This document shows, in pieces, positions 1 through 32,000 of a DNA stretch of 32,000 bases. Numbering within the stretch: the first letter of the stretch is position 1; each line of letters begins with the position of its first letter. Under the pieces are notes generated by a model, which saw only the letters and a list, made by a program, of their open reading frames with translations, was not told the DNA's origin and ran no database searches. The stretch comes from an uncultured archaeon (GTDB lineage Archaea > Asgardarchaeota > Thorarchaeia > Thorarchaeales > CAZPUN01). A program made the position numbers and the translations under genes. The stretch covers positions 1-32,000 of the forward strand of contig CAZPUN010000050.1 in the NCBI GenBank assembly GCA_964589775.1. The letters run 5' to 3'.

Positions 1-901
1 TGGGAGTTTTAATTTGGAGGGGGCATCGTAGTCGGAAATGGTGCCAATAAAATTCATGATTTTGTCTATTATTGCGTAATATCAACTACAGTTATCTGAT
101 AATCGCGGAAAAATACTATTTAGTTTTATATTTGGTATAAATGCGAATAATTTCAAAAATATGGGATAAAGTGGTATTTACGGGCATAATAGGCGTTTTG
201 ATAAGAAAATGTTAGTTTTCAGTTTTTCAATTTGCAACTTTTGCGAGTTCATTTTCGACAGTAGGGGAATGCAACATAAATCAGGAATTGGAGTAGGTGG
301 TATTGGATATGGTAGATTGAGATAGATTCGAATAAACAAGTTCGGGTAAAATAAGGGAATTGGGTAAAAGCACCTATTGCGATAGGATGTAAAAATTTGG
401 GTTAGGATATTTATGCAAGATTAATTATGGATGGATCTTTAGCATGTTGATTTAAATGTGGACACTAGGCGGAAAGGTTTCGAGTTTAGTAGTGAATGAT
501 TTTTGAAACCCAAGATAGCCAGCATACTTAGGAAAAATTTTGAGTTTAGCAGGGTATGAAATAGAGTATCAATATTTTCAACATGCAATTAGAATTCTGC
601 TGAGCAAGTTAAGAATTGAATAGTGTTAATATACATAGGAATATTGAAAATTCCCTTCAAATTAATAAAAACGGCTTTTCAAGAGTATTTCTTGGAACCG
701 AGGCACATAATCTTTGAATACGTTTAGCAAAATAAGAAAAACCGCAATGGATACAAAAAATGGCATTAAAAAAGAGATTATGTGAAGGTATAGTTAAATG
801 ATTTCAGATCTGCAAAAAGTCTTTAAGGATTTATGAAAGCGCGTTTTGCAACATCTTGCGCTCGAGTTATATTCACGTTATCATAAGATGATCATAATTA
901 C

Positions 902-1117
902 AAACTCTGCGAGAAAGCATCGTTTTTCAAAGCGGTGACGAATCGCAGAAAAGCTTATCAATGGTTATACATATCTTATTGGAACTAAACATACTAAAAG
1001 GGGGCTGGAGCGATAATCAAAGCTCCCGTCGGAACACGACTAGTATACGCGTGAAATGGCTACCAATGGATAGCCTATACGCAGAACCCTCGCATCTCAA
1101 TTCGGGGGGCATGTCAA
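902..1117 (+). mobile_element. Non-autonomous IS200/IS605-family miniature element (PATE-like), copy A, with tnpB 3' remnant and omegaRNA-like right end
   Basis: Left end: TTAC (898-901), AAAG (914-917), then hairpin CATCGTTTT-TC-AAAGCGGTG (918-937). Right end: GAAC (1084-1087), hairpin CCTCG..CGGGG, then GGCATG-TCAA (ends 1117). This is the IS608 end layout. Bases 961-1005 read as a frameshifted TnpB C-terminus (VIH..LIG..LNILKGG). A homologous copy lies at 18508-18757. Confidence 0.75.
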
Positions 1118-1370
1118 AAAATAGATCAAAAGTTTTCTCTATTCCTCTACGTACTGTGCACACTTTTAAATACCTTTCATTTTTATTTTGGCGTCCAATA
1201 CCTCTTAAAATATCTTTCCATGTTCCTTATATTTTTAATTTGTATTATATTCATATACTGTTGAAAATCAGCCCGCAAGGATCCCGGATTGAAAGAATGA
1301 CTTAAAGAAAGAAGCATTGTAATGACCGTTGGATTAATTAATAAAAAATGGTGGTGCTACATGATGCAAT

Positions 1371-1949
1371 ATGAATTTCAGTCTCATCTTATTGGCAGGG
1401 GTACTTGTATCGCAGGCAGAATTTGCTGACAAGACACAGCTTGCTGTAATATTTACGGCTGCGAAGGTAGGGCGTCCTATGGCGGTTGTATTCATGTCAT
1501 CAATAGCCTTGATTATGGCTACATTTGTTGGGGTTATAGCGGGTGGGCTTGTTTCCTTTGTAATTCCCACGGATCTAATAACCACGATTGCGGCGATTGG
1601 TTTCATAATTATGGGAATATATGGTTTATATGAGAAAGGCGAGTCAGAAGACGAAGAGAGTGAATCCAACAAGACCTTGTTAGGAATTGTAAGTCTTGTA
1701 TTTCTTGCTGAAATGGGTGATAAGACACAGCTAGCAGTAATTCTTTTATCTGCTCAGTCAGGTGGTTATCTTGAAGTTTTTATTGGGGCATCGCTTGGAT
1801 TGACTTTCGTCACGATTATCGGTGTGATCATCGGTCAAAAATTAAGGCACTTTCCGCTCGAAAAGATAAAAATAGCCGGTTCTATCCTTTTCATAATCAT
1901 TGGTGTGGCCATGCTTTTCGAGGCACTCGGATTCTTTTTATTTCTGTAG
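1371..1949 (+). CDS. GDT1/TMEM165 (UPF0016) family Ca2+/Mn2+ transporter
   Basis: Two copies of the E-x-G-D-K-T motif (EFADKTQ, EMGDKTQ), about 6 TM helices and an acidic central loop. Confidence 0.92.
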   Translation: MNFSLILLAGVLVSQAEFADKTQLAVIFTAAKVGRPMAVVFMSSIALIMATFVGVIAGGLVSFVIPTDLITTIAAIGFIIMGIYGLYEKGESEDEESESNKTLLGIVSLVFLAEMGDKTQLAVILLSAQSGGYLEVFIGASLGLTFVTIIGVIIGQKLRHFPLEKIKIAGSILFIIIGVAMLFEALGFFLFL

Positions 1950-2030
1950 TTTTTGAAACTTTGGCAATTCTTCCGTGTCTCGAAGGCCCTTTTGTTTCTT
2001 GGATTCTTTTCATTTCTGTAGTTTTTGAAA
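1926..2030. repeat. 33-bp direct repeat (2 mismatches) separated by 39 bp
   Basis: 1926-1958 CTCGGATTCTTTTTATTTCTGTAGTTTTTGAAA versus 1998-2030 CTTGGATTCTTTTCATTTCTGTAGTTTTTGAAA; period 72 bp. Confidence 0.9.
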
Positions 2031-2543
2031 TGCGTTCTCAAAGGCATCTACTACATTTTTTGAAATTCCAACAAATACGATACGCTTTGGGAATGCATTT
2101 CCTGCCCTTATATGATTTATCGCTTGCCGCATCATGGCTTCTGTGGCGTGTTCCGGTGTGACGCCGCCAACCCCTGCTCCCAAAGCCGGTAATGTTACGC
2201 TTTCAATTTTTAATCTCTGGCACTCCGCAAATACTGCTTTTGTTGCTTTTGATATGTTCTCTTCGTTTGCGGGCATTCCCGGTTCCATCGCGGGTGCATG
2301 GATCACATATTTCATAGGGAGCCTTCCCGCCGATGTCGTAACTACTTCGCCAATTTGTATTGGACCCTTTTGCATGGCTTCTTTTTCAATCTCGATACCG
2401 CCTTTGCGTTTGATTGCACCTGCCACTCCGGCTCCCATCCATAAATGCGTATTTGCAGCATTTACTATCGCGGTCGTGTCCGATTCAGTAATATCTCGAA
2501 GGGCAATTTCGATTATTTTTCCATTCACGTTGTGTCTATACAT
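2010..2543 (-). CDS. Macrodomain (MacroD/YmdB-like) ADP-ribose-binding/hydrolase protein
   Basis: Motifs DIT, AIVNAAN..L.MGAGVAGAI..KGG, YVIHA and LPALGAGVGG; Shine-Dalgarno AGGAGG upstream. Confidence 0.93.
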   Translation of the reverse strand: MYRHNVNGKIIEIALRDITESDTTAIVNAANTHLWMGAGVAGAIKRKGGIEIEKEAMQKGPIQIGEVVTTSAGRLPMKYVIHAPAMEPGMPANEENISKATKAVFAECQRLKIESVTLPALGAGVGGVTPEHATEAMMRQAINHIRAGNAFPKRIVFVGISKNVVDAFENAFQKLQK

Positions 2544-2803
2544 TTTCTTTTCCTCCTAATTCTATAATCTGAATTTTGGGATATATATTTATTTGGCGCT
2601 ATTTTATCTTGAATATTGCAATTTTATTTAATTTACGAATTATTATTTTTTTATAGTTGCAAAAATTGGAAAAATATTTCTGAATTTTATGATTTTCACA
2701 ATTCAATTAGGTAAAAAATAATCGATTTTTTATTTTACAAAGGAAATTTTTTACAAATATTATGACAAGATATATATATTGTTTTCTTTTGCATAGTACA
2801 CAC

Positions 2804-2822
2804 TTGGTCTGTCATAGACCAA
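2804..2822. promoter_or_regulatory. Inverted repeat in the leader of the secreted protease gene (operator or RNA hairpin)
   Basis: TTGGTCT-GTCAT-AGACCAA, located between a TATA-like run (about 2770-2780) and the SD GGAGAGG. Confidence 0.45.
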
Positions 2823-2837
2823 ATGGAGAGGTAAGCG

Positions 2838-4340
2838 ATGCGAAAAGGAAAGTATGCGATTGCCATATCCGTAGCACTATTGGCATTGTTCATCTTACCG
2901 GTCTTCTTATCTTCGAATCATGCTTCTGCAGCGATCATTAGATTGAACAATGTCAATGCGAGAGCTACCGAGAGTTATGTTGTGGAATCCCCACACAACT
3001 ATCCAAACTATTATGACCACACTTGGACAATTACAAAGTCCGGTGCTTCAAAAATCAAAGTACACTTTACGACCATCTCGACAGAGTATGGTTATGATTA
3101 TGTATATGTGTACGATGCGAATCAAAATCTAATAAATCGCTACTCTGGATATTATACTGATGTCTGGAGTGCGGAATCCTCCGGTGATACAATTTATGTC
3201 CGACTAAAGTCAGACTATTCAGTCACACGATGGGGATTCAAGATCGACATGATCTATTACGAGACCGGTGGCTCTACTGGTGGAGGAGACGAGGATGTTG
3301 TTTTAACCTCTGGTACCGCTGAAAATGGTTATCTTAGCGGAACTGGAGATAAGGATTACTACAAGATTGAAGTCCCCTCAGGTGCGACCCAACTAAAAAT
3401 TGTGACCGATGGCCCCTCATCATCAGACTTTGACGTATATGCGAAATTAGGTTCCCGCCCCACAACCTCCACATACGACTATCGTGCATACACAAGCTCA
3501 TCTGATGAAACAATCACAATCAGCAATCCAGGTGCCGGCTGGTGGTACATTATGGTAAATAGCTACTCTGGTTCTGGTAGCTATTCAATTACTGCCACAG
3601 TGACAACCAGCAGTGGCGGTGGCGGCTCTGGTGGCGATGGTGTTACCAGACGATATGCCGTTATCGTAGGTATATCCGACTATAAGGCCATTAGCGATCT
3701 GAGCTACTGTGATGAAGATGCCTCAGATTGGTACAATTATCTACACAACATGGGATATCAGATTGAAGTCTATGGTGACACACATCAGAGTAATTATCCA
3801 CGCTATGATGGATTAGCAACTGAAGCAAATGTAAAAGCAGCAATTAGCAACATGGTACAAAACGCTGATGCCGATGACATTATTGCCTACATTTCATCTG
3901 GACATGGTTCCGGAGATGGTAATGGCAATTCATATCTATGTATGTGGGATTGCAACTCGGGTGAGAACGGTCAAGACGGTAAGCTTCGCGATACCGAGCT
4001 TGCTGACTTGTTTGCCTCTGCTACAGCAAAGGTCTTTATCTTCCTCGACCACTGCTACAGTGGTGGTATGGATGAAGTAGTAACCCAGAACAGCAATGGT
4101 CACAACGTCTTCTTAACAACCACCTGTACTGCTAACGGATATGGTTATGACGACTCAACGCATCACAATGGTGCATGGACATACTGGTTCCTCGAAGCTG
4201 GTTTGATTAACCACTTCCACAGTGATCCAAACACATCAATGGAAGATGCCTATGCATGGGCTGTATCACAATATCCATACAGTGGTGGAGACACCCCACA
4301 GAAATTCGACGGCGATACAAGTTCATTCTTCTACCTATAA
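2838..4340 (+). CDS. Secreted caspase-family (clan CD, C14-like) peptidase with N-terminal CUB and PPC domains
   Basis: Signal peptide ending ASA/A. CUB-like segment ESPHNYPN..WTI...YDYVYVYD...LKSDYSV..WGFKI. PPC segment DYYKIEVP...DFDVYAK...GWWYIMV. Gly/Ser linkers. Caspase fold RYAVIVGISDY, with SGHG (His) and DHCYSGG (Cys). Confidence 0.85.
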   Translation: MRKGKYAIAISVALLALFILPVFLSSNHASAAIIRLNNVNARATESYVVESPHNYPNYYDHTWTITKSGASKIKVHFTTISTEYGYDYVYVYDANQNLINRYSGYYTDVWSAESSGDTIYVRLKSDYSVTRWGFKIDMIYYETGGSTGGGDEDVVLTSGTAENGYLSGTGDKDYYKIEVPSGATQLKIVTDGPSSSDFDVYAKLGSRPTTSTYDYRAYTSSSDETITISNPGAGWWYIMVNSYSGSGSYSITATVTTSSGGGGSGGDGVTRRYAVIVGISDYKAISDLSYCDEDASDWYNYLHNMGYQIEVYGDTHQSNYPRYDGLATEANVKAAISNMVQNADADDIIAYISSGHGSGDGNGNSYLCMWDCNSGENGQDGKLRDTELADLFASATAKVFIFLDHCYSGGMDEVVTQNSNGHNVFLTTTCTANGYGYDDSTHHNGAWTYWFLEAGLINHFHSDPNTSMEDAYAWAVSQYPYSGGDTPQKFDGDTSSFFYL

Positions 4341-4343
4341 GAT

Positions 4344-4376
4344 GAGTGAGTCCTTCACTCCTTTTTTTTATTTTTT
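4344..4376 (+). terminator. Hairpin plus oligo-T terminator
   Basis: GAGTGAG-TCC-TTCACTC followed by T8 and T6 tracts immediately after the stop codon. Confidence 0.6.
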
Positions 4377-4431
4377 AATATTCGTTTGTCAGGCAATTTG
4401 AATTATTAACTCATTTTCAAAAATAGAGATT

Positions 4432-4507
4432 TGGAGCCGACGAGGGGAGTTGAACCCCTATATAAACGGTCTGCAGCCGTTCGCGTCAGCCGTTCCGCCA
4501 CGTCGGC
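4432..4507 (-). tRNA. tRNA-Cys (GCA), intron-less, CCA encoded
   Basis: The reverse complement folds as a cloverleaf: acceptor stem GCCGACG/CGTCGGC, anticodon arm AACGG-CTGCAGA-CCGTT, T-loop TTCAACT, discriminator U73, then CCA. Confidence 0.97.
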
Positions 4508-4666
4508 ACTTGAAACAAGAAGATATACAAATCAAATATAAATGTTAATATATATGTATTTTACGATTATGCTTAAATTATATTTTATATATATTTTATG
4601 TGTGGTTAAAAAATAAAAACTCTTAAGAGTAAGTATATATGATTTAATAATTGGAATAAATCCCGC

Positions 4667-6601
4667 GTGATAGGGGGCTTACACTTGATTCATAATGTTT
4701 TCATCATCGATATGAACGAAAGAAAAGTAGTGGCACACGATCAATTCTGGAAGATTTATATTTCAGAGCCACAAATAGAAGAGTTTATTGACGGATATTA
4801 CGACCTGATAAGTAGTGGAATTGCAGAAGGAACTCCGATACATGTAGGCCCTCACGTGTTATATTACTCTCGGATCACTGATGAATTGATGCTTGTTTTC
4901 GCCACTGATGGTAAAGATGAAGAGCGTGTTATAAAATTCAAAGTTCGAGAAGGCGCTTCACGTCTCGCAACTGCTCTAAAGGGCAATCAATTTCAATACA
5001 TACGGGATAATCTTTCAGATATTTTAGGCGAATTGATTATCACCCGATTCAAGTTTTCATTTGTCGGTCTTGGTGGTGTTGGAAAAAGTACTCTATTGCG
5101 ATTACTATTTGGTAAGGAGCCTGCACCCGGTGGTTATGTTCCGACAATTAATGTTGCTGTAGATGCTACCGAAACAATTCGATTTGGTACTTATGATTGT
5201 GTCATTTGGGATTTTGGAGGACAGGAAATATTTCATGACCTATGGCAATTTTACTTCCAGGGCACGGATATTATATTTCTTGTGAGCGACTCGTCATTTC
5301 GAAATGTAATGCAGACAAAAACTCTGTTAAGAAACATACGCCGTCAGGCTCCGGCAGTCCCAATTTACATAATTGCAAACAAGCAAGACCTACCTGAAAG
5401 TATGAAGCCAGAGAGCATTCAGAGATTGCTTGGTGTTCCAACATTTCCTATGGTTGCTACAGATAAATCGCGTAGGGAAGAATTTATTCGTCTAATGCTT
5501 GAAGTGGCTACAAAAAGTGCTGGTGTTACCCTGCCCGACCGTCCGATAAGTGACCTCATTGTTGTTCGTAGAAAGACGGAACTTGAAAGTGAAAAACAAA
5601 CAGAGCCTGAAAAGAAAGTCCAAACAATGGAGGAATTTTGGGAAGATACTGAAACGACAACAGAGCCGAAACCTGCTGAGCCTGAAGAGGCGGAAATTTC
5701 TGAAGAAGAGGAGGAACTTCCTGAAGTTTATGAAAAACCCGTTGAAAAGCCAAAAGCACCAGTTGTTAAGTCTATTGCACCCCCTAAGATCTACCGTATA
5801 ATTGTATTTCATAAAGCTACTGGTGAGCTCATTCTCTCCTTAGATTATGACTTTTCTGTTGATATTGAAAACACTACTTTGATTGGAATGGTACTTGCTG
5901 CTGAGCATTTCGGACGTGACATGCATTCTCAGTCTGATGAACCAGTGAAAGCCATCAAACGAAAAGATGATGTGGTTATCGTTGGTATTGGCGAACATAT
6001 CGCAATGGCGATTCTAGCTGCCAAAGGAATTGATGAAAAATCACTTAGCACCAAAATTATAGAACTTGTTAAAGAGTTTGAAGATATATATCAATTTGAT
6101 TTGAACCCTTGGGATGGCAATACTTCGAAATTCGGCATGTTCTCAATTAATATAGTACAACAGTTCCCAATGAAGAAAATCGCATTGGATCAGATTCCGA
6201 GACGTAGAGCTGTGGGGCGTCCATTACCTATTGCGGATCAAATTTTCGGACGCAAGATTGTTGAAGTACAAATGGCTATTGACGGCAAGAAAAAGGTTTC
6301 CGACATTGCGAAAGAGTTAGAAATCACTAAGGAAGAACTTTTGGCGTCTCTGCAAATTCTCTATAATTACAATTGGATCGATCTTAAGAGTGTAATTAAT
6401 GAAAATACGAGATTGAAGAAGATCAAGGATCCAGACCCTGAACTTATTGAATTTTATGGCGATATTATTCTCAAATTTGTAAATCTATGTGATGGTAATA
6501 AACCCCTGAAGCAGATTGTAAATATGATTGGCATGAGTCATAGTGCTATGAGCTTTGTTGCTCAGAAATTAGTTGTAGATGGCGTTCTAGAAATAATTTA
6601 A
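4667..6601 (+). CDS. Multidomain small GTPase: longin-like / Arf-like GTPase / acidic linker / longin / tandem winged helix (NPRL2-like)
   Basis: G1 GLGGVGKST, G2 YVPTI, G3 WDFGGQ and G4 NKQD. Longin-like segments at the N-terminus and from about aa 374. Two C-terminal xDG..wHTH repeats. The true start may be the TTG at 4685. Confidence 0.85.
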   Translation: MIGGLHLIHNVFIIDMNERKVVAHDQFWKIYISEPQIEEFIDGYYDLISSGIAEGTPIHVGPHVLYYSRITDELMLVFATDGKDEERVIKFKVREGASRLATALKGNQFQYIRDNLSDILGELIITRFKFSFVGLGGVGKSTLLRLLFGKEPAPGGYVPTINVAVDATETIRFGTYDCVIWDFGGQEIFHDLWQFYFQGTDIIFLVSDSSFRNVMQTKTLLRNIRRQAPAVPIYIIANKQDLPESMKPESIQRLLGVPTFPMVATDKSRREEFIRLMLEVATKSAGVTLPDRPISDLIVVRRKTELESEKQTEPEKKVQTMEEFWEDTETTTEPKPAEPEEAEISEEEEELPEVYEKPVEKPKAPVVKSIAPPKIYRIIVFHKATGELILSLDYDFSVDIENTTLIGMVLAAEHFGRDMHSQSDEPVKAIKRKDDVVIVGIGEHIAMAILAAKGIDEKSLSTKIIELVKEFEDIYQFDLNPWDGNTSKFGMFSINIVQQFPMKKIALDQIPRRRAVGRPLPIADQIFGRKIVEVQMAIDGKKKVSDIAKELEITKEELLASLQILYNYNWIDLKSVINENTRLKKIKDPDPELIEFYGDIILKFVNLCDGNKPLKQIVNMIGMSHSAMSFVAQKLVVDGVLEII

Positions 6602-6671
6602 TTGCATATTTTTACTTTTTTTCTTTTATTCGAAGAGTTAATAAGAGTATTTTACATATTTTACTTGATAG

Positions 6672-7226
6672 GTGTTGCGAGGTATGAATATGGTCGATAA
6701 ACGATACAAAATCATATTAGTCTCCAATGAGCCTGAGGTTTGGAGTAACTTTCTCAACCAGACCTGCCAGTATATAGCAGACAAGCTCACTAATGAAATG
6801 GAACGCGGTAGCGTAGATATAATTCCAATTCCTCCAGAATATCTATCCATAACGGGATTGACAAAATCAAAATTTGCAGAAAAATATCGTGAAGTTTTTG
6901 ATGATGACACTATTCTTGTAATTCCCGTATCTAAAACGAACTACCTTGAGATGATGGACCTTCGGCTTAAAATTGCGTCTTTGGATTCTATAATGCGCAG
7001 GAAGATAAAATCTCTTGTCATAATTAATTCTACGGAAGGTAAAATCACACGTGAAGATCTTATGAATTATAAGACATTGGCAGGTTCAACTCTTGGAATT
7101 TTAATTACCAATCCATATCGCATGGAAAACGCAAAATATGTTGCTGATGAACTATATAATTTCATTCACAAGGGTGCGGTTCCGGAAAACATTCTGGTGG
7201 ATTACAGACTCCGATTCTTTAAATAA
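6672..7226 (+). CDS. Hypothetical protein, probable degenerate small-GTPase fold
   Basis: About 180 aa. The YKIILVS start and the alternating beta/alpha pattern match Ras-like G domains, but GKS, DxxG and NKxD are absent. Likely start is the ATG at 6690, after GAGGT. Confidence 0.6.
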   Translation: MLRGMNMVDKRYKIILVSNEPEVWSNFLNQTCQYIADKLTNEMERGSVDIIPIPPEYLSITGLTKSKFAEKYREVFDDDTILVIPVSKTNYLEMMDLRLKIASLDSIMRRKIKSLVIINSTEGKITREDLMNYKTLAGSTLGILITNPYRMENAKYVADELYNFIHKGAVPENILVDYRLRFFK

Positions 7227-7287
7227 TGGGCTTCATTGGAGACGTATGTGGAAGAAAATATTGAAGAATGTATCATCTTAGTTGGGA

Positions 7288-9426
7288 TTATAAATCAAAT
7301 TTTAGCCTCGTTCCGAATTCTGGAATTAGAACATCGTCTGGTGCTGAAGTTGCTGGCGTATGTACCATTACCTTTTTCCCTTTTAATTGGCTGACGAATT
7401 TTTCCAGTTTTGATGCTGATGAATGTGCGCTTAATCTTGCATAGAAGACACGAGGTGTTGTCTCGACTAATCCCTTGTGTATCCAATATCCGTATGTTCC
7501 TCTAGCAAGAAAGCCCGTGAATACTATTGCTGCTTCTTCATGTTCTTTATAATACTCAAATTGTTTGCGTGCCTCTCCTCCTTCTAACATGCCGCCTCCA
7601 GACACAAGAATATCATCCTTTTTCAGTTCTTTTTCAGTTCTCAAAAGACCTCTGAATTTTCCTGAAACACCACTCATTTTTGTTATGCTTAATGCCATTC
7701 CGGATAGCAATACATTTCGTTCTCGTGAGATGCCGTACTGGTCTAACATCATTACGATCTCTTGTGCTCTTCCGAGTGCAAATGCAGGTATTATGACCGG
7801 TCCATAATTTTGTACGGCTTCTTTAATTACACTGACGGCTTGAAGTCTATCGAAATCTTCGCGTCCCCAATAAGTTCCATCGAAAATTGTAACATCTGCA
7901 TCTGTTGGCAATATTGCGCCTTCATACAAGAATGTATTATCTAAGTTAAAATCGCCCGTGTATAGTATTTTAAAGCCTTCAATATCAATTTCATAGGCAG
8001 CTGAGCCCGGTACATGCTTCGCATCAATAGGCCTTACGGTGACTCCCGGCGATACGATATATTCCTTGTCATATTCTAAAGATACGTATTTACGCTCTAA
8101 TTTATCAATATTCTTTGCTTTTATATTGTGTACTGGATCATCAATATCCTTTTTACGTTTGGCAGGAATTTGCGATACCTTCAAAGAATCGCGAAGCAAC
8201 ATTTTTGAAATTACACCTGTAGGTCCAACACCCATCCATTTCTGGTCATAATATTCAAAGAGCGCTGGGAGTCCTCCAACATGATCAATATGTGCATGAG
8301 TTATCAGTATCGCATCCAAATTTTCAAGGTCCGGAGCCCATTTTGGAATCGATAGATGTGCGACTGAAAAACCGTAATCCAGTAATATAGCTCCATAATC
8401 CGTTTTAATCAAGATTCCGCTTCTTCCAATTCGCGGGCCGCCTAAGAATTCGATCTCAATATGTCTTATTTTTCCACTATATGCTAATGCAGGCATAACG
8501 CCCTTCAGTATTGGCTCAGGAACCTTACTGAAAACCTCATATGATAATGGTTCAATTTCTGGAGGATTTTCAAGTTTGTAGAGTCTAATCGGATACGGTA
8601 AATTATTCTTTGATATTAATCCATATTCCTCATATTTTTTTGAGACCTTATCAAAAGCTTCTTCGAGTGTGAATTTTCCATTACTTTCAATTGAGCTATA
8701 GGCTTTATTTTCAAAATATTTGTAGGATATATGAACGATTCTTCTTGAAGTTTCTTTCACTTTATTATAAATGTAGTTAAATTTCATCTCGGAAAAAATT
8801 TCATCAAGGAATTCCCCTCGTCTGTTAATCAGATCTTTCAATCTAAACGTATCTGATTGGTATAGTATTTCACCATCAATATTGAATTTCTTGAGTACGT
8901 CAATGATATCTTTCTCTTGCATTATGGGGGTGCCTAAGAATGTCGTATATTCCCAGATCTTATTGACGAAATCTTCTGTTTCTTTCCAATCGTCAAAAAG
9001 ACCCAGCCATACAATATCTCGATTGATTTTTTTAATAGTTGCTTTACCTTTATGACCTGCCTTATATAGATTAATAATTACAATTCTAAAATCATCAATT
9101 GTTGATTTCTTAAGAAATATTAGATATGCCATTAAGTTCAGTACGTCTTTAACATATTCTTGTTTAATTTTACGTTTAAAGAGGAGCCTTTTTAATACAT
9201 CTATGAGTTCAGTTCCCTCTTCATCATCAATTTCAAAAAGTGGAAATTCTCCAATCGGCTTTATTTGTAGAGCAAAATTAAATAATTTCTCGCCATTTGG
9301 GAACTGTTTTATTATGTTCATAAAAGTCTCGTCATTCGTAGCGTCATCGGGATTCAAATTTTTCAAGTGTTGATGGATATCACTCAATTTTCTCAGTTGC
9401 GGCTCGCTCATATTTTTCAACCACAT
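7288..9426 (-). CDS. Metallo-beta-lactamase/beta-CASP ribonuclease (aCPSF-like) with an uncharacterised N-terminal extension of about 320 aa
   Basis: Motifs LLDYG, THAHIDH, HVPGSA, YTGDF, DGTY, PAFALGRAQE, LSAH and the final VMVH. Confidence 0.88.
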   Translation of the reverse strand: MWLKNMSEPQLRKLSDIHQHLKNLNPDDATNDETFMNIIKQFPNGEKLFNFALQIKPIGEFPLFEIDDEEGTELIDVLKRLLFKRKIKQEYVKDVLNLMAYLIFLKKSTIDDFRIVIINLYKAGHKGKATIKKINRDIVWLGLFDDWKETEDFVNKIWEYTTFLGTPIMQEKDIIDVLKKFNIDGEILYQSDTFRLKDLINRRGEFLDEIFSEMKFNYIYNKVKETSRRIVHISYKYFENKAYSSIESNGKFTLEEAFDKVSKKYEEYGLISKNNLPYPIRLYKLENPPEIEPLSYEVFSKVPEPILKGVMPALAYSGKIRHIEIEFLGGPRIGRSGILIKTDYGAILLDYGFSVAHLSIPKWAPDLENLDAILITHAHIDHVGGLPALFEYYDQKWMGVGPTGVISKMLLRDSLKVSQIPAKRKKDIDDPVHNIKAKNIDKLERKYVSLEYDKEYIVSPGVTVRPIDAKHVPGSAAYEIDIEGFKILYTGDFNLDNTFLYEGAILPTDADVTIFDGTYWGREDFDRLQAVSVIKEAVQNYGPVIIPAFALGRAQEIVMMLDQYGISRERNVLLSGMALSITKMSGVSGKFRGLLRTEKELKKDDILVSGGGMLEGGEARKQFEYYKEHEEAAIVFTGFLARGTYGYWIHKGLVETTPRVFYARLSAHSSASKLEKFVSQLKGKKVMVHTPATSAPDDVLIPEFGTRLKFDL

Positions 9427-9439
9427 TTTATTGTCTATT

Positions 9440-10489
9440 TCACTTTTTAATGCTATATATGCTAAACCTGCTATCTCTAAGCATTGTGCGTTTCGTAATT
9501 AGTCCTTGTTCCAGTAATAAAGATAATGCATATCGGACTGTACGCGGCGGTAATTTGCTTTCCTCAATCAATTCTCTTTGAGTTAATTTGCCCTCATACT
9601 CTAAGATTTTCAAAATTAACTTCGCACTTGGTGGAATATCCGTGGCAATATCAAATAAATCTATTTTTTGCTTGAGTTTGTCCTGAATTTCCGCAAGACT
9701 ACTCTTACTGAAAGTAATAAATTCTACAGGATTATCTGATTTCCAGATTTGGATCTCATTTGAGTTTAAGGACACGCGCTTCTGTCCATCAAGAACTACA
9801 GAAATTCCAGATGAGGACTCGATTTCGGTTATTTTTATTTTTGATTCATCTGGTACAATTAGTGCTCTGCGTGATAGATTTATTGAATTTACCGGTGTAA
9901 TTCCGAAAACTGCTGAATTTGTACCAATGATTGGTCCTCCTGCCGATAGTGAATAGCCTGTAGAACCCGTAGGCGTTGTCACTATTACACCATCTGCGCC
10001 ATCTCGCCACATGCGTTCATCATTAATAATCAGCGTATAGCGGATTAATGTAGCACTCTTTTTCGAAAAAATCGTTAAGTCATTAAGTAATGGTGGACAC
10101 TTTGACCCATTAATAACGCATTGCAATCGTGTTCTTTTTTCTATGGACCATTTCCTTTCGCTAATTAGTTTTGAAATTGTCTCTAATTCTGCAATATTTA
10201 TTTCACTTAAGAAGCCCGCTTCATTGATTGGAGAAACTGGCAGAATTTTGATTTTCTCGTCAGGTCTGCTGAGTAAGAAATTTAGAATGAACTTATCGTT
10301 GCCGATTAAAATATACATGTCCGCTTTAATTTCGTCATTTGGTAATCCTTTCTCATTTACTTTATCAGCCGCACATTTGTTTAATATGACCTCTACTCCT
10401 TCCTCTTCCAGGGCAAGCACGGCTTCTTTTAGTGGTTCAGCGCATTTGGCTTCCGATTGTGTAAGAATTCCGACCTTCAAGAGAGCCAC
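9440..10489 (-). CDS. NAD kinase-like protein fused to a C-terminal winged HTH
   Basis: GFL, LND, ADGVIVTTPTGSTGYSLSAGGP and LDGQ are present; GGDG is replaced by GNDK. The C-terminus PPSAKLILKILEYEGKLTQRELIEESKLPPRTVRYALSLL..RDSR is a wHTH. Confidence 0.88.
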   Translation of the reverse strand: MALLKVGILTQSEAKCAEPLKEAVLALEEEGVEVILNKCAADKVNEKGLPNDEIKADMYILIGNDKFILNFLLSRPDEKIKILPVSPINEAGFLSEINIAELETISKLISERKWSIEKRTRLQCVINGSKCPPLLNDLTIFSKKSATLIRYTLIINDERMWRDGADGVIVTTPTGSTGYSLSAGGPIIGTNSAVFGITPVNSINLSRRALIVPDESKIKITEIESSSGISVVLDGQKRVSLNSNEIQIWKSDNPVEFITFSKSSLAEIQDKLKQKIDLFDIATDIPPSAKLILKILEYEGKLTQRELIEESKLPPRTVRYALSLLLEQGLITKRTMLRDSRFSIYSIKK

Positions 10490-10551
10490 CTTTCTTTAAT
10501 AACTTGATGCAAACTCATTCTTTAATATTTCGGAGTTTTTCCAATATATTT

Positions 10552-10568
10552 GAGGTAAAAATTGCCTC
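10552..10568. promoter_or_regulatory. Candidate operator between the NADK-HTH gene and nadA
   Basis: GAGGTAA-AAA-TTGCCTC: 7-bp arms with one mismatch, in the divergent intergenic region. Confidence 0.35.
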
Positions 10569-10635
10569 TTTTTTAATGTTTTTGCTCTCCTTGCCAATTG
10601 AGTCTTTCTTAAAAAGGAACAAATAAAATTAACAT

Positions 10636-11598
10636 ATGGGACTGAAAATGACTTTATCTGAGTTACAACGAGAAATAATCGAGCTAAAGAAGAAAAGAAA
10701 CGCTCTTATACTTGCGCATTCGTACCAACCAATTGAGATTCAGCAAATTGCAGATCTTGTAGATGATAGTCTAGCACTTGCACGAGCTGCCGAGCGAGAT
10801 ACATCACATGATATGATCTTACTTGCCGGTGTCGATTTCATGGCTGAAGGCGCTGCAATTCTGAATCCACAAATCCCTGTATATGTTCCGGAACCCAATG
10901 CTGGATGTGTCTTAGCCAAGTTTGGAGATGTCGAATCAATTTTACAAGCAAAGGCTGAGCATCCAGATGCTCCTGTCGTTCTTTATGTAAATACTACGGC
11001 AGAAGCAAAAGCTCATGCGGATATTATTTGTACTTCTCGAAATGCTGTAGATGTTGTTAGAAGCTTAAATAGTGATATTGTCTTGTTTGGACCTGATGTA
11101 AATCTTGCTGAGTTCGTAAGGCGTCAAGTTCCTGAAATTGAGATCATTGATATAAATCCAATTGGTCATTGTTCTGTGCATCAATTTATTTCTGTAGATG
11201 ATATATTGCGGCATAAGAAAGCGTATCCTGAGGCCGAAGTGATAGTACATCCCGAATGCCCACCTAAAGTTCAAGATATTGCTGATTATGTTGCCTCAAC
11301 AAGTCTGATGATCGAACGAGTGAAAAACTCTGATAAGAATGTATTTATAATCGGCACAGAAATCGGACTCGTGGAACGGCTTCAGCTTGAAAATCCCGAT
11401 AAACTAATTATAGCTGCTAAGAGTAATGCTATTTGTGTAAATATGAAGAAGAACACCCTTGAGAAGATATTATTTGTGCTCAAAGAGCTACCCGAAAGTC
11501 ATCGCGTAAGCGTTCCTGAGGCTATTGCTGAAAAGGCACTTCAGGCATTAAAACGCATGACGCAAATATATACGCATGTTTCAGTTAAAACAAAATAA
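10636..11598 (+). CDS. nadA: Quinolinate synthase A
   Basis: Motifs ILAHSYQ, DSLALA, GVDFMAE, AGC, YVNT, CTS, HCSVH, HPEC, GTE and CVNMKK; three Fe-S cysteines. Confidence 0.96.
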   Translation: MGLKMTLSELQREIIELKKKRNALILAHSYQPIEIQQIADLVDDSLALARAAERDTSHDMILLAGVDFMAEGAAILNPQIPVYVPEPNAGCVLAKFGDVESILQAKAEHPDAPVVLYVNTTAEAKAHADIICTSRNAVDVVRSLNSDIVLFGPDVNLAEFVRRQVPEIEIIDINPIGHCSVHQFISVDDILRHKKAYPEAEVIVHPECPPKVQDIADYVASTSLMIERVKNSDKNVFIIGTEIGLVERLQLENPDKLIIAAKSNAICVNMKKNTLEKILFVLKELPESHRVSVPEAIAEKALQALKRMTQIYTHVSVKTK

Positions 11599-11664
11599 TT
11601 TTTTCTCTTTTTTTATGATACATTAATAAATAAGAAATTACATTTATTTTAACGGGTATGGGCA

Positions 11665-12639
11665 TTGACTGAAAAATTTCAAGAGTTAGTTGAAAAAATT
11701 GAAGTATTTCTCTTTAGAAACGATGGAGTCTGCATATTATCGAAAACCAAAAGGTCTCCAGAATTATTTACGAGCATGCTAGCTGCAATTGAAGCCTTTA
11801 CACATACGGTCTCCGGTCTCGGTGCTGAAGAAGTAACTATGGGTGATAATAGAATTAATTACTCAAGAAATGGAGATATCGTCTGTGCTGTAATAACGCC
11901 TGAGTCTTTTGATCCGCACATTGGGAACGCAATCTCAAAATCTATCGCTGATATTTTTGTTTCAAAATATGGCTCATATCTTGCATTTTGGAAAGGCAAT
12001 CTGGATGATTTTAGCGATTTTTCAACCGAGATCGATGATATAATCCATTCTGTTCTTTCTTCGTTTGGTGAGAAAATTGTATCTTCCCACATAGTATCAG
12101 TTCATGAACTTATACGAATGTATGGTGAAGACGTTTCACAAATTCTCTATAGTATTATCATGAATATTCCTATTGTTATTTATGGTGATCGTAAGAAAGT
12201 AGAAGGAATAATTAATCAACTTTCCAACTTTTTCATAAAGGATGCGCCCAACCTATCATGGGTAGAACCTGAACTGGTAAATGAGCTCATAAAATCTCAT
12301 GATTTCGTAATTATTGGTAGCTCAGTTCCACCCACCGATACTACAAATGTCTTGATTCTATCTACTAATAAAGTTGAAAATAAATTAACTGAAAATAAAT
12401 ATCTCCAAAAAATTGCGAATGTGTTATTAGAGAATTTAGATGATTGGAATGATGAAGAGGCTCACAATTTTCTGTCTATGAAAAAGGCTGAATTCTTTAA
12501 ATGTGTGGAACTAGCCGAAGAATTAATTAGCAAATACAATTTTTCTGTTGAAGAGTTAAGCAAAATTCTTGAAATCTCGGAAGATATGTTGTTCCTTGTT
12601 TATGCAGTAGCAAAACGAAATATTGAATCTTCGCAATAA
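11665..12639 (+). CDS. Longin plus DENN/folliculin-like domain protein
   Basis: N-terminal longin pattern (VFLFRNDGVCIL..LFTSMLAAIEAF...F..KYG....WKG...DF..F). It is followed by a core-DENN-like pattern (LIRMYG..VSQILYSII...PIVIYG..KKV..II.QL...FVIIG). Confidence 0.65.
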   Translation: MTEKFQELVEKIEVFLFRNDGVCILSKTKRSPELFTSMLAAIEAFTHTVSGLGAEEVTMGDNRINYSRNGDIVCAVITPESFDPHIGNAISKSIADIFVSKYGSYLAFWKGNLDDFSDFSTEIDDIIHSVLSSFGEKIVSSHIVSVHELIRMYGEDVSQILYSIIMNIPIVIYGDRKKVEGIINQLSNFFIKDAPNLSWVEPELVNELIKSHDFVIIGSSVPPTDTTNVLILSTNKVENKLTENKYLQKIANVLLENLDDWNDEEAHNFLSMKKAEFFKCVELAEELISKYNFSVEELSKILEISEDMLFLVYAVAKRNIESSQ

Positions 12640-12700
12640 TTGCAATCACATATAAATAATAAAATGCAAATGAGTTCTTAGTTTATGTAGGTGTAGTGAA

Positions 12701-14134
12701 ATGAAGATATATAATACATTGACGCGAAAGAAAGAAGAATTTAAGCCTCTTGACGATAATACTGTACGAATGTATGTCTGTGGTCCTACTGTCTATAATT
12801 ATATTCACATAGGAAATGCACGTTCGGCTGTGGCATTCGATACTATTCGCCGTTATCTTGAATTCAAAGGCTATAATGTGATATACGTTTCAAATTATAC
12901 TGATGTAGATGACAAAATGATCAAGCGCGCAAATGAAATGGGTATTTCCGTCGCTGAAGTCGCAAAGAAGTTTATTGCTGAATATGAGCGAGATGCTGAT
13001 CTTTTGAACTTGAAACGCCCTACATATATCCCACGAGCAACTGAAGTAATCCCTGAGATTATTGATATGATTCAGAGAATTGAAAAAGCCGGTTATGCCT
13101 ATGTGACCGAAGATGGCGTATATTTTGATGTGCGCAAGAAAAAAGATTATGGCAAACTTTCAAAAATTGATCGTGAGTCTTTAAAAGCAGGCGCTAGAGT
13201 TGAAAAGGACGAAAAGAAGAAAAATCCGGAAGATTTTGCTCTGTGGAAATTTAAAAAGCCCGGCGAACCCTATTGGGATAGCCCATGGGGTCAAGGACGC
13301 CCTGGCTGGCATGCGGAATGCTCCGTAATGTCCTATAAATATCTCGGACCTGTTTTTGATATTCATGGCGGCGGTCAGGACCTAATCTTTCCACATCACG
13401 AGAATGAAATTGCTCAGTCCGAAATCGCATATGGTGTCGACCAACACGTTCGATTCTGGCTCCATAATGGATTTGTAACTATGGACAAAGTGAAAATGTC
13501 AAAATCTCTCGGAAATATTGTACGTGCCCGTCAGGTGCTTACCGAATTTGATCCGGAGGCAGTTCGCCTATTCTTAAGTTCAACACACTACCGACAGCCA
13601 ATTGATTTCACTGAAGAACAAATTAGGCAATGGGAAACAAACCTAGACCGAATCTATGAAACAATTAAGGTTATTGATGAGCGTATCGAAGATCTACTCA
13701 ATTCCGAAACCCAGAGCGAAAACGAATCTGACAAAATCCTAATTACAGAATTGGAAAAGATGAAAAAAGAGTTCGTCGAAGCGATGGATGACGATTTTAA
13801 TTCGCCAAAAGCTTTTGCAGTTCTATTTCCAATGACAAAAACCGTACGAAAACACGCACCAAAAGCAAACTCCACATGGGTCCTACGAACCGTAAAATAT
13901 GAACTAATGCGACATTTTGAAGTGTTCGGCCTTGGTTTCAGGCGTATTACAACATCTCGTAAGGTTTCTGAAACCGATAAAACAACTGAATTGATCGAGA
14001 AAATCCTCGAATTGCGTGAGCAAGCCCGTAAAAATAAAGATTATAAAAACGCAGATGCAATCCGTGACATGCTTAGAGAACTTGGTATTGTCGTATCTGA
14101 TACCCCAGAAGGTCCAAAATGGGACTTTGCGTAG
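12701..14134 (+). CDS. cysS: Cysteinyl-tRNA synthetase (class I)
   Basis: Motifs MYVCGPTVY, HIGN, DFALWK, GRPGWHAEC, HGGGQDLIFPHHENE and KMSKS; C-terminal AD.IRD.L. Confidence 0.98.
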   Translation: MKIYNTLTRKKEEFKPLDDNTVRMYVCGPTVYNYIHIGNARSAVAFDTIRRYLEFKGYNVIYVSNYTDVDDKMIKRANEMGISVAEVAKKFIAEYERDADLLNLKRPTYIPRATEVIPEIIDMIQRIEKAGYAYVTEDGVYFDVRKKKDYGKLSKIDRESLKAGARVEKDEKKKNPEDFALWKFKKPGEPYWDSPWGQGRPGWHAECSVMSYKYLGPVFDIHGGGQDLIFPHHENEIAQSEIAYGVDQHVRFWLHNGFVTMDKVKMSKSLGNIVRARQVLTEFDPEAVRLFLSSTHYRQPIDFTEEQIRQWETNLDRIYETIKVIDERIEDLLNSETQSENESDKILITELEKMKKEFVEAMDDDFNSPKAFAVLFPMTKTVRKHAPKANSTWVLRTVKYELMRHFEVFGLGFRRITTSRKVSETDKTTELIEKILELREQARKNKDYKNADAIRDMLRELGIVVSDTPEGPKWDFA

Positions 14135-14348
14135 ATTCTTTTTACACATTTTTTATTTTTTTGCAATAAATATCCGTAATGGAGTATTAAACGTTTTATA
14201 TTGAAAATACTTATTTCCCTTTGCCCTGTGAAGTCTGTGCGTTCCTGTCCAAAGTCTCGTTCATTTGCTGCATCTGAATGTCGTCCAGTGTGTAACATAA
14301 ATCTCTCCAGAGCTCCAGGGGTTGAATATAGTATTGGGGGTGCTTATA

Positions 14349-15284
14349 ATGACTCAAACAAAAACTACCAAAAAGGGCATAGAACGATGCCCTGAATGTG
14401 GATCGACCGAGATAATTATCGATCCTGAACGTGGAGACCGCGTCTGTGGAAATTGTGGGTTGGTTATTTCGGACCATTTCATAGATTCCGGACCCGAGTG
14501 GAGAGCTTTCGACCAAGGCGAGCGAGATAGACGTAGCAGGACTGGAGCTCCGATCAGTTTTTCAATACATGATAAAGGGCTTTCTACTGTTATTGATTGG
14601 CGAGATCAAGATGCTACTGGAAAGAAATTTAGTGCTAAGCGTCGTTCTGAAATCTATCGATTGAGAAAGTGGCAAATTCGTACTCGAGTTCATTCATCTG
14701 TGGATCGAAATCTTGCGCAAGCAATGTCTGAACTCGAAAGACTTGCAAGCCAGCTAAATCTTCCGAAATCTATTACTGAGCTTGCAGCTCTCTTGTATCG
14801 TAAGATGGTCGTACAGAAGCTAGCCCGAAGCCGTTCTATTGATGCAATGGTGGGAGCTGCAATTTATGCGGCGTGTAGAATGAGAAACTCTCCAAGATCA
14901 TTGGAAGAGATCGCTAAGGAATCTCGTGTAAGTAAGAAGAAAATTGGGCAGCATTATCGATTATTGGTGGATAGATTAAAGCTTAAGATGCCTATTTCGG
15001 ATCCTGCGAACTACATACCTCGTCTAATCTCGCAATTGAATCTACCCCCCAGAGTACAAAGACGCGCAATAGAAATTATTCGTAAAGCCAAAGAAAAGAG
15101 GACTCTTGTAACCGGTAGAGATCCCCGTGGTCTTGCAGCTGCTGCAATTTATGTTGCTTCAATTCTTGAGGACGCTAAGGTTACTCAAAGAGAGATAGCT
15201 GTTGCTGGTGGAGTTACAGAAGTCACTGTTCGAAATAGATACAAGGAACTTGTACGAAAACTAAAAATCACACTTGAATTCTAA
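14349..15284 (+). CDS. tfb: Transcription initiation factor IIB
   Basis: Zn ribbon CPECG..CGNCG, PEWRAF B-reader, two cyclin repeats and GVTEVTVRNRYKE. The ATG at 14349 follows the SD GGGGGTG. Confidence 0.97.
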   Translation: MTQTKTTKKGIERCPECGSTEIIIDPERGDRVCGNCGLVISDHFIDSGPEWRAFDQGERDRRSRTGAPISFSIHDKGLSTVIDWRDQDATGKKFSAKRRSEIYRLRKWQIRTRVHSSVDRNLAQAMSELERLASQLNLPKSITELAALLYRKMVVQKLARSRSIDAMVGAAIYAACRMRNSPRSLEEIAKESRVSKKKIGQHYRLLVDRLKLKMPISDPANYIPRLISQLNLPPRVQRRAIEIIRKAKEKRTLVTGRDPRGLAAAAIYVASILEDAKVTQREIAVAGGVTEVTVRNRYKELVRKLKITLEF

Positions 15285-15290
15285 GCGGGT

Positions 15291-15884
15291 TCAAGTGTCC
15301 TCTTCCTGTTTTTCTAAGACCTCAAAGAATTTTTCGGTCAGGAATGCTCTATATCTAAATCCGCCCCAGTTGTATGACTGCATGTTTTTTGGAACTTTAT
15401 ATCGTAATTCTTCTTCAGTTATGAATTTTGCAGTAAATACTTCCTTTGTGTCTATTGGATGCGGATGTCCTCCGTTTGCTTCAGCTAAAAATACTAAGCT
15501 TGTCCAGGGTATTATTTCACCATTAGGGCCTTCGAATTTTGCTTTGACCACTAAAACAAGCTTTTTTATCTTAACGTGCAGACCAGTCTCTTCAAATGCT
15601 TCTCGCTCGGCTGCTTGAATGGGATTTTCGCCTTTTTCTATCCCTCCTGATGGTGCTCTATAAATTTGAGTCCCGGCATATCGGTGTTTTTGGATCACTG
15701 CATAAAAATCGCCCGATTTTATGAAAATAGTAACATCTCCGAATCTTCCCTTGGACGTGACTTGCTTAATCAGATCTATCTCCCATCGTTGCATTTTTGT
15801 ATAGAATTCAAATACAGGTGGATTGTTGTATTGTTTTAAAATTTCATCGAGGTCTTCATTTAACATATCTTCATCCCGATTCAT
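15291..15884 (-). CDS. Nudix hydrolase
   Basis: Nudix box GGIEKGENPIQAAEREAFEETGL. Confidence 0.92.
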   Translation of the reverse strand: MNRDEDMLNEDLDEILKQYNNPPVFEFYTKMQRWEIDLIKQVTSKGRFGDVTIFIKSGDFYAVIQKHRYAGTQIYRAPSGGIEKGENPIQAAEREAFEETGLHVKIKKLVLVVKAKFEGPNGEIIPWTSLVFLAEANGGHPHPIDTKEVFTAKFITEEELRYKVPKNMQSYNWGGFRYRAFLTEKFFEVLEKQEEDT

Positions 15885-16049
15885 GACATAATTTTTTGTA
15901 TTATACGAAATTTCGAATTAATATTTTTTCGTTACTCATTTAATAGCATAAAAATTTCTTGGTCTTAACCTTTAGTTGTAGCAACTCAAAATGCATTAAC
16001 TAAACTAATTTGAAATTCTTCTGTTGAATAAATAAAAAATAAGGAAGAA

Positions 16050-18029
16050 TTATCCCAAAAACAATGGGAGTATTGCCGTTAATATTGCGCCAACAAATAC
16101 AGCTAATAGAATTGTAATAATTGTCATCGCAAGACTTATTTTCCAGCCGAATTCCTTTATCAGAGCTGCAATTGTTGCAATGCACGGTATATAGATCATG
16201 GTTACCGCTGTAAAAACGATCATCTGGACTGGTGTCATTACGAGAGCTAAGTTTGTAGTACCGAATGCTTCCGCAATTAAGATCAATGTCATTTCCTTTC
16301 TTAGGATTCCGAGAATTAGTGGAACTGTAGCTTGTTCTGGAAGATGTAAAATCCCGACAATTAATGGATTAAAGATCATCGAAAATACTTCGATATAATT
16401 TGTCACGTATAAGAATTCAAGAAATACACTTCCAAGTCCTATGACGGGCAATGCAATCATCAGGAATTCTTTGATATTAACCCATGCCTTTATGACGACG
16501 TTTTTTATACTTGGTAATTTATATGGCGGTATTTCCATGATAAGTCCAGTTCCTTCACCCGGTAGCCAGCGGTATAAGATTTTACCCAGCACGATTATTA
16601 AAATGATATCGAGCAGATAGAGTCCTAATGCTGGAAGAATACCAATGAATTTTGCAACGATTCCTAATATTACAACCGTTGTAGCGCTGCAAGGCACCAT
16701 AACTGATAGCATAGCTGCAATTAATCGTTCTCGTCTTGTCTCCATAATTCGGGTTCCTGCAATTGCGGGTACATTGCAGCCGAAGCTTATTATCATTGGG
16801 ATAAATGCCTTACCATGAAGTCCTATCTTATGCATAAAGCTATCTATGACGAATGCAGCCCTCGGCAGATATCCGGAATCTTCAAGAAAGGAAATTATCA
16901 AATAAAAAGTCAGAATATACGGTATCGCTACTGCAATGCCTGAAGCAATACCTCCAATTAATCCATCTACAATGAGGGCACTACCGAAATGTCCCAAGAT
17001 ATCTGATAGAACCCCTCTCGTGTATTCCATGAACATATCCATGTATGTTGTCAGAAGATCTTCTAAAAACGCCCCAAAAGTGAAAACTCCATAAAATATC
17101 GCGACCATTACCATTATGAGCGTTATGAGTCCGAGTTTGGGGCCTCCTGTAACTTCCTCCAAGATCTCTGATTTGCTTTTCTTTGGTCTTCGCTCAAAAT
17201 GTTCAACCTCAGTCGCAATCCTATTCGCTTTCGAATATCTTTCCGAGCTTAACACCATCCATGAGGGCTCACCATGTATTTCTTCGAGGTTCTTTGCAAT
17301 TTTCTCTGCAAACGTAACAATATCTGAACCGTTCTCTTCTTCTGAGACTCTTTGTGTTATTTGTTCATCTTGTTCGAGAAGCTTTATCGCAACCCATCGT
17401 TCCGGATAATATTTGGTAATTTTTAATTTGTATTCTCTGAGTTTTTCTAAGATTAAATTAATTGCCTCTTCGACTTCCTTTCCGTATTCAATTTTTGCAG
17501 GCTTGAATTCCTTCTTCTTTTCCTTTACGTCGATAATAAAATTCAGGATATTATCGATACCTGTTCCACGAATTGCAACCGTCGGGAAAACTGGCACTCC
17601 AAGTAAATCTGATAACTTTTCAACATTAATTTTTATTCCTTTTTTTTCCGCAAAGTCAATTTGATTCAACGCAATAATTAAAGGGGCTTCCATCTCCATC
17701 AGCTGAAACGTAAAGAATAAGTTTCGTTCTAAAGCAGATGCATCTATTACATTGATCACAAAGTCTGCATTACGCGAGGATATATAGTCACGAGTTACTA
17801 TTTCCTCCATGGAATATACTGAAAGTGAATATATTCCCGGAAGATCTATCACCCGTATTTTATATCCTTTATAAAAAAGAGTTCCTTCAGCCCGTTCGAC
17901 AGTCTTTCCAGGCCAGTTCCCTACACTTTGATTAAGTCCAGTTAATGCATTGAAAATTACACTCTTTCCAACGTTAGCATTACCCGCAAGGGCAATTTCT
18001 ATGGTTTTCTCTTCCTCTTGAGCGTCCAT
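16050..18029 (-). CDS. feoB: Ferrous iron transporter B
   Basis: Motifs GNANVGKS, VGNWPGKTVE, DLPGIYSL, LEDSGYLPRAAF, FGCNVPA, VPCS and YIPC; multiple TM segments. Confidence 0.97.
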   Translation of the reverse strand: MDAQEEEKTIEIALAGNANVGKSVIFNALTGLNQSVGNWPGKTVERAEGTLFYKGYKIRVIDLPGIYSLSVYSMEEIVTRDYISSRNADFVINVIDASALERNLFFTFQLMEMEAPLIIALNQIDFAEKKGIKINVEKLSDLLGVPVFPTVAIRGTGIDNILNFIIDVKEKKKEFKPAKIEYGKEVEEAINLILEKLREYKLKITKYYPERWVAIKLLEQDEQITQRVSEEENGSDIVTFAEKIAKNLEEIHGEPSWMVLSSERYSKANRIATEVEHFERRPKKSKSEILEEVTGGPKLGLITLIMVMVAIFYGVFTFGAFLEDLLTTYMDMFMEYTRGVLSDILGHFGSALIVDGLIGGIASGIAVAIPYILTFYLIISFLEDSGYLPRAAFVIDSFMHKIGLHGKAFIPMIISFGCNVPAIAGTRIMETRRERLIAAMLSVMVPCSATTVVILGIVAKFIGILPALGLYLLDIILIIVLGKILYRWLPGEGTGLIMEIPPYKLPSIKNVVIKAWVNIKEFLMIALPVIGLGSVFLEFLYVTNYIEVFSMIFNPLIVGILHLPEQATVPLILGILRKEMTLILIAEAFGTTNLALVMTPVQMIVFTAVTMIYIPCIATIAALIKEFGWKISLAMTIITILLAVFVGAILTAILPLFLG

Positions 18030-18035
18030 GTCTGC

Positions 18036-18311
18036 TCATCCCGGAATCACTAATATTCTAGATGCAATTCCTCGACCTATTGCTAAATTTGTGCCACGAA
18101 CTGAAATTTCAATGGGGCCTCCGAATGCGGCAGATCTAATCACTGTAATTCTAGTACCTGGGACTAATCCAAGATCAATAAGCCTCTGGACTTTACCACG
18201 ACCTCCCAATATTTGAAAGACGACTCCCGATTGTCCTGGCGATAATGCGGTCAATGCTACGGCTCCCGAACCGAAACTGCCGCCAATTGGTCCTTTCATT
18301 GGTCTATTCAA
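18036..18311 (-). CDS. feoA: Ferrous iron transport protein A
   Basis: RLIDLGLVPG..I.VIRSAAFGGPIEISVRG..LAIGRG; lies directly upstream of feoB. The start may be the ATG at 18300. Confidence 0.93.
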   Translation of the reverse strand: MNRPMKGPIGGSFGSGAVALTALSPGQSGVVFQILGGRGKVQRLIDLGLVPGTRITVIRSAAFGGPIEISVRGTNLAIGRGIASRILVIPG

Positions 18312-18395
18312 CTTTTTTCCCTTCGTAAGTGTTGATTTAGGTTTTCTATTATTTTTTAAATTTATAATAATTTCTTATTATACATAAGAACAAAC

Positions 18396-18417
18396 AAATT
18401 TAGGCATGATTAAATTT
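18396..18417. promoter_or_regulatory. DtxR-family-like operator of feoAB
   Basis: AAATTTAGGCATGATTAAATTT is self-complementary at 18 of 22 positions. It sits just downstream of a minus-strand TATA (about 18429-18436). A weaker TTTAGG half-site occurs at 18336. Confidence 0.65.
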
Positions 18418-18507
18418 ATTTATTACCTTATTTAAATATTTCTTTATGAGCCACGTTTTCTAAAATATTTATGCACCATAGTGTATTAGCCGTTTGGAAT
18501 GATTTAC

Positions 18508-18757
18508 AAATGATCTGCGAGAAAGTATCGCTTTAGAAAACGGTGGGTAATCGCTTAGGTATTCATAATATGTAGGCTCGAAGCACTAAATCAAGTAATT
18601 TTGAGGACGGATGGCGACTTGCGTTTATTGCATCTAGGGCATTCTTGAGAAAATCGGAATGATAAAGTTCTTGAGGGACATGGTAAATATAAACGTAAAA
18701 TGACTATTGCGAGTCTATATGCAGTCATCTCACATCTCAATGCGAGGTAGATGTCTG
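18508..18757 (+). mobile_element. Non-autonomous IS200/IS605-family miniature element, copy B (more decayed)
   Basis: TTAC at 18504-18507, followed by AAAG and a hairpin. 18514-18554 matches 906-946 at 33/41 ungapped, and 18713-18755 matches 1073-1115 at 31/43 ungapped. Confidence 0.7.
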
Positions 18758-18827
18758 ATGAACGAATACAAAAAATTGGAAATTTCAAATGATTCAAGTC
18801 ACAAAAAGTAGAGGATGTAGAATAAGA

Positions 18828-20192
18828 CTACCTCTTTAATCGTTTTTTAGCTGCATCAGCGGCAAGGCAAATCGGGTCCCATGTATCTGCGACTGCAGGA
18901 GCGTAACAATTTTCAAGATCGAACATTTGATTTACGTCTGCACCCATTTGTATTCCCAGTGCGAAAACATTAATTCGCTGTGCGGCATCGTCTTCGCCTA
19001 ATGTTTGTGCTCCTACGAGTTTTGCGTCATCCTTTTTAAAGAACGCCTTAATTTTGAGTGGTTTTGCTTCTATATAATACGGTGGTTTAGAAAGTCCTTT
19101 TAGGCTGCCCTTTACGATATTGATATTGTTTTTCTTTGCATCTTCCGTTGTTAGTCCTACGCTTGCGATTTCAACGCCAAAGAGTTTAGTGACTTTAGTC
19201 CCAATTATTCCCATAAATGATGCATTTCCGCCTACTGCATTTATTCCTGCAACGCGTCCTTCTCGTACAGCTATTGTACCTAATCCGAGATTCATTGGCT
19301 TTTTAGTTATGAAGGAAATATTTTCTGCGCAGTCGCCGGCTGCATAAATATTTGGGTCGCTTGTTCGCATGAATTTATCTGTCTTAATAGCACCAGTAAT
19401 ACCAATTTCAATTCCTGCGGATTTTGCAAGCTCGACATTTGGTTTTGTTCCAGTTGCTACGATAACGACATCAGCATCTATTTTGAATTCTTCACCACTC
19501 TCACGATTTTTCACGAGGACCGCTTTTGCTGTGTTGTTTTCGCTAATTATCTCTATGGCTTGATGATTTACAAGAACTTTAACTCCATGTTCCTGAGCGA
19601 GTTCTCTAACCTGTTTTGATAAGTCGCTATCGAGCATTGCAAGTAGGATTCCGGGTAAGAATTCTACAACGGTTACATCAATGTTCTTCTCGTTAAGAGC
19701 TTCAGCAACTTCCATACCGATTAGTCCGCCACCAATTATCACTGCTTTTTTAATGCTTTTCGAATATTCTTTTAGTTTTTTAGCATCTTCAAGGGTTCTT
19801 AATCCCATTACTCTATCTGTATCTAGGCCCTTAATTGGCGGGTATGAATTTCTTCCTCCAGTGGCAATTACTAAAGAGTCATACTCTAATTCATATTCGC
19901 TTCCGTCTTTTTTCGCTACTTTTATTTTCTTTGAGTTTCTATCGATCTCTTTTACTATTTGCTCCAGTCTAAGGTCTATCTTTTGTAAATCCCATGCGTC
20001 TTTTTTCATTAGAATTAAATCATCAAAATCTCTAACCTTTTCAGAAATTGTATATGGAAGTCCGCAACGGGAATATTCTGGATATGGTTCATCTCCAATT
20101 ACTATCACTTCAGCTTTGCGGTCCGTTTTTCGTGCCCACAATGCAGCGGTTGCGCCGGCAGCTCCACAGCCAATTACTATCACCCTTGTCAT
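18828..20192 (-). CDS. FAD-dependent pyridine nucleotide-disulfide oxidoreductase (CoA-disulfide reductase / NADH oxidase family)
   Basis: GCGAAG, redox Cys in YSRCGLPY, ATG, GGGLIG, IYAAGDC and C-terminal CYAP. Confidence 0.93.
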   Translation of the reverse strand: MTRVIVIGCGAAGATAALWARKTDRKAEVIVIGDEPYPEYSRCGLPYTISEKVRDFDDLILMKKDAWDLQKIDLRLEQIVKEIDRNSKKIKVAKKDGSEYELEYDSLVIATGGRNSYPPIKGLDTDRVMGLRTLEDAKKLKEYSKSIKKAVIIGGGLIGMEVAEALNEKNIDVTVVEFLPGILLAMLDSDLSKQVRELAQEHGVKVLVNHQAIEIISENNTAKAVLVKNRESGEEFKIDADVVIVATGTKPNVELAKSAGIEIGITGAIKTDKFMRTSDPNIYAAGDCAENISFITKKPMNLGLGTIAVREGRVAGINAVGGNASFMGIIGTKVTKLFGVEIASVGLTTEDAKKNNINIVKGSLKGLSKPPYYIEAKPLKIKAFFKKDDAKLVGAQTLGEDDAAQRINVFALGIQMGADVNQMFDLENCYAPAVADTWDPICLAADAAKKRLKR

Positions 20193-20395
20193 AAACGTAC
20201 CACCTTCTTGTGTTATTGCATTATCATCTTAAACAGTTTTTAACTCTATTGGCTGGGGACCTTTTAATAGAATTGAAAATAACTAATACAGTTTGCGTCT
20301 TTGAAAAATAACTCATTATGAAGCACAAATTTTAATGAAATATTGTGCCGTCAAAGTTAAAAAGTGTAAAATCCCAATAATAATCGTGATTTGAA

Positions 20396-20515
20396 ATGGG
20401 AAAGAAGAAAAAACTTAGTGATCGCGATAAGGAAGAGATTGCAGAAGGCCTTTGTAGCGTTTGTGTAATCCCGATTCTTATTGTCATTGGGATAACAATT
20501 CTCAGCCTATTATGA
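20396..20515 (+). CDS. 39-aa membrane microprotein with CxxC (below the ORF-track cutoff)
   Basis: MGKKKKLSDRDKEEIAEGLCSVCVIPILIVIGITILSLL; SD-like GTGAT upstream; occupies an otherwise empty intergenic gap. Confidence 0.6.
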   Translation: MGKKKKLSDRDKEEIAEGLCSVCVIPILIVIGITILSLL

Positions 20516-20562
20516 AGACGCGTACAAAATTAAGATCAAATTATATTAAATTATCAAAACGA

Positions 20563-20844
20563 TTACCACGCATTCTCACTTGATTTGCCGTTCCAGATTT
20601 TTCTATTTTCCTTTGTTTGCGTTCGAATTAATAGGAATCTTCCCTTTGTTTTCGTTGGTATGATGAAATACTCTTCTATTTCTCCTGAGTCTTTTATTAA
20701 AACAATTTTTTCTTTATTCTCAGTTGGCTTTCCTGTTTCTGGGTTCAAATAGTTATATTTTACATACCTTCCCCGTTCCAATAAATTTCGAACTTCAGTT
20801 TTTCCTTTCTTTGAGATGGTCAGTACTTCTTCCGGATAATTCAT
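20563..20844 (-). CDS. Hypothetical protein (basic, beta-rich)
   Basis: 93-aa ORF with SD GGTGAT and genome-typical composition. Confidence 0.75.
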   Translation of the reverse strand: MNYPEEVLTISKKGKTEVRNLLERGRYVKYNYLNPETGKPTENKEKIVLIKDSGEIEEYFIIPTKTKGRFLLIRTQTKENRKIWNGKSSENAW

Positions 20845-20954
20845 TCATATCACCGTTCAATTTATACAATTGTCCAGTTTAATCTGAAACTTTTATTAAT
20901 TTAAACTGTAATATTTCAATGATTGTCTATCTACATTGGGATCAAAAATAGGGT

Positions 20955-21506
20955 ATGGTGATTAAGATACCTATAACTCCATTTCACATGACCTTTGCAT
21001 GGGCTTTCCATAGATTGACAGGTAAACGCACTGTGCAACCCGCATTACTTATTGGATCTATGGTACCCGACATTGAAATTCCTTTTCTGGTATTTGTTGG
21101 ATACACGTATCCTCATACGCGACTTGTACTGCATAGCTTTTTGGGTGGTGCAATACTTGGAACATTAATTGCCATAGGTCTATTGTATATTGTATTTCCT
21201 TTTGTTGCAGCATTTTTTACCGGAAGAGCCCCTTCAGAAATCAAAAACATGTACAATTTCAAAAATGTCGTCATTTCGTCATTGATCGGCGTTGTATTTC
21301 TTCACGTCTTTATAGATGCGCTCCATCATCCATACAATCCACTATTTTGGCCTTTTACACCTGAGAATATCACACTATTCGTAATTGGCAACTATGCACT
21401 CACAACTGTTTATATTCACATTATATCGGGAATACCTCTCGTCATTATAATTTTGTACTTGATTATAAAACGAGACTCTGAACTATGGGCAAAATGGTTA
21501 TTATAA
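20955..21506 (+). CDS. DUF4184 / membrane-bound metal-dependent hydrolase-like protein
   Basis: Motifs PITPFH, GSMVPDIE, HS and HVFIDALHH; about 4 TM segments. Confidence 0.8.
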   Translation: MVIKIPITPFHMTFAWAFHRLTGKRTVQPALLIGSMVPDIEIPFLVFVGYTYPHTRLVLHSFLGGAILGTLIAIGLLYIVFPFVAAFFTGRAPSEIKNMYNFKNVVISSLIGVVFLHVFIDALHHPYNPLFWPFTPENITLFVIGNYALTTVYIHIISGIPLVIIILYLIIKRDSELWAKWLL

Positions 21507-21526
21507 AAAATGAGGTTGAAGAAGCC

Positions 21527-22291
21527 TCATCTTAAAAATAGTGTGATTCTTCCCATTTTACAATATGCCATAATGTCTAATTTGTATGTTGCTGATGAGT
21601 AGTCCAAACTTTGACCGATCTTTGTTGTTGCAGTATTTACAGAATATGAATATCCCGTACTATTTAGCTCTATTTCTCCTGTATCAACAAGAGCTGTTAT
21701 TTTTGTTCCTACGGATGATGGCTTTAATGCAGTCACATATATTACACCTGAATCTACAATGAGATTAGTTGTAACATTGTTTGTAAACCTTGTTATGTTG
21801 TCCAAGTAGTATACAATAGTACCCGCAGAAATATGAGTGTTAATGTTTCCAATTTTTGCATTATTACTATAATTGATTGTGAAAGTACCTGCCGAGATAT
21901 TTGCATTTATGTTGTACTTGATATTATTTGAAAGATAAATCATAATTTCTGCACAATTATAGTTTATGTTAATTACATCATTTGTGTAATTTACAATTGG
22001 ATCGCCATATTGTTCGTATTTCGTCCTATCGATTGTAAAATTAATTATCGCAAGATTTTCGAGTCCATTTGTGAAAAATACTTGAACAGTTGCACTTTCA
22101 ATGTTGATATTCATTGTAGTCTCATTAACATTGTTATTCGGAATAGTTCTTGAAATGTTAATTTGCCCAATAGAATTGAAAATAAATATGTTGCCTGTCA
22201 TATTCGTTGGCAATAACCCAGATGTTACGATGAACGCAACAATTACCATAATTGCAAGCTTCTTCTCTTTAGGTGTAATCTCGTAAGTCAT
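21527..22291 (-). CDS. Membrane-anchored beta-solenoid (toastrack/DUF4097-like) protein
   Basis: One N-terminal TM segment, then Asn/Thr/Ile-rich repeats (NISAGTF, HISAGTI, VDSGVI, VDTGEI, CKMGRI) with many N-x-S/T sequons. Confidence 0.7.
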   Translation of the reverse strand: MTYEITPKEKKLAIMVIVAFIVTSGLLPTNMTGNIFIFNSIGQINISRTIPNNNVNETTMNINIESATVQVFFTNGLENLAIINFTIDRTKYEQYGDPIVNYTNDVININYNCAEIMIYLSNNIKYNINANISAGTFTINYSNNAKIGNINTHISAGTIVYYLDNITRFTNNVTTNLIVDSGVIYVTALKPSSVGTKITALVDTGEIELNSTGYSYSVNTATTKIGQSLDYSSATYKLDIMAYCKMGRITLFLR

Positions 22292-22294
22292 TTA

Positions 22295-22903
22295 CTATGC
22301 CTCCTCAAAACATTCAATAAAATTATCGAGTAATTTATTATATTCCGGATTAGTATGGAGCCTTGCAAGTAGTGTTAGTTCAAATGCATCCATACGTGAG
22401 TTTTCAGGTATCTCTTCGTTCTCAGAATCATCAAATTGTGGAATCTTTTCGATCTCATTTAATCTAACTTTACGAATCTTTCTTATTATTTCAATAGCTT
22501 CGTCAATCTTTGATTTCTTAATTTTCATGCCGTATTTTTCCATAATCGATAATACTGTTTTCAGATGTGCTTCTGCAAATTGAGATATATCTGATAAACT
22601 ACTGAACATGTTATCTATATCGAAATAGAATTTTCTTGCATTTGCACGATAGTATTTTTCTACAATTCCAGTTCTTGAAACATTTGTAGATACTATACTA
22701 ATAAGCCCAAGATCTAAAAGCTTGTTCACATGATGCATTATGCTTCCTGGAGTTTTTCCAAGGGCATCTGCGATTTGCTTGACTGTCATTGGCTGCTTTG
22801 ATAATAAATCGAAAAGAATTGTATATCTAATTTCATTAAGTACCTCTTTTACAACCTTTGGATCCTTTAATACGATAACTTCCCGCATGTTATCACTCTC
22901 CAA
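22295..22903 (-). CDS. ArsR-like winged-HTH transcriptional regulator
   Basis: IRYTIL...PMTVKQIADALGKTPGSIMHHVNKLLDLGLI...GIVEKYY. The start may be the second Met. Confidence 0.9.
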   Translation of the reverse strand: MESDNMREVIVLKDPKVVKEVLNEIRYTILFDLLSKQPMTVKQIADALGKTPGSIMHHVNKLLDLGLISIVSTNVSRTGIVEKYYRANARKFYFDIDNMFSSLSDISQFAEAHLKTVLSIMEKYGMKIKKSKIDEAIEIIRKIRKVRLNEIEKIPQFDDSENEEIPENSRMDAFELTLLARLHTNPEYNKLLDNFIECFEEA

Positions 22904-23786
22904 TTAGTTGGATGCCCTTTGGCTGTCGTGCTGCTGGAATGTCTGAGGAATTTATAATCCAATATATTCTCGTAATCAAAATTGTATATGTAGATAGCAT
23001 GATTATCAACAAGATGATAAATATGAATGCATAAATTGAAACGATCGGTGCATAGATTATAGGATTAAGTCCATTAGCCACTGCCAATCCGAATAATGTA
23101 AATGGCTGTACAAGACCAATAAGGATCATAACCATAATCATTTGTGAGGGATATATCCTAAGGAAATGGTGACGCATGATATCTATTGACTCAAGAAACG
23201 CCTCGCGAACCGGCTTTCTAGCAACTATCGCTGGATACATGAAACTTAATCCGCCAATTAGAATTATATCAAGTACAAATAAGCTCGTAAACAAAATGTG
23301 TGCTGAAACCGCATTATATATCCCTGCAATTTCTAATAAACTCTTTATGCCTCCAATGATATATGCCGGCAATAAGAATCCACCTACAGCTATTATTAGA
23401 CTCGCAATGAAAAAGTCTACAAAGTGTTTTTTCAGATAATATATGGTTCGTTCTGCATAACTTTCTGAGGCTTCAATTATCTCTGCCGAAATTCCATAAA
23501 GCGGTGCGACGAATGTTAGAAAGAATGTAATCGTAAGTGCCGCAATTCCGACTATGACAAATAAAATCTGATTAAATTGCTGGAAGCCGTTAGCCAATGC
23601 ATAAATATTTGAAAATACCAAGATTGAAATTAATACGGCAATTCCTATAAATACAACTATTGCCAGAATTATTGAAATTACCATGCTCAAAAAATATGTC
23701 CAAAACTTTCTCTTCACAAATCTAAATGATTCAATTAGATCTCGTACGAAAAATGCGTTCTTTAATGAGGGTTCTGGATTCTCCAT
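22893..23786 (-). CDS. Polytopic membrane protein (about 6 TM)
   Basis: Hydrophobic helices; SD AAGGTG; its stop overlaps or abuts the start of the HTH gene. Confidence 0.8.
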   Translation of the reverse strand: MENPEPSLKNAFFVRDLIESFRFVKRKFWTYFLSMVISIILAIVVFIGIAVLISILVFSNIYALANGFQQFNQILFVIVGIAALTITFFLTFVAPLYGISAEIIEASESYAERTIYYLKKHFVDFFIASLIIAVGGFLLPAYIIGGIKSLLEIAGIYNAVSAHILFTSLFVLDIILIGGLSFMYPAIVARKPVREAFLESIDIMRHHFLRIYPSQMIMVMILIGLVQPFTLFGLAVANGLNPIIYAPIVSIYAFIFIILLIIMLSTYTILITRIYWIINSSDIPAARQPKGIQLIGE

Positions 23787-23796
23787 AATTTACACC

Positions 23797-23848
23797 TTCG
23801 GAACGTTAATATTAGTTATAACGTTATAGAAAATTAGAACGTTTCAAT
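23797..23848. promoter_or_regulatory. Three AACGTT palindromes at an exact 18-bp period (candidate operator array)
   Basis: AACGTT at 23802, 23820 and 23838. The central one extends to the perfect palindrome TATAACGTTATA. Confidence 0.6.
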
Positions 23849-24220
23849 TTATTAGTTTTATGCTATTTTCTTGGAACTTAAACATTGGCATGATTTTTAT
23901 TTCCAAATAAATAATCAAACGAAATGTATGAAATATTACTCTAAGTTCATGAATCTTTTATAAAAACGATCTAATTATTGAATGTACATTCGATAAATAT
24001 ATATTTGAGATGTATAATATTAGCTGACATATTGTTCATTTTCGGTTTTCCTGTGAGTTTAAAATTTTCGATGGCACAAAAATATAAATGGGCTAATAAT
24101 TTTCAAAGAATAAAAAATTTTTTTCGTAATCTTTATTAGTTCTTATATTATATAACTATTTGCTAATGGTAATCATTAGTAGAAAGATAGGTATAATTAT
24201 CGAATCATGGAGGAGAAAAA

Positions 24221-24958
24221 TTGAGGATAAAGATTGTCCTCGGGGTCAAGCAACAAGGTTGTATTCTTGGTTTTGATTATCAAGATACGATATCAAAGAT
24301 GATATTGAACTTCATACAAGAATATTCTTCATCATATGGACGGCAGAACAATCCGCTCTTGTCATTTGGGCAGTTAATGATTCCTGAGCGGAGCATTTCG
24401 AACGAGGGGATTCAGATTCTCGGTGAAAACGCATATCTCTATATTAGTTCTCCAAATTCAAAACTTCTAAAGGGAATTGCAGATGGATTGAATGAGCGGA
24501 GCACATTGAATTTTAATAATGTATCATTTGAAATTGAGCAGATAGTTTTTCTAAATGATCCGGTTATTGAAGAATCGGCATGGTTCACGACACTTTCGCC
24601 AGTTCTTGTTAGTGTTATGAAGAACATTAATGGTAAGATGAGATTATGGAATATTGGTCCGGACGATCCATTGTTTGAACGAACGCTTGTAAGCAACTTA
24701 TATCGTCGATACAAGCGGTACTATGGTCGTCTTCCGCGGGATCGTAAATTCATCATCGAGCGAGTTCTTAGTCCGAAGCAAAAACGCATTCGTGTAAATA
24801 ACTATTATTATCGTGCATACTTAATGGGGCTTCAAGTTCAGGGGAGCAGTGAGTTATTAAATTTCGCATATCAAGCCGGTCTTGGTGAGAAGACACATTT
24901 GGGCTTTGGGATGCTTGGGCTTCTTAAGTTCAGATCTCAAGAATCTGCTGCTGAATGA
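24221..24958 (+). CDS. cas6: Stand-alone Cas6-family RAMP endoribonuclease
   Basis: MRIKI start, LYISSP, FTTLSPV and the C-terminal G-rich loop AYQAGLGEKTHLGFGM; SD GGAGGA before the TTG start. Confidence 0.88.
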   Translation: MRIKIVLGVKQQGCILGFDYQDTISKMILNFIQEYSSSYGRQNNPLLSFGQLMIPERSISNEGIQILGENAYLYISSPNSKLLKGIADGLNERSTLNFNNVSFEIEQIVFLNDPVIEESAWFTTLSPVLVSVMKNINGKMRLWNIGPDDPLFERTLVSNLYRRYKRYYGRLPRDRKFIIERVLSPKQKRIRVNNYYYRAYLMGLQVQGSSELLNFAYQAGLGEKTHLGFGMLGLLKFRSQESAAE

Positions 24959-24960
24959 GT

Positions 24961-25017
24961 AAAATTATCGGCGAAGGTTTTCCCGTTTTGGGGGCCTTTC
25001 CTGCCGAATTTTATTTT
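24961..25017 (+). terminator. GC-rich hairpin plus T tracts after cas6
   Basis: TCGGC-GAAGG..CCC-GTTTT-GGG..CCTTTC-CT-GCCGA followed by TTTTATTTT. Confidence 0.5.
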
Positions 25018-25158
25018 GTAGTACTCATATTCTATGGACTATTATTACTGAGATTCAAAATTACTTTTGAGATTTGGGTCTTATCGTTGTTTCCATGTAA
25101 ATCTTAATTAATGTAAAATATTCAAGGTATATTGTTCAATGGAAAAGGAGATTTTCTA

Positions 25159-26481
25159 ATGAGTACCGGTAGTACTGTTGATGCCGATTATCTTATTACA
25201 AATGGACATTTATTGACTATGGATGATAGTCTAACAGAATTTAAGAATGGTGCCATTGCATTTCGCGGTGATAAAATAATATATGTAGGTCCTGTTGAAT
25301 CTGCTTCTGGAATCGTTGCTGAATATGAAATTGATGCCAAAGGGAAGTTTGTATTACCCGGTTTCATAAATGGGCATACACACATAGGAATGTCATTAAT
25401 GCGCGGATTAGGTGATGATCTCGCACTTATGGACTGGCTAACGAAGGTCATTTGGCCATTCGAACTAAAAATGACTCCTGATGATGTCTATACTGCAAGT
25501 TTGCTTAGTATTGCAGAGCTTCTACAATCTGGTGTTACAACCATAAATGACATGTATTTCCATATGGATTCTGTTGTTCGAGCTATTGAGGAGACTGGAA
25601 TTCGTGCAATTCTTGGTTATGGTATGATTGATCTGGGTAATGAGCAAAAAAGATTAGCTGAATTGAAAGAAGAGAGGCGATTCATTAATAGTATATTGGG
25701 GCGTTCTGATAGAATTATGGTATCAGTCACTCCGCATGCTGCCAATACATGTTCAAAGGAACTACTTCAAGAAAGCATTGCATTAGCGAAGGAATACAAT
25801 ATTCCGATTCATATTCATCTTTCTGAAACAAAAGGTGAAATTAAAGCCATCAAAAAAGAGACTGGAAAATCTCCTGTTGAATATTTAGAAGAAATTGGTC
25901 TTTTTGATGCTAAAGTTATAGCTGCGCATGGTGTATGGCTGTCCGAATCAGAACTTAAGATTTTGTCCAAGCATGATGTTTCCATAATTCATAATCCTTC
26001 AAGTAATCTAAAATTAGGATCTGGTATCGCTCCAATTTCCAAGTTATTTGAACATGAAATAACTGTGGGTTTAGGTACTGATGGTCCCGCATCTAATAAC
26101 AATCAATCGATTCTTTTTGAAGCGCGACTTGCAGCTTTATTACAAAAGGGCCATAACCTTAATCCCAAGATATTACCTGCTGTTGATGCTCTTAGAATGG
26201 CTACGTCATTAGGCGCTAAATCTCTGGGATTACAAGACAAAATTGGTTCCTTGGAGGTAGGAAAGCAAGCTGACATAATAATGATCGATACACGCTCAGC
26301 ACACACGGTGCCTTCAGATAATCCATATTCAACGATAATATACTCCGCTTGGACATCAGATGTATCTGATGTATTCGTAGCTGGGCAACATCTGATTCAA
26401 AATCACAAGTTTAAGACAATTAACATAGACTCTGTAATTACAAATGCAAAAAAGGCGAAAGAAAGATTGTTAAATATTTGA
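25159..26481 (+). CDS. Amidohydrolase, MTA/SAH/5'-deoxyadenosine deaminase family
   Basis: Motifs PGFINGHTH, DMYF, PHA, HIHLSE, AAHGV, HNPSSNLKLGSG, LGTDGPASNN and GSLEVGKQAD. Confidence 0.9.
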   Translation: MSTGSTVDADYLITNGHLLTMDDSLTEFKNGAIAFRGDKIIYVGPVESASGIVAEYEIDAKGKFVLPGFINGHTHIGMSLMRGLGDDLALMDWLTKVIWPFELKMTPDDVYTASLLSIAELLQSGVTTINDMYFHMDSVVRAIEETGIRAILGYGMIDLGNEQKRLAELKEERRFINSILGRSDRIMVSVTPHAANTCSKELLQESIALAKEYNIPIHIHLSETKGEIKAIKKETGKSPVEYLEEIGLFDAKVIAAHGVWLSESELKILSKHDVSIIHNPSSNLKLGSGIAPISKLFEHEITVGLGTDGPASNNNQSILFEARLAALLQKGHNLNPKILPAVDALRMATSLGAKSLGLQDKIGSLEVGKQADIIMIDTRSAHTVPSDNPYSTIIYSAWTSDVSDVFVAGQHLIQNHKFKTINIDSVITNAKKAKERLLNI

Positions 26482-27012
26482 GGTCCTGTGTTTTACTGGG
26501 GCTCCACAATACGGGCAGAATCTATCTTCAGGCTTGAGTATGAATCCACAATACTCACAATATTTTCTTTCTTCAGGTGGTACTGCCGAATAATCATAGT
26601 TTGGATCTATTTCAGACTCACGAGATGGTTTAATTACGCCTGTTTGTGGATCAAAATGAACATCTAAGATGTTGTCTCTTTTTCCAGTCATGATCAAACT
26701 TCTAATTCTATCTTCGGGCATTCCAGTTCTTATCGAAATATCGTGGATTGTTTCAGCTCTACCAGTATAGATTATTCTTGATATGCGTGTTCTTTGATAA
26801 TTTGTGTATAGTTTCTTGCCGGATATCAATAAGATTATTATTATTGCAATATATATTATTGGTATATTTGTATAGAGAAAAAGGATCGAAGCCAACATTA
26901 TAATAAATCCGCTAAATCCAATACTTGTATTTCTTCTATATCCGATATATCTTGGATTACGATAATTAACGCGGTATATTCGTCGTCTTGGTCTTCTTCT
27001 TGAGCGTCTCAA
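26470..27012 (-). CDS. Membrane protein with Arg-rich N-terminus, HTH-like segment and C-terminal zinc ribbon
   Basis: Two TM helices, TIHDISIRTGMPEDRIRSLI and CEYCG..CPYCG. The start codon (TTG) is uncertain. Confidence 0.75.
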   Translation of the reverse strand: MRRSRRRPRRRIYRVNYRNPRYIGYRRNTSIGFSGFIIMLASILFLYTNIPIIYIAIIIILLISGKKLYTNYQRTRISRIIYTGRAETIHDISIRTGMPEDRIRSLIMTGKRDNILDVHFDPQTGVIKPSRESEIDPNYDYSAVPPEERKYCEYCGFILKPEDRFCPYCGAPVKHRTSNI

Positions 27013-27064
27013 TGTTTCTCACATATAATTAGTTGTGACATTGCCTCTTAATTTTTTCTAACTA

Positions 27065-28396
27065 TTAGCTCATGAGATATTTTTCGATCTGTTCTATGTT
27101 TATGTTTGTACTATTTACTATTGGTTGTGCTCGTCCTTGTGGTTCTAGTTTTATTAGCATATCTGCAGAATTCATGATTTCATTCATATGAGTTACGATA
27201 ATTACCTGTCCTTGGAGAGTATCGATTGCCTTTGGCAGCAGTGCTCTTCTGATAGAGTCAAGACCTACACCCGGTTCGTCTAATATTAACACTGGCGGTT
27301 TTGGTACCTGGCTTACTCTATTTTGAATCGCATAAACAACACCGACTCTCAGTGCAAAATTTGCGCAAACATCTTCACCACCGCTTAGCTCATCTAGAGG
27401 AATTTTATGCCCTTCATTGTCGATTAGGATAATCTCATAATTTTCATTCATAGTGAAATCGGTGTATCGTTCTGGAAATATGTTTGTAAAGATCAACCGA
27501 GCATATTTTTGTATATCGCTCATAATGTTATTTTTTATTATTTGAGGTATGTATTCAAGTTTTGATTTCAGTGTGTTCCATTCATTTATTTCATTGGATA
27601 ACTCCTGGATTTTTTCTTGCAAAGATTTAAGGTCAAATTGTGTTTTCGCAGACATAATGCTTCGATGGATTTCGTCCAGATTTCTTGATAGTGCCTTAAT
27701 TTTGTAAGTCAATTCTGGGTCTTTGATCTTAGTTTGAATCTCCTCGACTATCTTTTTAGAATTTAAAATGAGTTCGCTTTTAGGTAGTAGATCGATTGCG
27801 AATTTGGCTTTCTGAAGTAGGTCTCTTTCTTCATTTATCGTCTTTTTCAATTCTCTTATTTTACGATTTGCTTTATCTGCATATTTCAGATAGCTGTTCA
27901 GTCCAATTGACTTAAGAATAAGCTCCGCTCGTTCTTTTGGTGATGCGACAGTCATCTGAGTTATTTCGCCTTGTCGTACATAATACAAGGATGAAAACAT
28001 CTTTTCGTCTATGCCGAGTATTTTTTCTATCTTATTGTTTACTTCTTTTGTTTTCGCAGTGATTGTTTTCCCATCCTCATTCTTGAGTGTAGCTGTAGAT
28101 CTTGTTTTTCCTTTCCTATTGATAGTTCTCTTTACAATGTACAATTTATTATTGACCGGTGATATGAAATGAACTTTTACAACGGCTCTTTCTGCATCTC
28201 GATTTATTAATGTAGTTAGGTCTCGAATATATCGTTCCTTTCGTTTGACTTTGCCAAACAATCCAAATTCTATGCCTTCTAAAATTGTGGATTTTCCTAC
28301 TCCGTTTGGTCCTATTATTACAGTTGTTCGATCTGAAAAATTGAATTGTTGCTTCGTATATTGTTTAAAATTCTCTAACAATAGGGATTCAATCAT
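27065..28396 (-). CDS. rad50: Short Rad50/SbcC-like ABC ATPase (443 aa, no zinc hook)
   Basis: LENF, GPNGVGKST, YVRQGEI (Q-loop), LSGGE, LILDEP and IIVTH. The ATG at 28396 overlaps the end of mre11. Confidence 0.85.
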   Translation of the reverse strand: MIESLLLENFKQYTKQQFNFSDRTTVIIGPNGVGKSTILEGIEFGLFGKVKRKERYIRDLTTLINRDAERAVVKVHFISPVNNKLYIVKRTINRKGKTRSTATLKNEDGKTITAKTKEVNNKIEKILGIDEKMFSSLYYVRQGEITQMTVASPKERAELILKSIGLNSYLKYADKANRKIRELKKTINEERDLLQKAKFAIDLLPKSELILNSKKIVEEIQTKIKDPELTYKIKALSRNLDEIHRSIMSAKTQFDLKSLQEKIQELSNEINEWNTLKSKLEYIPQIIKNNIMSDIQKYARLIFTNIFPERYTDFTMNENYEIILIDNEGHKIPLDELSGGEDVCANFALRVGVVYAIQNRVSQVPKPPVLILDEPGVGLDSIRRALLPKAIDTLQGQVIIVTHMNEIMNSADMLIKLEPQGRAQPIVNSTNINIEQIEKYLMS

Positions 28397-29462
28397 TTTC
28401 TTGTGCCCCCAAGATCTCTTGTGCTTTTGCAAGGATTTTTTCACGATTAATCTCATTTTCAAGAACTTTTTCTAAATTCTCCATGATATTCAAAGGATTT
28501 GAAAACTCAAATTCATTCTCGATATATGTGTATTCTTCATGCTTAAAATGTACAAATAATGGAGAAAATTCATTGTATATATTATCTATGATATCTCTAA
28601 ATGGAATTTCAAATTTCTTACTAAGTGGAATATTACCCGTAAGTGGTATTATGACGATTGCATCATTAATTTCATATTTTGAAAGAATTGCAAACAACAT
28701 GTCCTGAAAGTTTTCAGGAGCTGTATTCTCTAGATTTATTCTTGAAAGTATGCTCACCGTTCTGATTCTAGGAATTTCAATTTCATTAATTTCGAGTCCC
28801 TGTGCATCAATATCGACGACATAAACCACTTTTCCTTCATGTTCCATTTCTAAATTTACGAAAGATGTCGAACCCGGTGAAAAGATACGCTTATTGCCAT
28901 CACGATATTTGGAATGAATATGCCCAACTCCCCAGTAATCAATTTTTGGGAGTTCTTTATCTGCTAATTCTCTAATGGGACTTGCATGAACTAATCCAAT
29001 ATTTATTTCGCCGTTTGGCTTTATTTGTGAAAGCCTATCCTGAAGATGTATTCTTGCTACCCACGGTATTCCCCAAATTTTTACAATTCTACCATCGTAT
29101 TCCTTTTCCACGGCTTCTATGTTTCGGCGTTTTAGAAAAACTGTAATGAACTTCTCATGTTGAAAATAATTTAATGGTGTGTTTAGTGCGTTTTCGTAAA
29201 TGGGGAGGTCATGGTTTCCTGGAATGATATACAAATCCGTGTCATTATATTCTTTAAAAAACTTTAATGTATCATTAACTGAGATTACAGGCGGGTCCCA
29301 TGAATCAAAAAAATCTCCTGTATGAATGATGAAATCTGGAGATTGCTTAATGCAGGTTTCATAAGCGCGTTCAAAATTCTTTTGGAAATCTTTTCTGCGT
29401 TCTTCTAGCCCAAATTGCATAAGACCCAGGTGTGAGTCAGTAATATGACAGAAGCGTACCAT
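28389..29462 (-). CDS. mre11: Mre11/SbcD nuclease
   Basis: Phosphoesterase motifs DSHLG, GDFFD, GNHD, VH and GHIH, then PGS; coupled to the Rad50-like gene. Confidence 0.92.
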   Translation of the reverse strand: MVRFCHITDSHLGLMQFGLEERRKDFQKNFERAYETCIKQSPDFIIHTGDFFDSWDPPVISVNDTLKFFKEYNDTDLYIIPGNHDLPIYENALNTPLNYFQHEKFITVFLKRRNIEAVEKEYDGRIVKIWGIPWVARIHLQDRLSQIKPNGEINIGLVHASPIRELADKELPKIDYWGVGHIHSKYRDGNKRIFSPGSTSFVNLEMEHEGKVVYVVDIDAQGLEINEIEIPRIRTVSILSRINLENTAPENFQDMLFAILSKYEINDAIVIIPLTGNIPLSKKFEIPFRDIIDNIYNEFSPLFVHFKHEEYTYIENEFEFSNPLNIMENLEKVLENEINREKILAKAQEILGAQEND

Positions 29463-29679
29463 TTTTTCTCGCCCACCGATACCGATCTATTATCAATTTC
29501 TCTGAACATCAATAAATATGTTTTGTCAGAATTCGAATATTTCGAAAAGTTGATTTTAGCGGTCTTAATACTTGATAAAGCGTAGAGCTTATATGCATAA
29601 TTTTTAATCGGAATAAATATTAAACTGAAAATAATAAAAATAATATGGAGAAATATTATCTGTGAGATGAGAATAGATT

Positions 29680-31476
29680 ATGAAAGCCTTCCTAGACACA
29701 AATTTTTTCATTTCGGGATTTAGTGAAAGGCCAAAGGATTTCAAATATGTAAGGCAGGCTGCAGATCGCTTAGGTATTAAGCTTGTGATTACAAGTCAGG
29801 CATTAAAAGAAATTCGTTGGTATTTAAGACGCGAAATTCAAGGTCAGGTTGAAGTAGTGGATGTTCTTGAGCGCGATTTGAAGCGATTCGCGAGCAGTTT
29901 TAAAAAGCCTGAGAGTGCTTTGCCACAATTGCCTGATCTCTCATTAATATACGCTGCAAGTAAGAGTAAAGGGTCTATTGTGGTGTCTTCTGATTTTAAG
30001 CTCATTCAAACAATTAAAGCGTTTAAATTTCCAATTGAAGGTATAGTGGGAAGCGCTTTCATGTTAAAAATGATTGAAGAGGTTGGAGATTTAAACCTTC
30101 GAGAAAAATTAAAGAAAATTCGTGAGCGCATTTATTCTGCTGAAGTTCGTTATAGTATTGAACGACAACAGATGTTTGATCCATTAACCAGAATTCAATT
30201 TATTGAAGAGCAAGCCCTACAAGTGTTAAGAGAAATAAACGAGACTAAAGCGAAGCTGAATGAAAAAACTTTGGAAGAAGGTTTGCTCATTCTTGATTTC
30301 ATTGAGGAGATCAAAGATACTATTCCGGGAATGTTTGAAGATTTTAGAGCTGGCAAGTACTATGCTCTAGCGAATGAACTTGAGGATTTGCAGAACGAAA
30401 TTGAACGCCAATTAACGTTATCGTCTCTCACAATGAGTTATGAATCACATCGAGAACTTGTTGAATATGTAGGTGAGCTAATTCTATTTCTGTACTATCT
30501 GGAAATGTTATGTTATATTTATGTTGCAAATAGTGAAGCAATTAAGAAGGCATTTAGTCTAAGTGAAGAATCCATGCGGCTGCTTATGTTCACTCCAATT
30601 GAGCATGTTCGACTTAAAGCTTCAGTCTACTTTTTGAGAATATTTCTTGCAATGTTACTTGAAAAATTTGATGAGATGGAATATTTCTACGGACTTTGGG
30701 AATCTCTTGTCAGTGCCTACAATTTAGAGGATATGATCACAGCCTCTGAAGGATTTTATGTTGCAATGCAAATTTTCCGTGATTATATGGGCGGGTTCTC
30801 ATTACAGAAGACAAAAATATATCATCCTGAGGAGACATGTCGATTTTTGAGTGATGTTGCACAATTTCTTATAGTGCTTGGAGACCTTAAACGCGCGCAA
30901 GCCATTACAATGAATCTATATAAAATTGCGGTCTTTTATAAAGTTCAACAATCTGCAGTTAAAGCAATTATTATTTTGTACCAAGTAAATCTTGTAGCAA
31001 AGGGTGCTTATCAAAAGGCATTTAATAAGGTCATAAAGCATGCATTAAATAGCTTTAAGAAAAAAGGATGGGATCTTGGCAAAATAGAACCAATAATTAA
31101 AGAGATGAACGGTGAATTTCCGGATGTATCAAAATATGCTCGTCCTGTTCCTGTAGATGCTAGAGATTTGCCAAAAGAATTACGAACATGGATGGACGCT
31201 CTTGGTGTAATTGAAATAAACAATAAGGAATATCTTGTCGTTAGAAATTGGGAGATCCAAGGGAACATCGCAATTAACTCAAAGCATCACAAGGATTTAC
31301 TTTCATTAAGAGCTGGTCATAAAGTATTTTTAATGTCTGGAGAGCTCAAAATTGTGAAAGCTCCCGAGCCTGTTTTGAAGGATTTTGGAATTGTATTAAT
31401 TATTACACCCAAGGAAAATGCTGAAATTTCTTTGCGTGGAGAATTTGGTTTTATAAATTTAAGTCCAAGTATTTAA
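29680..31476 (+). CDS. PIN-domain protein with long helical and C-terminal beta-rich regions
   Basis: PIN acidic motifs FLDTNF, ALKEI, PDLSLI and VSSDF in the first ~130 aa; the remainder is mostly helical. Confidence 0.75.
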   Translation: MKAFLDTNFFISGFSERPKDFKYVRQAADRLGIKLVITSQALKEIRWYLRREIQGQVEVVDVLERDLKRFASSFKKPESALPQLPDLSLIYAASKSKGSIVVSSDFKLIQTIKAFKFPIEGIVGSAFMLKMIEEVGDLNLREKLKKIRERIYSAEVRYSIERQQMFDPLTRIQFIEEQALQVLREINETKAKLNEKTLEEGLLILDFIEEIKDTIPGMFEDFRAGKYYALANELEDLQNEIERQLTLSSLTMSYESHRELVEYVGELILFLYYLEMLCYIYVANSEAIKKAFSLSEESMRLLMFTPIEHVRLKASVYFLRIFLAMLLEKFDEMEYFYGLWESLVSAYNLEDMITASEGFYVAMQIFRDYMGGFSLQKTKIYHPEETCRFLSDVAQFLIVLGDLKRAQAITMNLYKIAVFYKVQQSAVKAIIILYQVNLVAKGAYQKAFNKVIKHALNSFKKKGWDLGKIEPIIKEMNGEFPDVSKYARPVPVDARDLPKELRTWMDALGVIEINNKEYLVVRNWEIQGNIAINSKHHKDLLSLRAGHKVFLMSGELKIVKAPEPVLKDFGIVLIITPKENAEISLRGEFGFINLSPSI

Positions 31477-31592
31477 TTGCATAATTTCTCTTTTTCTTCA
31501 TTTTTATTATATTATATAAAAAATTATTTAAATAAGATTGAATATATGTTTATAGGGGCGAATACCTCTAAAGTATCATTAAGGGATGGAAA

Positions 31593-32000
31593 ATGTATCA
31601 AAGGGTGTCGACTGGCATCGATGAACTCGACGAAATATTATCAGGCGGATACATTAAAGGACGGGCTATTCTGATTGTTGGAGGGCCTGGCACAGGAAAG
31701 AGCATAATGACTTGGCAATTTCTAATGCGTGGTCTTAAAAATAATGAGAACGGTCTGTTGATTTCACTTGATCAAAATGAAAAAGATGTTATTGAAGACA
31801 TGGAATCATTAGGATTTGAACCAAGAAAATACATTGATGAGAAGAAATTACTCATTCTTAATGTTACTCCTGTAAAAGCTCTTAGGAGTGATGGAAAATA
31901 CGAATATCGCTTCTCTGCTGAGCATTCGATTTTTGGTCAGCGAACCTTTACCATGGATAATTTTATTTCGTTTGTTCATGAAAAAAGGCGTTTAATTAAT
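31593..32000 (+). CDS. KaiC/RAD55-family RecA-like ATPase (partial, runs off the window)
   Basis: Manual translation: MYQRVSTGIDELDEILSGGYIKGRAILIVGGPGTGKSIMTWQFL..., open to the end of the window. Confidence 0.92.
   Translation, partial: MYQRVSTGIDELDEILSGGYIKGRAILIVGGPGTGKSIMTWQFLMRGLKNNENGLLISLDQNEKDVIEDMESLGFEPRKYIDEKKLLILNVTPVKALRSDGKYEYRFSAEHSIFGQRTFTMDNFISFVHEKRRLIN

Follow-up and report, generated by a model that had tools for sequence, protein, structure and literature searches.

The window analysed here is a 32,000-nt stretch of contig C50 in the assembly of a Thorarchaeote. The assembly is a MAG of 2.16 Mb with 35% G+C, divided into 64 contigs and 96.75% complete, and the genome is the only representative of its family in the genome collection searched. 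The first ~900 bases of the contig (1–897) contain no ORF longer than 60 aa, and two similar stretches of ~30 nt are located near 470–500 and 530–560. Direct reading of the sequence between 600 and 1500 places a protein-free element of 216 bases at 902–1117 on the + strand, followed by genes for a transporter, a macro-domain protein and a secreted protein (Table 1). The sole ORF crossing the element, 961–1305, runs into the flank and matches only a trace of the TnpB tail. Apart from a tRNA-Cys, no RNA gene was called in the window, and no Rfam family was found for the element at gathering or E-value thresholds.

Table 1. Features of the element at 902–1117 and of its surroundings (positions in the window; "with" joins the two arms of a helix).
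Feature	Position	Strand	Basis
TTAC, target of insertion and site of left-end cleavage, outside the element	898–901	+	Junction alignment and tnpB-bearing elements
Left end	902–972	+	898–972 aligns to L122 1013–1094, 73% identity
Remnant of the promoter-proximal region of the parent	part of the left end, 902–972	+	L122 alignment
Outer helix enclosing IP-L	906–912 with 943–949	+	Fold, pair counts
Left guide AAAG, immediately 5' of the left hairpin	914–917	+	Sequence
Left hairpin IP-L, 8 bp	918–925 with 930–937	+	Sequence, fold
Last ~150 nt of the parent: degenerate TnpB C-terminal codons and right end; putative omegaRNA scaffold region	968–1117	+	968–1116 aligns to L122 2589–2737, 72% identity
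R1 module, five conserved helices	1006–1116	+	Covariance model, 108 bits in the window copy
R1 helix, GGAGC/GCTCC	1007–1011 with 1022–1026	+	
R1 helix	1028–1031 with 1037–1040	+	
R1 helix, outer of the nested pair	1049–1052 with 1079–1082	+	
R1 helix, inner of the nested pair	1058–1062 with 1071–1075	+	
Right guide GAAC, immediately 5' of the right hairpin	1084–1087	+	Sequence
Right hairpin IP-R, 8 bp with one C.T mismatch; also an R1 helix	1088–1095 with 1100–1107	+	Sequence
Terminal cleavage tetranucleotide TCAA	1114–1117	+	Sequence; family consensus TCAG
Right flank, putative guide of a read-through omegaRNA	1118–1137	+	Inferred from TnpB systems (PMC10055086)
GDT1-family transporter gene	1371–1949	+	
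Macro-domain protein	2010–2543	-	
Secreted 500-aa protein with CUB, PPC and caspase (Peptidase_C14) domains	2838–4340	+	

The signals that a sequence-only reading of this DNA had noted at the two ends (TTAC, AAAG with the left hairpin, GAAC with the right hairpin, and TCAA), as well as its internal stems, are all in place. The element terminates 10 nt from the foot of the right hairpin. An end-to-end check of the element found no terminal inverted repeats, and the flanks of the aligned copies show no target duplication. The window copy departs from its family in ending with TCAA where the consensus is TCAG, in a mismatch in each of the end hairpins, and in a shortened helix at 1028–1040. In the left end, a weak TATA-like box may be located near 955–962. 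A direct repeat of 20 nt with 75% identity is present inside the element, between the left-end region (948–967) and the nested hairpin (1053–1072). It may be due to chance or, by analogy with what has been proposed for the PATEs of Haloquadratum, a relic of a core deletion mediated by repeats.

The element belongs to a family of repeats. Iterated nhmmer searches of the host genome return 50 matches, ~37 of them full-length (190–280 bp) and 13 partial; these ~50 copies are found at unrelated loci. In an alignment that includes the flanks, the similarity among copies begins directly 3' of TTAC and ends one base past TCA, and the sharp boundaries at 898/902 and 1116/1117 are common to the copies, as the sequence-only reading had expected of a true element. 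Junctions read by eye show an exact TTAC before ~22 of the 34 full copies, with most of the others one base off, and about half of the host copies have G as the base following TCA. As no empty site was recovered, the position of the exact junction is taken from the alignment of the many copies and from the homologous parent. The copies fall into two size classes, of which the long class has a two-hairpin module of ~70 nt that is absent from the short class, including the window copy. A second copy in the window (18506–18756, + strand) is of the long type, is preceded by TTAC and is much more degenerate, with 51 bits in the covariance model described below and 20/31 pairs intact. The only near-identical population contigs, L112 and L114, carry the same insertions as the host genome. 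Contigs Ga0256914, from the source metagenome, have 99.8–99.9% identity to the host genome. In 86 other genomes of the order, neither DNA searches nor the covariance model gave a match.

The + strand of the element folds with a z-score of -4.3 relative to shuffled sequences, versus +0.2 for the - strand. RNAalifold returned an empty structure on a MAFFT alignment of 33 copies; therefore, ten helices were written by hand and tested by pair counts. In these helices 75.8% of the cells pair, compared with 36–45% when the partners are slid by 1–3 columns, and both end hairpins covary across the copies. A covariance model, R1, was then built on the shared 3' module (1006–1116 in the window), as the sequence-only reading had suggested, and it identifies 41 copies in the host genome. 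The alignment A3 contains 52 modules fitted to R1, namely 33 host copies together with tnpB-linked, Thermoplasmata PATE and metagenome copies. In A3, 84.1% of the cells are paired versus 30–48% in slid controls, a percentage that leans upward because the alignment was fitted to the model. Compensatory change is seen in 27 of the 31 pairs and involves all five helices, with 159 compensatory cells against 57 expected, a number reached by none of 500 shuffles. Compensatory changes are nevertheless plain by eye in the two helices that are not involved in TnpA recognition.

Homologs of this module are found outside the host. An IUPAC pattern made from the most conserved columns of the family was scanned over genome, metagenome and viral collections, and the matches were checked with R1. 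This check upheld nine metagenome contigs and, from a Thermoplasmata MAG, contig L089. On L089, a broken tnpB with HTH_OrfB_IS605, OrfB_IS605 and TNB zinc-ribbon domains precedes the module and overlaps it. L099 carries a broken tnpB of the same kind, preceded by a left end homologous to that of the Thorarchaeote family. The tnpB genes of L089 (4039–5020, - strand) and L099 (oriented 2882–3848) have in common a frame break just before the zinc-ribbon codons, which means either that a single decayed copy was sampled on both contigs or that they share a pseudogene.

Using the L089 protein as query, ~40 full-length TnpBs of roughly 400 aa were found. Intact tnpB genes, encoding 407–415 aa, are present in G109, G137, G152, G136, G144 and G088 (of the Thermoplasmata order searched with P0003). 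R1 scores 80–115 bits at the 3' end of every intact tnpB (L120–L122 and L124–L126) and has no match on TnpBs of ~35% identity. At seven Thermoplasmata or metagenome loci, the R1 homologs cover the last ~55 nt of the intact tnpB and extend to the right end. The terminus is TCAG in 7/7 tnpB-linked copies, and TTAC precedes the left end in all four tnpB-bearing loci for which the left end was recovered (L122, L125, L099 and L120). The tnpB-associated homolog that the sequence-only reading called for is accordingly found on intact genes in Thermoplasmata. Among 400 Asgard genomes, a close tnpB is found in one only, as a pseudogene interrupted by four stops (L152; G281:C71:1393–2403). The same genome, G281, has five weak R1 modules.

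One of the loci with an intact tnpB, L122, is a complete element with the order TTAC, left end (AAAG and hairpin), tnpA, tnpB and right end (TCAG). Its tnpA encodes a protein of 139 aa with a Y1_Tnp domain (PF01797, E 4e-29). The tnpB (1498–2721, 407 aa) overlaps tnpA, encodes all three TnpB domains, and has its stop codon inside the loop of the right-end hairpin. An overlap of the tnpB stop codon with the right-end hairpin is the textbook position of an omegaRNA. The window copy aligns to the first ~80 bases of L122, just upstream of tnpA, and to its last ~150 bases; therefore, ~1.5 kb has been deleted, comprising the whole of tnpA and tnpB as far as about codon 364. This agrees with the proposal of the sequence-only reading that everything had been lost except the two ends and an RNA scaffold. 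Residues 375–406 of the L122 TnpB align to 996–1094 of the window with 59% identity (tblastn). The N-I-L codons of the RuvC-III motif are found at 988–996, in a frame that differs from that of the downstream tail because of a 1-nt deletion. Of the frameshifted trace of a HAD.xGA.NIL motif reported earlier from the letters, the N-I-L part and the tail are thus recovered, and the HAD.xGA part was not reproduced.

Gene-less elements of the same layout also occur beside the intact parents. Elements of this kind, PATEs, were defined in Haloquadratum walsbyi as IS605-derived, protein-free elements with near-terminal palindromes and without inverted repeats or target duplications, and some of them keep C-terminal tnpB sequence (PMC3119063). 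In G152, G144 and G136, PATEs of ~205 bp are found next to intact parents, and the R1 matches outnumber the tnpB copies. Many gene-less copies, both in the Thorarchaeote and in Thermoplasmata (L153–L158), have a 5-nt insertion in the loop at 1012–1021 of the helix 1007–1026. None of the tnpB-linked copies, in which this loop belongs to the coding sequence, has the insertion. It may be the mark of PATEs that form a lineage older than the split between the two hosts, or it may have more than one origin.

The comparison with known systems is in agreement with this parentage. The element has near-terminal palindromes, lacks inverted repeats and target duplication and is too short for a transposase, as expected of a PATE. 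Its tetranucleotide target, its hairpins with 5' guides and its ends homologous to those of a Y1 TnpA element place it in the IS200/IS605 family. IS608 (ISHp608) of Helicobacter pylori inserts 3' of TTAC, has AAAG 5' of its left hairpin and is cleaved at the right end 10 nt 3' of the right hairpin (PMC3201880). The window family shares the TTAC target, the AAAG left guide and the 10-nt right spacing, and its parents share the gene order, tnpA followed by tnpB; the likeness to IS608 that had been drawn in the sequence-only reading is therefore borne out by the target, the guide tetranucleotides, the hairpins and the right spacing. On the other hand, the right guide is GAAC and the terminus TCAG (TCAA in the window copy), and the distance from TTAC to the foot of the left hairpin is 16–17 nt, compared with 19 nt in IS608. 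The sequence similarity between the two is limited to these signals, and the window copy is gene-less.

Meers et al. 2023 reported that PATEs often encode omegaRNAs for which TnpB is required in trans, and described omegaRNA-encoding PATE-like elements in Geobacillus stearothermophilus (PMC10055086). The window family is similar to the PATEs of Haloquadratum and Geobacillus in the deletion of the core from an IS605-type element, in the retention of the guide-RNA segment at the tnpB 3' end and in its many heterogeneous copies. It differs from them in that its host is an Asgard archaeon in which neither tnpA nor tnpB was found, its nearest intact parents belong to a different phylum (Thermoplasmata), and all of its copies are old (at most 88% identity). 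Based on its position and homology, the module would correspond to an omegaRNA scaffold: it lies over the 3' end of the parental tnpB and has a covarying structure, while no cognate TnpB was found in the assembly. As in the ISDra2-type TnpB omegaRNA (reRNA), the segment is formed by the last ~150 nt and extends over the stop codon of tnpB and the hairpin of the right end, and a scaffold of several helices would be followed by a guide derived from the flank. The window scaffold differs in that its cognate TnpB was not found in the genome, and Rfam lacks a family for comparison.

In such a system, the TTAC at 898–901 would act as the TAM for TnpB and the right flank would supply the guide. For none of 34 copies does the 16-nt flank guide match a second site next to TTAC in the host genome. 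The 20-nt flank of the window copy has exact matches in two viral contigs, in the same gene in both and with TTAC in front of neither. The exact identity spans 22 nt, between 1117–1138 of the window and 7648–7670 of L150 or 7432–7454 of L151 (IMG/VR contigs). By a rough estimate, about two viral matches are expected for an A+T-rich 20-mer. These matches lack TTAC and involve an A+T-rich word, and they were judged to be due to chance rather than to mark a guide target. The search of the flank against the genome and viral contigs that had been proposed with the sequence-only reading consequently gave no second TTAC-adjacent match.

The state of the family in the Thorarchaeote was examined through its possible partners and its decay. 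Pfam models gave no match to Y1_Tnp, TNB or OrfB_IS605 above the cut-off in the host genome, tblastn with the TnpA and TnpB of L122 on the host assembly returned only the C-terminal trace within the PATEs, and no tnpA or tnpB fragment was found at the contig ends. Two long ORFs (C7 and C21) with weak similarity to OrfB_IS605 (E about 0.01–0.05) were rejected as TnpBs, since they lack a TNB domain and no Pfam match supports them. The identity between nearest neighbours among the host copies reaches a maximum of 88% with a median of 72%; as no pair of copies exceeds 88%, amplification has not been recent. Copy-private substitutions amount to 0.61 per paired column versus 0.68 per unpaired column, and 32 of the 38 that fall in stems break a pair. 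Host copies keep on average 23.7 of the 31 pairs and the window copy keeps 26, compared with 29–31 in copies linked to an intact tnpB and 28 in the broken L099. Stem decay in the inserted copies thus looks neutral, which places the constraint recorded by the covariation on the active source lineages.

We favour, with a probability of roughly 0.88, the reading of 902–1117 as a PATE that arose from an IS605/IS608-type (IS200/IS605) element by internal deletion, encodes no protein, is inserted 3' of TTAC and is now a stranded fossil. Deletion of a core of ~1.5 kb would have left the left end, with AAAG, the hairpin and the promoter-proximal region, joined to the last ~150 nt of the parent. The latter, which overlap the 3' end of tnpB and the right end in the parent, would form the omegaRNA scaffold. 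In the past, a Y1 TnpA acting in trans would have moved the element into TTAC sites by single-strand "peel and paste", and the right flank, included in read-through transcripts, would have guided a TnpB that was likewise provided in trans. At present, the copies in the Thorarchaeote appear to be partnerless and to decay neutrally, and the nearest intact parents and better-preserved mini-elements are those of Thermoplasmata. The parental tnpA/tnpB element that the sequence-only reading had set out to find is present there (L122); it was not found in the host assembly, and its empty sites were not recovered.

The alternative that survives best, although it is unlikely, is that the element is still functional: an unassembled part of the chromosome, a plasmid or a virus of the same organism would encode a TnpA and/or TnpB able to mobilise it and to take its RNA as a trans guide. 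Such a partner may exist because the assembly is a 64-contig MAG, at 96.75% completeness, and multi-copy ISs, plasmids and viruses are often unassembled or unbinned. The window copy is also among the better preserved (108 bits, 26/31 pairs), and PATEs coexist with active parents in Thermoplasmata. However, fragments of tnpA or tnpB are found nowhere in the assembly, contig ends included, the limit of 88% identity between copies argues against recent amplification, the stems seem to decay neutrally, and the single close tnpB among 400 Asgard genomes is a pseudogene. Mobilisation in trans and the supply of a trans-acting guide, which the sequence-only reading had offered as something the element could still do, are for these reasons and for the lack of a second flank target retained only as a possibility. 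A broader proposal, which we consider improbable, is that the ~40 orphan scaffolds are not inert, with a nuclease or transposase still provided by a virus or plasmid that co-resident Thermoplasmata share, or that some of them are now host small RNAs. If this were true, the 5-nt loop insertion would point to cross-phylum transfer of the mini-element itself.

It is very unlikely that the scaffold of the window copy has been exapted by the host, for example to serve as a small RNA or to act as promoter or terminator of the GDT1-family transporter gene 250 bp downstream. The element is located upstream of this gene in the same orientation and retains a strand-specific fold; however, the copies are scattered and their structure shows no sign of purifying selection. 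The module occurs in no relative within the order, so that conservation across species cannot be shown. An unrelated cut-and-paste MITE, or an independent structured ncRNA family merely resembling IS200/IS605, would fit a multi-copy, hairpin-rich repeat with no Rfam match, but is scarcely credible for an element that lacks inverted terminal repeats and target duplication, has both ends homologous to a tnpA-tnpB element and keeps a TnpB C-terminal coding trace.

Taken as a PATE, the element in the Thorarchaeote is old, stranded and most likely an inert fossil. This leaves the known working of such elements unchanged, and omegaRNA-encoding PATEs have already been described (Meers et al. 2023). 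Our literature search found no paper on this PATE family in Asgard archaea, and a family of IS605/TnpB guide-RNA mini-elements is here documented in an Asgard archaeon. It accounts for ~50 hairpin-rich intergenic repeats of the host genome that could otherwise be mistaken for new RNA genes. The location of the closest intact parents in Thermoplasmata lends modest support to IS traffic across phyla in sediments, and the family provides a clean example of an omegaRNA scaffold outlasting its nuclease.

What the first reader, a model, noticed from the sequence alone, without database searches (positions are those of the whole stretch)
4667..6601. Small GTPase fused to a longin plus NPRL2/GATOR1-like winged-helix module
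Seen: an intact Arf-type G domain (WDFGGQ, NKQD) between two longin-like domains, a Glu/Pro-rich linker and two wHTH repeats. The first repeat (from aa 538: IDGKKKVSDIAKELEITKEELLASLQILYNYNWIDL) follows the pattern I recall for NPRL2 (IDG...I..I..E.....LV...IQ.L.YY..V.L). Known: longin plus winged helix is the NPRL2/NPRL3 architecture in GATOR1, the GAP for Rag GTPases, and longins pair up as GTPase platforms. Inference: a single-chain GTPase-plus-regulator, with the two longins dimerising intramolecularly. This would be a possible Rosetta-stone for ancestral Rag/GATOR-type signalling.
Basis: partly seen in the sequence, partly recalled or inferred. Interest (0 to 1): 0.82.

Follow-up and report, generated by a model that had tools for sequence, protein, structure and literature searches.

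The report
Longin–Arf-like GTPase fused to NPRL-like module
A core gene of one Asgard (Thorarchaeota-type) order joins an intact Arf-like GTPase, flanked by two longin domains, to a longin-plus-two-winged-helix module built like the eukaryotic GATOR1 subunits NPRL2/NPRL3; the parts were known separately in Asgard archaea, but their union in one protein links such modules physically to a small GTPase.

Summary
ORF 4667-6601 (probable start TTG 4685) encodes an adaptor-type longin, an intact Arf-like G domain, a disordered acidic/Pro-rich linker, a second longin and two winged helices. The C-terminal 275 aa fold confidently as one compact module (pLDDT 92.8, pTM 0.84). Its eight best Foldseek matches in the PDB are all NPRL2/NPRL3/Npr2/Npr3 chains, aligned over the whole module.

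The likeness is one of architecture only. Sequence evidence is marginal and unstable (E 0.0044, then 0.52; hhalign 27%). Generic wHTH families score as well or better. The Pfam NPR2 model finds nothing. NPRL2's GP motif and arginine finger are absent. The longin alone resembles SNARE, Fuzzy and TRAPP longins more than NPRL longins.

'NPRL2-like proteins' in Thor MAGs (Liu et al.) and longin-GTPase fusions (Tran et al. 2024) are already published. The three-part fusion was not found described.

It occurs in every genome searched of this order (49/49 in the sister family) and was not found elsewhere in the phylum sample. Such modules are usually encoded in twos in the relatives: a paralog with a tentatively degenerate G domain lies upstream of the fusion in 11/12 related loci, and stand-alone modules form tandem pairs in 16/20 genomes. 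This favours pairing in trans, as in NPRL2-NPRL3, over the proposed intramolecular longin dimer.

The parts
4667..6601 (+). Whole ORF (644 aa from GTG 4667; stop codon 6599-6601)
   Evidence: full-length orthologs at 45-49% identity in 49/49 genomes of the sister family
4685..4687 (+). Probable true start codon TTG (codon 7), with GGGGGC a few bases upstream
   Evidence: homologs start MIHNV at this position
4685..5038 (+). N-terminal adaptor-type longin domain (aa 7-124), carrying the family-invariant motif T-D-G-x-D-E-x-R (aa 80-87)
5039..5554 (+). Arf-like G domain (aa 125-296)
   Evidence: Pfam Arf 6.6e-20; Arf6 5.6e-15; Arf6 and GerdArfR1 at 29-30% identity
5066..5092 (+). P-loop GLGGVGKST (aa 134-142)
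   Evidence: invariant
5207..5224 (+). G3 / switch II motif WDFGGQ with the catalytic Gln186 (aa 181-186)
   Evidence: W181, D182, F183, G185, Q186 invariant
5378..5389 (+). G4 motif NKQD (aa 238-241)
   Evidence: invariant
5555..5782 (+). Disordered acidic, Pro-rich tether (aa 297-372)
   Evidence: pLDDT below 50; 30% Asp/Glu, 12% Pro, net charge -12; poorly conserved in the family
5783..6181 (+). Second longin domain (aa 373-505), first part of the NPRL2/3-like module
6182..6238 (+). Conserved basic, Pro-containing connector (aa 506-524; R514 invariant, R512 nearly invariant); includes a short beta-strand
   Evidence: aligns with the NPRL2 segment around D-V-P-V-F
6239..6430 (+). Winged helix 1 (aa 525-588), with the IDGKKKV... 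motif
   Evidence: weak Pfam HTH_5 hit
6431..6598 (+). Winged helix 2 (aa 589-644)
   Evidence: weak Pfam HTH_47 hit

Best explanation
The gene encodes a multidomain small-GTPase switch made of two units joined by a flexible acidic tether.

Unit 1 is an adaptor-type (delta-COP / AP mu-like) longin followed directly, with no linker, by an intact, presumably GTP-hydrolysing Arf-like G domain. This unit also exists on its own, as a 401-aa paralog in this genome and as ~300-aa proteins in another family of the phylum.

Unit 2 is a compact longin + winged-helix + winged-helix module with the domain order of NPRL2/NPRL3. It also exists as stand-alone proteins.

Inferred mechanism: unit 2 is a pairing platform. 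Its longin pairs with the longin of a second, paralogous module supplied in trans. In this genome that would be the stand-alone 275-aa protein on contig C21, or another copy of the fusion itself. In related genomes it would be the protein encoded immediately upstream. The result would be an NPRL2-NPRL3-like or RagA-RagC-like dimer that docks on the tethered G domain and either reads or sets its nucleotide state.

Because the NPRL2-type GP motif and Arg finger are missing, the module is more likely a scaffold, GEF-like platform or effector-binding platform (like most longin pairs, or like the non-catalytic NPRL3) than an NPRL2-type GAP.

Shown here: the domain composition, intact GTPase motifs, the compact module, the architectural match to NPRL2/3, order-wide conservation, and the encoding of modules in pairs. 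Inferred: dimerisation, contact with the G domain, the direction of regulation, and the cellular output.
For: Domains and motifs.

Compact module: pLDDT 92.8, pTM 0.84.

Units exist separately: a longin-G paralog at 48% identity over aa 7-298; stand-alone modules.

Modules come in twos: an upstream same-strand paralog in 11/12 related loci, whose C-terminal 260 aa is homologous to the module (hhalign 99.5%, E 4e-22); stand-alone modules as adjacent tandem pairs in 16/20 related genomes.

Core gene: 21/21 genomes of the order in one sample, 49/49 in the sister family in another.

The winged helices are neutral to acidic (family median net charge 0 and -2), which fits protein binding better than DNA binding.
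Against: No contact map or PAE was available, so no interface, cis or trans, is demonstrated. The full-length model has pTM 0.42.

This genome itself lacks the upstream paralog and has only one full stand-alone module, so the trans partner here is conjectural.

Sequence homology to NPRL2 is not established: E 0.0044 with one profile and 0.52 with a richer one; hhalign 27%; no Pfam NPR2 match.

The longin alone is not especially NPRL-like.

Confidence: 0.5

Rival explanations
1. One reading: a self-contained single-chain switch. The N-terminal and C-terminal longins dimerise within one molecule to form the platform for the G domain lying between them, and the module acts on the G domain in cis (GAP-like autoregulation).
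For: The two longins flank the G domain, and a ~75-aa flexible tether would allow folding back. Longin/roadblock pairs are the usual GTPase platforms (PMC3747258; PMC10933270). This genome lacks the upstream paralog.
Against: The N-terminal longin runs straight into the G domain with no linker, and this longin-G unit is conserved in paralogs that have no second longin, so it does not need the C-terminal longin. The two longins show no detectable sequence relationship to each other (hhalign 0.4%). AF2 gave no confident global arrangement (pTM 0.42). Modules are encoded in twos in related genomes. No GP motif or Arg finger is conserved.
Confidence: 0.2
2. The resemblance to NPRL2/3 is convergent domain shuffling. 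A generic longin was joined to generic prokaryotic PqqD/DUF742/TrmB-type winged helices, and the system is better seen as a fused version of the prokaryotic roadblock + wHTH + Ras-like GTPase sets (MglB-MglA; the Streptomyces conservon CvnB-CvnC-CvnD). It would have no special descent relationship to GATOR1.
For: Generic wHTH families score as well as or better than NPRL2: HTH_47 5.9e-10, TrmB 1.4e-6 (above its cut-off in stand-alone members), DUF742 in 6 of 17 members with best E 9.7e-5, PqqD 7.9e-4. ZitR and PH1519 score E 0.0063 against NPRL2's 0.0044. NPRL2 falls to E 0.52 with a richer profile. The longin alone is closest to SNARE, Fuzzy and TRAPP longins. A Streptomyces roadblock and MglB are among the Foldseek hits. 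The ESM Atlas finds only archaeal neighbours.
Confidence: 0.3
3. A GTPase-controlled transcription factor. The two C-terminal winged helices bind DNA, as TrmB/ArsR/MarR-type archaeal regulators do, and the nucleotide state of the G domain gates that binding.
For: Weak Pfam hits to ArsR (HTH_5), TrmB, MarR, IclR and HTH_24. TrmB passes its gathering score in stand-alone relatives (26.9 and 28.5 bits against 25.6). [quoted passage not shown]
Against: The repeats are neutral to acidic (family median net charge 0 and -2; in the window protein wHTH2 has pI 4.65 and the whole module pI 5.8). The third helix, the putative recognition helix, of wHTH1 (KEELLASLQILYNY, from the sequence) is acidic and hydrophobic. 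In the window protein itself no DNA-binding family reaches its cut-off. No conserved operator or target gene was seen, and the only conserved neighbours are the paralog and a convergent beta-CASP gene.
Confidence: 0.1

Closest known systems
NPRL2 / NPRL3 (GATOR1; yeast Npr2 / Npr3 of the SEA complex)
   Same: An N-terminal longin followed by repeated winged helices in the same order. They are the best whole-module structural matches. There is a shared xDGxxxhxxI...G(W/V)h pattern and a Pro-containing strand before wHTH1. They are paralogs that work as a pair, paralleled here by paired genes. They act on a small GTPase.
   Different: No significant sequence match to the Pfam NPR2 model. The GP motif and Arg finger are absent. 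The module is shorter: two wHTH, aligned to NPRL2 residues ~6-326 of 380. The longin is not specifically NPRL-like. The module is covalently fused to its presumed client GTPase, which is Arf-like rather than Rag-like. No DEPDC5 counterpart was sought.
Asgard 'NPRL2-like proteins' (asCOGs of Liu et al., bioRxiv 10.1101/2020.10.19.343400; Nature 2021)
   Same: [quoted passage not shown] The stand-alone relatives found here and the paralogs fused to TPR and TackOD1 domains fit that description.
   Different: The text of that paper mentions fusions to two-component domains but not to a GTPase. Its Fig. 5c and supplementary tables are not held, so whether this exact architecture is drawn there could not be checked.
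Asgard longin- or roadblock-fused Rag/Arf-like GTPases (Tran et al. 2024, PMC10933270; LokiRagO, PDB 8yl2)
   Different: Here the C-terminal domain is a longin, not a roadblock. It is separated from G by a ~75-aa disordered tether and is followed by two winged helices.
Arf family GTPases, including Asgard ArfR (GerdArfR1, PDB 8oum/8oul)
   Same: Passes the Pfam Arf cut-off. Has WDxGGQ and NKxD motifs, and switch II (xLWxxYF) resembles that of Arf (from memory). It is 29-30% identical to Arf6 and GerdArfR1.
   Different: No N-terminal amphipathic helix; a longin domain occupies that position. Additional C-terminal domains are present.
Prokaryotic roadblock + wHTH + Ras-like GTPase sets: MglB-MglA and the Streptomyces conservon CvnB (roadblock) - CvnC (DUF742) - CvnD (GTPase). 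The conservon composition is from my own knowledge, not checked here.
   Same: The same three kinds of part. DUF742 gives sub-threshold hits in 6 of 17 module relatives. MglB and a Streptomyces roadblock appear among the structural hits.
   Different: Those are separate proteins with a roadblock rather than a longin and an MglA-type rather than an Arf-type GTPase. All DUF742 scores are below the cut-off.
Longin-GTPase pairs SRX-SRbeta and the AP / COPI small and medium subunits with Arf1
   Same: The N-terminal domain is closest to delta-COP and the AP mu N-terminal longins. SRalpha-SRX and SRbeta also appear among the hits.
   Different: In those systems the longin and the GTPase are separate chains. 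No interface could be examined here.

Membership tests
Arf family small GTPase (Pfam PF00025) | Score above the curated cut-off of the family model | tested here: met
   71.7 bits against a cut-off of 22.3, E 6.6e-20, aa 127-259; best PDB sequence hits are Arf6 and Arf1
Arf family small GTPase (Pfam PF00025) | Intact G1-G4 motifs, including the catalytic Gln of DxGGQ | tested here: met
   GLGGVGKST, T160, WDFGGQ and NKQD; the key residues are invariant in 35 homologs
Arf family small GTPase (Pfam PF00025) | N-terminal amphipathic (often myristoylated) helix coupled to the interswitch toggle | tested here: not met
   The 124 residues before the G domain form a longin domain. The interswitch toggle itself cannot be tested with these tools.
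Rag/Gtr GTPases (Pfam PF04670) | Score above the curated cut-off of the family model | tested here: not met
   18.4 bits against a cut-off of 22
Rag/Gtr GTPases (Pfam PF04670) | G domain followed by a C-terminal roadblock dimerisation domain | tested here: inconclusive
   Rag/Gtr chains are the top Foldseek hits over ~375 columns, and LokiRagO aligns over G plus longin 2. However, the domain here is a longin, lies behind a 75-aa tether, and the rmsd is above 20 A.
Longin domain (N-terminal, aa 7-124) | beta2-alpha-beta3-alpha2 fold that superposes on solved longins | tested here: met
Longin domain (second, aa 373-505) | beta2-alpha-beta3-alpha2 fold that superposes on solved longins better than on roadblocks | tested here: met
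NPRL2/NPRL3 (GATOR1 subunits; Pfam NPR2 PF06218) | Architecture: N-terminal longin followed by two or more winged-helix repeats (PMC3747258) | tested here: met
   Model at pLDDT 92.8. NPRL2/3 and Npr2/3 are the top 8 Foldseek hits over 331-371 columns. NPRL2 aligns over 236 and Npr2 over 237 of 275 residues.
NPRL2/NPRL3 (GATOR1 subunits; Pfam NPR2 PF06218) | Significant sequence match to the family model | tested here: not met
   PF06218 has no match at E up to 10 in the whole genome. It is also absent from the permissive hmmscan table of the window's own module, and from the families shown for the 17 module relatives (top 25 of 61) and the 8 upstream paralogs (all 18 shown).
NPRL2/NPRL3 (GATOR1 subunits; Pfam NPR2 PF06218) | Profile-level homology to NPRL2 | tested here: inconclusive
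   Profile A2 against PDB sequences: NPRL2 is the top hit at E 0.0044 and Npr2 scores 0.0088. The richer profile A3 gives E 0.52. hhalign against a vertebrate-only NPRL2 alignment gives 27% probability over 65 columns of wHTH1.
NPRL2/NPRL3 (GATOR1 subunits; Pfam NPR2 PF06218) | Catalytic GAP features of NPRL2: the GP motif at the start of beta2, and the arginine finger (R78; residue number and placement in the beta4-beta5 loop are from my own knowledge and reading of the vertebrate alignment, not from a structural superposition) | tested here: not met
   Longin 2 reads TGEL at the GP position in the window protein and G[ML][FSY] in most of the family. At the putative Arg-finger loop it reads GIGEH in the window protein and VEKSxHF in the family. 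The N-terminal longin has neither feature. Positions were assigned from predicted secondary structure, not from a structural superposition. NPRL3 also lacks the GP motif.
NPRL2/NPRL3 (GATOR1 subunits; Pfam NPR2 PF06218) | Works as a heterodimer of two paralogs, in complex with DEPDC5, as a GAP for a Rag GTPase | not testable with these tools
   Only a genomic hint: paralogous modules are encoded in adjacent pairs in related genomes. No DEPDC5-like protein was sought.
Conservon CvnC / DUF742 (PF05331) | Score above the curated cut-off | tested here: not met
   Best 22.6 bits against a cut-off of 27, in a relative. No hit for the window's own module.

The most novel reading that the evidence does not exclude
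The fusion and the paralog encoded next to it in related genomes (a degenerate G domain + longin + 2 wHTH) form a heterodimer that is at once Rag-like (two G + longin chains, one of them inactive) and GATOR1-like (two longin + wHTH chains). The Rag GTPase dimer and its NPRL2/NPRL3 regulator would then descend from one ancestral kind of protein that later split, and this Thorarchaeal gene pair would preserve the unsplit state.
Probability: 0.1. Interest if true: 0.85.

Novelty: new variant of a known kind. Interest (0 to 1): 0.55.

Why it matters
How the eukaryotic longin-based GTPase regulators (GATOR1, folliculin, C9orf72-SMCR8) and their client GTPases arose is an open question. Asgard 'NPRL2-like' proteins have so far had no known client. 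A gene fusion is the classic evidence that two proteins work together. Here an NPRL2/3-shaped module is covalently tied to an intact Arf-like GTPase in a gene kept by every genome searched of one Asgard order. That nominates a concrete client GTPase and gives a single recombinant protein, plus one or two partner proteins, in which regulation of a small GTPase by an NPRL-like module can be measured directly. The missing Arg finger also cautions against assuming that such archaeal modules are GAPs.

Tried and rejected
1. Pfam NPR2 (PF06218) against the whole genome: no match.

2. A permissive Pfam scan of the 17 module relatives and the 8 upstream paralogs showed no NPR2 or NPR3 family. The only NPRL-named hit anywhere was HTH_NPRL3 at E 0.002, below its cut-off, in one other paralog (L011).

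3. A richer archaeal profile (A3) against PDB sequences weakened the NPRL2 hit instead of strengthening it.

4. hhalign against NPRL2 was limited by a vertebrate-only alignment (Neff 1.4); diverse NPRL2/NPRL3 sequences could not be obtained.

5. The ESM Atlas showed only archaeal hypothetical clusters for the module and nothing useful for the N-terminal domain.

6. The downstream 184-aa ORF as a pseudo-GTPase partner (a lead from earlier notes) is rejected. It has no counterpart in 20 related genomes or in 9/9 syntenic loci, and hhalign against the G domain gives 0.6%.

7. The neighbours of the stand-alone module on C21 are unrelated (a zinc ribbon protein and DUF2797).

8. The N-terminal region of the upstream paralog as a degenerate G domain is only tentative: hhalign alone gives 53%, E 1.3e-4, with controls below 1%, but HMMER domain scores are only 3.5-7.7 bits.

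9. Cis against trans longin pairing could not be tested, because the structure tool returns no contacts or PAE.

10. The look-up of encoding contigs and the look-up of sequencing runs were closed, so there is no metagenomic context and no expression evidence.

11. NCBIfam names only a generic small GTP-binding domain.
Full report
**What is there.** The window carries an intact ORF at 4667-6601 on the + strand, 644 aa from GTG. The first six codons are probably not translated. Codon 7 is TTG (4685), GGGGGC lies just upstream, and the homologs begin MIHNV at exactly this point. Pfam recognises only the middle of the protein: Arf, E 6.6e-20, 71.7 bits, aa 127-259. NCBIfam recognises only a generic small-GTP domain. 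The nucleotide-binding motifs are complete: GLGGVGKST, T160, WDFGGQ with the catalytic Gln, and NKQD. Their key residues are invariant across 35 homologs. By sequence the G domain is Arf-like. Arf6 is the best solved relative (5.6e-15), the domain is 29-30% identical to Arf6 and to the Asgard GerdArfR1, and the Rag model stays below its cut-off (18.4 against 22 bits).

**Domain structure.** AlphaFold2 on a 35-sequence alignment of the whole protein gave mean pLDDT 68.8 and pTM 0.42.
- aa 8-123 have longin topology at pLDDT 80-90.
- aa 126-284 form the G domain.
- aa 297-371 are disordered (pLDDT below 50; 30% Asp/Glu and 12% Pro).
- aa 375-499 form a second longin-type domain.
- Two winged helices follow.

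**Is the C-terminal module NPRL2/3-like?** At the level of architecture, yes.
- Foldseek against 350,542 PDB chains returns NPRL2, NPRL3, Npr2 and Npr3 as the eight best hits (E 3.6e-6 to 1.2e-4), each aligned over 331-371 columns. Single-longin hits begin only at 2.7e-4.
- The published definition of NPRL2/3 is an N-terminal longin followed by 'two or more repeated' winged HTH domains (PMC3747258).

At the level of sequence and catalytic detail, no.
- A 17-sequence profile of the module places human NPRL2 first among PDB sequences, but only at E 0.0044, with yeast Npr2 at 0.0088. The bacterial and archaeal regulators ZitR and PH1519 score 0.0063.
- A richer 30-sequence profile drops NPRL2 to E 0.52.
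- hhalign against a vertebrate-only NPRL2 alignment gives 27% probability over wHTH1 alone.
- The Pfam NPR2 model finds nothing in the genome.
- Generic families match the repeats better: HTH_47 5.9e-10, TrmB 1.4e-6, DUF742 9.7e-5, PqqD 7.9e-4.
From my own knowledge it resembles a pattern common to PqqD/DUF742-type winged helices, which fits those weak hits.
- Taken alone, the longin is closer to SNARE, Fuzzy and TRAPP longins, and no NPRL chain reaches the top 50 by rigid-body Z.
- The two features that mark the GAP longins NPRL2, FLCN and SMCR8 are a GP motif at the start of beta2 and an arginine finger (PMC12290439). Neither is conserved in either longin. Longin 2 reads TGEL here, and mostly G[ML][FSY] in the family, at the GP position. 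At what I take to be the Arg-finger loop (beta4-beta5; placement from my own knowledge and predicted secondary structure) it reads GIGEH here and VEKSxHF in the family.

**Prior art.** Liu et al. [quoted passage not shown] They also report NPRL2-like longins fused to two-component signalling domains, and Rag-family GTPases fused to longins. Tran et al. [quoted passage not shown] I found no text describing a GTPase fused to the complete NPRL2-like module. Fig. 5c and the supplements of Liu et al. are not held, so this cannot be excluded.

**Distribution and relatives.** More than 230 full-length homologs of 640-660 aa exist at about 46% identity, mostly labelled Thorarchaeota and annotated only as GTP-binding or Arf-like.
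- In whole genomes the complete fusion is present in 21/21 genomes of the order in one sample, and in 49/49 of the sister family plus this genome in a 201-genome sample of the phylum. It was not found outside the order in those searched.
- In that sample another family has only ~300-aa longin-G proteins, and the rest show only G-domain hits.
- The two halves also exist apart. This genome has a 401-aa longin-G paralog (48% identity over aa 7-298) with an acidic tail and no module.
- It also has a stand-alone 275-aa module on contig C21 (E 7e-92 to the module profile).
- The longin of the module belongs to a family with 23 matches in this 2.16-Mb genome, some fused to TPR repeats or a TackOD1 output domain. 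This agrees with Liu et al.

**Neighbourhood.**
- The convergent beta-CASP gene downstream is syntenic in 9/9 related loci.
- The 184-aa ORF at 6672-7226, which earlier notes proposed as a pseudo-GTPase partner, is absent from all of those loci and from 20 related genomes. It shows no similarity to a G domain (hhalign 0.6%), so that idea is rejected.
- In 11/12 related loci a 430-470-aa gene lies directly upstream on the same strand. Its C-terminal ~260 aa are homologous to the module (hhalign 99.5%, E 4e-22, 258 columns).
- The N-terminal ~190 aa of that upstream protein align, tentatively, with strands beta2-beta6 of the G domain, with the P-loop, DxxGQ and NKxD motifs all replaced. hhalign on this region alone gives 53%, E 1.3e-4, with controls against both longins below 1%. 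HMMER domain scores are only 3.5-7.7 bits.
- This genome lacks that gene; a caspase/CUB/PPC gene sits in its place.
- Stand-alone modules occur as adjacent same-strand tandem pairs in 16/20 related genomes.

Modules of this kind are therefore usually encoded in twos in the relatives, as NPRL2 and NPRL3 are two paralogs that act as a dimer.

**Most likely mechanism.** I read the protein as a small-GTPase switch built from two units. One is a rigid longin-G unit. The other is an NPRL2/3-shaped pairing platform on a flexible acidic tether. The platform most plausibly pairs through its longin with a second module supplied in trans: the stand-alone C21 protein or another copy of the fusion in this genome, or the upstream paralog in relatives. 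The pair would engage the tethered G domain. Because there is no conserved GP motif or Arg finger, a scaffold, GEF-like or effector-platform role (as for most longin pairs and for NPRL3) is more likely than an NPRL2-type GAP. The neutral-to-acidic winged helices fit protein binding better than DNA binding. Candidate functional residues are the invariant TDGxDExR loop (aa 80-87) and R99 in the N-terminal longin, and the R512/R514 connector before wHTH1. Confidence is 0.5.

**Rivals.**
It is weakened because the longin-G unit exists without a second longin, and by the paired genes and the low pTM.
- Convergent assembly from generic parts, closer in spirit to MglB-MglA or conservon systems (0.3). 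This concerns descent rather than mechanism.
- A GTPase-gated DNA-binding regulator (0.1).

**Verdict.** The resemblance to NPRL2/3 is real but architectural, and it is already published for stand-alone Thor proteins. What appears new is the covalent link of such a module to an intact Arf-like GTPase in an order-wide core gene, together with the paired-paralog gene arrangement. This is a new variant of a known kind, of moderate interest.

Noticed in passing
L014:8-1420 (+), and the equivalent ORFs in L015, L016, L018-L022 and L027-L029: In related genomes a 430-470-aa gene directly upstream of the fusion, on the same strand, encodes a paralogous longin + 2 wHTH module. It is preceded by ~190 aa that align tentatively with a G domain that has lost its P-loop, DxxGQ and NKxD motifs, making it a candidate pseudo-GTPase. 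It is present in 11/12 related loci and absent from this window.
   Followed up: partly
Related genomes, for example G006:C15:26845-28617 and G009:C1:1471157-1472914: Stand-alone longin + 2 wHTH proteins (~280-310 aa) occur as adjacent same-strand tandem pairs in 16 of 20 related genomes, reminiscent of the NPRL2/NPRL3 paralog pair. This genome has only one full copy (C21:114662-115486) plus a 203-aa longin + 1 wHTH protein (L003:1492-2100, contig C54).
   Followed up: partly
window 6672-7226 (+): This 184-aa ORF lies between the fusion gene and the beta-CASP gene. It has no counterpart in 20 related genomes or in the syntenic loci, no Pfam family, and no detectable similarity to a G domain. 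It is a lineage-specific insertion of unknown function, not the pseudo-GTPase partner proposed earlier.
   Followed up: yes
window 2838-4340 (+): A gene with PPC, CUB and caspase (Peptidase_C14) domains occupies the position where related genomes carry the paralogous module gene. This suggests a local replacement or rearrangement in this smaller (2.16 Mb) genome.
   Followed up: no
window 11665-12639 (+): This 324-aa ORF contains another copy of the same longin-type domain (module-profile positions 17-128, E 2.2e-7). The rest of the protein is unassigned.
   Followed up: no
L004:13-1884, L005:37-1881, L007:1498-2703, L011:1477-2766 (same genome): The longin of the module belongs to a family with 23 matches in this genome. 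Members are fused to TPR repeats (624 and 615 aa) or to a TackOD1 output domain (402 aa). One 430-aa protein has sub-threshold hits to Fuz_longin_1 and to HTH_NPRL3 (E 0.002).
   Followed up: partly
L024:1302-2507 (-) = G000:C21: A 401-aa paralog consists of the same longin-G unit (48% identity over aa 7-298) with an acidic tail and no C-terminal module. In related genomes the corresponding paralogs are 560-680 aa, with an unassigned C-terminal half that does not match the module.
   Followed up: partly
window 7288-9426 (-): The convergent beta-CASP / metallo-beta-lactamase gene is syntenic with the fusion gene in 9/9 related loci. BLAST matches cover only ~410-490 residues of the window's 712-aa protein; the relatives' loci were cut at about that length, so whether they lack its long N-terminal region is not known.
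   Followed up: no

Follow-up and report, generated by a model that had tools for sequence, protein, structure and literature searches.

P0001, a gene facing nadA in a Thorarchaeales genome, quite probably encodes a one-component transcription factor that arose from a duplicated NAD kinase and matches NAD synthesis to the NAD(P) level. It lies in a window (the whole stretch of DNA analyzed) of 32,000 nucleotides. The protein is 349 aa long and its start codon is GTG (ORF and translation). We infer its DNA binding, its ligand, the sign of regulation and its loss of catalysis. The genes and coding segments concerned are as follows.

7288 to 9426, minus strand: metallo-beta-lactamase/beta-CASP gene, 712 aa (Pfam), 13 nt downstream of the regulator gene.
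9440 to 10489, minus strand: regulator gene P0001, NAD-kinase fold plus wHTH (ORF call and translation).
9443 to 9640, minus strand: codons of the predicted wHTH, residues 284-349 (Pfam and AF2 model).
9932 to 10003, minus strand: conserved region II of the NAD-binding core, residues 163-186, DGADGVIVTTPTGSTGYSLSAGGP (alignment).
10292 to 10303, minus strand: GNDK, the altered GGDG motif, residues 63-66 (family alignment).
10636 to 11598, plus strand: nadA, quinolinate synthase, the presumed target (Pfam NadA, 4.5e-104).

Pfam places NAD_kinase_C at residues 135-259 of P0001 (8.7e-28; 97 bits against a cut-off of 23.7) and HTH_24/MarR_2 at residues 284-334, in agreement with the C-terminal wHTH fusion described in the original prediction. 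Among the NAD-kinase Pfam domains only PF20143, the C-terminal domain, passes; PF01513, the N-terminal domain, has no match at E <= 0.01. The AF2 model has a mean pLDDT of 86.6, and its top Foldseek matches are the solved NAD kinases 7qvs, 2an1, 1u0r and 1suw, with E-values down to 1e-25 and a target TM of about 0.8. In this model P0001 has the full two-domain NAD-kinase fold. A linker of low confidence (270-282) precedes the wHTH, which is modeled as helices 287-299, 304-311 and 315-327 and a beta hairpin of strands 331-334 and 344-347. The best Pfam match of this region is HTH_24 (33.5 bits, cut-off 21.9), while MarR_2 reaches 26.5 bits against a cut-off of 27, and the domain is predicted to be an Lrp/MarR-like DNA-binding domain. 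Its signature, PPSAK...LP.RTVR.AL...RD.R..Y, is invariant in two phyla, as are the recognition residues. A homodimer prediction for P0001 gave a score of 0.39, the mark being 0.42. A homolog search with the wHTH region alone returned only members of the same family among 46 candidates, and with just 46 candidates it says little about other contexts in which this wHTH may occur.

The NAD-binding half of the protein is conserved, as had been claimed: LND, GADGVIVTTPTGSTGYSLSAGGP and VLDGQ are all present and the DGQ is intact. The LND at residues 135-137, which is the short NE/D motif, and DG..TPTGSTGY.LSAGGP at 166-186 are invariant in the family and identical to those of canonical NAD kinases. 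D166, G167, T172, G175, S176, T177, Y179 and G185 are invariant in 49 family members and the same in canonical NAD kinases, and N136, D166, G167, T172, G175, S176, G185, D234 and G235 are identical in the fusion and canonical groups. Columns that are invariant in canonical enzymes but differ in the fusion proteins comprise Gly and Thr in GGDGT and N/G/G in motif II. Both translation and alignment bear out the replacement of GGDG by GNDK, in which the first Gly and the Asp are kept (the retained Asp had been raised as a caveat) and the Gly at the second and fourth positions are replaced. Across the family the position reads G-S-D-R/K. GGDG(T/S) is intact in 21 out of 21 canonical Asgard paralogs compared, and GGDGT is found in 124 of 127 archaeal NAD kinases (PMC8553519). 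Motif II (GIN.G) had been described as lost. Its first Gly is indeed gone, but the motif, SPINEAGFLSE in P0001, is altered rather than lost, the Asn and GFL.E being kept, and more of it (IN..GFL.E) remains in P0001 than in relatives. In these alignments the donor-site motifs are altered across the fusion clade and the NAD-site residues are invariant. The idea that an Arg or Lys in place of the last Gly of GGDG marks an NADP-specific pocket was dropped; outside the Thorarchaeota-type clade that position is variable, with readings of GRDG, GEDK, GTDS or GTDG.

P0001 is not the housekeeping NAD kinase of its genome, as a canonical NAD kinase is encoded on another contig (C21) with GGDGT, NRGSFGF and DGQ intact. 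The original prediction had called for a check for such a second enzyme, and within the order 77 of 81 genomes have one, all 24 high-quality ones among them. A Bathyarchaeota-labelled MAG likewise encodes both the canonical enzyme and the fusion. In a tree built from the kinase domain only, a single branch with an SH-aLRT of 100 parts 49 fusion proteins from 21 canonical proteins; in this phylogeny the fusion proteins form one clade, separate from the canonical paralogs of the same genomes. Canonical NAD kinase (NadK/PpnK; EC 2.7.1.23; PF01513 and PF20143) shares with P0001 the two-domain fold, the NE/D motif, region II and DGQ. P0001 differs in its GNDK (GSDR/K in the family), its altered motif II, the absence of PF01513, an extra wHTH of about 65 aa and its separate clade.

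These features bear on whether P0001 is still a kinase. The archaeal regulator RbkR, a riboflavin kinase fused to a wHTH (Rodionova et al. 2017, PMC5397151), offers a precedent for a kinase that also regulates. P0001 could similarly be a bifunctional trigger enzyme, an active NAD (or NADH) kinase, perhaps with another phosphoryl donor, that regulates nadA with its own substrate or product as effectors. The whole two-domain fold is intact, and P0001 retains the catalytic Asp and every residue reported vital for NAD-kinase activity, among them Asp in GGDG, Asn in NE/D, and Thr and Tyr in region II, as well as IN..GFL.E of motif II (the roles of the motifs and region II residues are given in PMC8553519). 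However, the two glycine-rich donor motifs have changed across the whole clade, and every canonical paralog compared retains them. The scores of P0001 against all NCBIfam NAD-kinase models are about half of the cut-offs or less (150.8 bits against 304 for the best model). In addition, a canonical kinase coexists in nearly all genomes, whereas RbkR is usually the only RibK (96 of 119 genomes, PMC5397151). We consider the trigger enzyme unlikely and favor a transcription factor that is a poor kinase or none.

RbkR resembles P0001 in joining a cofactor-pathway kinase fold to a MarR-like wHTH, in having dyads upstream of pathway-gene promoters and of its own gene, and in having been found in Archaea by comparative genomics, with sites upstream of TATA boxes. 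It differs in that its kinase is an active CTP-dependent RibK with a fold unrelated to NAD kinase, its wHTH is N-terminal rather than C-terminal, and it controls a different cofactor pathway. Pfam finds no RibK kinase domain in P0001, only NAD_kinase_C and HTH families, and no Nudix, 3H or NMNAT/RNK (NadR-type) domain at E <= 0.01. NrtR (Nudix and wHTH), NiaR (HTH and 3H) and NadR (HTH, NMNAT and RNK) control genes for NAD synthesis and salvage, often from a divergent position. Like P0001 they fuse an enzyme-like nucleotide-binding domain to a DNA-binding domain. They are bacterial repressors with no sequence or fold relation to P0001, whose family is archaeal and would combine an NAD-kinase fold as sensor with an Lrp-like 5-N3-5 operator.

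The gene neighborhood links the family to NAD synthesis. P0001 and nadA stand head-to-head across 146 bp, as first described. The adjacency is not unique to this genome, as nadA is divergent in all 26 loci of the same order that have an upstream flank. The arrangement recurs beside the regulator in Asgard genomes labelled Baldr or Hermod, in Thermoproteota, in nine of ten loci of family f5, in both loci of family f15, and in 49 of 70 loci of a second, named sample. The caveat that NADK-HTH fusions may occur in other archaea proved apt: the family is widespread, with roughly 180 carrier species, and is found in Asgard archaea and Thermoproteota, including the cultured Vulcanisaeta, Caldivirga and Metallosphaera. 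In the Bathyarchaeota-labelled MAG the regulator gene adjoins a nadX-nadA operon. NAPRT- (nicotinate phosphoribosyltransferase) or pncA-like genes replace nadA as neighbors in some lineages. In families f16 and f20 all six loci have NAPRT-like genes, with or without an isochorismatase, by the regulator gene, and nadA is unlinked or was not found. About 30% of the family loci adjoin no recognized NAD gene. On the other side of P0001, the metallo-beta-lactamase/beta-CASP gene keeps its place downstream of the regulator gene within the order and is probably co-transcribed with it. Where the regulator gene is missing, this gene is still divergent to nadA.

We aligned the control region with 27 non-identical related intergenic regions, which gave these elements.

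10490 to 10635, unstranded: control region of 146 bp separating the divergent regulator gene and nadA (ORF coordinates and alignment).
10520 to 10529, minus strand: regulator-side TATA-like box (CTTTAATATT on the plus strand), CTTAAAT in relatives.
10554 to 10566, unstranded: candidate operator O1, GGTAAAAATTGCC, a 13-mer with the consensus GGCAA-N3-TTGCC and one mismatch here.
10583 to 10605, unstranded: position of candidate operator O2, 13-mer at 10583-10595, consensus G.CAA-N3-TTGCC.
10609 to 10616, plus strand: TATA-like box of nadA, TTAAAAAG, identified by position, 55 bp after the O1 start and 27 bp before the ATG.

The palindrome GAGGTAA-N3-TTGCCTC noted originally is present at 10552-10568. 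Its conserved part is only the inner 13-mer, of the form 5-N3-5; the outer GA/TC is not kept even in a relative of 87% identity, which keeps O1 exactly between differing flanks. In all 30 loci of the first set O1 occurs with at most one mismatch, at a distance of 82-99 bp from the nadA ATG on its upstream side. An independent sample of named genomes has O1 in 47 of its 49 loci with adjacent nadA. Over the 30 loci and 27 aligned regions the spacing of O1, O2 and the TATA box is fixed and the flanks are randomized. In the family O2 starts 29 bp after the O1 start, nearer to nadA, and the TTGCC of O2 is 37 bp from the O1 start. The left half of O2 is degenerate in this genome; conservation covers the right half with its extension, TTGCCAATTGAGTCT (10591-10605). 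The nadA box is conserved as TTAAaA at the same distance in the 27 related regions; we read it as a TATA box by its position only. As it lies 27 bp before the ATG, the nadA mRNA may be leaderless or near-leaderless. A look for expression of the stretch found no RNA dataset listed as holding it; the two datasets listed are DNA, one being a hydrothermal-vent metagenome, perhaps its source.

A 5-N3-5 palindrome with an A/T-rich center is the format recognized by dimers of archaeal Lrp (HTH_24-type) proteins in SELEX (PMC2715240). With HTH_24 the best Pfam match and the operator Lrp-like in format, the domain fits the site. The invariance of the wHTH recognition residues in two phyla is in keeping with the conservation of the dyad. 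The archaeal Lrp/FFRP regulators share with P0001 an HTH_24-type wHTH and an operator of the form abcde-[A/T-rich N3]-edcba (PMC2715240). P0001 lacks their RAM/ACT-like effector domain and amino-acid ligand, and carries its wHTH C-terminal to an enzyme fold.

The presence of O1 follows that of the gene. Of five related genomes that do not carry the regulator gene, four have neither O1 nor the left half of O2; in the fifth (L072) O1 is decayed, with two mismatches, and O2 is intact. The right half of O2 and its extension survive in genomes without the regulator, and given this persistence that portion may be an element of the core promoter or the site of some other factor. The same dyad is found upstream of nadX-nadA (L009), NAPRT (L045) and an unlinked nadA (L062); the NAPRT case is the one instance seen in the NAPRT-adjacent lineages. 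From this pattern of conservation, O1 is a candidate operator that tracks the regulator gene.

Could the protein instead be an ordinary NAD kinase with an accessory wHTH and no gene-specific regulation, the dyads being bound by another factor and the nadA synteny inherited? The survival of part of O2 without the gene, the family members beside no recognized NAD gene, and a site not significant alone in this genome are consistent with this. However, O1 accompanies the gene in different families and phyla and is absent or decayed where the gene is lacking, and the dyad stands before a different NAD gene, NAPRT, beside the regulator. The partners vary (nadA, nadX-nadA, NAPRT, pncA-like) and all belong to NAD synthesis, so inherited gene order does not explain them. 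The GGDG motif is also non-canonical. We therefore regard an ordinary kinase as very improbable, and a dedicated regulator of NAD synthesis remains our reading.

To see how far such a regulon might extend in this genome, we scanned it with an O1 weight matrix. There were 43 matches of at least 11 bits compared to 27-46 in shuffled genomes. O1 taken alone is thus not above chance here, and the scan found no further O1-type target above chance. The candidate site owes its significance to conservation across related loci, as seen in sequence comparison, and not to its occurrence in a single genome. A scan for the palindrome upstream of nadB and nadC had also been proposed, and neither has an O1-type site in this genome: nadB (C55) has its own promoter and nadC (C43) lies inside an operon. 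The queries used for Asp dehydrogenase and NAPRT retrieved neither gene from this genome. Here the regulon seems to consist of nadA, perhaps together with the gene of the regulator itself. The best scan match (C20:30030, a perfect GGCAACATTTGCC) was set aside, being flanked by two convergent 3' ends, next to an AlaX-like gene, as were the intergenic matches, which are upstream of an Hsp20 gene or of ORFs without a family.

We propose that the NAD-kinase body keeps its dinucleotide pocket and would serve as a sensor for NAD(H) or NADP(H), while the remodeled phosphoryl-donor side would leave P0001 probably a poor kinase or none. The C-terminal wHTHs of an oligomer would bind the two 13-bp dyads O1 and O2, with centers some 49 and 20 bp upstream of where the nadA TATA box starts. 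DNA binding would depend on whether the pocket is occupied, and would in turn set transcription of nadA, the committed de novo step. P0001 probably also controls its own operon. The one-component regulator reading of the original prediction is thus supported; those of its proposed checks that were run favored or narrowed it, and none refuted it.

As to the sign of regulation, activation that is relieved when NAD(P) is plentiful is slightly favored, because the distance of both sites upstream of the core promoter is fixed. Sites in such a position have been read as activating in Archaea, and RbkR was called a likely activator from sites upstream of TATA boxes (PMC5397151). Alternatively, an NAD(P)-bound oligomer might span O1 and O2 and silence the two divergent promoters, in the way that NadR, NiaR and NrtR repress NAD genes. 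As far as is known, the bacterial NAD regulators characterized all act as repressors. The BRE/TATA region of nadA lies directly against O2. The regulator-side TATA-like box, kept in the nearest relative, is 5-38 bp from O1 in relatives, a variable distance at which O1 could occlude the box in some genomes. Neither site overlaps the nadA TATA box or start, however, and repression is the somewhat less probable sign.

On a wider reading, a pseudoenzyme NAD-kinase sensor might be the chief regulator of NAD homeostasis at the transcriptional level across much of Archaea (Asgard lineages, Bathyarchaeia, Nitrososphaeria, Brockarchaeota, Thermoproteales and some Sulfolobales). A dinucleotide pocket at the subunit interface of an oligomer would read the NAD(P) pool, and the protein would activate de novo (nadA, nadX-nadA) or salvage (NAPRT, pncA-like) genes through paired operators placed a constant distance from the TATA box. 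We put the chances of this wider reading at about even. If true, Archaea would gain their first known NAD regulator, which would also be the first example of any transcription factor built on an NAD kinase. A full-text search, with subscription journals outside its scope, found no paper on an NAD-kinase/HTH regulator or on a transcriptional regulator of NAD synthesis in Archaea.

The family would fill this gap in archaeal NAD regulation for the Asgard archaea and a large part of Thermoproteota, and would be a further example of a metabolite sensor derived from an enzyme fold. Its duplication history would be a clean one, with the canonical paralog retained, the donor-site motifs lost and the ligand-site motifs kept. 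With a candidate operator defined to the base and family members in cultured genera, the proposal is testable. Public records at present call genes of the family "NAD kinase", "sugar kinase" or "MarR family regulator", and their annotation could be improved.

The putative regulator gene, which encodes a NAD-kinase fold with a winged helix-turn-helix (wHTH) at the C-terminus, was predicted to lie head-to-head with nadA across 146 bp, and the ORF coordinates confirm this. The features of the locus are:

7288-9426, minus strand: metallo-beta-lactamase/beta-CASP gene, 712 aa, starting 13 nt past the regulator stop
9440-10489, minus strand: NAD-kinase-fold/wHTH gene (ORF, 349 aa, GTG start)
10554-10566: predicted operator O1, GGTAAAAATTGCC, from the family alignment
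10591-10595, plus the box after it: predicted operator O2, right half TTGCC only, from the family alignment
10609-10616: TATA-like box of nadA, TTAAAAAG, 27 bp ahead of the ATG
10636-11598, plus strand: nadA (Pfam NadA, 4.5e-104)
11665-12639, plus strand: ORF, 324 aa, no significant Pfam family, directly 3' of nadA

In a Pfam search of the 349-aa fusion, the NAD_kinase C-terminal domain spans residues 135-259 (8.7e-28), and residues 284-334 match a winged helix (HTH_24, 3e-08; MarR_2, 7e-06). PF01513, which models the N-terminal NAD-kinase domain, had no match in the protein. The best score against the NCBIfam NAD-kinase models is 150.8 bits, with a cut-off of 304. An AF2 model (pLDDT 86.6) has a complete NAD-kinase fold, with a target TM of about 0.8 to 7qvs, 2an1, 1u0r, and 1suw, then a low-confidence linker (270-282) and a winged helix with three helices and two strands. 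The motifs named in the original prediction (LND, GADGVIVTTPTGSTGYSLSAGGP, VLDGQ, and GNDK replacing GGDG) are all found in the translation. Motif II, thought to be lost, does depart from the canonical form but is altered rather than missing, reading SPINEAGFLSE.

The genome assembly (2.16 Mb, 64 contigs, 96.8% complete) also encodes a second, canonical NAD kinase, a possibility raised beforehand. This 286-aa protein on contig C21 has GGDGT, NRGSFGF, region II, and DGQ intact. A canonical-type NAD kinase is encoded in 77 of the 81 sampled same-order genomes, and in all 24 of high quality. The fusion is not the cell's NAD kinase. A third NAD-kinase-like gene, on contig C13 (L003:799-1920, plus strand), codes for 373 aa with GGDGT, a PF01513 match, and a weak PF20143 match, and is distant from the canonical kinase and the fusion alike.

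We inferred a tree for 49 fusions and 21 canonical NAD kinases from Asgard archaea, using only the kinase domain and leaving out the wHTH. A single branch (SH-aLRT 100) splits the two groups; inside the fusion side, a long branch leads to the window's protein and the relative 87% identical to it. Considering only alignment columns invariant among the canonical proteins, the fusion departs from GGDGT at its Thr and at the Gly in the second and fourth positions, and from motif II at its Asn and at two Gly, and is the same at N136, D166, G167, T172, G175, S176, G184-185, D234, and G235. The fusions make up a separate, old family whose changes follow a revealing pattern. All NAD kinases share three motifs, GGDG, NE/D, and region II, and the Asp of GGDG takes the 2'-OH proton (PMC8553519). 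Together, these roles and the column pattern indicate a dinucleotide pocket that is retained, even to the Asp, and a rebuilt glycine-rich donor side. Retention of the Asp and of all NAD-site residues would be consistent with residual kinase activity, making the fusion a trigger enzyme like RbkR, an archaeal riboflavin kinase/wHTH regulator, though we consider this unlikely.

Divergence of the fusion gene from nadA is not confined to this genome but is shared by all 26 same-order loci having an upstream flank. Among families of related genomes, nadA is divergent at nine of ten f5 loci and both f15 loci. The pairing also occurs on Thorarchaeota- and Promethearchaeota-labelled contigs from NCBI. 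In a Bathyarchaeota-labelled MAG, a nadX-nadA operon occupies the divergent position. In f16 and f20, nadA is unlinked or was not found, and a nicotinate-phosphoribosyltransferase-like (NAPRT-like) gene adjoins the regulator gene at all six loci, as does an isochorismatase (nicotinamidase-like) gene in f16. The partner thus varies yet remains in NAD synthesis. Two f20 genomes (87-91% complete) gave no nadA match, and f20 suggests a salvage-only lineage where the same regulator family switched target. The regulator and NAPRT-like genes of f20 (L042-L045; Njordarchaeota-labelled L169, L171) apparently form one operon.

Pairing of the regulator and beta-CASP genes is conserved throughout the order; about 320 N-terminal residues of the beta-CASP protein have no Pfam family match. 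Directly after nadA in the nearest relative (L096) there is likewise a 324-aa gene, matching no family. Arf/Ras/Roc-type small-GTPase genes, usual in Asgard genomes, lie just past the beta-CASP gene in relatives L006 and L096.

The predicted palindrome GAGGTAA-N3-TTGCCTC is present at 10552-10568 in imperfect form, but its outer bases do not hold up, as those of the 7-N3-7 differ in the 87%-identical relative. With the palindrome as anchor, 27 non-identical intergenic regions aligned to a consensus of GGCAAa.gTTGCC, 16 bp, G.CAA...TTGCC, then g.TTG.gATTt..TTAAaA, around which sequence and G+C content are randomised. O1 is found with at most one mismatch in all 30 loci, 82-99 bp ahead of the nadA ATG; from its start, O2 begins at +29 bp and the TATA-like box at +55 bp across the family. 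The 87%-identical relative keeps O1, the O2 remnant, and the TATA-like box exactly. The Bathyarchaeota-labelled MAG also has an O1-type dyad in the gap separating the regulator gene from nadX-nadA, a weaker form precedes an unlinked nadA (genome G007), and in an f20 genome the dyad is 110 bp before NAPRT with distances to the proximal TTGCC and TATA box unchanged. In a second, independent sample of 70 loci from named species genomes, nadA is divergent at 49. The intergenic region contains the dyad at 47 of these, and a pair of dyads spaced by exactly 29 bp at 23, with about 0.006 such sites expected from composition per 200-bp region.

Five same-order genomes (91-98% complete) encode nadA without a regulator match. 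The beta-CASP gene directly faces nadA in three (L070, L072, L073), and O1 and the left half of O2 are absent in four. L072 has O1 with two mismatches and an intact O2, and looks like a recent regulator loss. The right half of O2 and the following box persist in all five, which counts against a simple two-operator picture; they may be part of the core promoter or the site of another factor.

Archaeal Lrp-like dimers bearing an HTH_24 domain bind abcde-[AAT/ATT]-edcba (PMC2715240), the same format as O1 and O2, and the fusion's wHTH is of the HTH_24 type. A fusion oligomer could place two wHTH pairs on two dyads, with pocket occupancy by NAD, NADH, NADP, or NADPH as candidate ligands coupled to DNA binding. 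Such coupling is possible because NAD kinases assemble as dimers or tetramers, and their NAD site, at the dimer interface, requires the neighbouring subunit (PMC8553519). Both dyads keep a constant distance upstream of the nadA TATA box, and the regulator-side box is a variable 5-38 bp away. By the argument made for RbkR, the fixed upstream position favours activation, which we regard as slightly more probable than not for nadA.

In a whole-genome weight-matrix scan, the site count was not above that of shuffled genomes, and the window's O1 was the sole high-scoring site in a divergent promoter. The palindrome, looked for at other NAD genes, is absent before nadB and nadC and present before nadA. 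The regulon here seems to be nadA, possibly with self-control of the regulator operon including the beta-CASP gene. The genome's only perfect GGCAA-N3-TTGCC (C20:30030-30042, L068), with one expected by chance, falls where two genes converge, in the A/T-rich stretch separating their ends, next to a gene for an AlaX-like editing domain.

More than 120 clusters of homologues (336-404 aa, 39-50% identity) were retrieved in a protein search, chiefly from MAGs labelled Thorarchaeota and Promethearchaeota; their annotations vary among NAD kinase, sugar kinase, and MarR/wHTH regulator. As cautioned in the original prediction, such fusions occur in other archaea. Scanning 185,579 species genomes for the wHTH signature [LIV]PPSAK[LF][VI][LH]K gave 180 relatives across several archaeal labels: Thor-, Prometh-, Hermod-, Baldr-, and Njordarchaeota among Asgard, and Brockarchaeota, Nitrososphaeria, Ca. 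Terraquivivens, and one Woesearchaeota-labelled genome beyond. Cultured carriers are Vulcanisaeta distributa JCM 11217, other Vulcanisaeta, Caldivirga sp. MU80, and Metallosphaera javensis J1. A full-length fusion is encoded by 45 of 151 genomes sampled from the phylum to which the Bathyarchaeota-labelled MAG belongs; in one clade there it is divergent to nadA, with TGCAA-N3-TTGCC between. We found no description of a NAD-kinase/wHTH regulator in the full-text literature outside subscription journals. The closest described system is RbkR, which shares the idea but differs in fold and pathway and is an active enzyme (PMC5397151). We rate the fusion as probably one of the enzyme-derived one-component regulators of cofactor synthesis.

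In a second phylum, a GTDS-motif clade (L099-L104) sits among enolase-like, prefoldin-like, and FtsY-like genes, with no nearby NAD gene and no Asgard-type dyad. The 333-aa M. javensis J1 member (L186:287-2863), from the Sulfolobales, has GTDG, TPAGSTAY, and DGV, with GGCAAAAAATGCC at its 5' end. It is divergent to a 501-aa multi-pass permease, which may transport a vitamin or precursor and be subject to the same regulation.
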